Shown piece after piece: positions 1 to 64,000 of a stretch of DNA of 64,000 bases (positions within the stretch are counted from its first letter, which is position 1; the number at the start of each line of letters is the position of its first letter). Below the pieces are notes generated by a model. That model had not been told where the DNA came from and searched no databases. It saw nothing but the letters and a program-made list of their open reading frames with translations. Made by a program: the position numbers and the translations under genes. The stretch lies in the NCBI RefSeq assembly GCF_055900595.2, contig NZ_CM148325.1. One strand, written 5' to 3'.

Positions 1-11707: not shown

Positions 11708-11974
11708 TTACATATCATCAGCTGTGTATCGCAACACGATTTCCAGTGTTTTTCTAATCACATCAGCTTTGAGAATATCACTTGTTGTTTCCAGAGAGTG
11801 TATCAGACTTAAGATAATATTTTTATTATTAACATTATCGCCTGAAAGCATTAAATTGGTCACAGCCTGCCCTAACACAGCTGACTCTTCTTCTAACAAA
11901 TTACCCGAACTGCGAAAGTAGCTTGATAACGCTTTATCAGTTATTGCATTATGAATTGTAGTATCTTCAAGCAT
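11708..11974 (-). CDS. ariR: Biofilm/acid-resistance connector AriR (YmgB)
   Basis: 88 aa, [38 protein letters not shown]... Confidence 0.9.
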
Positions 11975-12002
11975 GGTAACCTCTCATCTTACTTATGAAA
12001 TT

Positions 12003-12275
12003 TTAATGTATTCTGTTTATTTTCTTACCATTGAACATACTTTTATTGTCAGCTATCGCTGTTCTTCTGTTTGGCCCTCCTGTATCACTGTTGCTAAAAT
12101 CACGAATTATGCTGTCAATTAAATCTCGTCGGAAAGCATTTTCCTCAGCCGATTTCATTACGAGTAATTGCTTAATAAGAGTCTGCAACGAAAAATTTAT
12201 CTTCATGCGTAATATCTGGAGCACCGCCTGGCCAGTAATTTCATGTTTTATACTTTCATTATCAGATGTCTTCAT
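12003..12275 (-). CDS. ymgA: YmgA, Rcs-pathway connector
   Basis: 90 aa, MKTSDNESIKHEITGQAVLQILRMKINFSLQTLIKQLL... Confidence 0.9.
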   Translation of the reverse strand: MKTSDNESIKHEITGQAVLQILRMKINFSLQTLIKQLLVMKSAEENAFRRDLIDSIIRDFSNSDTGGPNRRTAIADNKSMFNGKKINRIH

Positions 12276-12317
12276 AACGACTTCATAGTTAATCTGTCAA
12301 ATAATCAGGCTGTCACA

Positions 12318-12554
12318 TTATTCAAAAAGCAACCCAATTAGTGAATTGTAGTGTTTCTGTTCCTCTTCCCCTGTCGCTTGCTCCAGTCGACAAAGAAGTT
12401 TGGTACAAAGCGACTTTCGACTCAGATTACGTCCATCTTTCAAAATTTCAGTCACAATTTCCCCGAGGGTTTCCTGCTGAGTAGGCAAGTTAGCTTTTGC
12501 AAAGTAACGAGTAATTGCCCCCGCAGAATCTGAAATCACTGAATTTTGCTGCAT
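12318..12554 (-). CDS. ycgZ: YcgZ
   Basis: 78 aa, MQQNSVISDSAGAITRYFAKANLPTQQETLGEIV...; first gene of the operon, divergent from bluF. Confidence 0.9.
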   Translation of the reverse strand: MQQNSVISDSAGAITRYFAKANLPTQQETLGEIVTEILKDGRNLSRKSLCTKLLCRLEQATGEEEQKHYNSLIGLLFE

Positions 12555-12867
12555 GCTACGCCTCTATTAAAAATGTTAAACGTTGTTAAGTGCAGTAACA
12601 ATAGCAAACTTGTACGAAATATGTGTACAGAATGATAAATTATTTTTTTGCAATTAGTGCTAACACCTATAAAACAATGAGATACGTAAAAATTATTTGC
12701 ATCATTTGACTGACAACTTATACAAGATTCCAAACGAACTCATCTTCAAATTTTTCTATTTTTTAACAATGTAAATAAATAGTTATGTTTTAGTATTAAA
12801 AGCAAGACACCAGAAGATATGTCTGTTACCGTCATACTCTCGCCTCGCCCATTACCCTGGACTATTA

Positions 12868-14079
12868 ATGCTTACTACCCTTATTTATCGTAGCCATATA
12901 CGTGACGACGAACCTGTCAAAAAAATCGAAGAAATGGTTTCGATAGCAAATCGCAGAAACATGCGGTCTGACGTAACAGGGATTTTACTGTTTAATGGTT
13001 CACATTTTTTTCAACTTCTGGAAGGTCCGGAAGAACAGGTTCAAATGATTTATCGGGCCATATGCCAGGATCCACGGCACTATAATATTGTTGAGCTGCT
13101 GTGCGATTACGCGCCTGCTCGCCGTTTTGGCAAAGCGGGAATGGAATTATTTGATTTGCGCCTGCACGAGCGAGATGACGTTTTACAGGCCGTATTCGAC
13201 AAAGGCACATCAAAATTTCAGCTAACTTATGATGACAGAGCGCTACAATTTTTTCGTACTTTTGTCCTTGCAACCGAACAAGCAACCTATTTCGAGATCC
13301 CTGCTGAAGACTCCTGGCTTTTTATCGCTGACGGTTCTGATAAAGAACTTGATTCCTGTACCCTTTCACCAACTATAAACGACCACTTTGCCTTTCATCC
13401 TATTGTCGATCCCTTATCGCGGCGAATAATCGCTTTTGAAGCCATTGTGCAAAAAAATGAAGATAGCCCATCAGCTATAGCGGTTGGGCAGCGTAAAGAC
13501 GGGGAAATCTACAAAGCGGATCTCAAAAGTAAGGCGCTTGCATTCGCGATGGCACACGCACTTGAGCTCGGTGATAAAATGATTTCAATCAATCTATTAC
13601 CTATGACCTTGGTTAACGAGCCTGACGCGGTCTCTTTTTTACTTGATGAAATAAAGGCCAATGGTTTGGTGCCTGAACAAATTATCGTGGAATTTACTGA
13701 AAGTGAGGTCATATCTCGGTTTGATGAATTTGCCGATGCTGTTAAATCACTTAAGGCTACCGGTATGAGTGTAGCAATTGACCATTTTGGCACAGGTTTT
13801 GCCGGTTTGTTACTCCTGTCACGCTTCCAGCCTGATAGAATTAAAATCAGTCAGGAATTGATTACCAATGTTCATAAAAGCGGGCCTCGGCAGGCAATTA
13901 TTCAGGCGATCATAAAATGCTGTACATCACTTGAAATTCAAGTCTCTGCTATGGGTGTGGCAACACCAGAAGAGTGGATGTGGCTTGAATCTGCAGGAAT
14001 TGAGATGTTTCAGGGAGATCTGTTTGCCAAAGCTAAATTGAATGGTATCCCTTCAGTTGCGTGGCCGGAGAAAAAATAA
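12868..14079 (+). CDS. bluF: Blue-light sensor BLUF-EAL protein BluF (YcgF)
   Basis: 403 aa; N-terminal BLUF domain (LIYRSHIRDDEP...GILLFNGSHFFQLLEGPEEQV) and degenerate EAL C-terminus. Confidence 0.92.
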   Translation: MLTTLIYRSHIRDDEPVKKIEEMVSIANRRNMRSDVTGILLFNGSHFFQLLEGPEEQVQMIYRAICQDPRHYNIVELLCDYAPARRFGKAGMELFDLRLHERDDVLQAVFDKGTSKFQLTYDDRALQFFRTFVLATEQATYFEIPAEDSWLFIADGSDKELDSCTLSPTINDHFAFHPIVDPLSRRIIAFEAIVQKNEDSPSAIAVGQRKDGEIYKADLKSKALAFAMAHALELGDKMISINLLPMTLVNEPDAVSFLLDEIKANGLVPEQIIVEFTESEVISRFDEFADAVKSLKATGMSVAIDHFGTGFAGLLLLSRFQPDRIKISQELITNVHKSGPRQAIIQAIIKCCTSLEIQVSAMGVATPEEWMWLESAGIEMFQGDLFAKAKLNGIPSVAWPEKK

Positions 14080-14283
14080 TTTTCAGCACATTATTTCACA
14101 TGATTTCTGGAAATCATCGTGAAAATGAATACGTTATGTTTTAATTTAATCCACATTAAAAATAATGTTTTATCCAATTTAGCTGAAATCTTATTTATAC
14201 TTTGTACAATTTTAGCGTATATTGTACAAAGTATTATTGGGTCGTGTACAGGCGACGGAGATTTATGAGCGCAAGGAGGAATT

Positions 14284-15015
14284 GTGGCTTATTACAGCAT
14301 TGGTGATGTTGCTGAACGTTGCGGGATTAATCCTGTCACTCTCCGGGCCTGGCAACGCCGCTACGGTTTGTTAAAACCACAGCGCAGTGAAGGCGGACAC
14401 CGACTCTTTGATGAAGAAGACATACAACGCATCGAAGAGATCAAGCGTTGGATAAGTAATGGCGTCCCTGTAGGCAAAGTTAAAGCATTACTGGAAACCA
14501 CCAGCCAGGATACGGAAGATGACTGGAGCCGCCTGCAAGAAGAAATGATGTCAATTCTTCGTATGGCTAATCCTGCCAAACTACGCGCGAGAATTATTTC
14601 ACTGGGTCGAGAGTACCCGGTAGATCAATTGATTAATCATGTTTACCTTCCTGTTCGTCAGCGTCTCGTGCTTGATCACAACACCTCCCGCATTATGAGC
14701 AGTATATTTGACGGCGCATTAATTGAATACGCAGCAGCCTCACTTTTCGAAATGCGCCGTAAGCCCGGTAAAGAAGCCATTCTAATGGCGTGGAATGTTG
14801 AAGAGAGAGCACGATTGTGGCTGGAAGCATGGCGTTTATCATTGTCAGGATGGCATATTTCTGTCCTTGCTGATCCCATTGAATCGCCGCGCCCGGAACT
14901 GTTCCCGACGCAAACATTGATTGTCTGGACAGGCATGGCACCAACGAGAAGGCAAAACGAACTTTTACAACACTGGGGTGAGCAAGGTTATAACGTCATC
15001 TTTCATGCCCCCTAA
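14284..15015 (+). CDS. bluR: MerR-family repressor BluR (YcgE)
   Basis: 243 aa, MerR HTH at N-terminus ([30 protein letters not shown]); GTG start. Confidence 0.9.
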
Positions 15016-15235
15016 TTTCACCTTTATCCCGCCCCTTAGACAGAATCTTATAATCTGAACCCACAACAGCGTTTGTACCGGAGCTGATCCGTTGCAAAAT
15101 GCTCACCGGGAGAATTCAGGTAACCCCCCTTTCACACTTTGTACATATCACAGCCAAAGGACAGACCAGCTTGAAGTGAGAAAACCGATCGTGCACACTA
15201 CGCACTCTCACAACTAACAAAAGGTTATTATCCTG

Positions 15236-15640
15236 ATGGATCAGGTCGTTGTTTTTCAAAAGATGTTTGAAAAAGTGAGAAAAGAGCAAAACTTTTCCTG
15301 GTTTTATTCAGAGTTAAAACATCACCGTATTGTGCATTACATTTATTATCTGGCTACGGATAACATCAGAATTATTACTCACGATGAAACAGTTTTGTTA
15401 TTAAGAGGAAACCGTAGCCTGTTAAAAGTCAGTACAACCAAAAACCCAGAAAAAATTAAAGAGGCGGCATTGCTTCATATTTCTGGGAACTCTACATTTT
15501 GGGAGTATTGTACAACACTGGCAAGTGCTGGCGTTTTCCGCTGGGTAACCGATGTTAATAACAATAAACGCGGCTACTACTCTATTGATAATACGCTGTT
15601 GTATGTTGAAGATGTGGAAAATAACAAGCCATTAATCTAG
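15236..15640 (+). CDS. ycgX: YcgX (DUF1398 family)
   Basis: 134 aa, MDQVVVFQKMFEKVRKEQNFSWFYSELKHHRIVHYIYYL... Confidence 0.85.
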   Translation: MDQVVVFQKMFEKVRKEQNFSWFYSELKHHRIVHYIYYLATDNIRIITHDETVLLLRGNRSLLKVSTTKNPEKIKEAALLHISGNSTFWEYCTTLASAGVFRWVTDVNNNKRGYYSIDNTLLYVEDVENNKPLI

Positions 15641-15832
15641 CAAAGTTTTAACACATAAGAGATCTATCATAATTCAGTAAAATAACAAAAAAGAGGACTT
15701 TCTATGACTTATCAGAACTCCCTTTTTATTGTTATCCATAATTGTTCAGCCGACCAATTCTATAAATCTGACATTTGACACGCCTCCTTTGCCGTTCTGA
15801 TACGTTACTTTTCTTGCAGCTATCAAACCCAC

Positions 15833-15915
15833 AAATACAACGGGCGTGTTATATGCCCGTTCAGTACTTAATAGGTATAGCGTTAACATATTCTTGATAG
15901 CATGTACTGCATACC
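15833..15915 (-). other. icd 3'-end remnant (icdC-like att-site copy: terminator hairpin plus last codons of icd)
   Basis: acaacgggcgtgttatatgcccgtt ... aacatattcttgat closely matches the icd terminator and last codons at 22143..22214; the minus strand reads ...AIKNML* versus icd ...AIIKNM*. Confidence 0.7.
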
Positions 15916-16470
15916 TCCTGCCTTAGAATTATCTCCGGCTAACTCCACCAAACATGGCTGAACACAGCCAGATAAGAACGCTTGCGCGCATCTGGATATC
16001 ATACCGCTGCTGGAACTGTTTCTTAATCATCCTACCTTATTCGACCTATTCGTTACTGGCCATTATGAAGGACGCAAAGTAAGCGCTTTTTATGCGTTTT
16101 GGCTTAGTTATTATCACGTTACCTTAATATTATCAGGAACGAGTTAACGCTGCTCATAACGGTCAAACCGATACTATAAAGCCCAATAATTGAAACCTTT
16201 TCATCATGTCAGGAAGATAGTCATCCTTATGATCTTTATATAAAAAAGCCAACCATGGGGTTGGCAAAGTGGCACAAACCAGCATAAAAGCTATGCTTTG
16301 TTTACAAATCTTCTTTGAATTAAATATATATCGTCCTGACTAAACAGAACTATAACGGAATGAATTATTTAATCATATTACTAAATTTCATTTTGTTTAG
16401 CCTCTGTTGAGATCCCTTGTTTTAAATTTCATTTAGATAAAATTCTTAATTAAATCCTTGGGAGTCAATT

Positions 16471-16731
16471 ATGTCTATGCAAAGTCAAGGAATGAACTTT
16501 GAAATGAACCTATACGCATATTTGAATAAATATGATAGTCGGCTTTCAGAAGAAAAACTTGCAATTGATAAGGCAGTTAGAGATTTATATCTTTACAACG
16601 AACACGTGGATAACAAGAGCATTATACTGAAATTGCTTTCATTTTTATCATCTGCTGATGACATTGTTGAAAAAGATATTATCAGGAATGCTTTGGAAGT
16701 GGTGCTTATTTTTACATTAGACGATATTTAA
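16471..16731 (+). CDS. AriR/YmgB-family paralog (small connector-type regulator)
   Basis: 86 aa; ...DNKSIILKLLSFLSSADDIVEKDIIRNALEVVLIFTLDDI aligns with AriR ...[40 protein letters not shown] in this same window. Confidence 0.7.
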   Translation: MSMQSQGMNFEMNLYAYLNKYDSRLSEEKLAIDKAVRDLYLYNEHVDNKSIILKLLSFLSSADDIVEKDIIRNALEVVLIFTLDDI

Positions 16732-16966
16732 GTCATCTCAGGAGTTTTAATACACGAAGAGTGCCCGGATACTAGCGATTATATTCATATTTAATTATTA
16801 GTGCGGGGAAAGAGATTATGCATTGGCATATTTCTCTAACGTCCGTGATAGAAAAAAACTTTAAATATAAATAAAGAACAAACCACCTTTGCATTCAACC
16901 TCATCTGAGCTGAATATATTGATATTCTTTATCAACATCATTGGAACAGAAGAATAAGGCGAAGAA

Positions 16967-17290
16967 ATGAAGTGTATAGTAATTGATACTGTAATACAAC
17001 CTTCGTGTGGTATATATTTTTCAGTCATATGGAGCGATATGAAAATGATCATTTGGTATCGTTCAAATATATTTATCCCACCTGGCAGCATATTTACAGT
17101 TATTAAGTCAGGTATTATACTCGAGGATAAAGAATATCCGATCAGTATTTTTAACGTGGCGCTATTCAACAAAAACTTATGGAATTTAATCAAAAATAGT
17201 CAAGAGTGTCCTACAGAATCAAACAAAATTACGAATAAATGCCTGCATAAGAATTGCATTATGCAAATATGTCCACATGGTCTCAAGTAA
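16967..17290 (+). CDS. iraM: IraM-like anti-adaptor (RssB inhibitor family)
   Basis: 107 aa, MKCIVIDTVIQPSCGIYFSVIWSDMKMIIWY...SQECPTESNKITNKCLH...CPHGLK; length and Cys pattern match IraM; diverged from the K-12 sequence as I remember it. Confidence 0.7.
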   Translation: MKCIVIDTVIQPSCGIYFSVIWSDMKMIIWYRSNIFIPPGSIFTVIKSGIILEDKEYPISIFNVALFNKNLWNLIKNSQECPTESNKITNKCLHKNCIMQICPHGLK

Positions 17291-18024
17291 TGGGGGTTAT
17301 TTAACCTTCCCTATATGCTATAGATAAATCTACCAAAAACTGCCCCTTCGTAGAGGGGCGCTATGATTTTGTTTTATTTGAAGGCATGGTACTGAATGTA
17401 TTCGTTGAATCCAGATTCAACACCTGAAGCTGCACTAAACCCATAATACTTGTTTCTGGTTCCTCTACCGAGTGGTCAAACAATGATATGTATGTGACGT
17501 CAGAGTTTATATTTTTAGTGTTTAATGCTATTAATTTAACGTAGTTACCTATCTTTTTTCTACCTTCTGAACTAACCTTAGGTTTCAACGTAACCGGCAG
17601 GAGGGGCTATCCCCAATCTTAAATTTTGCTGCCCGATTTGCTCAAGCCAAAGTTTTAATTTTACAACCTATAAACCTGAGTTAAATCAACCTCATGGTGC
17701 TGTCTTTTCCCGCTGTGGAACAAGACTCACTGCAACATCTTGCATTCCTAAACTTCGCAGAAGGCGATGGGCAAAAACTGTACTGTAATGTTATTTCGAT
17801 GTCTCTTATGGTAAATAGGAGGCGTCGAGGCTAAGTGAGTAGCCTGCTTGCTTCTCAAGCCTGGATACTATCAGCATTCACGTCAGATGAAATGATGATA
17901 TTTCGCGTAAGAAAGAGGCATTTTTTTATCAACTTCACATCGGAGATGGTAATAATCCTATGGGTCCAGTCCATATGAGGGGGTCAACATACTATAAAAT
18001 TCACAATCATAAATTAACTATATA

Positions 18025-19482
18025 TCAAGAACGCCAAAAAAATCCTGAAAATAGTATAATAACAGGGTAAATTTCAAGTCGACCAAGAATCATAGCAATA
18101 CACATGAGATATTTTGCAATATCATTAAGAACACCGAATGAGGATGCGGTAGCCCCAAAACCCAGCCCCATATTATTAATGCATGCAGCGACTGTCGCAA
18201 ATGATGTAAGGAAATCATATCCCATACCGTTTAGCACCAGTATAAAAAACACTGTAAAGAAAGTATAAAGAAAAAAGAAACTCCATACAGACCTCATTAC
18301 GCGGTCTGTAACAATCTTCCCTCCTACATTTACACTAAGCAATGCTCTGGGATGAGAAAGCTGATTTATTTCGTGTTTACTTTGTTTAAAAAGTATAAGA
18401 AATCTAAGTGATTTAATTCCGCCGCACGTTGAGCCTATACATCCCCCAAAAAAACTTGACAGCAGCAAAAAAACTATCGTATGTGTGGGCCAGTTTGAAT
18501 AATCCTGCGTAGCTAAACCATTATCAGTGAGCATGGAGCTAGCAAGAAAAAACGAATGAACAACACTTCCAGTTAAGTCATACATACCTATATGCCAGAC
18601 CTGGAAAGAGGTAACAATGATAACACCTGAAGCTATTAACAAAAAGAAACGAAGTTCAACATCTCTGAGTAAGGGTTTTATTGTTTTCCTGCTTATAACA
18701 ACATACCAAAGAGTGAAGTTGAAAGCCGATAACAGAGAAAAAGAGCCCGCCACCAGTTCAATCAAATAATTATTGAAATAACCGATACTCTCACTATGAG
18801 TTGAAAAACCGCCAAGAGAAACTGTAGAAAGTCCATGACAAATAGCATCAAACAACGGCATTCCTGCAAGTCGATAACAAACAATACAGGCAATGCCTAA
18901 TAAAGAATAAGTTATCCAAAGTGTCCGCGACGTATCAGCCAAGCGTGGAGTCAGTTTGTCATCCTTAAATGGTCCTGGCATTTCTGACTGATAAAGTTTT
19001 GCACCACCAATACCCAATAATGGCAACACAGCAACTGCCAGAACAATAACCCCTAAACCGCCTATAAAATTTAATTGTGACCGGTAGAACAAATATGCCC
19101 GAGATAATGAACTGACATCATCAATTACTGTTGCTCCTGTTGTTGTTATTCCGGAAACCCCTTCAAACAGCGCGTCAGCAAACGTTAAATTAAGCTCTGA
19201 ATCAATCCATAATGGAAATGCGCTAATAATAGAAAATAAAATCCAAAACATTACAATTATAATAAACCCATCACGGGTGCGTAATTGAATGCCAGATTTT
19301 TTAGTGGTATACCACGCTCCGCCACCAATACAAAAAAATATAACAAAAGTAATAAAAAAAACGAACAAGCTTTTTTCTTTATAAAACAATGCTACAACCA
19401 TTGGTGGTAACATTGAAAGACTATAGAGCCAGACCAAGAACCCACACATATGAGTTACAACTCTTACATGAGATGTATTCAT
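18025..19482 (-). CDS. trkG: TrkH/TrkG-family K+ uptake membrane protein (TrkG-like)
   Basis: ORF 18025..19500; 485 aa from MNTSHVRVVTHMCGFLVWLYSL...; multi-TM with TrkH signatures FEGVSGITTTGATV, YQSEMPGPFKDDKL, GRLEIY. Confidence 0.85.
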   Translation of the reverse strand: MNTSHVRVVTHMCGFLVWLYSLSMLPPMVVALFYKEKSLFVFFITFVIFFCIGGGAWYTTKKSGIQLRTRDGFIIIVMFWILFSIISAFPLWIDSELNLTFADALFEGVSGITTTGATVIDDVSSLSRAYLFYRSQLNFIGGLGVIVLAVAVLPLLGIGGAKLYQSEMPGPFKDDKLTPRLADTSRTLWITYSLLGIACIVCYRLAGMPLFDAICHGLSTVSLGGFSTHSESIGYFNNYLIELVAGSFSLLSAFNFTLWYVVISRKTIKPLLRDVELRFFLLIASGVIIVTSFQVWHIGMYDLTGSVVHSFFLASSMLTDNGLATQDYSNWPTHTIVFLLLSSFFGGCIGSTCGGIKSLRFLILFKQSKHEINQLSHPRALLSVNVGGKIVTDRVMRSVWSFFFLYTFFTVFFILVLNGMGYDFLTSFATVAACINNMGLGFGATASSFGVLNDIAKYLMCIAMILGRLEIYPVIILFSGFFWRS

Positions 19483-20435
19483 ATCCAAATGTTCTTTCAA
19501 TTATAACCACCTTACTGCAATGTCATGATTATACTGTATAAATTTTAACTCTTCTTAGATCTTACTTCACTGGTCCTTATGAAACAATCAGCAAAATGAA
19601 TCTTATTATAACACTGTTCGGTTATGTATTGTTGAGCCTTCCCGCTGGGCCTGCATCATTACAAGTCGCTCCCTATGGGGCTTTGTCGAATAAATAATTT
19701 TTCGGTAAGTATCCCCCTGAGCAGGTTGTATCTTCAGGCAGTATGAACACTTTCTGGCATACCTACCTTCGTCATTATGTTCAGCGTATGCACCATGACC
19801 AAAGCCTCTGCAACCGGCCTATCATAATCTAGCAGCATCAGAGAACCTCAGAATAACTGTTTTACCCTGTACATTGCCGTTTCCGCTATTGAGCGACGAT
19901 TGTAATCTTTTGTCCATTTTCACCGGGAATTACCCTCGGTCAATCGCTGATACGCGACTGCACAGTTACGGTCGGCATACTCACCGGGCCAGTAACCCGC
20001 TCCTTTTTGGGGTGGGATGAGCGCGCTGATTTTCACACGGCGCAGCTGCTCGTAACAGAGCCGAGAGGCGTAAACTCCGTCTGCTGCTGTCCTGATTTTT
20101 TGATGGGTTTGCCGGATTAATCCGGCTACACCTCTACATCCGTTACGCTGAATGCTGAGGTCGCCCTTGGGAAGAAGGCATTGCTGACTTATACCAATCC
20201 GAAATCACCTCCTCGTGCAACCAGACAGGGAGGGGCCTCGGTTGATAAGAGCTCTGTTATTGATGTGCCAGTTGGTGATTCTAACTTTTGCTTTGTAACG
20301 GGACGAGCCGTGTTGGCAGATGATGTGTGGTCTGATCCTTAAACTCAGTAAAAGTACGATTTATTCAAAAAAGCCCCTCCACTATGATTTCGATTTAAGG
20401 GGCTGATGATTATGTAACGCGAATTTACCGGATCC

Positions 20436-21821
<1,386 letters not shown>

Positions 21822-22189
21822 TCAGGGGGGTTGATATTCCGGATCGTGCCGTGTTTGCCCACGGCTCCCCCTGGAGAGCTGCAGACCTGTTTATTTAACT
21901 CGCACAGCGCCGGGGCCTGTCAGCAAACAGGGAGCATAACCGTCGTGCCATTAAACGCCAGACGGGAGATCATTATTATTTTATTAATACAGATCCGTTG
22001 CATTCCGGTCTTTACCGCAGTTTAAAAGAAAAGAGAATAGGGACTTAGGCAGTAGAGCAGTCATTGGACAGACCACACTACCCCAAACTAGCAGGGGAGT
22101 TTTGATAAAATTTTGATAACCGTTAGCATGCTAACAAAAAAACAACGGGCGTGTTATACGCCCGTTTCAATATTTAACACATGTAGTGA

Positions 22190-23440
22190 TTACATATTCT
22201 TGATGATCGCGTCACCAAACTCTGAACATTTCAGCAGTTTAGCGCCTTCCATCAGACGCTCGAAGTCATAGGTTACGGTCTTCGCGTTAATCGCGCCTTC
22301 CATACCTTTAACAATCAGATCTGCGGCTTCAGTCCAGCCCATATGGCGTAACATCATCTCAGCGGAGAGGATGATAGAGCCTGGGTTAACTTTGTCCTGA
22401 CCAGCATACTTCGGCGCAGTACCGTGGGTGGCTTCAAACAGCGCGCATTCGTCACCGATGTTTGCGCCTGGGGCGATACCGATACCGCCAACCTGCGCTG
22501 CCAGAGCATCAGAAATGTAGTCACCGTTGAGGTTCATACAGGCGATAACGTCGTATTCAGCCGGACGCAGCAGGATCTGTTGCAGGAATGCGTCAGCAAT
22601 CACGTCTTTAATAACGATCTCTTTGCCGGTGTTCGGGTTTTTGACTTTCAGCCACGGGCCGCCGTCGATCAGTTCACCGCCAAACTCTTCACGCGCCAGC
22701 TGGTAACCCCAGTCTTTAAACGCGCCTTCGGTGAACTTCATGATGTTACCTTTGTGCACCAGGGTCACAGAGTCACGGTCGTTAGCAATTGCGTATTCGA
22801 TCGCGGCACGAACCAGACGTTTGGTGCCCTCTTCAGAACACGGCTTAATACCGATACCGCAATGTTCCGGGAAGCGAATTTTCTTCACACCCATCTCTTC
22901 ACGCAGGAATTTAATCACTTTCTCAGCGTCGGCAGAGTCAGCTTTCCATTCGATACCCGCATAAATATCTTCCGAGTTTTCACGGAAGATAACCATATCG
23001 GTCAGTTCAGGATGTTTAACCGGGCTTGGGGTGCCCTGATAGTAACGTACCGGACGCAGGCAGATGTAGAGATCCAGTTCCTGGCGCAGAGCTACGTTGA
23101 GAGAACGAATACCGCCGCCAACCGGAGTGGTCAGAGGGCCTTTAATGGCAACGCGATATTCACGAATCAGATCAAGGGTTTCAGCAGGCAGCCAGACGTC
23201 CTGACCATAAACCTGTGTGGATTTTTCACCGGTGTAAATTTCCATCCAGGAGATTTTACGCTCGCCTTTATAGGCTTTCTCGACTGCAGCGTCGACCACT
23301 TTCAGCATGGCTGGGGTTACATCTACACCGATTCCATCACCTTCAATGTAAGGGATAATCGGATTTTCAGGAACGTTGAGTTTGCCGTTTTGCAGGGTGA
23401 TCTTCTTGCCTTGTGCCGGAACAACTACTTTACTTTCCAT
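22190..23440 (-). CDS. icd: Isocitrate dehydrogenase (NADP)
   Basis: 416 aa, [45 protein letters not shown]...; ends ...FGDAIIKNM followed by a terminator hairpin. Confidence 0.97.
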
Positions 23441-23641
23441 TCACCTCTCCTTCGAGCGCTACTGGTTTGCTCGTCTGCCACCACGTTGCATATGCGTTTG
23501 CGTCCTGCGATACGGATGCGTTAGAGCAATTTTTTGTTAATGATTTGTAATTGGCTTGTCAATACTACCCTATTGTTTGCCGTCATGAAAGATGCGCGTT
23601 ATTAGGCTATAATGCGGCAATTCATAATCTCTGAAAATACC

Positions 23642-23758
23642 ATGCAAAAAACTTCTTTTAGACCAAAGACAGTATTTTACCAGCCTTCAAATAAAATATT
23701 AAATATCAATTATTTACACCAGATTTTAAGCAATAACAAAACCACCAGAGATAACTAA
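23642..23758 (+). other. Short ORF (38 aa) that looks like a displaced rluE 5' end
   Basis: MQKTSFRPKTVFYQ... starts at the usual distance from the divergent icd promoter, after a tataat box; taccatg...cttcttttaga recurs at the rluE start near 26391..26438. Confidence 0.4.
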
Positions 23759-23890
23759 CAGGGTGCTATTTGGTCAAAATTTGACATTACTCGATTCAGC
23801 GACTAACTCACTTTGAGCACTATTGGGAAAATTATCAAAAGTCATGGTTGAAGCGACAAGCAACGAGTAAATTATGGCATCCACCCTTTT

Positions 23891-23971
23891 TGAGGTTCAC
23901 ATGAAACGCTTTGCACTGATAGCTGTGACACTCGTTGCCTTTACTGGTTCTGCTGCAACCGAAGAAATCAA
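23891..23971 (+). CDS. 26-codon ORF encoding a signal-peptide-like peptide
   Basis: gagg RBS 6 nt upstream; MKRFALIAVTLVAFTGSAATEEINFK*; too short to be a mature secreted protein, possibly truncated. Confidence 0.3.
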
Positions 23972-24014
23972 CTTCAAGTAACAGAAACACCATATAACAA
24001 TGGAGTGTTGAAAA

Positions 24015-24464
24015 ATGGATACTACCGAAGAACGCAATGGAACATATTTCTACAGAGGACACCCGAACCTGTCCAAAATAGAACTACTCAACGTCATATT
24101 CCTTGAAGAATTCTGTAAGGAATTGGGGATTGATTCGGTATCAGGTGCAGCAATCTTATCTGGTCAACCGTGGCTGGGTACAAGAGCGAAGCCGCAAGGG
24201 GCAACCCTGGGAACAAGTGTTGTCTCAAAGTATGCGCGTATACTGATGAGAGATGCACGCATGCCTTTTGGTATTTCTGTTCATACACCAGTGGGTGTAA
24301 GGATGCAGAAATCTAATAAGCTTGCTGCAATTATCGCTCGTTGGGTCCCGTGGATTGGTTGGGCTTCACTGTCGATGAGTCTTTACAGGGTTTCGACTCG
24401 TACCCAGGAAAAATACAATCTGATTGCCAAACCTCAAGACCGTATTAAGTGGACTTCCTTCTAA
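24015..24464 (+). CDS. Hypothetical 149-aa protein, first of an overlapping two-gene module
   Basis: ggag RBS about 9 nt upstream; in-frame stop immediately upstream; MDTTEERNGTYFYRGHPNLSKIELLNVIFLEEF... with a hydrophobic stretch LAAIIARWVPWIGWASLSMSLY. Confidence 0.5.
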   Translation: MDTTEERNGTYFYRGHPNLSKIELLNVIFLEEFCKELGIDSVSGAAILSGQPWLGTRAKPQGATLGTSVVSKYARILMRDARMPFGISVHTPVGVRMQKSNKLAAIIARWVPWIGWASLSMSLYRVSTRTQEKYNLIAKPQDRIKWTSF

Positions 24465-24799
24465 TGGCGACAACAATCACAGACGAAGTTTTAGCACTGT
24501 TCCGTGATGAGATTCCAGGTTATCAGGATGACCACGGGAAGGAAATTCCGTTAGAACTGGACTCTGATTTGTTCGACTATCCACGAGATGATTTAGAGGA
24601 CGCTATACGGAAATACAAAGAGAGGTTTGGGATTAACCTGGATAATCTGGACTGGTCTTTTTACCTTCCGTGGGAGTCTGCACCATTGCTTCAACGATGG
24701 TTCAAACTCAAGCGGGAAGAGGTAGAAACAACACGTTTACCGTTAACTGTACGGATGTTTGCAGAATCAGCAGAAGCGGGAAAATGGCTGTATCAGTAG
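24449..24799 (+). CDS. Hypothetical acidic 116-aa protein, overlaps the upstream gene by 16 bp
   Basis: MDFLLMATTITDEVLALFRDEIPGYQDDHGKEIPLELDSDLFDYPRDDLEDAIRKYKERFG...; acidic, overlapping partner typical of an immunity/antitoxin-like gene; possibly DUF1493-like (from memory). Confidence 0.5.
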   Translation: MDFLLMATTITDEVLALFRDEIPGYQDDHGKEIPLELDSDLFDYPRDDLEDAIRKYKERFGINLDNLDWSFYLPWESAPLLQRWFKLKREEVETTRLPLTVRMFAESAEAGKWLYQ

Positions 24800-24891
24800 A
24801 ATAAAAAAGAAGGCTGCGATGCCCCTCTTATTACTGCTGATGATGGTAGTGGTAAAGCATCATCCTGAACTTGAACAGTGAAGTGCTGTCA

Positions 24892-26161
<1,270 letters not shown>

Positions 26162-26381
26162 CCACTACAAAACACTATTTTTCATACCAGTATTTATTCA
26201 ATTCATCAATGTAAAATGTGTTCATTGGGCCATATTTATCACCATGCAGCCACACAACCGCTGCTCACTAACCCAGGTATTGATGAAACCGCGCTGAAGA
26301 GCCTGAACCCTGAACCTCTAACGAGTACCTTTAAAGTCCAATGCAATCCGACACTGTGCTACCCTCTGCGTATAGCTCTAT

Positions 26382-27032
26382 TTGGAATTTACCATGAAAT
26401 ACTTTAGCGATTCTAAATCTTCTTTTAGAAAAAAACAGGTTAGTCGACTAAACTCGCAACACTCAACTAAGCGAAAACCTGAAAACCAGCCCACGCGTGT
26501 GATCCTGTTCAATAAACCCTACGATGTTCTTCCGCAGTTCACCGATGAAGCCGGACGCAAAACATTAAAAGAATTCATCCCGGTTCAGGGAGTGTATGCG
26601 GCAGGTCGTCTCGACCGCGACAGCGAAGGGTTACTGGTGCTGACCAATAACGGCGCTTTGCAGGCGCGTTTAACCCAGCCGGGTAAACGTACCGGGAAAA
26701 TCTATTATGTACAGGTAGAAGGTATTCCCACGGAAGACGCCCTTGAAGCGTTGCGCAATGGCGTAACCTTAAATGATGGCCCTACCCTGCCCGCAGGTGC
26801 GGAGATGGTTGAGGAGCCGGAATGGTTATGGCCCCGTAATCCGCCAATTCGTGAACGAAAAAGTATTCCCACCAGCTGGCTTAAGATCACCTTATATGAA
26901 GGACGTAATCGCCAGGTGCGCCGCATGACCGCCCATGTTGGTTTTCCCACGCTGCGACTGATTCGCTATGCGATGGGTGATTACTCTTTGGATAATCTTG
27001 CCAATGGCGAATGGCGAGAAGCGACAGATTAA
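26382..27032 (+). CDS. rluE: 23S rRNA pseudouridine synthase RluE
   Basis: 216 aa; ...[35 protein letters not shown]...[17 protein letters not shown]...; start could instead be the ATG at 26394. Confidence 0.9.
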
Positions 27033-27041
27033 GGACGCAAA

Positions 27042-28663
<1,622 letters not shown>

Positions 28664-28698
28664 TTATTGTCTTTAATTACAACAAGGAAGCAGTGAAC

Positions 28699-29340
28699 GT
28701 GGCAAAGAATTACTATGACATCACCCTCGCCCTGGCCGGAATTTGTCAGTCGGCACGCCTGGTGCAACAACTCGCTCACCAGGGGCATTGTGATGCCGAT
28801 GCGCTACACGTCTCACTCAACAGTATTATCGATATGAACCCCAGCTCCACGCTGGCGGTTTTTGGCGGCAGCGAAGCTAACCTGCGCGTCGGGCTGGAAA
28901 CATTGCTCGGCGTGCTCAACGCCAGCAGTCGCCAGGGCTTAAATGCTGAGTTAACCCGCTACACCCTTAGCCTGATGGTGCTTGAGCGCAAACTTTCCTC
29001 AGCGAAAGGTGCGCTCGACACTCTGGGCAACCGCATCAACGGCCTGCAACGTCAGCTCGAACACTTCGATCTACAGTCCGAAACGCTGATGAGCGCGATG
29101 GCCGCTATTTATGTTGATGTGATTAGCCCGCTAGGCCCGCGCATTCAGGTCACCGGATCTCCTGCTGTACTGCAAAGCCCACAGGTGCAGGCGAAAGTCC
29201 GCGCCACCCTGCTGGCAGGCATTCGCGCCGCCGTGCTCTGGCACCAGGTCGGCGGCGGACGTCTGCAACTGATGTTTTCTCGTAATAGCCTGACCACTCA
29301 GGCAAAACAAATTCTTGCTCATTTAACCCCGGAGTTGTGA
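28699..29340 (+). CDS. hflD: High-frequency lysogenization protein HflD
   Basis: ORF 28693..29340; likely GTG start at 28699 ([22 protein letters not shown]...) with aaggaag RBS. Confidence 0.93.
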
Positions 29341-30714
<1,374 letters not shown>

Positions 30715-30805
30715 GCCTCAAATCAGTGCCGGATGGCGATGCTGTCCGGCCTGCTTATTAAGATTATCCGCTTTTTATTTTTTCTCTTTACCTCCCCTCC
30801 CCGCT

Positions 30806-30822
30806 GGTTTATTTAATGTTTA
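30806..30822 (+). promoter_or_regulatory. PhoP box (direct repeat GGTTTA-N5-TGTTTA) in the phoPQ promoter
   Basis: ggtttatttaatgttta about 60 bp upstream of the phoP start; known autoregulated promoter architecture. Confidence 0.7.
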
Positions 30823-30882
30823 CCCCCATAACGACATAATCGCGTTACACTATTTTAATAATTAAAACAGGGAGAATGAAAA

Positions 30883-31554
30883 ATGCGCGTACTGGTTGTT
30901 GAAGACAATGCGTTGTTACGTCACCATCTTAAAGTTCAGATTCAGGATGCTGGTCATCAGGTCGATGACGCAGAAGATGCCAAAGAAGCCGATTATTATC
31001 TCAATGAGCATTTACCGGATATTGCGATTGTCGATCTCGGTTTGCCTGACGAGGACGGTCTGTCACTGATTCGCCGCTGGCGTAGCAATGATGTTTCACT
31101 GCCGATTCTGGTATTAACCGCCCGTGAAAGCTGGCAGGACAAAGTCGAAGTATTAAGTGCCGGTGCTGATGATTACGTGACTAAACCGTTTCATATTGAA
31201 GAGGTGATGGCGCGAATGCAGGCATTAATGCGGCGTAATAGCGGTCTGGCTTCACAGGTCATTTCGCTACCACCGTTTCAGGTTGATCTCTCCCGCCGTG
31301 AATTATCTATTAATGACGAAGTGATCAAACTGACCGCGTTCGAATACACCATTATGGAAACGTTGATACGCAATAATGGCAAAGTGGTCAGCAAAGATTC
31401 GTTAATGCTACAACTCTACCCGGATGCGGAGCTGCGGGAAAGCCATACCATTGATGTACTGATGGGACGTCTGCGCAAAAAAATTCAGGCACAATATCCG
31501 CAAGAAGTGATTACCACCGTTCGCGGCCAGGGCTATCTGTTCGAATTGCGCTGA
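30883..31554 (+). CDS. phoP: Response regulator PhoP
   Basis: 223 aa, [40 protein letters not shown]... Confidence 0.97.
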
Positions 31555-33014
31555 TGAAAAAATTACTGCGTCTTTTTTTCCCGCTCTCGCTGCGGGTACG
31601 TTTTCTGTTAGCAACGGCAGCAGTAGTATTGGTGCTTTCGCTTGCCTACGGAATGGTTGCGCTGATCGGTTATAGCGTCAGTTTCGATAAAACCACGTTT
31701 CGGCTGTTACGTGGCGAGAGCAATCTGTTCTATACCCTTGCGAAGTGGGAAAACAATAAGTTGCATGTCGAGTTACCCGAAAATATCGACAAGCAAAGCC
31801 CCACTATGACGCTAATTTATGATGAGAACGGGCAGCTTTTATGGGCGCAACGTGACGTGCCCTGGCTGATGAAGATGATCCAGCCTGACTGGCTGAAATC
31901 GAATGGTTTTCATGAAATTGAAGCGGATGTTAACGATACCAGCCTCTTGCTGAGTGGAGATCATTCAATACAGCAACAGTTGCAGGAAGTGCGGGAAGAT
32001 GATGACGACGCGGAGATGACCCACTCGGTGGCGGTAAACGTCTACCCGGCAACATCGCGGATGCCAAAGTTAACCATTGTGGTGGTGGATACCATTCCGG
32101 TGGAGCTAAAAAGTTCCTATATGGTCTGGAGCTGGTTTATCTATGTGCTTTCAGCCAATCTGCTGTTAGTGATCCCGCTGCTGTGGGTAGCCGCCTGGTG
32201 GAGTTTACGTCCCATCGAGGCCCTGGCAAAAGAAGTCCGCGAACTGGAAGAGCATAACCGCGAATTGCTCAATCCTGCCACAACACGAGAACTGACCAGT
32301 CTGGTACGAAACCTGAACCGACTGTTAAAAAGTGAACGCGAACGTTACGACAAATACCGCACTACGCTCACCGACCTGACCCATAGTCTGAAAACGCCAC
32401 TGGCGGTGCTGCAAAGTACGCTGCGTTCTCTGCGTAGTGAGAAGATGAGCGTCAGTGATGCAGAGCCGGTGATGCTGGAGCAAATCAGCCGCATTTCACA
32501 GCAAATTGGCTACTACCTGCATCGTGCCAGTATGCGCGGAGGGACATTGCTTAGCCGCGAACTGCATCCGGTCGCCCCTCTGTTGGACAATCTCACCTCG
32601 GCGCTGAACAAAGTGTATCAACGCAAAGGGGTCAATATCTCTCTCGATATTTCACCAGAGATCAGCTTTGTTGGTGAGCAGAACGATTTTGTCGAGGTGA
32701 TGGGCAACGTGCTGGATAACGCCTGTAAATATTGCCTCGAGTTTGTCGAAATTTCTGCAAGGCAAACCGACGAGCATCTCTATATTGTGGTCGAGGATGA
32801 TGGCCCCGGTATTCCATTAAGCAAGCGAGAGGTCATTTTCGACCGTGGTCAACGGGTTGATACTTTACGCCCTGGGCAAGGTGTAGGGCTGGCGGTAGCC
32901 CGCGAAATCACCGAGCAGTATGAGGGTAAAATCGTCGCCGGAGAGAGCATGCTGGGCGGTGCGCGGATGGAGGTGATTTTTGGTCGCCAGCATTCTGCGC
33001 CGAAAGATGAATAA
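31554..33014 (+). CDS. phoQ: Sensor histidine kinase PhoQ
   Basis: 486 aa; start overlaps the phoP stop; histidine-kinase motifs. Confidence 0.97.
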
Positions 33015-33089
33015 ATATGTCCATACTTCACGCATTACGTTAAGCATCCGTTATAATCGGTTGCAGATACCAGCCTGTGGATGCTTAAC

Positions 33090-34211
33090 ATGGAATACCA
33101 ACTCACTCTTAACTGGCCCGATTTTCTTGAACGTCACTGGCAGAAACGCCCGGTGGTGTTAAAACGCGGCTTTAATAATTTTATTGACCCGATCTCTCCA
33201 GACGAGTTGGCGGGTCTGGCGATGGAAAGCGAAGTCGACAGTCGACTGGTCAGTCACCAGGATGGCAAATGGCAGGTCAGCCACGGCCCGTTCGAAAGCT
33301 ACGATCATCTCGGTGAAACCAACTGGTCGTTACTGGTACAGGCAGTGAACCACTGGCATGAGCCGACCGCCGCACTGATGCGGCCGTTCCGTGAACTACC
33401 AGACTGGCGTATTGATGACCTGATGATCTCTTTTTCCGTACCTGGCGGCGGCGTCGGCCCACATCTCGATCAGTACGACGTGTTTATCATTCAGGGTACC
33501 GGACGTCGTCGCTGGCGAGTGGGCGAAAAGCTGCAAATGAAACAGCACTGCCCGCACCCGGATCTGTTACAGGTCGATCCGTTCGAAGCCATCATCGATG
33601 AAGAGCTGGAGCCTGGCGATATCCTTTATATTCCGCCAGGATTCCCGCATGAAGGCTACGCACTGGAAAATGCGATGAACTATTCCGTGGGTTTTCGCGC
33701 GCCAAATACGCGGGAACTGATTAGCGGATTTGCCGATTATGTGCTGCAACGTGAACTGGGCGGCAACTACTACAGCGATCCTGATGTTCCACCTCGCGCT
33801 CATCCTGCGGACGTTCTGCCGCAAGAGATGGATAAACTGCGTGAGATGATGCTCGAATTGATCAACCAGCCGGAACACTTTAAGCAATGGTTTGGCGAGT
33901 TTATATCCCAGTCACGTCATGAACTGGATATCGCGCCGCCAGAGCCGCCTTATCAGCCGGATGAAATCTACGATGCGCTGAAACAAGGTGATGTGCTGGT
34001 ACGCCTGGGGGGGCTGCGCGTATTGCGCATTGGCGACGACGTGTATGCCAATGGTGAGAAGATCGATTCCCCGCACCGTCCGGCACTGGATGCGCTCGCC
34101 AGCAACATTGCGCTGACCGCGGAGAATTTTGGTGATGCACTGGAAGATCCGTCATTTCTCGCGATGCTCGCAGCGCTGGTCAATAGCGGGTATTGGTTCT
34201 TCGAAGGGTAA
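33090..34211 (+). CDS. roxA: Ribosomal protein uL16 arginine hydroxylase RoxA (YcfD), JmjC/cupin
   Basis: ORF 33081..34211; 373 aa from MEYQLTLNWPDFLERHWQKRPVVLKRGF... Confidence 0.93.
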   Translation: MEYQLTLNWPDFLERHWQKRPVVLKRGFNNFIDPISPDELAGLAMESEVDSRLVSHQDGKWQVSHGPFESYDHLGETNWSLLVQAVNHWHEPTAALMRPFRELPDWRIDDLMISFSVPGGGVGPHLDQYDVFIIQGTGRRRWRVGEKLQMKQHCPHPDLLQVDPFEAIIDEELEPGDILYIPPGFPHEGYALENAMNYSVGFRAPNTRELISGFADYVLQRELGGNYYSDPDVPPRAHPADVLPQEMDKLREMMLELINQPEHFKQWFGEFISQSRHELDIAPPEPPYQPDEIYDALKQGDVLVRLGGLRVLRIGDDVYANGEKIDSPHRPALDALASNIALTAENFGDALEDPSFLAMLAALVNSGYWFFEG

Positions 34212-34258
34212 GTTTGAAGTTAAGCTGGATGCGGCATCACATGCCGCATCCCTTTTCG

Positions 34259-35485
34259 CTACTTCCGTTGCGCCGTTAACTCGGCAATACGGACGATCAC
34301 CTGCACCGCTTTTTCCATACCTTCCAGAGTCACAAATTCATGCTTACCATGGTAGTTGTAACCGCCAGTGAACAGGTTCGGGCACGGTAATCCCATAAAC
34401 GACAACTGCGCGCCGTCGGTACCGCCGCGGATCGGTTTCAGTTCCGGCTCAATATCGCAGTCACGCATCGCCTGCTGGGCGATATCGAGAATATGCGGAT
34501 GCTCAACCACTTTCTCGCGCATATTGTAGTAACTGTCTTCAATCACCAGTTCAATGTAGCAATCAGGATGTAACCCTTTGCCCACTTTTTTGGCGATCTC
34601 CATCATTTTACGTTTACGCGCTTCAAACTGTTTACGGTCGAAATCACGGATGATGTAGTGCATATCGGCCCGTTCAACGGTGCCTTTCATGCTCGCCAGG
34701 TGATAGAAACCTTCATAGCCTTCTGTCATTTCCGGGCTTTCATCCGCCGGAACTTCCGCATGAATACGTGCCGCCAGCGACAGCGCATTTACCATCACTC
34801 CTTTCGCCGTGCCCGGGTGAACATTGTTACCGACAATTTTGATATTGACCGACGCGGCGTTGAAGTTTTCAAACTCCAGTTCGCCGACGCCACCACCATC
34901 AACGGTGTAAGCCCAGCGGGCATCGAAGGCGTCAACATCAAAATGTTTCGCCCCTTTGCCCACTTCTTCATCCGGGGTAAAGGCGACGCGAATATCACCA
35001 TGCGGAATGTTTTTTTGTTGTAATACCGCCAGCGCGGTCATGATTTCTGCAACACCTGCTTTATCATCGGCACCTAACAAGGTTTTACCATCGGTGGTAA
35101 TCAGCGTCTGACCCAGTAGCTGATGCAGCACCGGGAACATAACCGGTGATAAAACTTCATCGCCGATACCCAGCGCAATATCGCCACCACGATAGTTTTC
35201 AACAATTTGCGGATTCACATTTTTGCCGCTGCAATCCGGTGAGGTATCCACATGAGAAATAAAGCCAATCGCCGGGATATCGCCAGGGACGTTAGCCGGT
35301 AACGTCGCCATCAAAGTGCCCTTCTCACTTAAGGTCACATTGATAAGCCCCATCTCTTCGAGCTGCTCTTTCAGCAGATGCAATAACTTCCATTGGCCTT
35401 CCGTGCTGGGAACCTGTCTCACCCCTGCCTTTGATTGGGTATCCAGAGACACGTAGTTCAAAAATCGCTCAAGTAGTTTATCCAT
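34259..35485 (-). CDS. pepT: Peptidase T (tripeptide aminopeptidase)
   Basis: ORF 34259..35527; 408 aa from [25 protein letters not shown]... Confidence 0.95.
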
Positions 35486-35734
35486 GTAGTCACCCTCACT
35501 TTTTGTGACAACATTATTAAGAAGCAAGAAAAGACAAATATTGCGTCAGGTCACTTTTAGCCCTGCAAGCGGGAATATTTATCAGCATTACCTTAATGAA
35601 TATAAAGCTAAGCCAGTAATTCACAACAAAGATTGGCGATTCAAGCGGTTTGCCGTAGAATTACCGCCCTCATTAAGAGTCACCAAGGTGGTTAACCACA
35701 AACCCCGCATCGGTAAGCCATCCGTTGCGTTTAC

Positions 35735-36871
35735 ATGGGACAGAGTAAAAAATTGAATAAACAACCGAGTTCGCTTTCACCGCTGGTGCAATTGGCGGGA
35801 ATTCGCAAATGCTTTGATGGTAAAGAGGTCATTCCCCAGCTGGATCTGACTATCAACAATGGCGAGTTCCTCACGCTGCTTGGCCCTTCTGGCTGCGGTA
35901 AAACAACCGTTCTTCGCCTGATTGCAGGTCTGGAAACTGTTGATTCCGGACGCATCATGCTGGATAACGAGGACATCACCCTCGTTCCGGCGGAAAACCG
36001 CTATGTGAACACTGTTTTCCAAAGCTACGCACTTTTCCCCCACATGACCGTGTTCGAAAATGTGGCCTTTGGGTTGCGCATGCAAAAAACCCCCGCTGCT
36101 GAAATTACGCCCCGCGTGATGGAAGCCCTGCGGATGGTGCAGCTGGAAACCTTCGCTCAACGTAAACCGCATCAGCTTTCTGGTGGTCAACAGCAACGCG
36201 TCGCCATTGCTCGCGCGGTGGTTAACAAGCCTCGTCTGTTGTTGCTGGATGAGTCGCTCTCAGCGCTGGATTACAAACTGCGCAAGCAAATGCAGAACGA
36301 GCTGAAAGCGTTACAGCGTAAGCTTGGCATTACATTCGTGTTCGTAACTCACGACCAGGAAGAAGCACTCACCATGTCGGACAGGATTGTGGTGATGCGC
36401 GATGGTCGCATTGAGCAAGACGGCACGCCGCGTGAAATCTACGAAGAGCCGAAAAACCTGTTTGTTGCTGGGTTTATCGGTGAAATCAATATGTTTAATG
36501 CCACGGTCATCGAACGTCTCGACGAGCAGCGCGTACGCGCCAACGTTGAAGGCCGCGAGTGTAATATCTACGTTAACTTCGGCGTTGAACCGGGGCAAAA
36601 ACTGCATGTTCTGCTGCGCCCGGAAGACTTACGTGTTGAAGAGATTAACGACGACAACCACGCCGAAGGGCTGATTGGTTACGTTCGCGAGCGTAATTAC
36701 AAAGGCATGACGCTGGAGTCGGTTGTTGAGCTGGAAAATGGCAAGATGGTGATGGTCAGCGAATTCTTCAATGAAGACGATCCTGACTTTGACCACTCTC
36801 TCGACCAAAAAATGGCCATTAATTGGGTAGAAAGCTGGGAGGTCGTACTGGCTGATGAAGAACACAAGTAA
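35735..36871 (+). CDS. potA: Spermidine/putrescine ABC transporter ATPase PotA
   Basis: 378 aa; Walker [13 protein letters not shown] signature LSGGQQQR. Confidence 0.97.
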
Positions 36872-37712
36872 GTTCCAGAATGTAGTGATTGTCACTATCG
36901 TCGGTTGGCTTGTGTTGTTTGTCTTTCTGCCCAACCTGATGATCATTGGCACCAGCTTTTTGACCCGCGACGACGCCAGTTTCGTCAAAATGGTCTTTAC
37001 GCTGGATAACTACACGCGTCTGCTCGATCCGCTCTATTTTGAAGTGCTATTGCACTCGCTGAATATGGCGCTGATCGCCACCCTCGCCTGCCTGGTGCTG
37101 GGCTATCCCTTTGCCTGGTTTCTGGCGAAGCTGCCACACAAGGTGCGTCCGCTGCTGCTGTTTCTGCTGATTGTTCCGTTCTGGACCAACTCATTGATTC
37201 GTATCTACGGGCTGAAAATTTTCCTCAGCACCAAAGGCTATCTCAACGAGTTTTTGCTCTGGCTGGGCGTTATCGATACACCAATTCGCATTATGTTCAC
37301 ACCCAGTGCGGTGATTATCGGTCTGGTTTACATTCTGCTGCCGTTTATGGTGATGCCGCTGTACTCCAGTATCGAAAAACTGGATAAGCCGTTGCTGGAG
37401 GCGGCGCGCGATCTCGGTGCCAGCAAGTTGCAGACCTTTATCCGTATCATTATCCCACTGACGATGCCGGGGATTATTGCCGGATGTCTGCTGGTGATGC
37501 TGCCAGCGATGGGCCTGTTCTATGTGTCTGACCTGATGGGCGGTGCGAAAAACCTGCTGATTGGTAACGTCATCAAGGTCCAGTTCCTCAATATTCGTGA
37601 CTGGCCGTTTGGTGCTGCCACCAGCATTACGCTGACTATCGTAATGGGCCTGATGTTGCTGGTTTACTGGCGCGCTTCTCGTCTGCTGAATAAGAAGGTG
37701 GAACTCGAATGA
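36855..37712 (+). CDS. potB: Spermidine/putrescine ABC transporter permease PotB
   Basis: ORF-track coordinates, 285 aa; the true start may be slightly downstream; overlaps the potA 3' end. Confidence 0.93.
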
Positions 37713-38503
37713 TCGGTCGACTGCTTCGCGGCGGTTTTATGACCGCTATCTACGCGTACCTGTATATCCCAATCATTATTTTGATTGTGAACTCCTTTAA
37801 CAGCTCGCGCTTTGGCATCAACTGGCAGGGTTTTACCACCAAATGGTATAGCCTGCTGATGAACAACGACAGCCTGTTACAGGCAGCTCAGCATTCTCTG
37901 ACGATGGCGGTGTTTTCGGCGACGTTTGCTACGCTTATCGGTTCACTGACGGCAGTTGCGCTGTACCGTTATCGCTTTCGTGGTAAGCCGTTCGTTAGCG
38001 GAATGCTGTTTGTGGTGATGATGTCACCAGATATCGTAATGGCGATTTCGCTGCTGGTGCTGTTTATGCTGCTGGGTATTCAGCTTGGCTTCTGGTCGCT
38101 GCTGTTCTCGCATATCACCTTCTGCCTGCCGTTTGTGGTGGTGACGGTGTATTCGCGCCTGAAAGGTTTTGATGTGCGAATGCTGGAAGCGGCGAAAGAT
38201 CTCGGTGCCAGCGAATTTACCATTCTGCGAAAAATCATTCTGCCACTGGCAATGCCTGCGGTGGCGGCGGGCTGGGTGTTAAGCTTTACCCTGTCGATGG
38301 ACGATGTAGTAGTTTCTTCGTTCGTCACCGGACCAAGCTATGAAATTCTGCCGTTAAAAATTTATTCGATGGTCAAAGTCGGCGTATCGCCGGAAGTTAA
38401 CGCGCTGGCAACCATATTACTGGTGCTGTCGCTGGTGATGGTAATTGCCAGCCAGCTTATTGCTCGTGATAAAACGAAAGGTAACACAGGGGACGTTAAA
38501 TGA
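37709..38503 (+). CDS. potC: Spermidine/putrescine ABC transporter permease PotC
   Basis: 264 aa; 4-bp overlap with potB. Confidence 0.96.
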   Translation: MIGRLLRGGFMTAIYAYLYIPIIILIVNSFNSSRFGINWQGFTTKWYSLLMNNDSLLQAAQHSLTMAVFSATFATLIGSLTAVALYRYRFRGKPFVSGMLFVVMMSPDIVMAISLLVLFMLLGIQLGFWSLLFSHITFCLPFVVVTVYSRLKGFDVRMLEAAKDLGASEFTILRKIILPLAMPAVAAGWVLSFTLSMDDVVVSSFVTGPSYEILPLKIYSMVKVGVSPEVNALATILLVLSLVMVIASQLIARDKTKGNTGDVK

Positions 38504-39546
38504 AAAAATGGTCACGCCACCTGCTCGCGGCGGGTGCTCTGGCACTGGGCATGAGCGCCGCTCACGCCGATGACAACAACACGCTGTATTTCTACAACTG
38601 GACCGAGTACGTGCCGCCAGGACTGCTTGAACAGTTCACCAAAGAAACCGGTATTAAGGTTATCTATTCGACTTACGAGTCGAACGAAACCATGTACGCG
38701 AAGCTGAAAACGTACAAAGACGGTGCCTATGACCTGGTGGTTCCTTCAACCTATTACGTCGATAAAATGCGTAAAGAAGGGATGATCCAGAAGATCGATA
38801 AGTCGAAGTTAAGCAATTTCAGCAACCTCGATCCAGACATGCTCAACAAGCCGTTTGACCCGAATAACGACTATTCCATTCCGTATATCTGGGGTGCGAC
38901 GGCGATTGGCGTTAACGGTGATGCGGTGGATCCGAAATCTGTCACCAGCTGGGCCGATCTGTGGAAACCTGAGTACAAAGGCAGCCTGCTGCTGACCGAC
39001 GATGCCCGTGAAGTGTTCCAGATGGCGCTGCGCAAACTGGGCTACTCCGGTAACACCACCGATCCGAAAGAGATTGAAGCTGCGTATAACGAGCTGAAAA
39101 AACTGATGCCAAACGTAGCGGCGTTTAACTCCGATAACCCAGCTAACCCGTACATGGAAGGCGAAGTTAACCTCGGCATGATCTGGAACGGTTCCGCTTT
39201 CGTTGCACGCCAGGCGGGTACGCCAATTGACGTGGTATGGCCGAAAGAAGGCGGCATTTTCTGGATGGACAGCCTGGCGATCCCGGCAAATGCCAAAAAC
39301 AAAGAGGGCGCGCTGAAATTGATCAACTTCCTGCTGCGCCCGGATGTGGCAAAACAGGTTGCTGAAACTATCGGTTATCCAACGCCAAACCTCGCCGCGC
39401 GTAAGCTGTTAAGCCCGGAAATAGCGGACGACAAGACGCTCTACCCGGATGCTGAAACCATTAAAAATGGCGAATGGCAGAATGACGTTGGCGCAGCCAG
39501 CAGCATTTATGAAGAGTATTATCAGAAGCTGAAAGCAGGACGTTAA
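38500..39546 (+). CDS. potD: Spermidine/putrescine periplasmic binding protein PotD
   Basis: 348 aa with signal peptide MKKWSRHLLAAGALALGMSAAHA. Confidence 0.97.
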   Translation: MKKWSRHLLAAGALALGMSAAHADDNNTLYFYNWTEYVPPGLLEQFTKETGIKVIYSTYESNETMYAKLKTYKDGAYDLVVPSTYYVDKMRKEGMIQKIDKSKLSNFSNLDPDMLNKPFDPNNDYSIPYIWGATAIGVNGDAVDPKSVTSWADLWKPEYKGSLLLTDDAREVFQMALRKLGYSGNTTDPKEIEAAYNELKKLMPNVAAFNSDNPANPYMEGEVNLGMIWNGSAFVARQAGTPIDVVWPKEGGIFWMDSLAIPANAKNKEGALKLINFLLRPDVAKQVAETIGYPTPNLAARKLLSPEIADDKTLYPDAETIKNGEWQNDVGAASSIYEEYYQKLKAGR

Positions 39547-39553
39547 TTCAGCA

Positions 39554-39586
39554 AGCGGGCGGTGGTATTACCGCCCGTTTTTTCAT
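39554..39586 (+). terminator. Rho-independent terminator of the pot operon
   Basis: gcgggcggtggtattaccgcccg stem-loop followed by tttttt. Confidence 0.7.
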
Positions 39587-39714
39587 TTAGCAAGGATGTG
39601 GCTAATGTTGCTGTTATGGACGAGTAAACGCTAAAAGAGGCAGTAAATATGCCAGATGCGGCGTCAACGCCTTCTCTGGTCTACGACACCCGCAAATTCA
39701 ATTCATTGCGCCCC

Positions 39715-39757
39715 ATCGCAGGCCTGATAAGCGTAGCGCATCAGGCAATGCTTCCTG
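39715..39757. repeat. REP-like palindromic element
   Basis: gcaggcctgataagcgtagcgcatcaggcaatgc; GCCTGAT...ATCAGGC REP-type palindrome. Confidence 0.5.
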
Positions 39758-39759
39758 CT

Positions 39760-40581
39760 TTATAAGCCCTTCAGCAACTTTTCAACAAACTCTGGCACCA
39801 CCTGGCTTGCCGGGCCGTAATATTTCTCGGCAAATTCATTACCGACCTGACTCGGTTCAAGATTGAGTTCCACAGTGTGCGCACCATGCAGTTTCGCTTC
39901 GTGAACAAATCCAGCCGCCGGATAAACATGCCCGGAAGTACCAATGGCAATGAAAATATCGGCCATCGACAACGCCATATAAATTTCATCCATGCCGAGT
40001 GGCATTTCGCCAAACCACACTACGTGCGGGCGCAAGGGTGCCGGGAACTGGCAACAATGGCATTTATCTTCTGGCGTAACGTCTCCGGTCCAGTCGAGAA
40101 CCTGACCACTTTGCGAACAGCGAACTTTCAGCAGTTCCCCATGCATATGAATAACATTGGTATTACCTGCGCGTTCATGCAGGTTGTCGATATTCTGCGT
40201 CACCAGCAAAAAGCGATCGCCGAGAGCGTCTTGCAGTTTAGCTAGCGCAAGATGCGCGGCGTTAGGCTGAATTTCTGGCTGCTGTAGCTGTCGACGACGG
40301 GCGTTATAAAACGCTTGCACCAGTTCAGGATCGCGATCGAAACCTTCCGGCGTTGCCACATCTTCAACCCGATGTTCTTCCCACAGGCCATCTGCGGCGC
40401 GAAAGGTACGAATACCTGATTCCGCAGAAATCCCTGCCCCTGTCAGTACGAGTACTCTTGGTTTTTCCATTGCTTCCGGCACCACTTTATCTCTGAAAAA
40501 AATACGCTGACGCAAACGCTCGCGCAGGCGGCGTTTATTTTTACGAAAACGACTTAACCGATGACCCCGACGCGACAGCAT
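39760..40581 (-). CDS. cobB: NAD-dependent protein deacylase CobB (sirtuin)
   Basis: 273 aa ORF; sirtuin core [14 protein letters not shown]... and Zn-binding CxxC...CxxC. Confidence 0.95.
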
Positions 40582-40596
40582 AGCAACCTCTGTTGT

Positions 40597-41508
40597 TTAA
40601 TCGGTTAGATGTAGGAAAGCCGCACCACGCATTCCTCCCGCATCACCGTGGCGCGCGCGTTCAATGCGCGGAACACGAGCTACAGGTAAGAGATGACGAG
40701 GCAGCCTGTCCGCCAGTTGCGTTGTGATTGCCGGGAAATTCGATAAGCCACCACCAATGACGACCAGGTCAGGGTCAACAATGGTCAGGATATTTCCCAT
40801 ACAAACCGCTAACAAATCCAGATAACGCTCAACGTGCGCCCTTGCCTGCTCATCGCCTTGATCATAAAGCGCAATAATTTCGGGAGCCTGCAACGGTTGA
40901 TGATAATAGTGTTGATACAGCCACGCAAAACCGCGACCAGACAGATAATTTTCAATGCAGCCATGCTGACCACAGCCGCAGCGGCGTAACGGGAAATCCA
41001 ACCCCATCATGGTTAACGCATCAACCGGCAGACGCATATGGCCAAACTCGCCGGTAATATAGCTTTTACCGGTAATTGGTTTACCGTTGAAAATCAGCCC
41101 GCCGCCAACGCCGGTGCCGAGAATCAACCCCATCACCAGTGGATATTGAGTAAATTCATCATCCCAGGCTTCTGAAAGGGCAAAACAGTTGGCATCGTTA
41201 TCAAGGCGGACATCGCGATCAAGACGTACGCTCAGGTCGGCACGCAGCGGTTTACCGCTGGCAGCGGGGACATTGGCAGCATACAGCGTACCATCTTCTG
41301 TTTCCGGCATTCCCGGAATACCGATGCCTACAGAACCTTTACAGCCAAAACGCTTATCGGCTTCAGCCACCAGCTCGCACACTGCATCTAAAAATGCGTC
41401 ATAGCTGTCACGCGGTGTCGGCACCCGCTTTTCCCACTGCAACTGCCGACCGCTATCAAACACGCCAAGCGCAATTTTTGTTCCACCAATATCAAACCCG
41501 TAATACAT
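40597..41508 (-). CDS. nagK: N-acetyl-D-glucosamine kinase NagK
   Basis: ORF 40597..41568; 303 aa from [17 protein letters not shown] (ROK family). Confidence 0.95.
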
Positions 41509-41536
41509 TGCCGCTCCTTGTTTTAATGTACTGCCT

Positions 41537-44794
<3,258 letters not shown>

Positions 44795-44936
44795 CTAAAT
44801 TGCCATGTTTTATCATCAATCTTGCCGCCTGATCTTAATCTGAAAAATCATCCAATACAGACAGATACCCATTACACCTCGGGTCATAACCCGCAGGATC
44901 AACCGCATGTAAATTAAAAAAGAGCGTGTTGTCCTG

Positions 44937-46010
44937 ATGAAACAAAAAGAGCTATGGATTAACCAGATCAAAGGGTTATGTATTTGTCTTGTAGTGATTT
45001 ATCACTCGGTCATTACCTTTTATCCGCATCTGACCACTTTTCAGCATCCGTTATCGGAAGTCCTGAGCAAATGCTGGATCTATTTCAATCTTTACCTTGC
45101 CCCCTTTCGTATGCCGGTTTTTTTCTTTATTTCTGGCTATTTGATTCGCCGCTATATCGACAGCGTACCGTGGGGAAATTGTCTCAATAAACGCATCTGG
45201 AACATCTTCTGGGTGCTGGCGCTGTGGGGCGTGGTGCAGTGGCTGGCGTTAAGTGCGCTGAATCAGTGGCTGGCACCTGAGCGCGATTTAAGCAATGCCT
45301 CCAATGCCGCTTATGCCGATTCCACCGGTGAGTTCCTGCACGGGATGATCACCGCCAGCACCAGCTTGTGGTATCTGTATGCTTTAATTGTCTATTTCGT
45401 GATATGTAAACTTTTTAGCCGTCTGGCGCTGCCACTATTCGCCTTGTTTGTGCTGCTGAGTGTCTCTGTTAATTTCGTTCCCACGCCGTGGTGGGGAATG
45501 AACAGCGTGATCCGCAATTTGCCTTATTACAGTCTTGGCGCATGGTTTGGCGCAACATTAATAACCTGTGTTAAAGCGGTGCCGTTGCGCCGCCATCTGC
45601 TGATGGCTTCTTTGTTGGCCGTTCTGGCGGTCGGTGCCTGGTTGTTTAATATCTCGCTGCTGTTGTCGCTGGTATCGATTGTGGTGATCATGAAGCTGTT
45701 TTATCAGTACGAGCAACGCTTCGGTATGCGCTCCTCCAGCCTGCTGAATGTGATTGGCTCCAACACCATTGCTATCTATACCACCCATCGCATACTGGTA
45801 GAAATATTCAGCTTAAGCCTGATTCCGCAAATGAACGCGGCACGCTGGTCGCCGCAAGTCGAACTGACGCTCCTGCTGGTTTACCCCTTTGTCAGTTTGT
45901 TGATTTGTACTGTTGCGGGCTTGCTGGTAAGAAAACTTTCACAGCGCGCATTCAGCGATCTGTTGTTCTCCCCGCCTTCTCTGCCCGCTGCCGTCAGTTA
46001 CTCCCGCTAA
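44937..46010 (+). CDS. ycfT: Acyltransferase-3 family inner-membrane protein YcfT
   Basis: 357 aa, multi-TM, MKQKELWINQIKGLCICLVVIYHSVITFYP... Confidence 0.9.
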   Translation: MKQKELWINQIKGLCICLVVIYHSVITFYPHLTTFQHPLSEVLSKCWIYFNLYLAPFRMPVFFFISGYLIRRYIDSVPWGNCLNKRIWNIFWVLALWGVVQWLALSALNQWLAPERDLSNASNAAYADSTGEFLHGMITASTSLWYLYALIVYFVICKLFSRLALPLFALFVLLSVSVNFVPTPWWGMNSVIRNLPYYSLGAWFGATLITCVKAVPLRRHLLMASLLAVLAVGAWLFNISLLLSLVSIVVIMKLFYQYEQRFGMRSSSLLNVIGSNTIAIYTTHRILVEIFSLSLIPQMNAARWSPQVELTLLLVYPFVSLLICTVAGLLVRKLSQRAFSDLLFSPPSLPAAVSYSR

Positions 46011-46137
46011 GCCATCGCCCCAGCCGGGGCGATTCAATTTGCTAAACCATGTCGATTACGGATAATGAACAGCATTGCTTATCAGAGATATGCCCCCATA
46101 TGTTGAGGCATATCCTAACGAGAATCTGACAACCGTT

Positions 46138-49100
46138 ATGCCTGAACAATATCGTTATACGCTGCCCGTCAAAGCGGGTGAGCAGCGTCTGCTGGGCGAG
46201 TTAACTGGCGCTGCCTGCGCGACGCTGGTAGCGGAAATTGCCGAACGTCACGCCGGTCCGGTGGTACTTATTGCACCAGATATGCAAAATGCCCTGCGTT
46301 TGCATGATGAAATCAGCCAGTTTACCGATCAGATGGTGATGAATCTGGCGGACTGGGAAACCCTTCCCTACGACAGTTTTTCGCCTCATCAGGACATTAT
46401 CTCCTCACGCCTTTCCACTCTTTACCAGCTACCAACGATGCAGCGTGGCGTACTGATTGTTCCGGTGAATACGCTTATGCAGCGCGTTTGCCCGCACAGT
46501 TTCCTCCACGGCCACGCGCTGATGATGAAAAAAGGTCAGCGGTTATCTCGTGATGCCTTGCGTACGCAACTGGACAGTGCCGGTTATCGCCATGTTGACC
46601 AGGTGATGGAGCACGGCGAATACGCCACGCGCGGCGCGTTGCTGGATCTTTTCCCGATGGGCAGCGACTTGCCTTATCGTCTTGATTTTTTTGATGATGA
46701 AATCGATAGCCTGCGCGTATTTGACGTTGACAGCCAGCGTACGCTGGAAGAAGTAGAAGCGATCAATCTGTTGCCCGCGCACGAATTTCCGACCGATAAA
46801 GCGGCGATTGAACTGTTCCGCAGCCAGTGGCGCGATACCTTCGAAGTGAAGCGCGACCCGGAACATATTTATCAGCAAGTGAGTAAAGGCACATTACCTG
46901 CCGGGATCGAGTACTGGCAGCCGCTATTCTTCAGCGAACCGCTGCCGCCACTGTTCAGTTATTTCCCTGCCAATACGCTATTGGTGAATACTGGCGATCT
47001 GGAAAACAGTGCCGAACGTTTCCAGGCTGACACGCTGGCGCGTTTTGAAAATCGCGGCGTCGATCCGATGCGTCCACTGTTGCCACCACAATCGCTCTGG
47101 CTGCGGGTAGACGAGCTCTTTTCAGAGCTAAAAAACTGGCCGCGTGTGCAGCTAAAAACTGAACATTTACCGACAAAAGCAGCGAATGCCAATTTAGGTT
47201 TCCAGAAGCTGCCAGACCTGGCCGTTCAGGCACAACAAAAAGCGCCGCTGGATGCGCTGCGTAAGTTCCTCGAGTCTTTCGACGGCCCGGTGGTGTTCTC
47301 GGTAGAAAGTGAAGGCCGCCGTGAAGCGCTGAGTGAGTTGCTCGCCCGAATCAAAATCGCCCCACAACGCATTATGCGTCTTGATGAAGCCAGCGACCGC
47401 GGGCGTTATCTGATGATTGGCGCTGCCGAACATGGCTTTATCGATACGGTACGTAATCTGGCGCTGATTTGCGAAAGCGATCTGCTCGGTGAACGTGTTG
47501 CTCGTCGCCGTCAGGACTCACGGCGCGCCATCAATCCTGACACGCTGATCCGTAACCTCGCGGAGCTGCATATTGGTCAGCCGGTGGTCCATCTGGAGCA
47601 CGGCGTCGGTCGCTATGCCGGAATGACCACGCTGGAAGCCGGCGGCATTACCGGCGAGTATTTGATGCTCACCTATGCCAACGACGCCAAATTGTATGTT
47701 CCGGTGTCGTCGCTGCATCTGATTAGCCGTTATGCAGGTGGCGCGGAAGAAAATGCCCCGCTGCATAAACTTGGCGGCGATGCGTGGTCACGCGCGCGGC
47801 AGAAAGCGGCGGAAAAAGTGCGTGATGTGGCGGCAGAATTGCTGGATATCTACGCACAACGCGCCGCCAAAGAGGGCTTCGCGTTTAAACACGACCGTGA
47901 GCAGTATCAGTTGTTCTGCGACAGCTTCCCGTTTGAAACCACGCCGGATCAGGCGCAGGCCATTAATGCGGTGCTTAGTGACATGTGTCAGCCGCTGGCA
48001 ATGGATCGTCTGGTGTGCGGCGATGTTGGCTTTGGGAAAACTGAAGTCGCGATGCGCGCCGCTTTCCTGGCGGTAGATAACCACAAGCAGGTGGCGGTGC
48101 TGGTGCCTACCACCCTTCTCGCGCAGCAGCATTACGACAACTTCCGCGACCGTTTCGCCAACTGGCCAGTACGCATCGAAATGATCTCCCGTTTCCGCAG
48201 CCCCAAAGAGCAGACGCAAATCCTTGCGGAAGTGGCAGAAGGGAAAATCGATATTCTGATCGGTACGCACAAACTGCTGCAAAATGACGTCAAGTTTAAA
48301 GATTTAGGCTTGCTGATTGTCGATGAAGAACACCGCTTCGGGGTGCGTCATAAAGAGCGCATTAAAGCGATGCGGGCGAACGTGGATATTCTGACACTTA
48401 CCGCAACGCCGATCCCACGTACGCTGAATATGGCAATGAGCGGAATGCGCGATCTGTCGATTATTGCCACGCCGCCAGCCCGTCGTCTGGCAGTTAAAAC
48501 CTTTGTTCGTGAGTACGATAGTCTGGTGGTACGGGAGGCGATCCTGCGCGAAATTCTGCGCGGGGGGCAGGTTTATTATCTCTACAATGATGTGGAAAAC
48601 ATTCAGAAAGCCGCCGAACGACTGGCAGAACTGGTACCAGAAGCGCGGATCGCCATCGGTCACGGGCAGATGCGCGAGCGCGAACTGGAACGGGTGATGA
48701 ATGATTTCCATCATCAACGTTTTAACGTGCTGGTTTGTACCACCATTATCGAAACCGGGATCGACATCCCTACCGCCAACACCATTATCATTGAACGCGC
48801 GGATCACTTCGGTCTGGCACAGCTGCACCAGTTGCGCGGTCGCGTCGGACGTTCGCATCATCAGGCATATGCATGGTTGCTGACGCCGCATCCAAAAGCG
48901 ATGACCACCGATGCGCAAAAACGTCTTGAAGCGATTGCCTCGCTGGAAGATCTCGGTGCAGGTTTTGCGCTGGCAACGCACGATCTGGAGATCCGCGGCG
49001 CAGGTGAACTGCTTGGCGAAGAACAAAGCGGCTCAATGGAAACCATCGGTTTCTCGCTGTATATGGAGTTGCTGGAAAACGCCGTCGATGCGCTGAAAGC

Positions 49101-49584
49101 CGGACGCGAGCCATCGCTGGAAGATCTCACCAGTCAGCAAACAGAAGTCGAGCTGCGGATGCCGTCGCTATTGCCAGATGATTTCATTCCTGACGTGAAT
49201 ACGCGTTTGTCGTTCTATAAACGTATTGCCAGCGCCAAAACGGAAAACGAACTGGAAGAGATCAAAGTTGAGCTTATCGATCGCTTCGGCCTGCTGCCGG
49301 ATCCGGCGCGTACCCTGCTGGATATTGCCCGTCTGCGCCAGCAAGCGCAGAAACTGGGGATCAGGAAGCTGGAAGGTAATGAGAAAGGTGGGGTGATCGA
49401 ATTTGCCGAGAAGAATCACGTTAATCCGGCCTGGTTGATTGGTTTGCTGCAAAAACAGCCACAGCATTACCGCCTTGATGGTCCGACGCGCCTGAAGTTT
49501 ATTCAGGATTTGAGCGAGCGGAAAACGCGTATCGAATGGATTCGCCAGTTTATGCGTGAACTGGAAGAGAACGCGATCGCTTAA
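46138..49584 (+). CDS. mfd: Transcription-repair coupling factor Mfd
   Basis: ORF 46075..49584; 1148 aa from MPEQYRYTLPVKAGEQRLLGELTGAACATLVAEIA...; helicase motifs GDVGFGKTEVA and DEEHRFG. Confidence 0.97.
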   Translation: MPEQYRYTLPVKAGEQRLLGELTGAACATLVAEIAERHAGPVVLIAPDMQNALRLHDEISQFTDQMVMNLADWETLPYDSFSPHQDIISSRLSTLYQLPTMQRGVLIVPVNTLMQRVCPHSFLHGHALMMKKGQRLSRDALRTQLDSAGYRHVDQVMEHGEYATRGALLDLFPMGSDLPYRLDFFDDEIDSLRVFDVDSQRTLEEVEAINLLPAHEFPTDKAAIELFRSQWRDTFEVKRDPEHIYQQVSKGTLPAGIEYWQPLFFSEPLPPLFSYFPANTLLVNTGDLENSAERFQADTLARFENRGVDPMRPLLPPQSLWLRVDELFSELKNWPRVQLKTEHLPTKAANANLGFQKLPDLAVQAQQKAPLDALRKFLESFDGPVVFSVESEGRREALSELLARIKIAPQRIMRLDEASDRGRYLMIGAAEHGFIDTVRNLALICESDLLGERVARRRQDSRRAINPDTLIRNLAELHIGQPVVHLEHGVGRYAGMTTLEAGGITGEYLMLTYANDAKLYVPVSSLHLISRYAGGAEENAPLHKLGGDAWSRARQKAAEKVRDVAAELLDIYAQRAAKEGFAFKHDREQYQLFCDSFPFETTPDQAQAINAVLSDMCQPLAMDRLVCGDVGFGKTEVAMRAAFLAVDNHKQVAVLVPTTLLAQQHYDNFRDRFANWPVRIEMISRFRSPKEQTQILAEVAEGKIDILIGTHKLLQNDVKFKDLGLLIVDEEHRFGVRHKERIKAMRANVDILTLTATPIPRTLNMAMSGMRDLSIIATPPARRLAVKTFVREYDSLVVREAILREILRGGQVYYLYNDVENIQKAAERLAELVPEARIAIGHGQMRERELERVMNDFHHQRFNVLVCTTIIETGIDIPTANTIIIERADHFGLAQLHQLRGRVGRSHHQAYAWLLTPHPKAMTTDAQKRLEAIASLEDLGAGFALATHDLEIRGAGELLGEEQSGSMETIGFSLYMELLENAVDALKAGREPSLEDLTSQQTEVELRMPSLLPDDFIPDVNTRLSFYKRIASAKTENELEEIKVELIDRFGLLPDPARTLLDIARLRQQAQKLGIRKLEGNEKGGVIEFAEKNHVNPAWLIGLLQKQPQHYRLDGPTRLKFIQDLSERKTRIEWIRQFMRELEENAIA

Positions 49585-49727
49585 TGGTAAATCGGGGGCG
49601 TTTCTGCGCCCCCATATCCAACATTTACAAATTATTTGCACTTCCCTGCACTATCCGACACTGTCACCATCCATAATTCAGGCTTATCTGTTTATTACAA
49701 TAACCTTATATTTATTATGGATTTTTG

Positions 49728-50690
49728 GTGATGATCAAAACGCGTTTTTCTCGCTGGCTAACGTTTTTTACGTTCGCCGCTGCCGTGGCGCTGGCGCTAC
49801 CGGTAAAAGCCAACACCTGGCCGCTGCCGCCAGCAGGCAGTCGTCTGGTTGGCGAAAACAAATTTCATGTGGTGGAAAATGACGGTGGTTCTCTGGAAGC
49901 CATCGCCAAAAAATATAATGTCGGCTTTCTCGCTTTGTTACAGGCTAACCCCGGCGTTGATCCTTACGTGCCGCGCGCGGGTAGCGTGTTAACGATCCCG
50001 TTGCAAACCCTACTTCCAGATGCGCCGCGCGAAGGCATTGTGATCAATATTGCGGAACTGCGTCTCTATTACTACCCGCCGGGTAAAAATTCGGTAACCG
50101 TGTATCCCATCGGCATTGGTCAGTTGGGTGGTGACACGCTGACACCAACAATGGTGACCACCGTTTCTGACAAGCGTGCAAACCCAACCTGGACGCCAAC
50201 GGCAAACATTCGCGCGCGGTATAAGGCACAGGGAATTGAGTTGCCTGCGGTAGTTCCGGCTGGACCGGATAACCCAATGGGCCATCATGCGATTCGTCTG
50301 GCGGCCTATGGCGGTGTTTATTTGCTTCACGGTACGAACGCCGATTTCGGCATTGGCATGCGGGTAAGTTCTGGCTGTATTCGTCTGCGGGATGACGATA
50401 TCAAAACACTCTTTAGCCAGGTCACCCCAGGTACCAAAGTGAATATCATCAACACCCCGATTAAAGTCTCTGCCGAACCAAACGGTGCGCGTCTGGTTGA
50501 AGTACATCAACCGCTGTCAGAGAAGATTGATGACGATCCGCAGCTGCTGCCAATTACACTGAATAGCGCAATGCAATCATTTAAAGATGCAGCGCAAACT
50601 GACGCTGAAGTGATGCAGCATGTGATGGATGTCCGTTCCGGGATGCCGGTGGATGTCCGCCGTCATCAAGTGAGCCCACAAACTTTGTAA
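49728..50690 (+). CDS. ldtC: L,D-transpeptidase LdtC (YcfS)
   Basis: ORF from 49725; likely GTG start at 49728 (MMIKTRFSRWLTFFTFAAAVALALP...); LysM and YkuD domains. Confidence 0.93.
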   Translation: MMIKTRFSRWLTFFTFAAAVALALPVKANTWPLPPAGSRLVGENKFHVVENDGGSLEAIAKKYNVGFLALLQANPGVDPYVPRAGSVLTIPLQTLLPDAPREGIVINIAELRLYYYPPGKNSVTVYPIGIGQLGGDTLTPTMVTTVSDKRANPTWTPTANIRARYKAQGIELPAVVPAGPDNPMGHHAIRLAAYGGVYLLHGTNADFGIGMRVSSGCIRLRDDDIKTLFSQVTPGTKVNIINTPIKVSAEPNGARLVEVHQPLSEKIDDDPQLLPITLNSAMQSFKDAAQTDAEVMQHVMDVRSGMPVDVRRHQVSPQTL

Positions 50691-50706
50691 ATCCTGAATA
50701 AAAAAA

Positions 50707-50738
50707 TCCCCGCGACACGGCATGTCGCGGGGAAAAAA
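50707..50738. terminator. Bidirectional terminator between ldtC and bhsA
   Basis: ccccgcgacacggcatgtcgcgggg hairpin flanked by A/T runs on both sides. Confidence 0.65.
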
Positions 50739-50772
50739 ATCAGCAGTAGCAGGCATTAATGAGGGTTAATGC

Positions 50773-51030
50773 TTATTTATAAATTACTGCTGTTCCATGG
50801 AGGGTATTCGGACCGGTTACAGAAGTAATACGGAAAGATTTCGCGCCCATCTCATCCGCTTTTTGCGCCAGCTGCTCTTCCAGCGATCCCAGATTTGTCC
50901 CCGCGTTAGCACTGATAGTACCGACTTTTTGTTGGCCTTCTGGCGTTGACTGAACTTCGACAGCCGCAAAGCTGGCAAATGACATGGAGCTTAAAATCGC
51001 CGCAGCGATGAGGGTTTTTACGTTTTTCAT
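50773..51030 (-). CDS. bhsA: Multiple stress resistance outer-membrane protein BhsA (YcfR)
   Basis: 85 aa, MKNVKTLIAAAILSSMSFASFAAVEVQSTPEGQQKVGT... Confidence 0.95.
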   Translation of the reverse strand: MKNVKTLIAAAILSSMSFASFAAVEVQSTPEGQQKVGTISANAGTNLGSLEEQLAQKADEMGAKSFRITSVTGPNTLHGTAVIYK

Positions 51031-51270
51031 AATAGTGGCCTTATGCAGATGAATGACGTCGCAAGCAATTACTTAACGATCGATAACTAAATGATAGATG
51101 TGATCTGGATCACATACAAGATATTTTTTATAACAATCATTAATTAATTTAAAAATCTTTAAATTTCAGTTAAATAGAAAGCAATTATTTTTATGGTTTG
51201 TGGACTGGTGAACGGAGGTGATTATTTTTATAATAACCTTTCATTCACAGTCACCAGGTACAACGGCATC

Positions 51271-51903
51271 ATGGCAACTGACTCAACACAATGTGTAAAA
51301 AAAAGCCGTGGCCGCCCAAAAGTGTTCGACAGGGATGCCGCGCTTGATAAGGCCATGAAATTGTTCTGGCAGCACGGTTATGAAGCGACTTCTCTTGCGG
51401 ACCTCGTCGAAGCGACCGGAGCCAAAGCGCCCACGCTATACGCGGAATTTACCAACAAAGAGGGGTTATTCCGCGCCGTACTCGACCGCTATATCGATCG
51501 TTTTGCCGCTAAGCATGAAGCACAGCTGTTTTGTGAAGAGAAAAGCGTGGAGTCTGCGCTGGCTGACTATTTTGCTGCCATCGCCAACTGCTTTACCAGC
51601 AAAGACACCCCGGCTGGCTGCTTTATGATCAACAACTGCACCACCCTCTCCCCGGATTCCGGAGATATCGCCAATACGCTGAAATCACGCCATGCGATGC
51701 AAGAGCGCACTTTGCAGCAGTTTTTATGTCAACGACAAGCGCGCGGGGAAATCCCGACCCACTGTGATGTGACGCATCTGGCTGAATTCCTTAATTGTAT
51801 TATTCAGGGGATGTCGATCAGCGCACGCGAAGGTGCATCGCTGGAAAAACTGATGCAGATTGCCCGAATGACTTTGCGTTTATGGCCCGAACTGGTGAAA
51901 TAA
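51271..51903 (+). CDS. comR: TetR-family repressor ComR (YcfQ)
   Basis: ORF 51193..51903; 210 aa from MATDSTQCVKKSRGRPKVFDRDAALDKAMKLFWQHGYEATSL... Confidence 0.93.
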   Translation: MATDSTQCVKKSRGRPKVFDRDAALDKAMKLFWQHGYEATSLADLVEATGAKAPTLYAEFTNKEGLFRAVLDRYIDRFAAKHEAQLFCEEKSVESALADYFAAIANCFTSKDTPAGCFMINNCTTLSPDSGDIANTLKSRHAMQERTLQQFLCQRQARGEIPTHCDVTHLAEFLNCIIQGMSISAREGASLEKLMQIARMTLRLWPELVK

Positions 51904-51965
51904 GGCGCAAAAAAAAGCCCCTCAGCCTGAGCGAATGGGGGGCTAAATTGCAGAATACAGCCTTG

Positions 51966-52505
51966 TTATACTTTGTTATTCAAAATCAGTTGCCCGTTGC
52001 CATCTAACGGGATCTGCGTACCCGGATCGCGGTCCATGCGGATTTTGCCCTGCTGATCGCCAATCTTATAGGTCACATCATAACCGAGCATTTTTTCTGA
52101 CTTGTCATACACCGTTTTACAACGCTGTTGCGTAGTCGTGTAAGTATCGCTTTCCTGGAGAGAGCCCTGGATCTGGTTACCGGCATAGCCACCTCCCAGC
52201 GCCCCCACAACAGTGGCGACATCTTTACCGCGACCACCGCCAAACTGATGCCCTATCACGCCGCCAGCAACAGCGCCGAGCACCGACCCGGTAATGCGAT
52301 TTTCATCCTGCACCGGTCGACGATGGGTCACTGTGACGTTGCGACACTCCTGACGCGGTGTTTTAACCGTTTCCTTGATTGGGGTTGCAGAAACAACCTG
52401 AGCGTATTGCGGGCCACGTTCAAACACGTTCAGACTGGCCACTGCCGCTACGCCCAACGCAGCTGCGACACCAATCCCCATACCCGCCAACATTGATTTA
52501 TTCAC
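51966..52505 (-). CDS. ycfJ: YcfJ (glycine-zipper membrane protein)
   Basis: ORF 51966..52544; 179 aa from an internal GTG (MNKSMLAGMGIGVAAALGVAAV...). Confidence 0.88.
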   Translation of the reverse strand: MNKSMLAGMGIGVAAALGVAAVASLNVFERGPQYAQVVSATPIKETVKTPRQECRNVTVTHRRPVQDENRITGSVLGAVAGGVIGHQFGGGRGKDVATVVGALGGGYAGNQIQGSLQESDTYTTTQQRCKTVYDKSEKMLGYDVTYKIGDQQGKIRMDRDPGTQIPLDGNGQLILNNKV

Positions 52506-52631
52506 GGGAACACCTCCTTCTTTGCTGTTATGCCAATCATGCAAGTGAAGGAGAAAAGCAGCTATCAGACAGAAGATGAAAAGCGCGGGAATGGCTGGAA
52601 ATACTTAGGGATTCGGAGGAGTCTGAAGGAA

Positions 52632-52721
<90 letters not shown>

Positions 52722-52731
52722 TACAAGCCGA

Positions 52732-54036
52732 TTAATGCAACTTCAAACGTGGACGGATAACGCGGTTAATACTCCCCACCAGCATCATTAATCCGGTTTT
52801 AAAGTAACCATGCAGCGCAATCTGATGCATTCTGTATAGCGAGATGTATACAAAGCGCGCAATTCGTCCTTCAATCATCATTGAGCCGCGCGTCAGGTTA
52901 CCCATCAGGCTACCGACGGTGGAGAAGTTCGACAGCGATACCAGAGAACCGTGATCTTTATACTGATAATTTTTCAGCGGCTTACCGTTCATCTGCGCCA
53001 GAATGTTGTTCATTGCGCAGGTTGCCATCTGGTGTGCGGCCTGCGCACGCGGCGGAACAAAGCCCCCTTCCGGACGCGGGCATGACGCGCAGTCGCCAAT
53101 AGCGTATATGTCTGGATCGCGAGTGGTTTGCAGCGTCGGTTCCACCACCAGCTGGTTGATACGGTTGGTTTCAAGACCACCGATATCTTTCAGGAAGTCT
53201 GGCGCTTTGATCCCGGCTGCCCACACCATCAGATCAGCCTCAATATATTCACCATCTTTAGTGTGCAGGCCGCCTTCATCAGCGCTGGTGACCATGGTTT
53301 GCGTCAGCACGCGAACGCCAAGTTTCGTTAACTCATTATGGGCCGCAGCAGAGATACGTGGCGGTAATGCAGGCAAAATACGTTCGCCCGCTTCTACCAG
53401 CGTTACGTTCAGGGCTTCGTTGGTCAGGCCTTTGTAACCATAGCTGTGCAGTTGCTTGACCGCGTTGTGCAATTCTGCGGAGAGTTCTACACCCGTCGCG
53501 CCGCCGCCGACAATCGCAATGTTCACTTTACCATTCGCGCCCAGGTTGGCGGAGTATTTCAGGAACAGATTCAGCATCTCCTGGTGGAAACGACGCGCCT
53601 GATGCGGGTTATCGAGGAAAATGCAGTTCTCTTTGACTCCTGGCGTATTGAAATCGTTAGAGGTGCTGCCCAACGCCATTACCAGGGTGTCATAGGCGAT
53701 TTTACGTTCCGGAACCAGCAGTTCACCTTTCTCGTCGCGCAGTTCTGCAATAGTGATTGTTTTCGCTTCACGATCGATATCAATGACGGAACCCAGCTGG
53801 AACTGGAAACCATGATTGCGCGCATGGGCCAGATAGCTCAACGCATCGACGCCTTCATCAAGCGAGCCAGTCGCCACTTCGTGCAGCAGCGGTTTCCACA
53901 AGTGGCTGTGGTTACGATCGACCAGCGTAATTTTGGCTTTTTTCTTGCGTCCCAGCTTATGTCCCAGCTGTGTCGCCATTTCCAGCCCACCAGCACCGCC
54001 GCCGACAATCACAATTTTTTTCAATGGCGTAGTCAA
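52732..54036 (-). CDS. ndh: NADH:quinone oxidoreductase II (NDH-2)
   Basis: ORF 52732..54063; 434 aa from [29 protein letters not shown]... Confidence 0.96.
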
Positions 54037-54298
54037 CGTGACCCCCTTAAATTTATTAACCAATTGTTAACTAATAGTTATTAATATAGCTCTTAATTAA
54101 CAATAGGTTACAGCAATGAAAATGTTCTTCGTTATTGAGAATAACATGAATGGTGCATTGGTCATACCAAAATTGATGTTAATCAAGTTTTGTTGCTGAA
54201 AAGATAGTCTGATTTACCGGATGAGATCAAAAAATACAGCTTATTGTTTATTATTTAAACGAATTCAGGAGGGTGAGACGTATATGGAGGGCGTTTGG

Positions 54299-54375
54299 TA
54301 GGCCTGATAAGACGCGAGCGGCGTCGCATCAGGCACATTGCCAGTGTCGGATGCGGCGTGAACGCCCTATCCGAC
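54299..54375. repeat. REP/BIME palindromic elements
   Basis: ggcctgataagacgcgagcggcgtcgcatcaggca plus gtcggatgcggcgtgaacgccctatccgac. Confidence 0.7.
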
Positions 54376-54441
54376 CTACAGAATTTACAGAATCTGGAAC
54401 GCATCAGGTATCAGCAAGGTTACCTGATGCGACGAGGGCAT

Positions 54442-54984
54442 TTAACCGAGGGTTTTGAACGCTTTAATGCGCTGCAAATGCGGGGAGATATTCTTGAATT
54501 TGTGCGTCTGCTCTTCGTCCCAGACAATCTCGTAATAATGATGCAACTCTTCAGATGTCCGCTGGCTGTTAAGCGCTTCATCGTTACGCGACAAAATCAC
54601 CAGACAACGATCGCGATTCTTTTCGCGGAAGTTGGTCACACACTTAGTGGCAATATCGGCATACTCTTCCGGGCGATCAATCTTGCCTTCCATGTTCTCA
54701 TAAGGGAACAAATTAGGATTGAAGATCACCTGGCGGATATCGCAAAGAAAACCAATTCGCTCCGCCCAGTATCCGCCCAGACCAACGCCGCATATCAGCG
54801 GACGCTCATCGACGTTTAGTTGCAGCATTTTGTCCACTTCTTTGAGCAGATGCTGCATATCATGTTTCGGATGCCGCGTACTGTAGCTTATCAAGCGTAC
54901 ATCCGGGTCAATAAACTGCAATTGTAAGACTTTCTCGTGGTTACCCGGACTGTTAGAGTCAAAACCGTGTAAATAGATAATCAT
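54442..54984 (-). CDS. ycfP: Esterase YcfP (alpha/beta hydrolase)
   Basis: ORF 54442..55041; 180 aa from [24 protein letters not shown]... Confidence 0.93.
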
Positions 54985-55006
54985 CGCTTCCTCACATAAG
55001 CCAGGG

Positions 55007-56847
<1,841 letters not shown>

Positions 56848-56867
<20 letters not shown>

Positions 56868-57489
56868 CTTTACCTGACCAGATAATTTCGCCCGTCTGCA
56901 CCAGCATCAGCTGCATTTGTAGGGTCGGAGCGTTAACGTTGCCAGAGGCGCTGGAGTACAGCACGTAATGAGCGCCGACATTGCGGGCAATGCCTATGGC
57001 TTTACTACGGGTACCTAAACTGTCCTGCGGCGACAAACCTAACTGTTGCTTCGCCATCGACAGCTGCTGGGCGGAAACCAGGGTAAATTTACCGTTATTA
57101 GCCAGCGCATTTCGCAGCGTTTCGGTCGCTTCTGCGGCATTCAGCGAACCGTTAGTACGGTTGTTAACGCTATCAACCAGAAGGACGCTACCCGCAGTCA
57201 CCCCGTCAGCCCCAAGCATCTTACTGACCATCGGCTGCATTGCGCCATTCCAGTCATAATGGCGAATATGCGGTGCAGGCGGTGCAGTTTGATCTTCGTG
57301 CTCAATTGGGCCTGGCTGCTGCGGGATCGTCGGCACCGAGGGCACTGTGGGGACAGGCTGTTGTGGCTCGGCTGGTTGTTCCGGCGCTGGTTTCACTTCT
57401 TCTACCGGTGCAGGTTCACGTTGCCCCACACACCCGGCGAGAAACATCGCCAGCGCGGTAATCAAGGCGTAGCGACTCATTTTTGTCAT
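56848..57489 (-). CDS. lpoB: Outer-membrane lipoprotein LpoB (PBP1b activator)
   Basis: 213 aa from [20 protein letters not shown] (lipobox), proline-rich linker. Confidence 0.93.
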
Positions 57490-57502
57490 CAAGATTCACC
57501 CC

Positions 57503-64000: not shown

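What the first reader, a model, noticed from the sequence alone, without database searches (positions are those of the whole stretch)
18025..19482. trkG-like K+ transporter gene outside a Rac prophage context
TrkG is the prophage-encoded TrkH paralog in K-12. Here a full-length copy sits in the icd islet with no phage genes around it, suggesting the islet derives from a lambdoid prophage that decayed down to this gene.
Basis: partly seen in the sequence, partly recalled or inferred. Interest (0 to 1): 0.35.

Follow-up and report, generated by a model that had tools for sequence, protein, structure and literature searches.

The report
Prophage-relic trkG fixed beside icd
An intact second potassium-uptake gene (trkG), normally carried by the Rac prophage, here sits in a small decayed-prophage remnant next to icd that is specific to the cryptic clade I lineage of E. 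coli; it is an ordinary but tidy case of a phage cargo gene kept by its host.

Summary
Window 18025-19482 (minus strand) is an intact 485-aa TrkG. It is 96% identical to K-12 Rac TrkG and 40% identical to core TrkH, and it branches as sister to Rac TrkG.

It did not come from Rac recently. Its DNA is only about 90.5% identical to every Rac allele sampled (dS 0.46, dN/dS 0.04), with no intermediate alleles.

It lies in a 4.8-kb islet (about 17328-22135) between iraM and the icd terminator. No intact phage gene remains, but two highly significant phage scars do:
- the last ~65 bp of the Rz/spanin lysis gene directly upstream of trkG, in the same order as in Rac-type phages;
- an e14/phage-21-type left attachment module (icd last 165 bp, terminator and arm) next to icd.

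An IS5-family transposase fragment lies between the scars.

The only other intact gene is a 455-aa orphan. It is the published PCR marker of Escherichia cryptic clade I, and both published primers match it perfectly. Exactly 18 of 5,426 complete E. coli genomes carry the islet. The one examined in full has core trkH and an empty Rac site.

This is a new member of a known kind and of modest interest.

The parts
18025..19482 (-). trkG, intact 485-aa K+-translocating subunit of the Trk system (islet allele)
   Evidence: ORF. Pfam TrkH E=5.6e-143. 96% aa identity to K-12 TrkG and 40% to TrkH. dN/dS 0.04 against the Rac allele. Pore loops, gating loop and D121/E231/D327 are intact.
19483..19609 (-). 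trkG upstream/promoter region, homologous to the Rz-trkG intergenic region of Rac
   Evidence: Alignment to Rac L002 13646-13782, including a conserved TATAAT-like box. It lies inside the 17975-19673 homology block.
19610..19673 (-). remnant of the 3' end of a lambdoid Rz (i-spanin) lysis gene, with its stop codon deleted
   Evidence: Aligns to positions 227-292 of the 300-bp rzpR with a 2-bp gap. Score 86 against a shuffle mean of 15.6, z=32.7. RefSeq annotations under the same match read 'lysis protein'.
17975..18024 (-). 50 bp downstream of trkG still homologous to Rac; homology ends at 17975
   Evidence: The same end point is seen in every viral contig that extends that far.
17328..17974 (.). 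unassigned spacer between trkG and iraM, with a bidirectional terminator-like hairpin at 17341-17360
   Evidence: Found only in the 18 islet genomes. No phage match. Only short ORFs. Hairpin reported.
19734..20123 (-). IS5-family transposase pseudogene fragment at the junction between the Rz remnant and the orphan gene
   Evidence: RefSeq annotation of the identical sequence reads 'transposase, internal stop, missing N-terminus'. 80% nt identity to IS5-family transposases.
20436..21812 (-). orphan repeat-containing gene (455 aa from the RefSeq start at 21803); the published cryptic clade I PCR marker
   Evidence: Both primers from PMC10100065 match perfectly at 20849-20868 and 20469-20488. No Pfam, NCBIfam or PADLOC family. 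Escherichia-only family. Internal repeats and a paralogue at fadH-ygjK.
22099..22143 (-). arm sequence of an e14/phage-21-type attachment site (phage DNA just beyond the icd terminator)
   Evidence: 40 of 42 bases identical to the e14 left end; z=27.5, against z=0.5 for the native flank control. An exact 28-mer occurs at the ends of three viral contigs, and the one examined (L027) encodes an integrase 87% identical to IntE.
22144..22166 (-). icd intrinsic terminator hairpin
22190..22354 (-). last 165 bp of icd, the phage-exchangeable att segment; here a third allele type ending ...IKNM*
   Evidence: dS to K-12 jumps from 0.19 in the first 1086 bp to 0.66 in this segment. In L012, homology behind an e14-like prophage starts exactly at 22354. 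Viral contigs L026-L028 carry this segment.
15830..15898 (-). fossil copy of the icd end plus terminator next to ycgX, marking the far edge of the variable ycgX-icd interval
   Evidence: 81% identical to 22135-22204, z=24.7. Orthologous to a K-12 fossil near ymgL.
16967..17290 (+). iraM allele (80% nt identity to K-12), part of the same lineage-specific haplotype
   Evidence: NCBIfam IraM 142.7 bits.
16471..16731 (+). extra YmgB/AriR-family gene, lineage-specific
   Evidence: Pfam YmgB E=8.5e-14. Found only in the same 18 genomes.

Best explanation
**What the gene does.** The gene is a functional TrkG, the membrane pore subunit of the Trk K+ uptake system. By analogy with K-12 TrkG it should:
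- form a dimer gated by the cytoplasmic TrkA ring;
- take up K+ in a Na+-activated manner, alongside the core TrkH;
- be transcribed from its own AT-rich promoter, which came with it from the phage and is probably partly repressed by H-NS.

**How it got here.** A lambdoid phage of the e14/phage-21 integration type inserted into the 3' end of icd in an ancestor of Escherichia cryptic clade I. That phage carried trkG as a late-region cargo gene (moron) just after the Rz lysis gene, as Rac-type phages do. Two deletions then removed the rest of the prophage.
1. One deletion, probably tied to the IS5-family element whose fragment remains, removed integrase through most of Rz.
2. The other removed everything from 50 bp beyond trkG to the right attachment site.

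What is left is the left attachment module, an orphan gene, the IS fragment, the Rz stub and trkG. The immobile remnant was then inherited vertically, with trkG kept by purifying selection.

**Shown:** gene identity and integrity, allele divergence, both scars, distribution, and the clade I marker. **Inferred:** a single donor prophage, the order of the deletions, transport properties and regulation.
For: **Identity**
- TrkG, not TrkH.
- the closest solved structures are TrkH 4J9U and 3PJZ.
- all four pore-loop motifs, the gating loop and D121/E231/D327 are unchanged.

**Selection and age**
- dS 0.46, dN 0.019, dN/dS 0.04; the 138 differences are spread evenly along the gene and 105 are at third codon positions.
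- core genes between the window and K-12 have dS 0.09-0.19.

**Two alleles only**
- 18 genomes at >=99% identity and 1,533 records at 90-95% (90.4-91.0% in the rows listed), with none at 95-99%.
- all 41 viral-contig copies are Rac-type and 88.9-89.8% identical to the islet.

**Phage scars**
- Rz stub, z=32.7.
- attL arm, z=27.5, control z=0.5.
- the same module sits at the ends of e14-family viral contigs, and the one examined encodes an IntE-like integrase (87%).
- dS jump at the last 165 bp of icd.
- gene order S-R-Rz-trkG-ParB-terminase in a near-complete Rac-type phage.
- (L012): an e14-like prophage is stacked upstream, with its junction at 22354.

**Lineage**
- the same count of 18 of 5,426 genomes for every part of the islet.
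- carriers share 97.8-100% identity in core flanks, against 93-96.5% to K-12.
- two carriers are published clade I strains, and the clade I marker primers match inside the islet.

**Function of K-12 TrkG**
- PMC9898762.
Against: - No attR or second icd 3' copy remains on the iraM side of the 4.8-kb islet, so the element cannot be delimited by a repeat pair.
- The orphan gene has about 49% GC against 37% for trkG. It has no phage homologue. Its paralogue sits alone in a non-phage site. The attL-proximal part and the Rz-trkG part could therefore come from different events.
- No phage or prophage carrying the islet allele was found in IMG/VR, in the phage collection or in GTDB representatives.
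- Expression and transport were not measured.
- S330, which contacts D327 in the K-12 model, is N here, so Na+ dependence could differ.
Confidence: 0.75

Rival explanations
1. The islet is a composite of separate events. The attL module and the orphan gene would be the leftover of one icd-integrating e14-type element. The Rz stub plus trkG would be a fragment of a different lambdoid phage, brought in later by IS5-family-mediated or illegitimate recombination.
For: An IS5-family fragment lies exactly between the two parts. GC content differs sharply, about 49% against 37%. The orphan gene family is not phage-associated and has a solitary paralogue at fadH-ygjK. The sampled e14-family contigs with this arm are not among the trkG-carrying contigs.
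Against: It needs more events than a single prophage with two deletions. The order and orientation (attL, cargo... Rz, trkG, all co-directional with icd) are what one icd-integrated lambdoid prophage would give. Only one IS fragment is present, so this is not a composite transposon.
Confidence: 0.2
2. The gene moved recently within a genome from a resident Rac prophage to the icd region.
For: The homology block with Rac includes Rz-trkG flanks, and an IS fragment is adjacent.
Against: The islet allele is about 9.5% diverged in DNA from every Rac allele sampled, with dS 0.46 and differences spread evenly, and there are no intermediates. The carrier examined has an empty Rac site, and no carrier has a second trkG.
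Confidence: 0.02
3. It is a native chromosomal TrkH-family paralogue of this lineage, not phage-derived, like the TrkG homologue of E. fergusonii.
For: TrkG-clade genes are chromosomal in several Enterobacterales. The E. fergusonii copy (79% aa identity) sits between a porin gene and a DJ-1/PfpI-family gene with no phage genes nearby.
Against: The Rz stub and Rac-type promoter lie directly upstream. An attL arm is adjacent to icd. GC content is 37%. The protein is sister to the phage-borne Rac allele, and the next relative, from E. albertii, sits among lambdoid prophage genes.
Confidence: 0.03

Closest known systems
TrkG of E. coli K-12 (b1363, Rac cryptic prophage)
   Same: Same length (485 aa) and 96% aa identity. 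The upstream region and the end of Rz are shared. GC is about 37-38%. Pore loops, gating loop and the Na+-related acidic residues are identical.
   Different: The locus differs (icd-iraM rather than ttcA). No prophage surrounds it. DNA is 9.5% diverged (dS 0.46). There are 17 substitutions, including A329S and S330N next to D327. It was found only in the cryptic clade I carriers, whereas the Rac allele is in about 28% of complete E. coli genomes.
TrkH of E. coli (b3849) and Vibrio parahaemolyticus TrkH (PDB 3PJZ, 4J9U)
   Same: Same Pfam family and same fold family, with full-length alignment.
   Different: Only 40% identity. It scores 448 bits against the 866-bit cutoff of the TrkH equivalog model. 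Core trkH is present separately in the carrier genome.
e14 cryptic prophage and phage 21 / NC-SV integration at icd
   Same: The attachment module is the same kind: surrogate icd 3' end, terminator and arm. The islet sits where the prophage interior would begin (PMC12803456).
   Different: Integrase, excisionase, regulatory and structural genes are all gone and attR is missing. The retained cargo (orphan gene, trkG) is unrelated to e14 cargo (ymfD, ymfE, lit, mcrA).
Cryptic clade I specific genomic island / PCR marker gene (PMC10100065)
   Same: The marker gene is the islet's 455-aa orphan: 1368 bp, with both primers matching perfectly.
   Different: That paper does not mention trkG or icd. 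trkG would not score as clade-specific at its 80% clustering threshold, because it is 96% identical to Rac TrkG.

Membership tests
TrkH/TrkG family of K+ transporter subunits (Pfam PF02386, TIGR00933) | Full-length match to the family profile above the curated cutoff | tested here: met
   PF02386 477.5 bits (cutoff 27), covering residues 40-483. TIGR00933 406 bits (cutoff 331).
TrkH/TrkG family of K+ transporter subunits (Pfam PF02386, TIGR00933) | Four pore loops with the conserved selectivity-filter glycines, and the glycine-rich intramembrane gating loop | tested here: met
   The motifs TTTGAT, SLGGFS, TDNGLA, NNMGLG and GGCIGSTCGGIK are present at the same positions as in K-12 TrkG.
TrkG clade (as opposed to core TrkH) | Groups with K-12 TrkG rather than TrkH in a tree, and fails the TrkH equivalog model | tested here: met
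   NJ tree: sister to Rac TrkG. 96% against 40% identity. NF008020 gives 448 bits against a cutoff of 866, the same as K-12 TrkG (450), while TrkH scores 1076.
TrkG clade (as opposed to core TrkH) | [quoted passage not shown] | not testable with these tools
   D121, E231 and D327 are conserved, but the D327 contact S330 is N. Transport assays are needed.
TrkG clade (as opposed to core TrkH) | Works with TrkA (and SapD) present in the same genome | not tested
   trkA and sapD lie outside the window and were not looked up. Both are core E. coli genes by general knowledge.
Rac prophage gene | Located in a prophage integrated at ttcA, with Rac flanking genes (rzpR upstream, ynaK downstream) | tested here: not met
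   The gene lies between icd and iraM. Only a 65-bp Rz stub is shared upstream, and homology ends 50 bp downstream. The ttcA site is empty in the carrier examined.
Remnant of an icd-integrating (e14/phage-21-type) lambdoid prophage | Phage-derived attL: surrogate icd 3' end, terminator and arm | tested here: met
   z=27.5; dS jump at the last 165 bp.
Remnant of an icd-integrating (e14/phage-21-type) lambdoid prophage | attR, that is a displaced native icd 3' fragment (icdC), at the far end | tested here: not met
   There is no second copy of the 165-bp segment between icd and iraM. Only a 70-bp fossil of the icd end plus terminator lies farther out, at 15830-15898.
Remnant of an icd-integrating (e14/phage-21-type) lambdoid prophage | Integrase or other phage genes | tested here: not met
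   No integrase or structural gene is present. The only phage-gene trace is the Rz fragment.
Remnant of an icd-integrating (e14/phage-21-type) lambdoid prophage | Remaining lambdoid gene fragments in the prophage order and orientation | tested here: met
   The Rz stub followed by trkG is co-directional with icd, matching S-R-Rz-trkG in ON470595.1.

The most novel reading that the evidence does not exclude
**Accretion zone.** The ycgX-icd interval may be a zone where successive icd-targeting phages have stacked their remnants. Each layer would be marked by a fossil icd-end/terminator copy, and the host would have domesticated cargo from several layers (iraM, a YmgB-like gene, the clade marker, trkG).

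**Convergent capture of trkG.** On this reading, trkG was captured twice independently in Escherichia, at ttcA through Rac and at icd in clade I. In clade I it became a fixed, lineage-wide second K+ uptake system. The A329S/S330N changes beside D327 could then give it altered Na+ activation, and so a clade-specific K+/Na+ physiology.
Probability: 0.25. Interest if true: 0.45.

Novelty: new member of a known kind. Interest (0 to 1): 0.3.

Why it matters
**Selection on the gene itself.** trkG is usually dismissed as a passenger of the defective Rac prophage. Here a second, anciently diverged allele has outlived its own prophage at a different site, is under strong purifying selection, and is present in all 18 marker-positive complete genomes. 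That supports the view that TrkG is selected for its own sake.

**A natural variant for testing.** The islet allele is a natural variant (A329S/S330N) for testing the proposed role of D327 in Na+ activation.

**Context for the clade I marker.** The result also gives the published clade I diagnostic marker a genomic setting: it lies in a prophage relic at the icd attachment site.

**Limits.** No new mechanism or family is involved.

Tried and rejected
**Searches for a donor phage (all negative)**
- An islet-allele-specific 30-mer found nothing in IMG/VR or in GTDB species representatives.
- A 22-mer shared by all Escherichia trkG alleles found nothing in GTDB representatives. That collection is therefore uninformative here.
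- The same 22-mer found 41 IMG/VR contigs, all Rac-type.
- The phage collection holds only Rac-type TrkG. It has no match to the orphan protein or to the spacer 17328-17974.

**Family scans of the orphan gene**
- Pfam, NCBIfam and PADLOC gave nothing usable. The 'pipB2 domains' mentioned in PMC10100065 were not reproduced.

**RNA scans**
- Rfam gave only a sub-threshold STnc150 hit. No tRNA gene was found.

**Other points**
- The promoter scan was no better than shuffled sequence, so the promoter inference rests on homology to the Rac upstream region only.
- I first suspected a local introgression around icd. I rejected this because core genes 8-10 kb away are equally unusual and the carriers include published clade I strains.
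- An ungapped comparison with the partial E. albertii gene was out of register and is not used.
- 'Spread' listings do not show rank 2, so I quote only the identity bands, not a 'next best' value.
- Loci fetched by accession were often not copied to the script machine. I pasted the sequences in by hand.

Full report
**1. The observation**

- The window has an ORF at 18025..19500 on the minus strand.
- From the ATG at 19482 it encodes 485 aa beginning MNTSHVRV, the same length and start as K-12 TrkG.
- It matches Pfam TrkH (PF02386) at E=5.6e-143 over residues 40-483.
- A megablast of 16000-21000 against 5,426 complete E. coli genomes finds the whole segment in 18 genomes. There RefSeq annotates it as trkG, flanked by iraM and a YmgB/AriR-family gene on one side and by a transposase pseudogene, a hypothetical protein and icd on the other.

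**2. TrkG or TrkH**

- The protein is 468/485 (96%) identical to K-12 Rac TrkG and 40% identical to K-12 TrkH. K-12 TrkG and TrkH are themselves 41% identical.
- Against the NCBIfam TrkH equivalog model it scores 448 bits, below the cutoff of 866. K-12 TrkG scores 450 and real TrkH scores 1076. It passes the broader TrkH-family model.
- A database search shows a TrkG clade across Enterobacterales: E. fergusonii 79%, Citrobacter 78%, Enterobacter about 71%, Serratia about 65%.
- In an NJ tree rooted on TrkH, the window protein is sister to Rac TrkG. A partial E. albertii sequence comes next.

**3. Not a recent copy of the Rac gene**

- At the DNA level the gene differs from K-12 trkG at 138 of 1458 positions (90.5% identity). 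Of these, 105 are at third codon positions, and they are spread evenly along the gene.
- dS is 0.46, dN is 0.019 and dN/dS is 0.04.
- Core genes of the window differ from K-12 by dS 0.09-0.19. The two trkG alleles are therefore roughly three times older than the host lineages' split, if rates are similar.
- E. coli genomes hold only two allele classes. 18 genomes are at least 99% identical to the window. 1,533 records fall in the 90-95% band (90.4-91.0% in the rows listed). None falls in the 95-99% band.
- All 41 IMG/VR contigs with trkG are Rac-type. They are 96.7-100% identical to K-12 and 88.9-89.8% identical to the window.
- The ten close phage-record copies (96.5-96.9% aa identity) are about as far from the window protein as K-12 Rac TrkG is.
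- The 17 amino-acid changes are mostly conservative. The four pore-loop motifs, the glycine-rich gating loop and D121/E231/D327 are unchanged. However A329S and S330N sit next to D327. S330 is one of the residues reported to contact D327, the residue implicated in Na+ activation (PMC9898762).

**4.

- In NZ_CP098223.1 (99.8-100% identical to the window over the five segments searched separately) core trkH sits at pepQ-yigZ-trkH-hemG.
- In the same genome ttcA is directly followed by uspF, so there is no Rac prophage.
- The record has a single trkG.
- None of the 18 carriers shows a second place for a query containing trkG.

**5. Anatomy of the islet**

Relative to the K-12 order icdC-terminator-iraM, the window has 4.8 kb of extra DNA between 17328 and 22135. 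Reading from icd, all on the minus strand:

1. The last 165 bp of icd (22190-22354), the terminator (22144-22166) and about 45 bp (22099-22143) that match the DNA just inside the left end of e14.
   - 40 of 42 bases are identical, with z=27.5 against shuffles.
   - The K-12 native flank used as a control gives z=0.5.
   - An exact 28-mer from this arm occurs at the ends of three viral contigs, whose homology to the window spans 22099 to about 22354.
   - In the contig examined (L027) the next genes are an integrase 87% identical to e14 IntE and an excisionase.
   - Within icd, dS to K-12 jumps from 0.19 in the first 1086 bp to 0.66 in the last 165 bp. This is the known signature of replacement by a phage-borne surrogate end.
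2. An orphan gene at 20436-21812 (455 aa from the RefSeq start).
3. An IS5-family transposase fragment at 19734-20123.
4. A 64-bp stub of the 3' end of the Rz/spanin gene at 19610-19673. It aligns to rzpR positions 227-292 of 300 with z=32.7, and its stop codon is deleted.
5. The Rac-type trkG upstream region, then trkG.
6. 50 bp of Rac-like downstream sequence. Homology ends at 17975 in every phage contig that reaches that far.
7. About 650 bp of unassigned DNA ending in a bidirectional terminator hairpin next to iraM.

In a near-complete Rac-type phage the order is Q, tRNAs, S, R, Rz, trkG, ParB, terminase. The Rz stub plus trkG is therefore a piece of a lambdoid late region. Its orientation matches that of an icd-integrated prophage with its integrase next to attL.

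**6. History**

- The simplest account is one icd-integrating lambdoid prophage that carried trkG after Rz and was reduced by two deletions.
- The first deletion ran from integrase to Rz, next to the IS fragment. The second ran from just past trkG through attR.
- I give this account about 0.75.
- The main rival, at about 0.2, is a composite origin. Three observations favour it: the orphan gene is about 49% GC against 37% for trkG; it has no phage relatives; and a diverged paralogue sits alone between fadH and ygjK in other E. coli.
- A recent hop from Rac, and a native non-phage paralogue, are both effectively excluded (sections 3 and 5).

**7. A stacking zone**

- A fossil copy of the icd end plus terminator lies at 15830-15898 beside ycgX. 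It is 81% identical to the active copy (z=24.7) and has an orthologue in K-12 near ymgL.
- In another carrier (L012) an e14-like prophage (baseplate, tail fibre, invertase, McrA-like HNH) is integrated upstream of the islet. Homology to the window resumes exactly at 22354, leaving the window-type 165 bp as an icdC fragment.
- So the window's icd end still works as an attachment site, and new prophages push older remnants outward.
- The whole ycgX-icd interval (15641-22189) occurs only in the same 18 genomes. It includes an iraM allele 80% identical to K-12 and an extra YmgB-family gene.

**8. Which lineage**

- The carriers are unusual throughout the window, not only at the islet.
- Only 8-10 genomes are at least 99% identical to the window for purB-phoQ, icd or bluF-ycgX.
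- Ten carriers share 97.8-100% identity with the window in core flanks, against 93-96.5% for K-12.
- Two carriers, EC42405 and 2013C-4282, are complete-genome strains of Escherichia cryptic clade I in PMC10100065.
- That paper's single clade-specific marker is a 1368-bp gene of unknown function on a 'putative genomic island'. It was found in 452 of 453 clade I strains and in none of the other strains analysed.
- The RefSeq CDS beside trkG is exactly 1368 bp, and both published primers match it perfectly in the window at 20849-20868 and 20469-20488. I take it to be that marker gene.
- The window therefore comes from a clade I strain. The islet is that island. In complete genomes the marker and the islet trkG co-occur 18 of 18 times.
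- The paper does not mention trkG or icd.
- The exact TrkG protein is indexed in 1,067 blocks of the assembly collection. Every context read has the 455-aa gene upstream of trkG and iraM downstream; L010 has an IS insertion and L012 an e14-like prophage upstream.

**9. Function (inferred)**

- By 96% identity to the characterised K-12 protein, this should be the pore subunit of a TrkA-gated K+ uptake system. It should show Na+-activated K+ uptake and some Na+ uptake, be partly repressed by H-NS, and operate beside TrkH (PMC9898762).
- The closest solved structures are TrkH 3PJZ and 4J9U.
- Transport, expression and the effect of A329S/S330N were not and could not be tested here.

**10. Verdict**

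- It is a new member of a known kind: a prophage cargo gene that outlived its prophage.
- It has some added value. It is an independent, old, selected trkG allele fixed in a subspecies-level lineage and physically linked to that lineage's diagnostic marker.
- Interest is about 0.3.

Noticed in passing
window 20436-21812 (-): The orphan gene beside trkG is the published PCR marker of Escherichia cryptic clade I; both primers match perfectly. The protein has about 165-aa internal repeats and belongs to an Escherichia-only family of 23 clusters with no Pfam, NCBIfam or PADLOC hit. The 'pipB2 domains' mentioned in the paper were not reproduced.
   Followed up: partly
L005 7450-8991 (NZ_CP176488.1, between fadH and ygjK): A 513-aa paralogue of the orphan gene (60% identity over the first ~290 aa, with an extra repeat) sits as a single-gene insert between fadH and ygjK. 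Its upstream region is 80% identical to window 21813-22035. About 240 E. coli genomes show the short diagnostic match.
   Followed up: partly
window 21977-22176 (+): A sub-threshold Rfam match to the Salmonella Hfq-binding sRNA STnc150 (37 bits, gathering score 60, E=4e-5). It lies antisense to icd and covers the terminator and the attL arm. It may only reflect shared phage-derived sequence downstream of icd.
   Followed up: no
window 15830-15898 and K-12 L024 ~36445-36534: Fossil copies of the icd end plus terminator (the K-12 copy also with arm-like sequence) lie next to ycgX/ymgL. This suggests that iraM and its neighbours lie within stacked remnants of older icd-integrating phages.
   Followed up: partly
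window 16471-16731 (+) and 16967-17290 (+): An extra YmgB/AriR-family gene and an iraM allele only 80% identical in DNA to K-12. Both occur only in the same 18 genomes.
   Followed up: partly
window 23663-26414: A 2.75-kb insert between the icd promoter side and rluE, absent from K-12. It carries STM2901-family and DUF1493 genes and an IS3-family element.
   Followed up: no
window ~3002-7678 (-): An intact 4.7-kb AIDA-repeat autotransporter gene lies where K-12 has the ycgH pseudogene fragments.
   Followed up: no
L012 1-7300 (GCA_015292225.1): In another clade I strain an e14-like prophage is integrated in icd directly upstream of the islet, leaving the window-type 165 bp as an icdC fragment.
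   Followed up: yes
L010 7705-9506 (CP043414.1, strain EC42405): An IS21-family element (annotated IS100 istA/istB) is inserted between the marker gene and trkG, at about window 19907-19911. trkG is left intact.
   Followed up: no
L020 (E. fergusonii, GCA_052538815.1) 10001-11458: A TrkG-clade gene (79% aa identity) sits in plain chromosomal context between porin genes and a DJ-1/PfpI-family gene. By my reading of the neighbouring genes this is the yedS-hchA region, with no phage genes nearby.
   Followed up: no
L001 41951-45001 (NZ_CP098223.1): The closest complete genome has phage tail genes after potB, where the window is collinear with K-12 (potC, potD, ...). The window therefore comes from a different clade I strain than that record.
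   Followed up: no

What the first reader, a model, noticed from the sequence alone, without database searches (positions are those of the whole stretch)
23891..24799. Small three-ORF module: signal-peptide-like sORF, 149-aa protein and overlapping acidic 116-aa protein
The 149-aa and 116-aa ORFs overlap by 16 bp and each has a plausible RBS, which is the layout of toxin/immunity or toxin/antitoxin pairs and of orphan polymorphic-toxin C-terminal modules. The upstream 26-codon ORF has a strong RBS and encodes only a signal-peptide-like sequence, so it may be the stump of a larger secreted protein. The module lies in inserted DNA beside an IS element. I do not recognise either protein.
Basis: inference. 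Interest (0 to 1): 0.6.

Follow-up and report, generated by a model that had tools for sequence, protein, structure and literature searches.

The report
Orphan secreted-toxin and immunity gene pair
This small E. coli islet most likely encodes an uncharacterised antibacterial toxin, of a kind that related bacteria load onto their type VI secretion "spear", together with its protective immunity protein, which looks like an acyl carrier protein; the kind of system is well known, but this toxin family and its mode of killing have not been studied.

Summary
The two larger ORFs are real, conserved genes. One is a 149-aa basic protein (pI 10) of the STM2901/DUF8209 family. The other is an acidic DUF1493 protein (pI 4.5).

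They are best read as a toxin/immunity pair of the polymorphic-toxin, type VI secretion (T6SS) kind:
- In 26 of 49 Enterobacterales species loci, a full-length T6SS tube gene (hcp) ends about 10-17 bp upstream of the toxin gene. DUF1493 follows directly in 42 of 49.
- In other bacteria, including likely Bacteroidota, the same domain forms the extreme C-terminus of Rhs proteins. All 10 proteins tested carry the Rhs-associated core domain. DUF1493 genes again lie just downstream.
- The DUF1493 model has an acyl-carrier-protein fold but lacks the conserved carrier serine.
- The toxin matches no known fold. Its invariant GTSxxS and GRxxPxxGW motifs suggest an enzyme acting in the cytoplasm, but this is unproven.

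The E. coli copy has no hcp. It lies on a 1.5-kb low-GC islet in the 5' end of rluE, and occurs in 374 of 5,426 complete genomes.

- The immunity gene probably starts at ATG 24464 (TAATG coupling), not GTG 24449.
- The IS3-family element is a later, separate insertion.
- The 26-codon signal-peptide-like ORF is not conserved and is probably not a gene.

The parts
24015..24464 (+). Putative toxin/effector gene, 149 aa, 16.8 kDa, pI 10.0. STM2901 family (NCBIfam NF045926), equivalent to Pfam DUF8209 (PF26636).
   Evidence: NF045926 scores 156 bits against a cutoff of 110. PGAP annotation. Homologues carry PF26636. hcp lies directly upstream in 26/49 species loci. The domain is C-terminal in Rhs proteins. 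Invariant S68 and S71, near-invariant T67, R109, P112, G115. Ka/Ks 0.05-0.10.
24464..24799 (+). Putative cognate immunity gene, DUF1493 (PF07377), 111 aa from ATG 24464, pI 4.5. No signal peptide or transmembrane segment is visible in the sequence. The maximal ORF starts at GTG 24449 (116 aa).
24002..24005 (+). GGAG ribosome-binding site, 9 nt before the toxin ATG
   Evidence: Read from the sequence.
24462..24466 (+). TAATG stop/start overlap, indicating translational coupling of toxin and immunity genes
   Evidence: Sequence and PGAP coordinates.
23901..23981 (+). 26-codon signal-peptide-like sORF, probably not a gene
   Evidence: Not annotated by PGAP. Absent outside Escherichia. T-to-K change in the hydrophobic core in the AR_0067 and IAI39 alleles, 6- and 12-nt slippage indels, and a frameshift with stop loss in Escherichia sp. 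E1V33.
23663..24014 (+). Left arm of the islet: 352 bp of AT-rich non-coding DNA found only in Escherichia, with no hcp remnant
   Evidence: blastn and tblastn against 58 loci. GC 0.43.
23648..23662 (.). Left copy of the 14/15-bp direct repeat (AAAACTTCTTTTAGA) that flanks the islet. It lies in a 17-codon stump of the K-12-type rluE 5' end (23612-23662).
   Evidence: blastn against the K-12 rluE-icd region. Junction sequences.
26415..26429 (.). Right copy of the direct repeat (AAATCTTCTTTTAGA). The rluE start codon used in this strain (26394) lies inside the islet.
24912..26166 (+). IS3-family insertion sequence (1255 bp, 26-bp imperfect terminal inverted repeats, orfA/orfB with programmed frameshift). 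It was inserted later, 112 bp downstream of the immunity gene. AAAC target duplication at 24908-24911 and 26167-26170.
   Evidence: Comparison with the IS-free allele L059. PGAP annotation. Only 7 genomes carry it at this position.

Best explanation
The module is an hcp-less ('orphan') copy of a type VI secretion effector-immunity pair.

The 149-aa STM2901/DUF8209 protein is a small, basic antibacterial toxin. In related Enterobacterales it is encoded directly after an orphan hcp gene. It is therefore most likely carried as cargo inside the Hcp tube into neighbouring bacteria. In other phyla the same domain is delivered as the C-terminal warhead of Rhs proteins.

The downstream, translationally coupled DUF1493 protein is its cognate immunity protein. 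It is soluble, acidic and cytoplasmic, and has an acyl-carrier-protein fold without the carrier serine. It most likely neutralises the toxin by 1:1 binding.

Because the immunity protein is cytoplasmic, the toxin most likely acts in the cytoplasm or at the inner face of the inner membrane. The invariant GTSxxS loop and the GRxxPxxGW motif suggest an enzyme or a phosphate-ligand-binding site.

What is shown: family membership, hcp linkage in relatives, Rhs fusion, toxin-DUF1493 co-occurrence, the ACP-like fold, purifying selection, and prevalence in E. coli.

What is inferred: toxicity, neutralisation, Hcp-dependent export, the cytoplasmic site of action, and any activity in this particular strain.
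For: - Family assignment: NF045926 156 bits, cutoff 110; DUF1493 E=1.7e-29.
- In Citrobacter, a T6SS_HCP gene, the DUF8209 gene and DUF1493 form a three-gene islet between housekeeping genes.
- Across 49 species loci, hcp lies directly upstream in 26, is partial in 3, and is within 6 kb in 8 more. DUF1493 lies directly downstream in 42.
- The profile search gave 380 relatives. In 28 of 28 long ones the domain is within 0-8 residues of the C-terminus.
- All 10 long relatives tested carry TIGR03696 Rhs_assc_core above its cutoff, upstream of the domain.
- P0305 also has RHS/YD repeats.
- AFDB50 structural hits include 'RHS repeat-associated core domain' proteins.
- DUF1493 genes follow Rhs-fused homologues P0222, P0277 (two copies) and P0257. 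The other two examined are followed by small acidic ORFs that share a 'PEE..D.V.EP' helix motif.
- Size is 16.8 kDa; pI is 10.0 for the toxin and 4.5 for the partner.
- Toxin Ka/Ks is 0.05-0.10.
- In IAI39 the toxin gene is split by an IS while the immunity gene stays intact.
- 42 other E. coli genomes carry an hcp'-'DUF1493 relic in which the toxin is deleted.
Against: - No hcp gene or hcp remnant lies next to the module in this window or in any E. coli copy.
- I did not test whether these strains have a T6SS.
- There is no experimental evidence of toxicity anywhere. I found no functional study of STM2901, DUF8209 or DUF1493.
- The toxin model is only moderately confident (pLDDT 65) and matches no solved fold, so the biochemical activity is a guess.
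- Public annotations call some relatives 'membrane protein'. In 16 of 68 relatives the C-terminal helix reaches transmembrane-like hydrophobicity. That would fit a membrane-acting toxin, although such toxins normally have membrane-bound immunity proteins (my own knowledge of the field, not a tool result).
Confidence: 0.75

Rival explanations
1. In this E. coli lineage the pair is no longer a weapon. It survives as a defensive or selfish relic. The immunity gene would protect against DUF8209 toxins fired by Citrobacter, Enterobacter, Klebsiella and similar competitors. The toxin gene would be kept only because it is coupled to the immunity gene, or because it acts as an addiction module. This agrees with the best explanation on what the genes are but disagrees on what they do here.
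For: - No hcp is adjacent in any Escherichia copy.
- Several independent IS insertions hit the locus. In IAI39 and M25631H the toxin is split while the immunity gene is intact.
- 42 genomes carry an hcp'-'DUF1493 relic.
Against: - The toxin ORF is full length, and the two coding regions together are 99 % or more identical, in about 370 of 374 carriers. One identical protein (WP_000381622.1) is shared by divergent alleles.
- The coding DNA (99.6 % identity) is better conserved than the module with its flanking non-coding DNA (98.5 %).
- Hcp proteins encoded elsewhere in the genome could still carry the toxin.
Confidence: 0.3
2. It is a classical type II toxin-antitoxin (addiction or abortive-infection) module, unrelated to secretion. 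The antitoxin would be labile and the toxin would act only inside the producing cell.
For: - Two small, overlapping, co-transcribed genes encoding a basic and an acidic protein.
- Location on horizontally acquired DNA.
- Weak PHROG matches show that relatives occur in prophages.
Against: - The toxin domain is fused to Rhs carriers and linked to hcp, which is not expected of an intracellular TA toxin.
- The partner has no DNA-binding domain and has an ACP-like fold instead.
- No PADLOC defence model matches either protein.
Confidence: 0.05
3. The pair is not a toxin system. It would be a small membrane-associated protein plus an ACP-like partner, with a physiological or phage-related role, as the 'phage membrane protein' annotations suggest.
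For: - Automated names in AFDB such as 'membrane protein' and 'phage membrane protein'.
- A hydrophobic C-terminal helix.
- The ACP-like fold of the partner.
Against: - The carrier serine is not conserved in DUF1493 (by inspection).
- Placement at the C-terminus after the Rhs core, and hcp linkage, are hallmarks of toxins.
- The pair shows patchy, islet-like distribution.
Confidence: 0.07

Closest known systems
Hcp-cargo T6SS effector-immunity pairs (for example P. aeruginosa Tse2/Tsi2 and Tse4/Tsi4) and orphan hcp-effector-immunity islets of Enterobacterales
   Same: - A small effector (16.8 kDa) encoded immediately after an hcp gene in most related species.
- The next gene is a small putative immunity gene.
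- The islets sit between housekeeping genes.
- The immunity protein is cytoplasmic, as with Tse2/Tsi2 (own knowledge).
   Different: - No sequence or fold similarity to any characterised effector.
- The E. coli copy lacks the hcp gene.
- Hcp binding and secretion are untested.
Rhs / YD-repeat polymorphic toxins with variable C-terminal toxin domains and downstream immunity genes
   Same: - The DUF8209 domain occupies the extreme C-terminus after the Rhs-associated core (DPxGL end) in all 10 relatives tested.
- A DUF1493 gene follows.
   Different: - The window protein is a complete stand-alone protein with its own conserved N-terminus (MDTTEE...) and its own RBS.
- It is neither an Rhs fragment nor a displaced orphan C-terminal tip.
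Acyl/peptidyl carrier proteins (ACP-like fold), compared with the DUF1493 partner
   Different: - No significant sequence similarity to E. coli AcpP.
- The DSL serine that carries phosphopantetheine is replaced. The consensus is P-G-D-D-L, with D42 and D43 nearly invariant and position 41 mostly G or R.
- About 35 extra residues lie between helices II and IV.
Type II toxin-antitoxin modules
   Same: Two small overlapping genes encoding a basic and an acidic protein, on acquired DNA.
   Different: - The toxin gene comes first.
- The partner has no DNA-binding domain.
- The toxin domain is fused to secretion carriers elsewhere.

Membership tests
NCBIfam NF045926 STM2901 family / Pfam PF26636 DUF8209 | Score above the curated cutoff over the full length of the model | tested here: met
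   156 bits against a cutoff of 110, model positions 1-140 of 140. Homologues carry precomputed PF26636. The tool's Pfam library did not return PF26636 in a direct scan.
Pfam PF07377 DUF1493 | Significant full-length match to the family HMM | tested here: met
   E=1.7e-29, model positions 3-107 of 108.
Polymorphic toxin system (Rhs-type) | The toxin domain occurs at the extreme C-terminus of Rhs/YD-repeat carriers, after the Rhs-associated core | tested here: met
   28/28 long relatives have the domain 0-8 residues from the C-terminus. 10/10 carry TIGR03696 above its cutoff. RHS repeats in P0305. This holds for relatives; the window protein itself is stand-alone.
Polymorphic toxin system (Rhs-type) | A cognate immunity gene lies immediately downstream and co-varies with the toxin domain | tested here: met
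   DUF1493 lies downstream in 42/49 enterobacterial loci and in 3 of 5 Rhs-fused loci. The other 2 are followed by small acidic ORFs.
Polymorphic toxin system (Rhs-type) | The toxin inhibits growth and is neutralised specifically by the downstream protein | not testable with these tools
   Needs expression experiments. No published test was found.
T6SS Hcp-cargo effector | Genetic linkage to an hcp gene | tested here: inconclusive
   Met in relatives: full hcp directly upstream in 26/49 loci, partial in 3. Not met at this locus: no hcp or remnant.
T6SS Hcp-cargo effector | Small enough to fit the Hcp lumen (the largest known Hcp1-delivered effector is 44.4 kDa) | tested here: met
   16.8 kDa. 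Size range of known Hcp cargoes as quoted in PMC8262886.
T6SS Hcp-cargo effector | A T6SS is present in the same genome, and export and Hcp binding depend on it | not tested
   The 64-kb window holds no hcp. I did not survey the rest of the genome, and secretion needs experiments.
Acyl carrier protein family (for the DUF1493 protein) | ACP-like helical-bundle fold | tested here: met
Acyl carrier protein family (for the DUF1493 protein) | A conserved serine (DSL motif) at the start of helix II for phosphopantetheine attachment | tested here: not met
   The start of helix II reads P-(G/R)-D-D-L, with no conserved Ser (alignment A2; helix boundaries). The residue correspondence is by inspection, not a residue-level structural alignment. 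hhalign to AcpP was not significant.
Type II toxin-antitoxin module | An antitoxin with a DNA-binding or otherwise recognised antitoxin domain, and a toxin of a recognised TA family | tested here: not met
   No Pfam, NCBIfam or PADLOC match to TA or defence families. The partner has an ACP-like fold.

The most novel reading that the evidence does not exclude
The immunity protein is a molecular mimic of acyl carrier protein. It has an ACP fold in which the phosphopantetheine-bearing serine is replaced within a near-invariant acidic 'GDD' motif.

This would imply that the DUF8209 toxin kills by binding or chemically modifying holo-ACP, or an ACP-dependent step of lipid synthesis. DUF1493 would protect the cell by acting as a decoy substrate in the toxin's active site.

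This would be a new target class for interbacterial toxins and a new substrate-mimic mode of immunity.
Probability: 0.1. Interest if true: 0.75.

Novelty: new member of a known kind. Interest (0 to 1): 0.45.

Why it matters
It assigns a concrete, testable role to two widespread families of unknown function, STM2901/DUF8209 and DUF1493. The proposed role is an interbacterial toxin and its immunity protein.

These families are present in many Enterobacterales, in about 7 % of complete E. coli genomes, and as Rhs warheads in other bacteria, including likely Bacteroidota.

The toxin has no recognisable fold or known activity. The immunity protein has re-used the acyl-carrier-protein fold. Working out the mechanism could therefore reveal a new killing chemistry or a new cellular target.

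For E. coli genomics, it explains a recurrent variable islet between icd and rluE.

Tried and rejected
- Foldseek against AFDB50 returned only family members and unrelated prefoldins.
- I looked for an hcp remnant upstream of the E. coli gene by tblastn at E up to 100 and found none.
- I looked for relatives of the sORF peptide in 58 related loci. Only Escherichia has it.
- hhalign of DUF1493 against E. coli AcpP was not significant. The ACP relationship therefore rests on the predicted fold only.
- Literature searches for DUF1493, STM2901, DUF8209, PF26636 and PF07377 found no functional study. I also checked the supplements of the 2026 Salmonella T6SS effector survey.
- Papers on orphan Hcp and Hcp cargo (PMC8262886, PMC3942780, PMC2907695) do not mention this family.
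- The promoter/terminator scan gave nothing above the shuffled expectation.
- I considered a transmembrane pore-former reading. The Kyte-Doolittle 19-residue maximum is 1.24 for this protein and 1.46 for the family median. This is borderline and not decisive.

Full report
**Observation**

The window is E. coli chromosome. icd lies at 22190-23440 on the minus strand. rluE-nudJ-mnmA run from about 26394 on the plus strand. K-12 has 171 bp between rluE and icd. This window has about 2.9 kb there.

K-12 homology stops at 23662 and resumes at 26415. A 14/15-bp direct repeat (AAAACTTCTTTTAGA / AAATCTTCTTTTAGA) sits at the two junctions. The insert therefore lies inside the 5' end of the K-12-type rluE. 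A 17-codon stump of that gene remains at 23612-23662. The rluE start codon annotated in this strain (26394) lies within the insert.

The insert has lower GC than its flanks: 0.41-0.46 against 0.50-0.51.

It also contains an IS3-family element at 24912-26166, with 26-bp terminal inverted repeats and an AAAC target duplication. That IS is a later event. Only 7 complete genomes have it at this position, while 374 of 5,426 carry the two-gene module, 371 of them at full length.

**What the two genes are**

The 149-aa protein is a full-length member of the NCBIfam 'STM2901 family' (156 bits, cutoff 110). Its homologues carry the recent Pfam family PF26636/DUF8209.

The second protein is DUF1493 (PF07377, E=1.7e-29).

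RefSeq starts DUF1493 at ATG 24464, which overlaps the toxin's TAA stop by one base (TAATG). The GTG at 24449 gives the 116-aa, 16-bp-overlap reading. It has no Shine-Dalgarno sequence. The residues it would add are simply the other reading frame of the toxin's conserved C-terminal codons. Either way the genes are translationally coupled.

The first protein has pI 10.0 and 16.8 kDa. The second has pI 4.5.

The coding region is 99 % or more identical in 370 E. coli genomes. Toxin Ka/Ks against homologues in other genera is 0.05-0.10. Both are therefore real genes under purifying selection.

**Context in relatives: linkage to hcp**

In Citrobacter the homologous pair forms a three-gene islet, T6SS_HCP (160 aa)-DUF8209-DUF1493, between housekeeping genes.

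A scan of one genome per species returned 49 loci, all in Enterobacterales. The results were:

| hcp relative to the toxin gene | Loci |
|---|---|
| Full-length hcp ending 10-17 bp upstream | 26 |
| Partial hcp directly upstream | 3 |
| hcp elsewhere within 6 kb | 8 |
| No hcp | 10 |
| Contig edge (too little upstream sequence) | 2 |

DUF1493 follows directly in 42 of the 49 loci.

Some hcp-less loci still show the last bases of hcp just before the toxin gene (L013, L021). The Escherichia copies show no trace of hcp.

Forty-two other E. coli genomes carry a relic in which an hcp 5' fragment abuts a DUF1493 3' fragment.

**Context in relatives: Rhs fusion**

A profile search of 1.84 billion representative proteins found 380 relatives.

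- In all 28 relatives of 200 aa or more, the domain lies 0-8 residues from the C-terminus.
- All ten long relatives tested carry the TIGR03696 Rhs-associated core domain above its curated cutoff, just upstream of the domain.
- One of them (P0305) also has RHS/YD repeats.
- Foldseek against AFDB50 independently recovered proteins annotated 'RHS repeat-associated core domain' and one annotated 'Rhs' from Flavobacterium.

I examined five Rhs-fused loci. Three are followed by DUF1493 genes, one of them by two copies. The other two are followed by small acidic ORFs that share a helix motif with each other.

A domain that sits after the Rhs core, and is followed by a constant partner family, is the defining layout of a polymorphic toxin and its immunity protein. 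The stand-alone, hcp-linked form is the layout of an Hcp-cargo T6SS effector.

The enterobacterial proteins share a conserved N-terminus of their own (MDTTEE.NGTYFY). The E. coli gene is therefore a complete stand-alone effector gene and not a broken Rhs tip.

**Structure and mechanism**

The serine that carries phosphopantetheine at the start of helix II is not conserved. The family reads P-(G/R)-D-D-L there, with D42 and D43 nearly invariant (correspondence by inspection). hhalign to AcpP is not significant. DUF1493 therefore has an ACP-like fold but is not a carrier protein.

It has no signal peptide or membrane segment. From this I infer that neutralisation, and hence the toxin's action, takes place in the cytoplasm or at the inner face of the membrane.

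The toxin model is weaker (pLDDT 65). Its least confident stretch (residues 50-71) contains the conserved motif. It has no meaningful match among solved structures or Pfam families.

Across the broad family:
- S68 and S71 are invariant.
- G50, T67, R109, P112 and G115 are conserved at 93 % or more.
- This gives two motifs: a 'GAT.GTS..SK' loop and 'GR..P..GW' at the start of a long C-terminal helix.

That helix is hydrophobic but mostly below the transmembrane threshold. The Kyte-Doolittle 19-residue maximum is 1.24 for this protein and 1.46 for the family median, and 16 of 68 members reach 1.6 or more.

My best guess is an enzyme or phosphate-ligand-binding toxin with a cytoplasmic target. 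A membrane-perturbing action is not excluded. A more speculative idea is that the ACP-like immunity protein mimics the toxin's substrate, so that ACP or ACP-dependent lipid synthesis would be the target (probability about 0.1).

**The sORF**

The 26-codon ORF (23901-23981) has a good GAGG site and looks like a Sec signal peptide. However:
- It exists only in Escherichia.
- In the AR_0067 and IAI39 alleles it carries Thr-to-Lys in the hydrophobic core.
- Its length varies by 6 or 12 nt through TCTGCA slippage.
- In Escherichia sp. E1V33 it is frameshifted and loses its stop codon, while the toxin gene next to it stays intact.
- PGAP does not call it.

I treat it as a chance ORF in the islet's non-coding leader.

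**State of the locus in E. coli**

Independent IS insertions have hit this locus several times:
- The IS3-family element downstream of the immunity gene in this window.
- An IS3-family element inside the toxin gene in IAI39, where the immunity gene is intact.
- The toxin gene also appears in two pieces beside an IS3-family transposase in M25631H (annotation).
- IS2 in CUWW06 and IS1 in Ecol_881.

Even so, about 370 of 374 copies are intact. I did not test whether carriers possess a T6SS or a compatible Hcp. It is therefore open whether the pair is deployed here or kept mainly for immunity (rival reading, about 0.3).

**Comparison with what is known, and novelty**

The system type is well known: Hcp-cargo effector-immunity pairs and Rhs C-terminal toxin-immunity pairs.

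Both families are in databases only as 'unknown function'. I found no functional paper on them, and the source names in sequence databases are all 'hypothetical' or family names.

I rate it a new, uncharacterised member of a known kind.

**Scores**

- Interest: 0.45.
- Confidence that this is a polymorphic-toxin/T6SS-type toxin-immunity pair: 0.75.

Noticed in passing
window 23612-23662 and 26394-27032: The islet splits the K-12-type 5' end of rluE. A 17-codon stump (MRQFIISENTMQKTSFR) is left upstream. The rluE annotated in this strain starts inside the islet ([15 protein letters not shown]...), so RluE has a different N-terminus in islet-bearing strains.
   Followed up: partly
window 24980-25102 (+), inside the IS3-family element: Strong Rfam match to isrC Hfq-binding sRNA (RF01387, 145 bits, E=1.9e-36). 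It overlaps the 5' end of the IS orfA, so this 'sRNA family' seems to correspond to IS sequence.
   Followed up: no
window 20436-21812 (-), downstream of icd: A 458-aa ORF that RefSeq annotates from an internal start as a 455-aa 'hypothetical protein', with an apparent internal duplication (two similar halves). In the identical strain it is followed by a transposase pseudogene and trkG. This is probably a remnant of an element integrated at the icd 3' end, where K-12 carries e14.
   Followed up: no
L065 (E. coli E14, NZ_CP121149.1) 8789-9111: An hcp 5' fragment abuts a DUF1493 3' fragment, leaving a degraded hcp-toxin-immunity module with the toxin deleted. It lies beside a His-Xaa-Ser (hxsABCD) radical-SAM system on an integrative element. 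42 E. coli genomes have such a diverged match, four sampled rows share this annotation, and only this locus was inspected.
   Followed up: partly
L060 (E. coli IAI39) 3271-5368; also hits H12, H13, H22: Repeated independent IS insertions (IS3-family, IS2, IS1) in or next to the toxin gene in different strains, with the immunity gene kept intact in IAI39. This could mean an insertion hot spot or selection for toxin loss.
   Followed up: partly
L040, L041 (Mangrovibacter), L023, L028: Some species carry arrays of several hcp / DUF8209-like / DUF1493 units and extra orphan DUF1493 copies within a few kb. This resembles the immunity-gene arrays seen at other effector loci.
   Followed up: no
L062 3574-3969 and L008 7537-7758: Two Rhs-DUF8209 proteins (P0278, P0305) are followed by small acidic ORFs instead of DUF1493. 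These ORFs share the motif VPDFRP....L..VY..GPEE..D.V.EP with each other. They may be a divergent ACP-like immunity family.
   Followed up: partly

What the first reader, a model, noticed from the sequence alone, without database searches (positions are those of the whole stretch)
39546..39760. cobB directly follows potD; no ycfZ-ymfA genes
From memory of the K-12 map, ycfZ and ymfA lie between cobB and potD. Here only 214 bp separate them, containing the pot terminator and a REP-like palindrome, so this strain appears to lack that gene pair.
Basis: partly seen in the sequence, partly recalled or inferred. Interest (0 to 1): 0.25.

Follow-up and report, generated by a model that had tools for sequence, protein, structure and literature searches.

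The report
Secondary deletion of ymfA-ycfZ genes
This E. coli-like strain (cryptic clade I) has cleanly lost two small membrane-protein genes of unknown function that sit between potD and cobB in K-12; this is an ordinary gene presence/absence difference, already known at the gene level.

Summary
potD ends at 39546 and the convergent cobB ends at 39760, with 213 bp between them. K-12 has ymfA (DUF3592) and ycfZ (TPM domain) at exactly this junction.

The absence is a secondary deletion of about 1.23 kb, not an ancestral state. The spacer still carries the ymfA leader and ATG (39587-39607). These are fused in frame to the last ~8 codons of ycfZ, giving the mini-ORF MLLLWTSKR* (39605-39634). The K-12-type REP pair follows.

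Genera that never had the pair (Citrobacter, Salmonella) lack these remnants.

Among 5,426 complete E. coli genomes:
- 4,850 carry ymfA-ycfZ and 576 do not.
- 14 share this window's junction.
- 559, including O157:H7, carry a different, non-nested junction, so the pair was lost at least twice.
- A third deletion, IS1 insertions and a nonsense allele also exist.

The window belongs to Escherichia cryptic clade I. Every complete clade I genome I identified (18) lacks the pair, through one junction or the other.

Variable presence of b1121/ycfZ and ymfA is already in the literature. Interest is low. The mildly interesting side points are the recurrent loss, the very divergent alleles, and one deletion allele shared across deep Escherichia lineages.

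The parts
38500..39546 (+). potD, last gene of potABCD; intact, 348 aa
   Evidence: ORF list; 99% aa identity to K-12 PotD; PGAP annotation of the identical stretch in L001
39553..39586 (+). pot operon intrinsic terminator: G+C-rich hairpin 39553-39580 followed by a T run
   Evidence: Terminator scan; inverted repeat I1; RNA fold; sequence identical to the K-12 potD-ymfA spacer
39587..39607 (+). Remnant of the ymfA leader (AAGGA ribosome-binding site) and ymfA start codon ATG at 39605-39607; left edge of the deletion
   Evidence: TTAGCAAGGATGTGGCTAATG is identical to K-12 immediately upstream of and including the ymfA ATG. It is absent from the potD-cobB spacers of Salmonella and Citrobacter.
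39608..39609 (.). Deletion junction: two bases (TT) that cannot be assigned to either side using the alleles available
   Evidence: Alignment with K-12, UID2309220009, STEC384 and TUM13936 full-length alleles
39610..39634 (+). Remnant of the ycfZ 3' end (last ~8 codons plus stop). Together with the ymfA ATG it forms a 9-codon in-frame mini-ORF, 39605-39634, MLLLWTSKR*.
   Evidence: Alignment to the K-12 ycfZ end ...TTGTTATTGACGAGTAAACGATAA; translation
39635..39650 (.). Spacer homologous to the K-12 ycfZ-cobB spacer, 13 bp shorter than in full-length alleles
   Evidence: Alignment
39651..39684 (+). REP1, a degenerate Y-type REP palindrome: 5 mismatches to the recalled consensus, two of which preserve the stem
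   Evidence: Homologous to the K-12 REP in the ycfZ-cobB spacer. The recalled Y consensus finds another copy at 54346-54379. Sub-threshold Rfam naRNA4 (REP-derived) match.
39685..39717 (.). Linker between the two inverted REPs (CCGCAAATTCAATTCATTGCG...). From memory it resembles the IHF-binding L motif of BIME-1/RIP elements; not tested.
   Evidence: Conserved in K-12 and other alleles. The REP1-linker-REP2 unit matches other loci as a unit, e.g. a plasmid hit covering query 450-548.
39718..39750 (-). REP2, a Z-type REP palindrome inverted relative to REP1. It lies 9 bp (39751-39759) from the cobB stop codon.
   Evidence: The REP tail CTTATCMGGCCTRC occurs 3 times in the window against 0.06 expected; exact core; multiple places per genome (median 9); sub-threshold naRNA4 hit
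39760..40581 (-). cobB (Sir2-family NAD+-dependent deacylase); intact, 273 aa; convergent with potD
   Evidence: ORF list; 100% aa identity to K-12 CobB residues 1-273; PGAP annotation in L001

Best explanation
The 213-bp potD-cobB spacer is the scar of a ~1.23 kb deletion. The deletion removed almost all of ymfA (a DUF3592 membrane protein) and ycfZ (a TPM-domain membrane protein), a gene pair that occupies this slot in most Escherichia.

Shown:
- The deletion runs from just after the ymfA start codon to about 24 nt before the ycfZ stop.
- It is in frame and leaves a 9-codon mini-ORF behind the ymfA ribosome-binding site.
- The pot terminator upstream, the REP1-linker-REP2 unit downstream, and both flanking genes are untouched.
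- The allele is carried by 14 of 5,426 complete genomes, all in the cryptic clade I group as far as I could identify them.
- It is independent of the commoner O157:H7-type deletion at the same locus.

Inferred:
- The deletion arose by illegitimate recombination, since no convincing microhomology is visible.
- Its only direct consequence is loss of two non-essential inner-membrane proteins of unknown function.
- potABCD termination and cobB expression are unaffected.
For: K-12 carries ymfA and ycfZ between potD and cobB. The window aligns to K-12 continuously on both sides, with one gap that exactly spans ymfA nt 4 to near the ycfZ end. The retained 21 nt, TTAGCAAGGATGTGGCTAATG, are identical to the K-12 ymfA leader plus ATG. 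The retained GTTATGGACGAGTAAACGCTAAAAGAGGC matches the K-12 ycfZ end at 27 of 29 positions.

Species that have potD and cobB directly adjacent (Salmonella arizonae, several Citrobacter, Phytobacter ursingii) have unrelated spacers without these motifs.

ymfA-ycfZ is present at this position in the E. coli species representative, E. albertii and E. whittamii, and more distantly in two Phytobacter.

4,850 of 5,426 complete genomes have the pair and 576 have none. The same number, 576, have potD and cobB contiguous. 14 genomes share the window junction.

The O157-type junction (559 genomes) keeps ~44 nt of ymfA but lacks the ycfZ end and REP1. The window keeps the ycfZ end and REP1 but only 3 nt of ymfA. 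Neither can be derived from the other by further deletion.

No relocated copy exists in the window.
Against: No clade I genome with an intact pair was found, so the immediate progenitor allele is unknown. The breakpoints can be placed only to within 2-3 nt.

The mechanism of deletion is not shown. No flanking direct repeat or mobile-element trace was seen.

The claim that the genomes with the window junction lack the pair genome-wide rests on matching counts (576 = 576), not on a per-genome check.
Confidence: 0.93

Rival explanations
1. Primitive absence: this lineage never acquired ymfA-ycfZ and keeps the ancestral enterobacterial arrangement, with potD directly next to cobB.
For: Most Enterobacteriaceae sampled (Citrobacter spp., Salmonella arizonae, many Enterobacter, Kluyvera and Trabulsiella) have potD and cobB adjacent with 50-110 bp spacers. 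At family level, the empty slot is therefore probably ancestral.
Against: The window spacer contains the ymfA ribosome-binding site and ATG, and the last codons and stop of ycfZ, in the ycfZ reading frame. The outgroup spacers lack both. E. albertii and E. whittamii, which branch outside E. coli plus clade I, have the pair.
Confidence: 0.03
2. The deletion did not arise in this strain's direct ancestors. It was imported as a ready-made deletion allele by homologous recombination through the potD and cobB flanks from another Escherichia lineage.
For: Deletion alleles do move, or persist, across lineages. The O157-type junction is identical to the nucleotide in phylogroup E O157:H7, in clade I strains 2017-02-2CC and 2013C-4282, and in the separate species-level Escherichia sp. 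E1V33.

Between the window and clade I strain 2017-02-2CC, all 10 cobB differences lie within the 300 bp next to the junction. The adjacent 300 bp of potD differ at only 2 sites. This is the signature of a recombination tract ending in cobB.
Against: The window-type junction was found only in genomes of the clade I group, so no external donor is known. The recombination signal could equally mean that 2017-02-2CC was the recipient.
Confidence: 0.25
3. Assembly or sequencing artefact: the gene pair is present in the organism but collapsed out of the assembly.
For: None found. REP sequences can in principle confuse short-read assemblers.
Against: The same junction is present in 14 independent complete genomes from dog, cattle, goat, pig, food and humans. 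The deleted segment is unique sequence, not a repeat. The breakpoints lie in unique ymfA and ycfZ sequence, not in the REPs.
Confidence: 0.01

Closest known systems
E. coli K-12 potD-ymfA-ycfZ-cobB locus (b1123-b1120)
   Same: Same flanking genes, same pot terminator, same ymfA leader and ATG, same ycfZ stop region, and the same REP-linker-REP unit before cobB.
   Different: The window lacks about 1,228 bp (1,440-1,441 bp versus 213 bp between potD and cobB). The K-12 CobB carries 6 extra C-terminal residues that read into REP2.
O157:H7-type deletion of ymfA-ycfZ (559 complete genomes; also clade I strains 2013C-4282 and 2017-02-2CC, and Escherichia sp. E1V33)
   Same: Same slot, same outcome (both genes lost, potD and cobB intact), similar size (net 1,285-1,286 bp).
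   Different: The breakpoints differ. The O157 type keeps ymfA codons 1-15 (remnant ORF MSQDSKVLSRSFVGIVVRL*) and removes the ycfZ end, REP1 and most of the linker. The window keeps only the ATG but retains the ycfZ end, REP1 and the linker. The two are independent events.
Salmonella/Citrobacter-type direct potD-cobB adjacency
   Same: Convergent potD and cobB with a short spacer holding a terminator and/or REP-like palindromes.
   Different: Those spacers have no ymfA or ycfZ remnants. They represent a never-occupied slot, or one occupied by unrelated genes in other genera.
REP/BIME extragenic palindromes of E. coli (Y and Z types; BIME-1/RIP with an IHF-binding linker - recalled from the literature, not from a tool)
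   Same: Two ~34-nt imperfect palindromes in inverted orientation between convergent genes. The conserved tail CTTATCAGGCCTRC recurs in the window. The units recur at a median of 9 places per genome.
   Different: REP1 is degenerate (5 of 34 mismatches to the recalled Y consensus). IHF binding of the linker was not tested.

Membership tests
Deletion allele of the ymfA-ycfZ locus (as opposed to a never-occupied slot) | Flanks collinear with a full-length reference, with a single gap spanning the genes | tested here: met
   blastn and MAFFT against K-12: window 34877-39607 and 39612-46101 align to K-12 on either side of ymfA-ycfZ
Deletion allele of the ymfA-ycfZ locus (as opposed to a never-occupied slot) | Residual gene-internal sequence on both sides of the junction | tested here: met
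   ymfA leader and ATG at 39587-39607, and the last ~8 ycfZ codons with stop at 39610-34 in frame; absent from the Salmonella and Citrobacter spacers
Deletion allele of the ymfA-ycfZ locus (as opposed to a never-occupied slot) | Sister or outgroup lineages within the genus carry the intact genes | tested here: met
   E. albertii, E. whittamii and the E. coli representative have both genes at this site
Same event as the O157:H7-type deletion | Identical breakpoints | tested here: not met
   The breakpoints differ and are not nested; 14 versus 559 genomes
REP / BIME elements | Imperfect ~35-nt palindrome with a conserved head and tail, repeated many times per genome, extragenic | tested here: met
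   Tail motif found 3 times in the window versus 0.06 expected. Y consensus finds another copy. Median 9 matching places per genome for a query whose only repeated part is the REP region. Sub-threshold naRNA4 (REP-derived) hits at both units.
REP / BIME elements | BIME-1/RIP subtype: the linker binds IHF | not testable with these tools
   The resemblance of AAATTCAATTCATTG to the IHF site is recalled from memory only
Intrinsic (Rho-independent) terminator | G+C-rich hairpin directly followed by a U run, downstream of the last gene of the operon | tested here: met
   12-pair stem (7 G-C), 4-nt loop, T run, 7 nt after the potD stop; also formed in the MFE and centroid folds. Termination activity itself was not tested.
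Escherichia cryptic clade I (C-I) | At least 98.3% nucleotide identity to recognised C-I strains, but ~96-97% to E. coli sensu stricto (criterion from PMC10100065) | tested here: met
   Over 24 kb the window is 98.3% identical to EC42405 and 2013C-4282, both listed as C-I in PMC10100065. It is about 97.2% identical to all other E. coli. This is a local measurement only, not whole-genome ANI.
Escherichia cryptic clade I (C-I) | Presence of the C-I-specific marker gene used for PCR typing | not tested

The most novel reading that the evidence does not exclude
ymfA-ycfZ may be a locus under fluctuating or diversifying selection, in which loss is repeatedly favoured, rather than a neutral accessory pair.

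Supporting observations:
- At least three independent deletions, plus IS1 insertions and a nonsense allele.
- Intact alleles fall into very divergent classes: ymfA 78% and ycfZ 90% nucleotide identity within E. coli, against ~97-98% in the flanks.
- One deletion allele is shared, identical to the nucleotide, by O157:H7, part of clade I and a separate Escherichia species.

This pattern would fit an envelope protein pair exploited by a phage, a colicin or host immunity. The window's deletion would then be an adaptive loss.
Probability: 0.15. Interest if true: 0.45.

Novelty: already known. Interest (0 to 1): 0.14.

Why it matters
It matters little in itself. It is a small indel polymorphism affecting two uncharacterised, dispensable inner-membrane proteins, and it leaves the polyamine transporter operon and the CobB deacylase intact.

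Practical value:
- The junction sequence is a clean marker. The window-type scar appears confined to cryptic clade I, and the other scar marks O157:H7 and relatives.
- ycfZ (b1121) is sometimes scored as a "virulence-associated" gene on arrays and in virulome lists. Its absence should be read as lineage history rather than pathotype.
- The locus could serve as a small natural experiment for recurrent gene loss and for the movement of deletion alleles by homologous recombination in Escherichia.

Tried and rejected
- **Defence-system role for the missing genes.** PADLOC gives no hit for YmfA or YcfZ. Pfam gives only DUF3592 and the TPM domain.
- **A hidden RNA gene in the spacer.** Rfam gives only sub-threshold naRNA4 (REP-derived) hits and a spurious miRNA hit on the terminator. 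The overall fold z-score of -2.5 is explained by the terminator and REP hairpins.
- **A relocated copy of the genes in the window.** None found.
- **A clade I genome with the intact pair, to map the breakpoints exactly.** The best candidate by potD similarity, TUM13936, proved not to be clade I (97.9% and 96.5% in the flanks). None was found among complete genomes.
- **Microhomology or direct repeats at the breakpoints.** Nothing convincing; two junction bases remain unassigned.
- **A localised patch of divergence as the cause of low identity to K-12.** Rejected. Divergence of ~97% is spread over the whole region and reflects the clade I background.
- **Strain names.** E1V33, MOD1-EC7003, Z0117EC0005 and RMDEC465 gave no useful literature. 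The clade of E1V33 is therefore described only by its flank similarity to E. whittamii.

Full report
**1. The observation**

In the window, potABCD lies on the + strand, and potD (38500..39546) ends with TAA at 39544-39546. The next gene is cobB on the - strand (39760..40581), followed by nagK, lolE, lolD, lolC, ycfT and mfd. A RefSeq genome that is 99.99% identical over this stretch (NZ_CP098223.1) is annotated in the same way.

213 bases (39547-39759) separate the two stop codons. They contain:
- a terminator-like hairpin at 39553-39580 followed by a T run;
- two REP-type palindromes, not one: REP1 at 39651-39684 and REP2 at 39718-39750 in inverted orientation.

No YmfA- or YcfZ-like coding sequence exists anywhere in the 64 kb.

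**2. The K-12 comparison**

In K-12 the order is potD, ymfA (DUF3592 protein, 153 aa), ycfZ (TPM-domain protein, 262 aa), then convergent cobB. The window aligns to K-12 on both sides, 34877-39607 and 39612-46101, with one gap corresponding to ymfA-ycfZ. The distance between potD and the cobB stop is 1,440-1,441 bp in full-length alleles and 213 bp here, a net loss of about 1,228 bp.

**3. What the spacer really is**

The spacer is a deletion scar. Directly after the pot terminator, the window keeps TTAGCAAGGATGTGGCTAATG (39587-39607), which is identical to the K-12 ymfA leader with its ribosome-binding site and start codon. Two bases later comes GCTGTTATGGACGAGTAAACGCTAA (39610-39634), which corresponds to the last ~8 codons and the stop of ycfZ. 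The K-12 ycfZ-cobB spacer with its REP-linker-REP unit follows.

The join is in frame. It leaves a 9-codon ORF, MLLLWTSKR*, whose last residues are the YcfZ C-terminus. I found no direct repeat or mobile-element trace at the breakpoints. Two junction bases (39608-39609) cannot be assigned. The mechanism, illegitimate recombination, is inferred and not shown.

**4. Deletion versus primitive absence**

I fetched the potD neighbourhood from 80 species-level genomes and scored what follows potD.
- ymfA-ycfZ occupies the slot in the E. coli representative, E. albertii and E. whittamii. It also occupies the slot, at 50-59% protein identity, in two Phytobacter species.
- Most other Enterobacteriaceae have potD and cobB directly adjacent. 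These include many Citrobacter, Salmonella arizonae, Trabulsiella and many Enterobacter.
- Several genera hold unrelated genes in the same slot: an acyl-CoA-synthetase-like gene, an EAL/HDOD-like gene, a two-component system plus a MipA-like gene, and small membrane proteins (read by eye).

The spacers of the never-occupied type (Salmonella, Citrobacter, Phytobacter ursingii) contain no trace of the ymfA leader or the ycfZ end. At family level the empty slot is therefore probably ancestral and the pair is a genus-level acquisition. The window's state is a secondary loss.

**5. Survey across E. coli**

Counts among 5,426 complete genomes:

| State | Genomes |
|---|---|
| Match to K-12 ymfA-ycfZ | 4,850 (4,827 cover at least 80%) |
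| No match | 576 |
| potD and cobB contiguous | 576 |
| Window-type junction | 14 |
| O157-type junction | 559 |

The O157-type junction, exemplified by O157:H7 strains and strain 132, keeps the first ~44 nt of ymfA (remnant ORF MSQDSKVLSRSFVGIVVRL*). It removes the ycfZ end, REP1 and most of the linker. Each scar retains sequence that the other lacks, so they are independent deletions. Three of the 576 genomes match neither junction query and were not examined.

Further independent lesions exist:
- a deletion from inside potD to the last 168 bp of ycfZ (JSMCR1);
- IS1 insertions (H125);
- an internal stop in ycfZ (STEC384).

**6. Lineage**

The window is about 97.2% identical to K-12, to O157-like genomes and to nearly all other E. 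coli, and this divergence is spread evenly across the region. Ten genomes are identical to the window over the 458-bp potD-end query. About eight more are 98.3-98.5% identical over the 24-kb query. Two of those, EC42405 and 2013C-4282, are named as Escherichia cryptic clade I strains in PMC10100065. That paper gives ANI above 98.3% within the clade and above 95.9% to E. coli sensu stricto. The window therefore comes from cryptic clade I, judged on local identity only.

Within this group, 14 complete genomes carry the window-type scar. At least four carry the O157-type scar: 2017-02-2CC and 2013C-4282 by direct inspection, and WL297 and 2020CK-00188 by their 57-59-bp-shorter alignments. I found no clade I genome with an intact pair. 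The closest potD allele with an intact ymfA, in TUM13936, is not clade I.

**7. Side findings on the locus**

- The O157-type junction is identical to the nucleotide in O157:H7, in clade I strains and in Escherichia sp. E1V33. E1V33 is a separate GTDB species whose flanks are closest to E. whittamii. The surrounding flanks follow lineage rather than junction type. Either this deletion allele is an old polymorphism or it has been moved by short-tract homologous recombination.
- Between the window and clade I strain 2017-02-2CC, all 10 cobB differences fall in the 300 bp next to the junction. This fits a recombination tract boundary.
- Intact alleles are unusually divergent: 78% nucleotide identity between two ymfA classes and ~90% between ycfZ classes, against 97-98% in the flanks. 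3,269 genomes are only 90-95% identical to the K-12 pair.

**8. Function and consequences**

YmfA and YcfZ match only DUF3592 and the TPM domain in Pfam and no PADLOC defence model. The literature treats them as inner-membrane proteins of unknown function.
- b1121/ycfZ appears on virulence arrays as "homologous to virulence factor" and is reported as variably present among strains (PMC2749873, PMC3091784).
- YmfA was found in 359 of 524 genomes in a pangenome study (PMC8788219).
- ycfZ appears in lists from a phage-resistance evolution study and from a CRISPRi screen, without mechanistic follow-up.

The deletion removes both proteins. It leaves PotD (99% identical to K-12), the pot terminator and CobB (identical to K-12 over 273 aa) intact. 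No effect on the neighbouring genes is expected; this is inferred, not measured.

**9. Verdict**

Both the observation and the interpretation hold. The feature is an ordinary lineage-specific deletion of a known variable gene pair. The most useful additions are three:
- It is a true secondary deletion with mapped remnants.
- It is a rare scar (14 of 5,426 genomes) distinct from the common O157-type scar.
- The window is cryptic clade I.

Novelty: already known at the level of gene presence or absence. Interest is low. The only reading with some upside is that recurrent loss, together with extreme allelic divergence, reflects selection on an envelope protein pair. That reading is untested.

Noticed in passing
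L003 3405-3464; L006 ~11606-11665; L011 ~3362-3420: The O157:H7-type ymfA-ycfZ deletion junction is identical to the nucleotide in phylogroup E O157:H7, in cryptic clade I strains (2017-02-2CC, 2013C-4282) and in the separate species-level Escherichia sp. E1V33. The flanks follow lineage. This points to an old polymorphism or to recombinational spread of a deletion allele.
   Followed up: partly
L002 4728-5974 versus L004 and L005: Intact ymfA and ycfZ alleles are extremely divergent within E. coli: two ymfA classes at 78% nt / 75% aa identity, and ycfZ classes at ~90% nt. They combine mosaically, while the flanks are 97-98% identical.
   Followed up: partly
window 39760-39780 versus L002 6094-6115: K-12 CobB is 279 aa and the window CobB is 273 aa. 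A 1-bp deletion in K-12 destroys the TAA stop, so K-12 cobB reads 18 nt further (KAGSIA) into the REP2 palindrome. The 273 shared residues are identical despite 21 nucleotide differences.
   Followed up: yes
window 39760-40060 versus L006: All 10 cobB differences between the window and clade I strain 2017-02-2CC lie within 300 bp of the cobB stop. The adjacent 300 bp of potD differ at only 2 sites. This suggests a recombination tract boundary inside cobB.
   Followed up: partly
window ~37687 (potB 3' end / potC start): The closest relative (Z0117EC0005, 99.99% identical) and O157-like strain 132 both carry a prophage here (integrase, excisionase, exonuclease, dicB). Their collinearity with the window stops at window base 37687. 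The window has an uninterrupted potB-potC.
   Followed up: partly
window 23663-26414: A 2.75 kb insertion relative to clade I strain N96, between icd and rluE. It holds IS3-family-like transposase ORFs (24948-25295 and 25415-26161, judged by eye) and two small overlapping ORFs of unknown function (24015-24464 and 24449-24799).
   Followed up: no
window 60783-61487: A ~0.7 kb insertion relative to N96, between fhuE and ptsG. Its ORF (60886-61395, -) looks like an IS200/IS605-type Y1 transposase (judged by eye, not tested). Conversely, N96 has an IS621 between ndh and ycfP that the window lacks (~54300).
   Followed up: no
window 3000-7807 (-): The AIDA-repeat autotransporter gene is a single 1,558-aa ORF in N96. 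In the window it is split into two frames by a 2-nt indel near 3626-3659. This is either a pseudogene or a sequencing error.
   Followed up: partly
L014, L018, L056, L071, L082, L022, L030, L065 (between potD and cobB): The convergent potD-cobB spacer is a variable slot across Enterobacteriaceae. Different genera hold unrelated genes there: acyl-CoA-synthetase-like, EAL/HDOD-like, a two-component system plus a MipA-like gene, and small membrane proteins. Two Phytobacter species hold distant ymfA-ycfZ homologues.
   Followed up: partly
L089 1234-1669 (JSMCR1); H125; L005 2979-3767: Further independent inactivations of the locus: a deletion fusing truncated potD to the last 168 bp of ycfZ, IS1 insertions in ymfA/ycfZ, and an internal stop in ycfZ.
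   Followed up: partly
L008 5105-5284 (Escherichia sp. MOD1-EC7003): The reading frame of ymfA breaks off after ~40 codons into unrelated sequence, and the contig ends soon after. This may be a mobile-element insertion in ymfA in that lineage.
   Followed up: no
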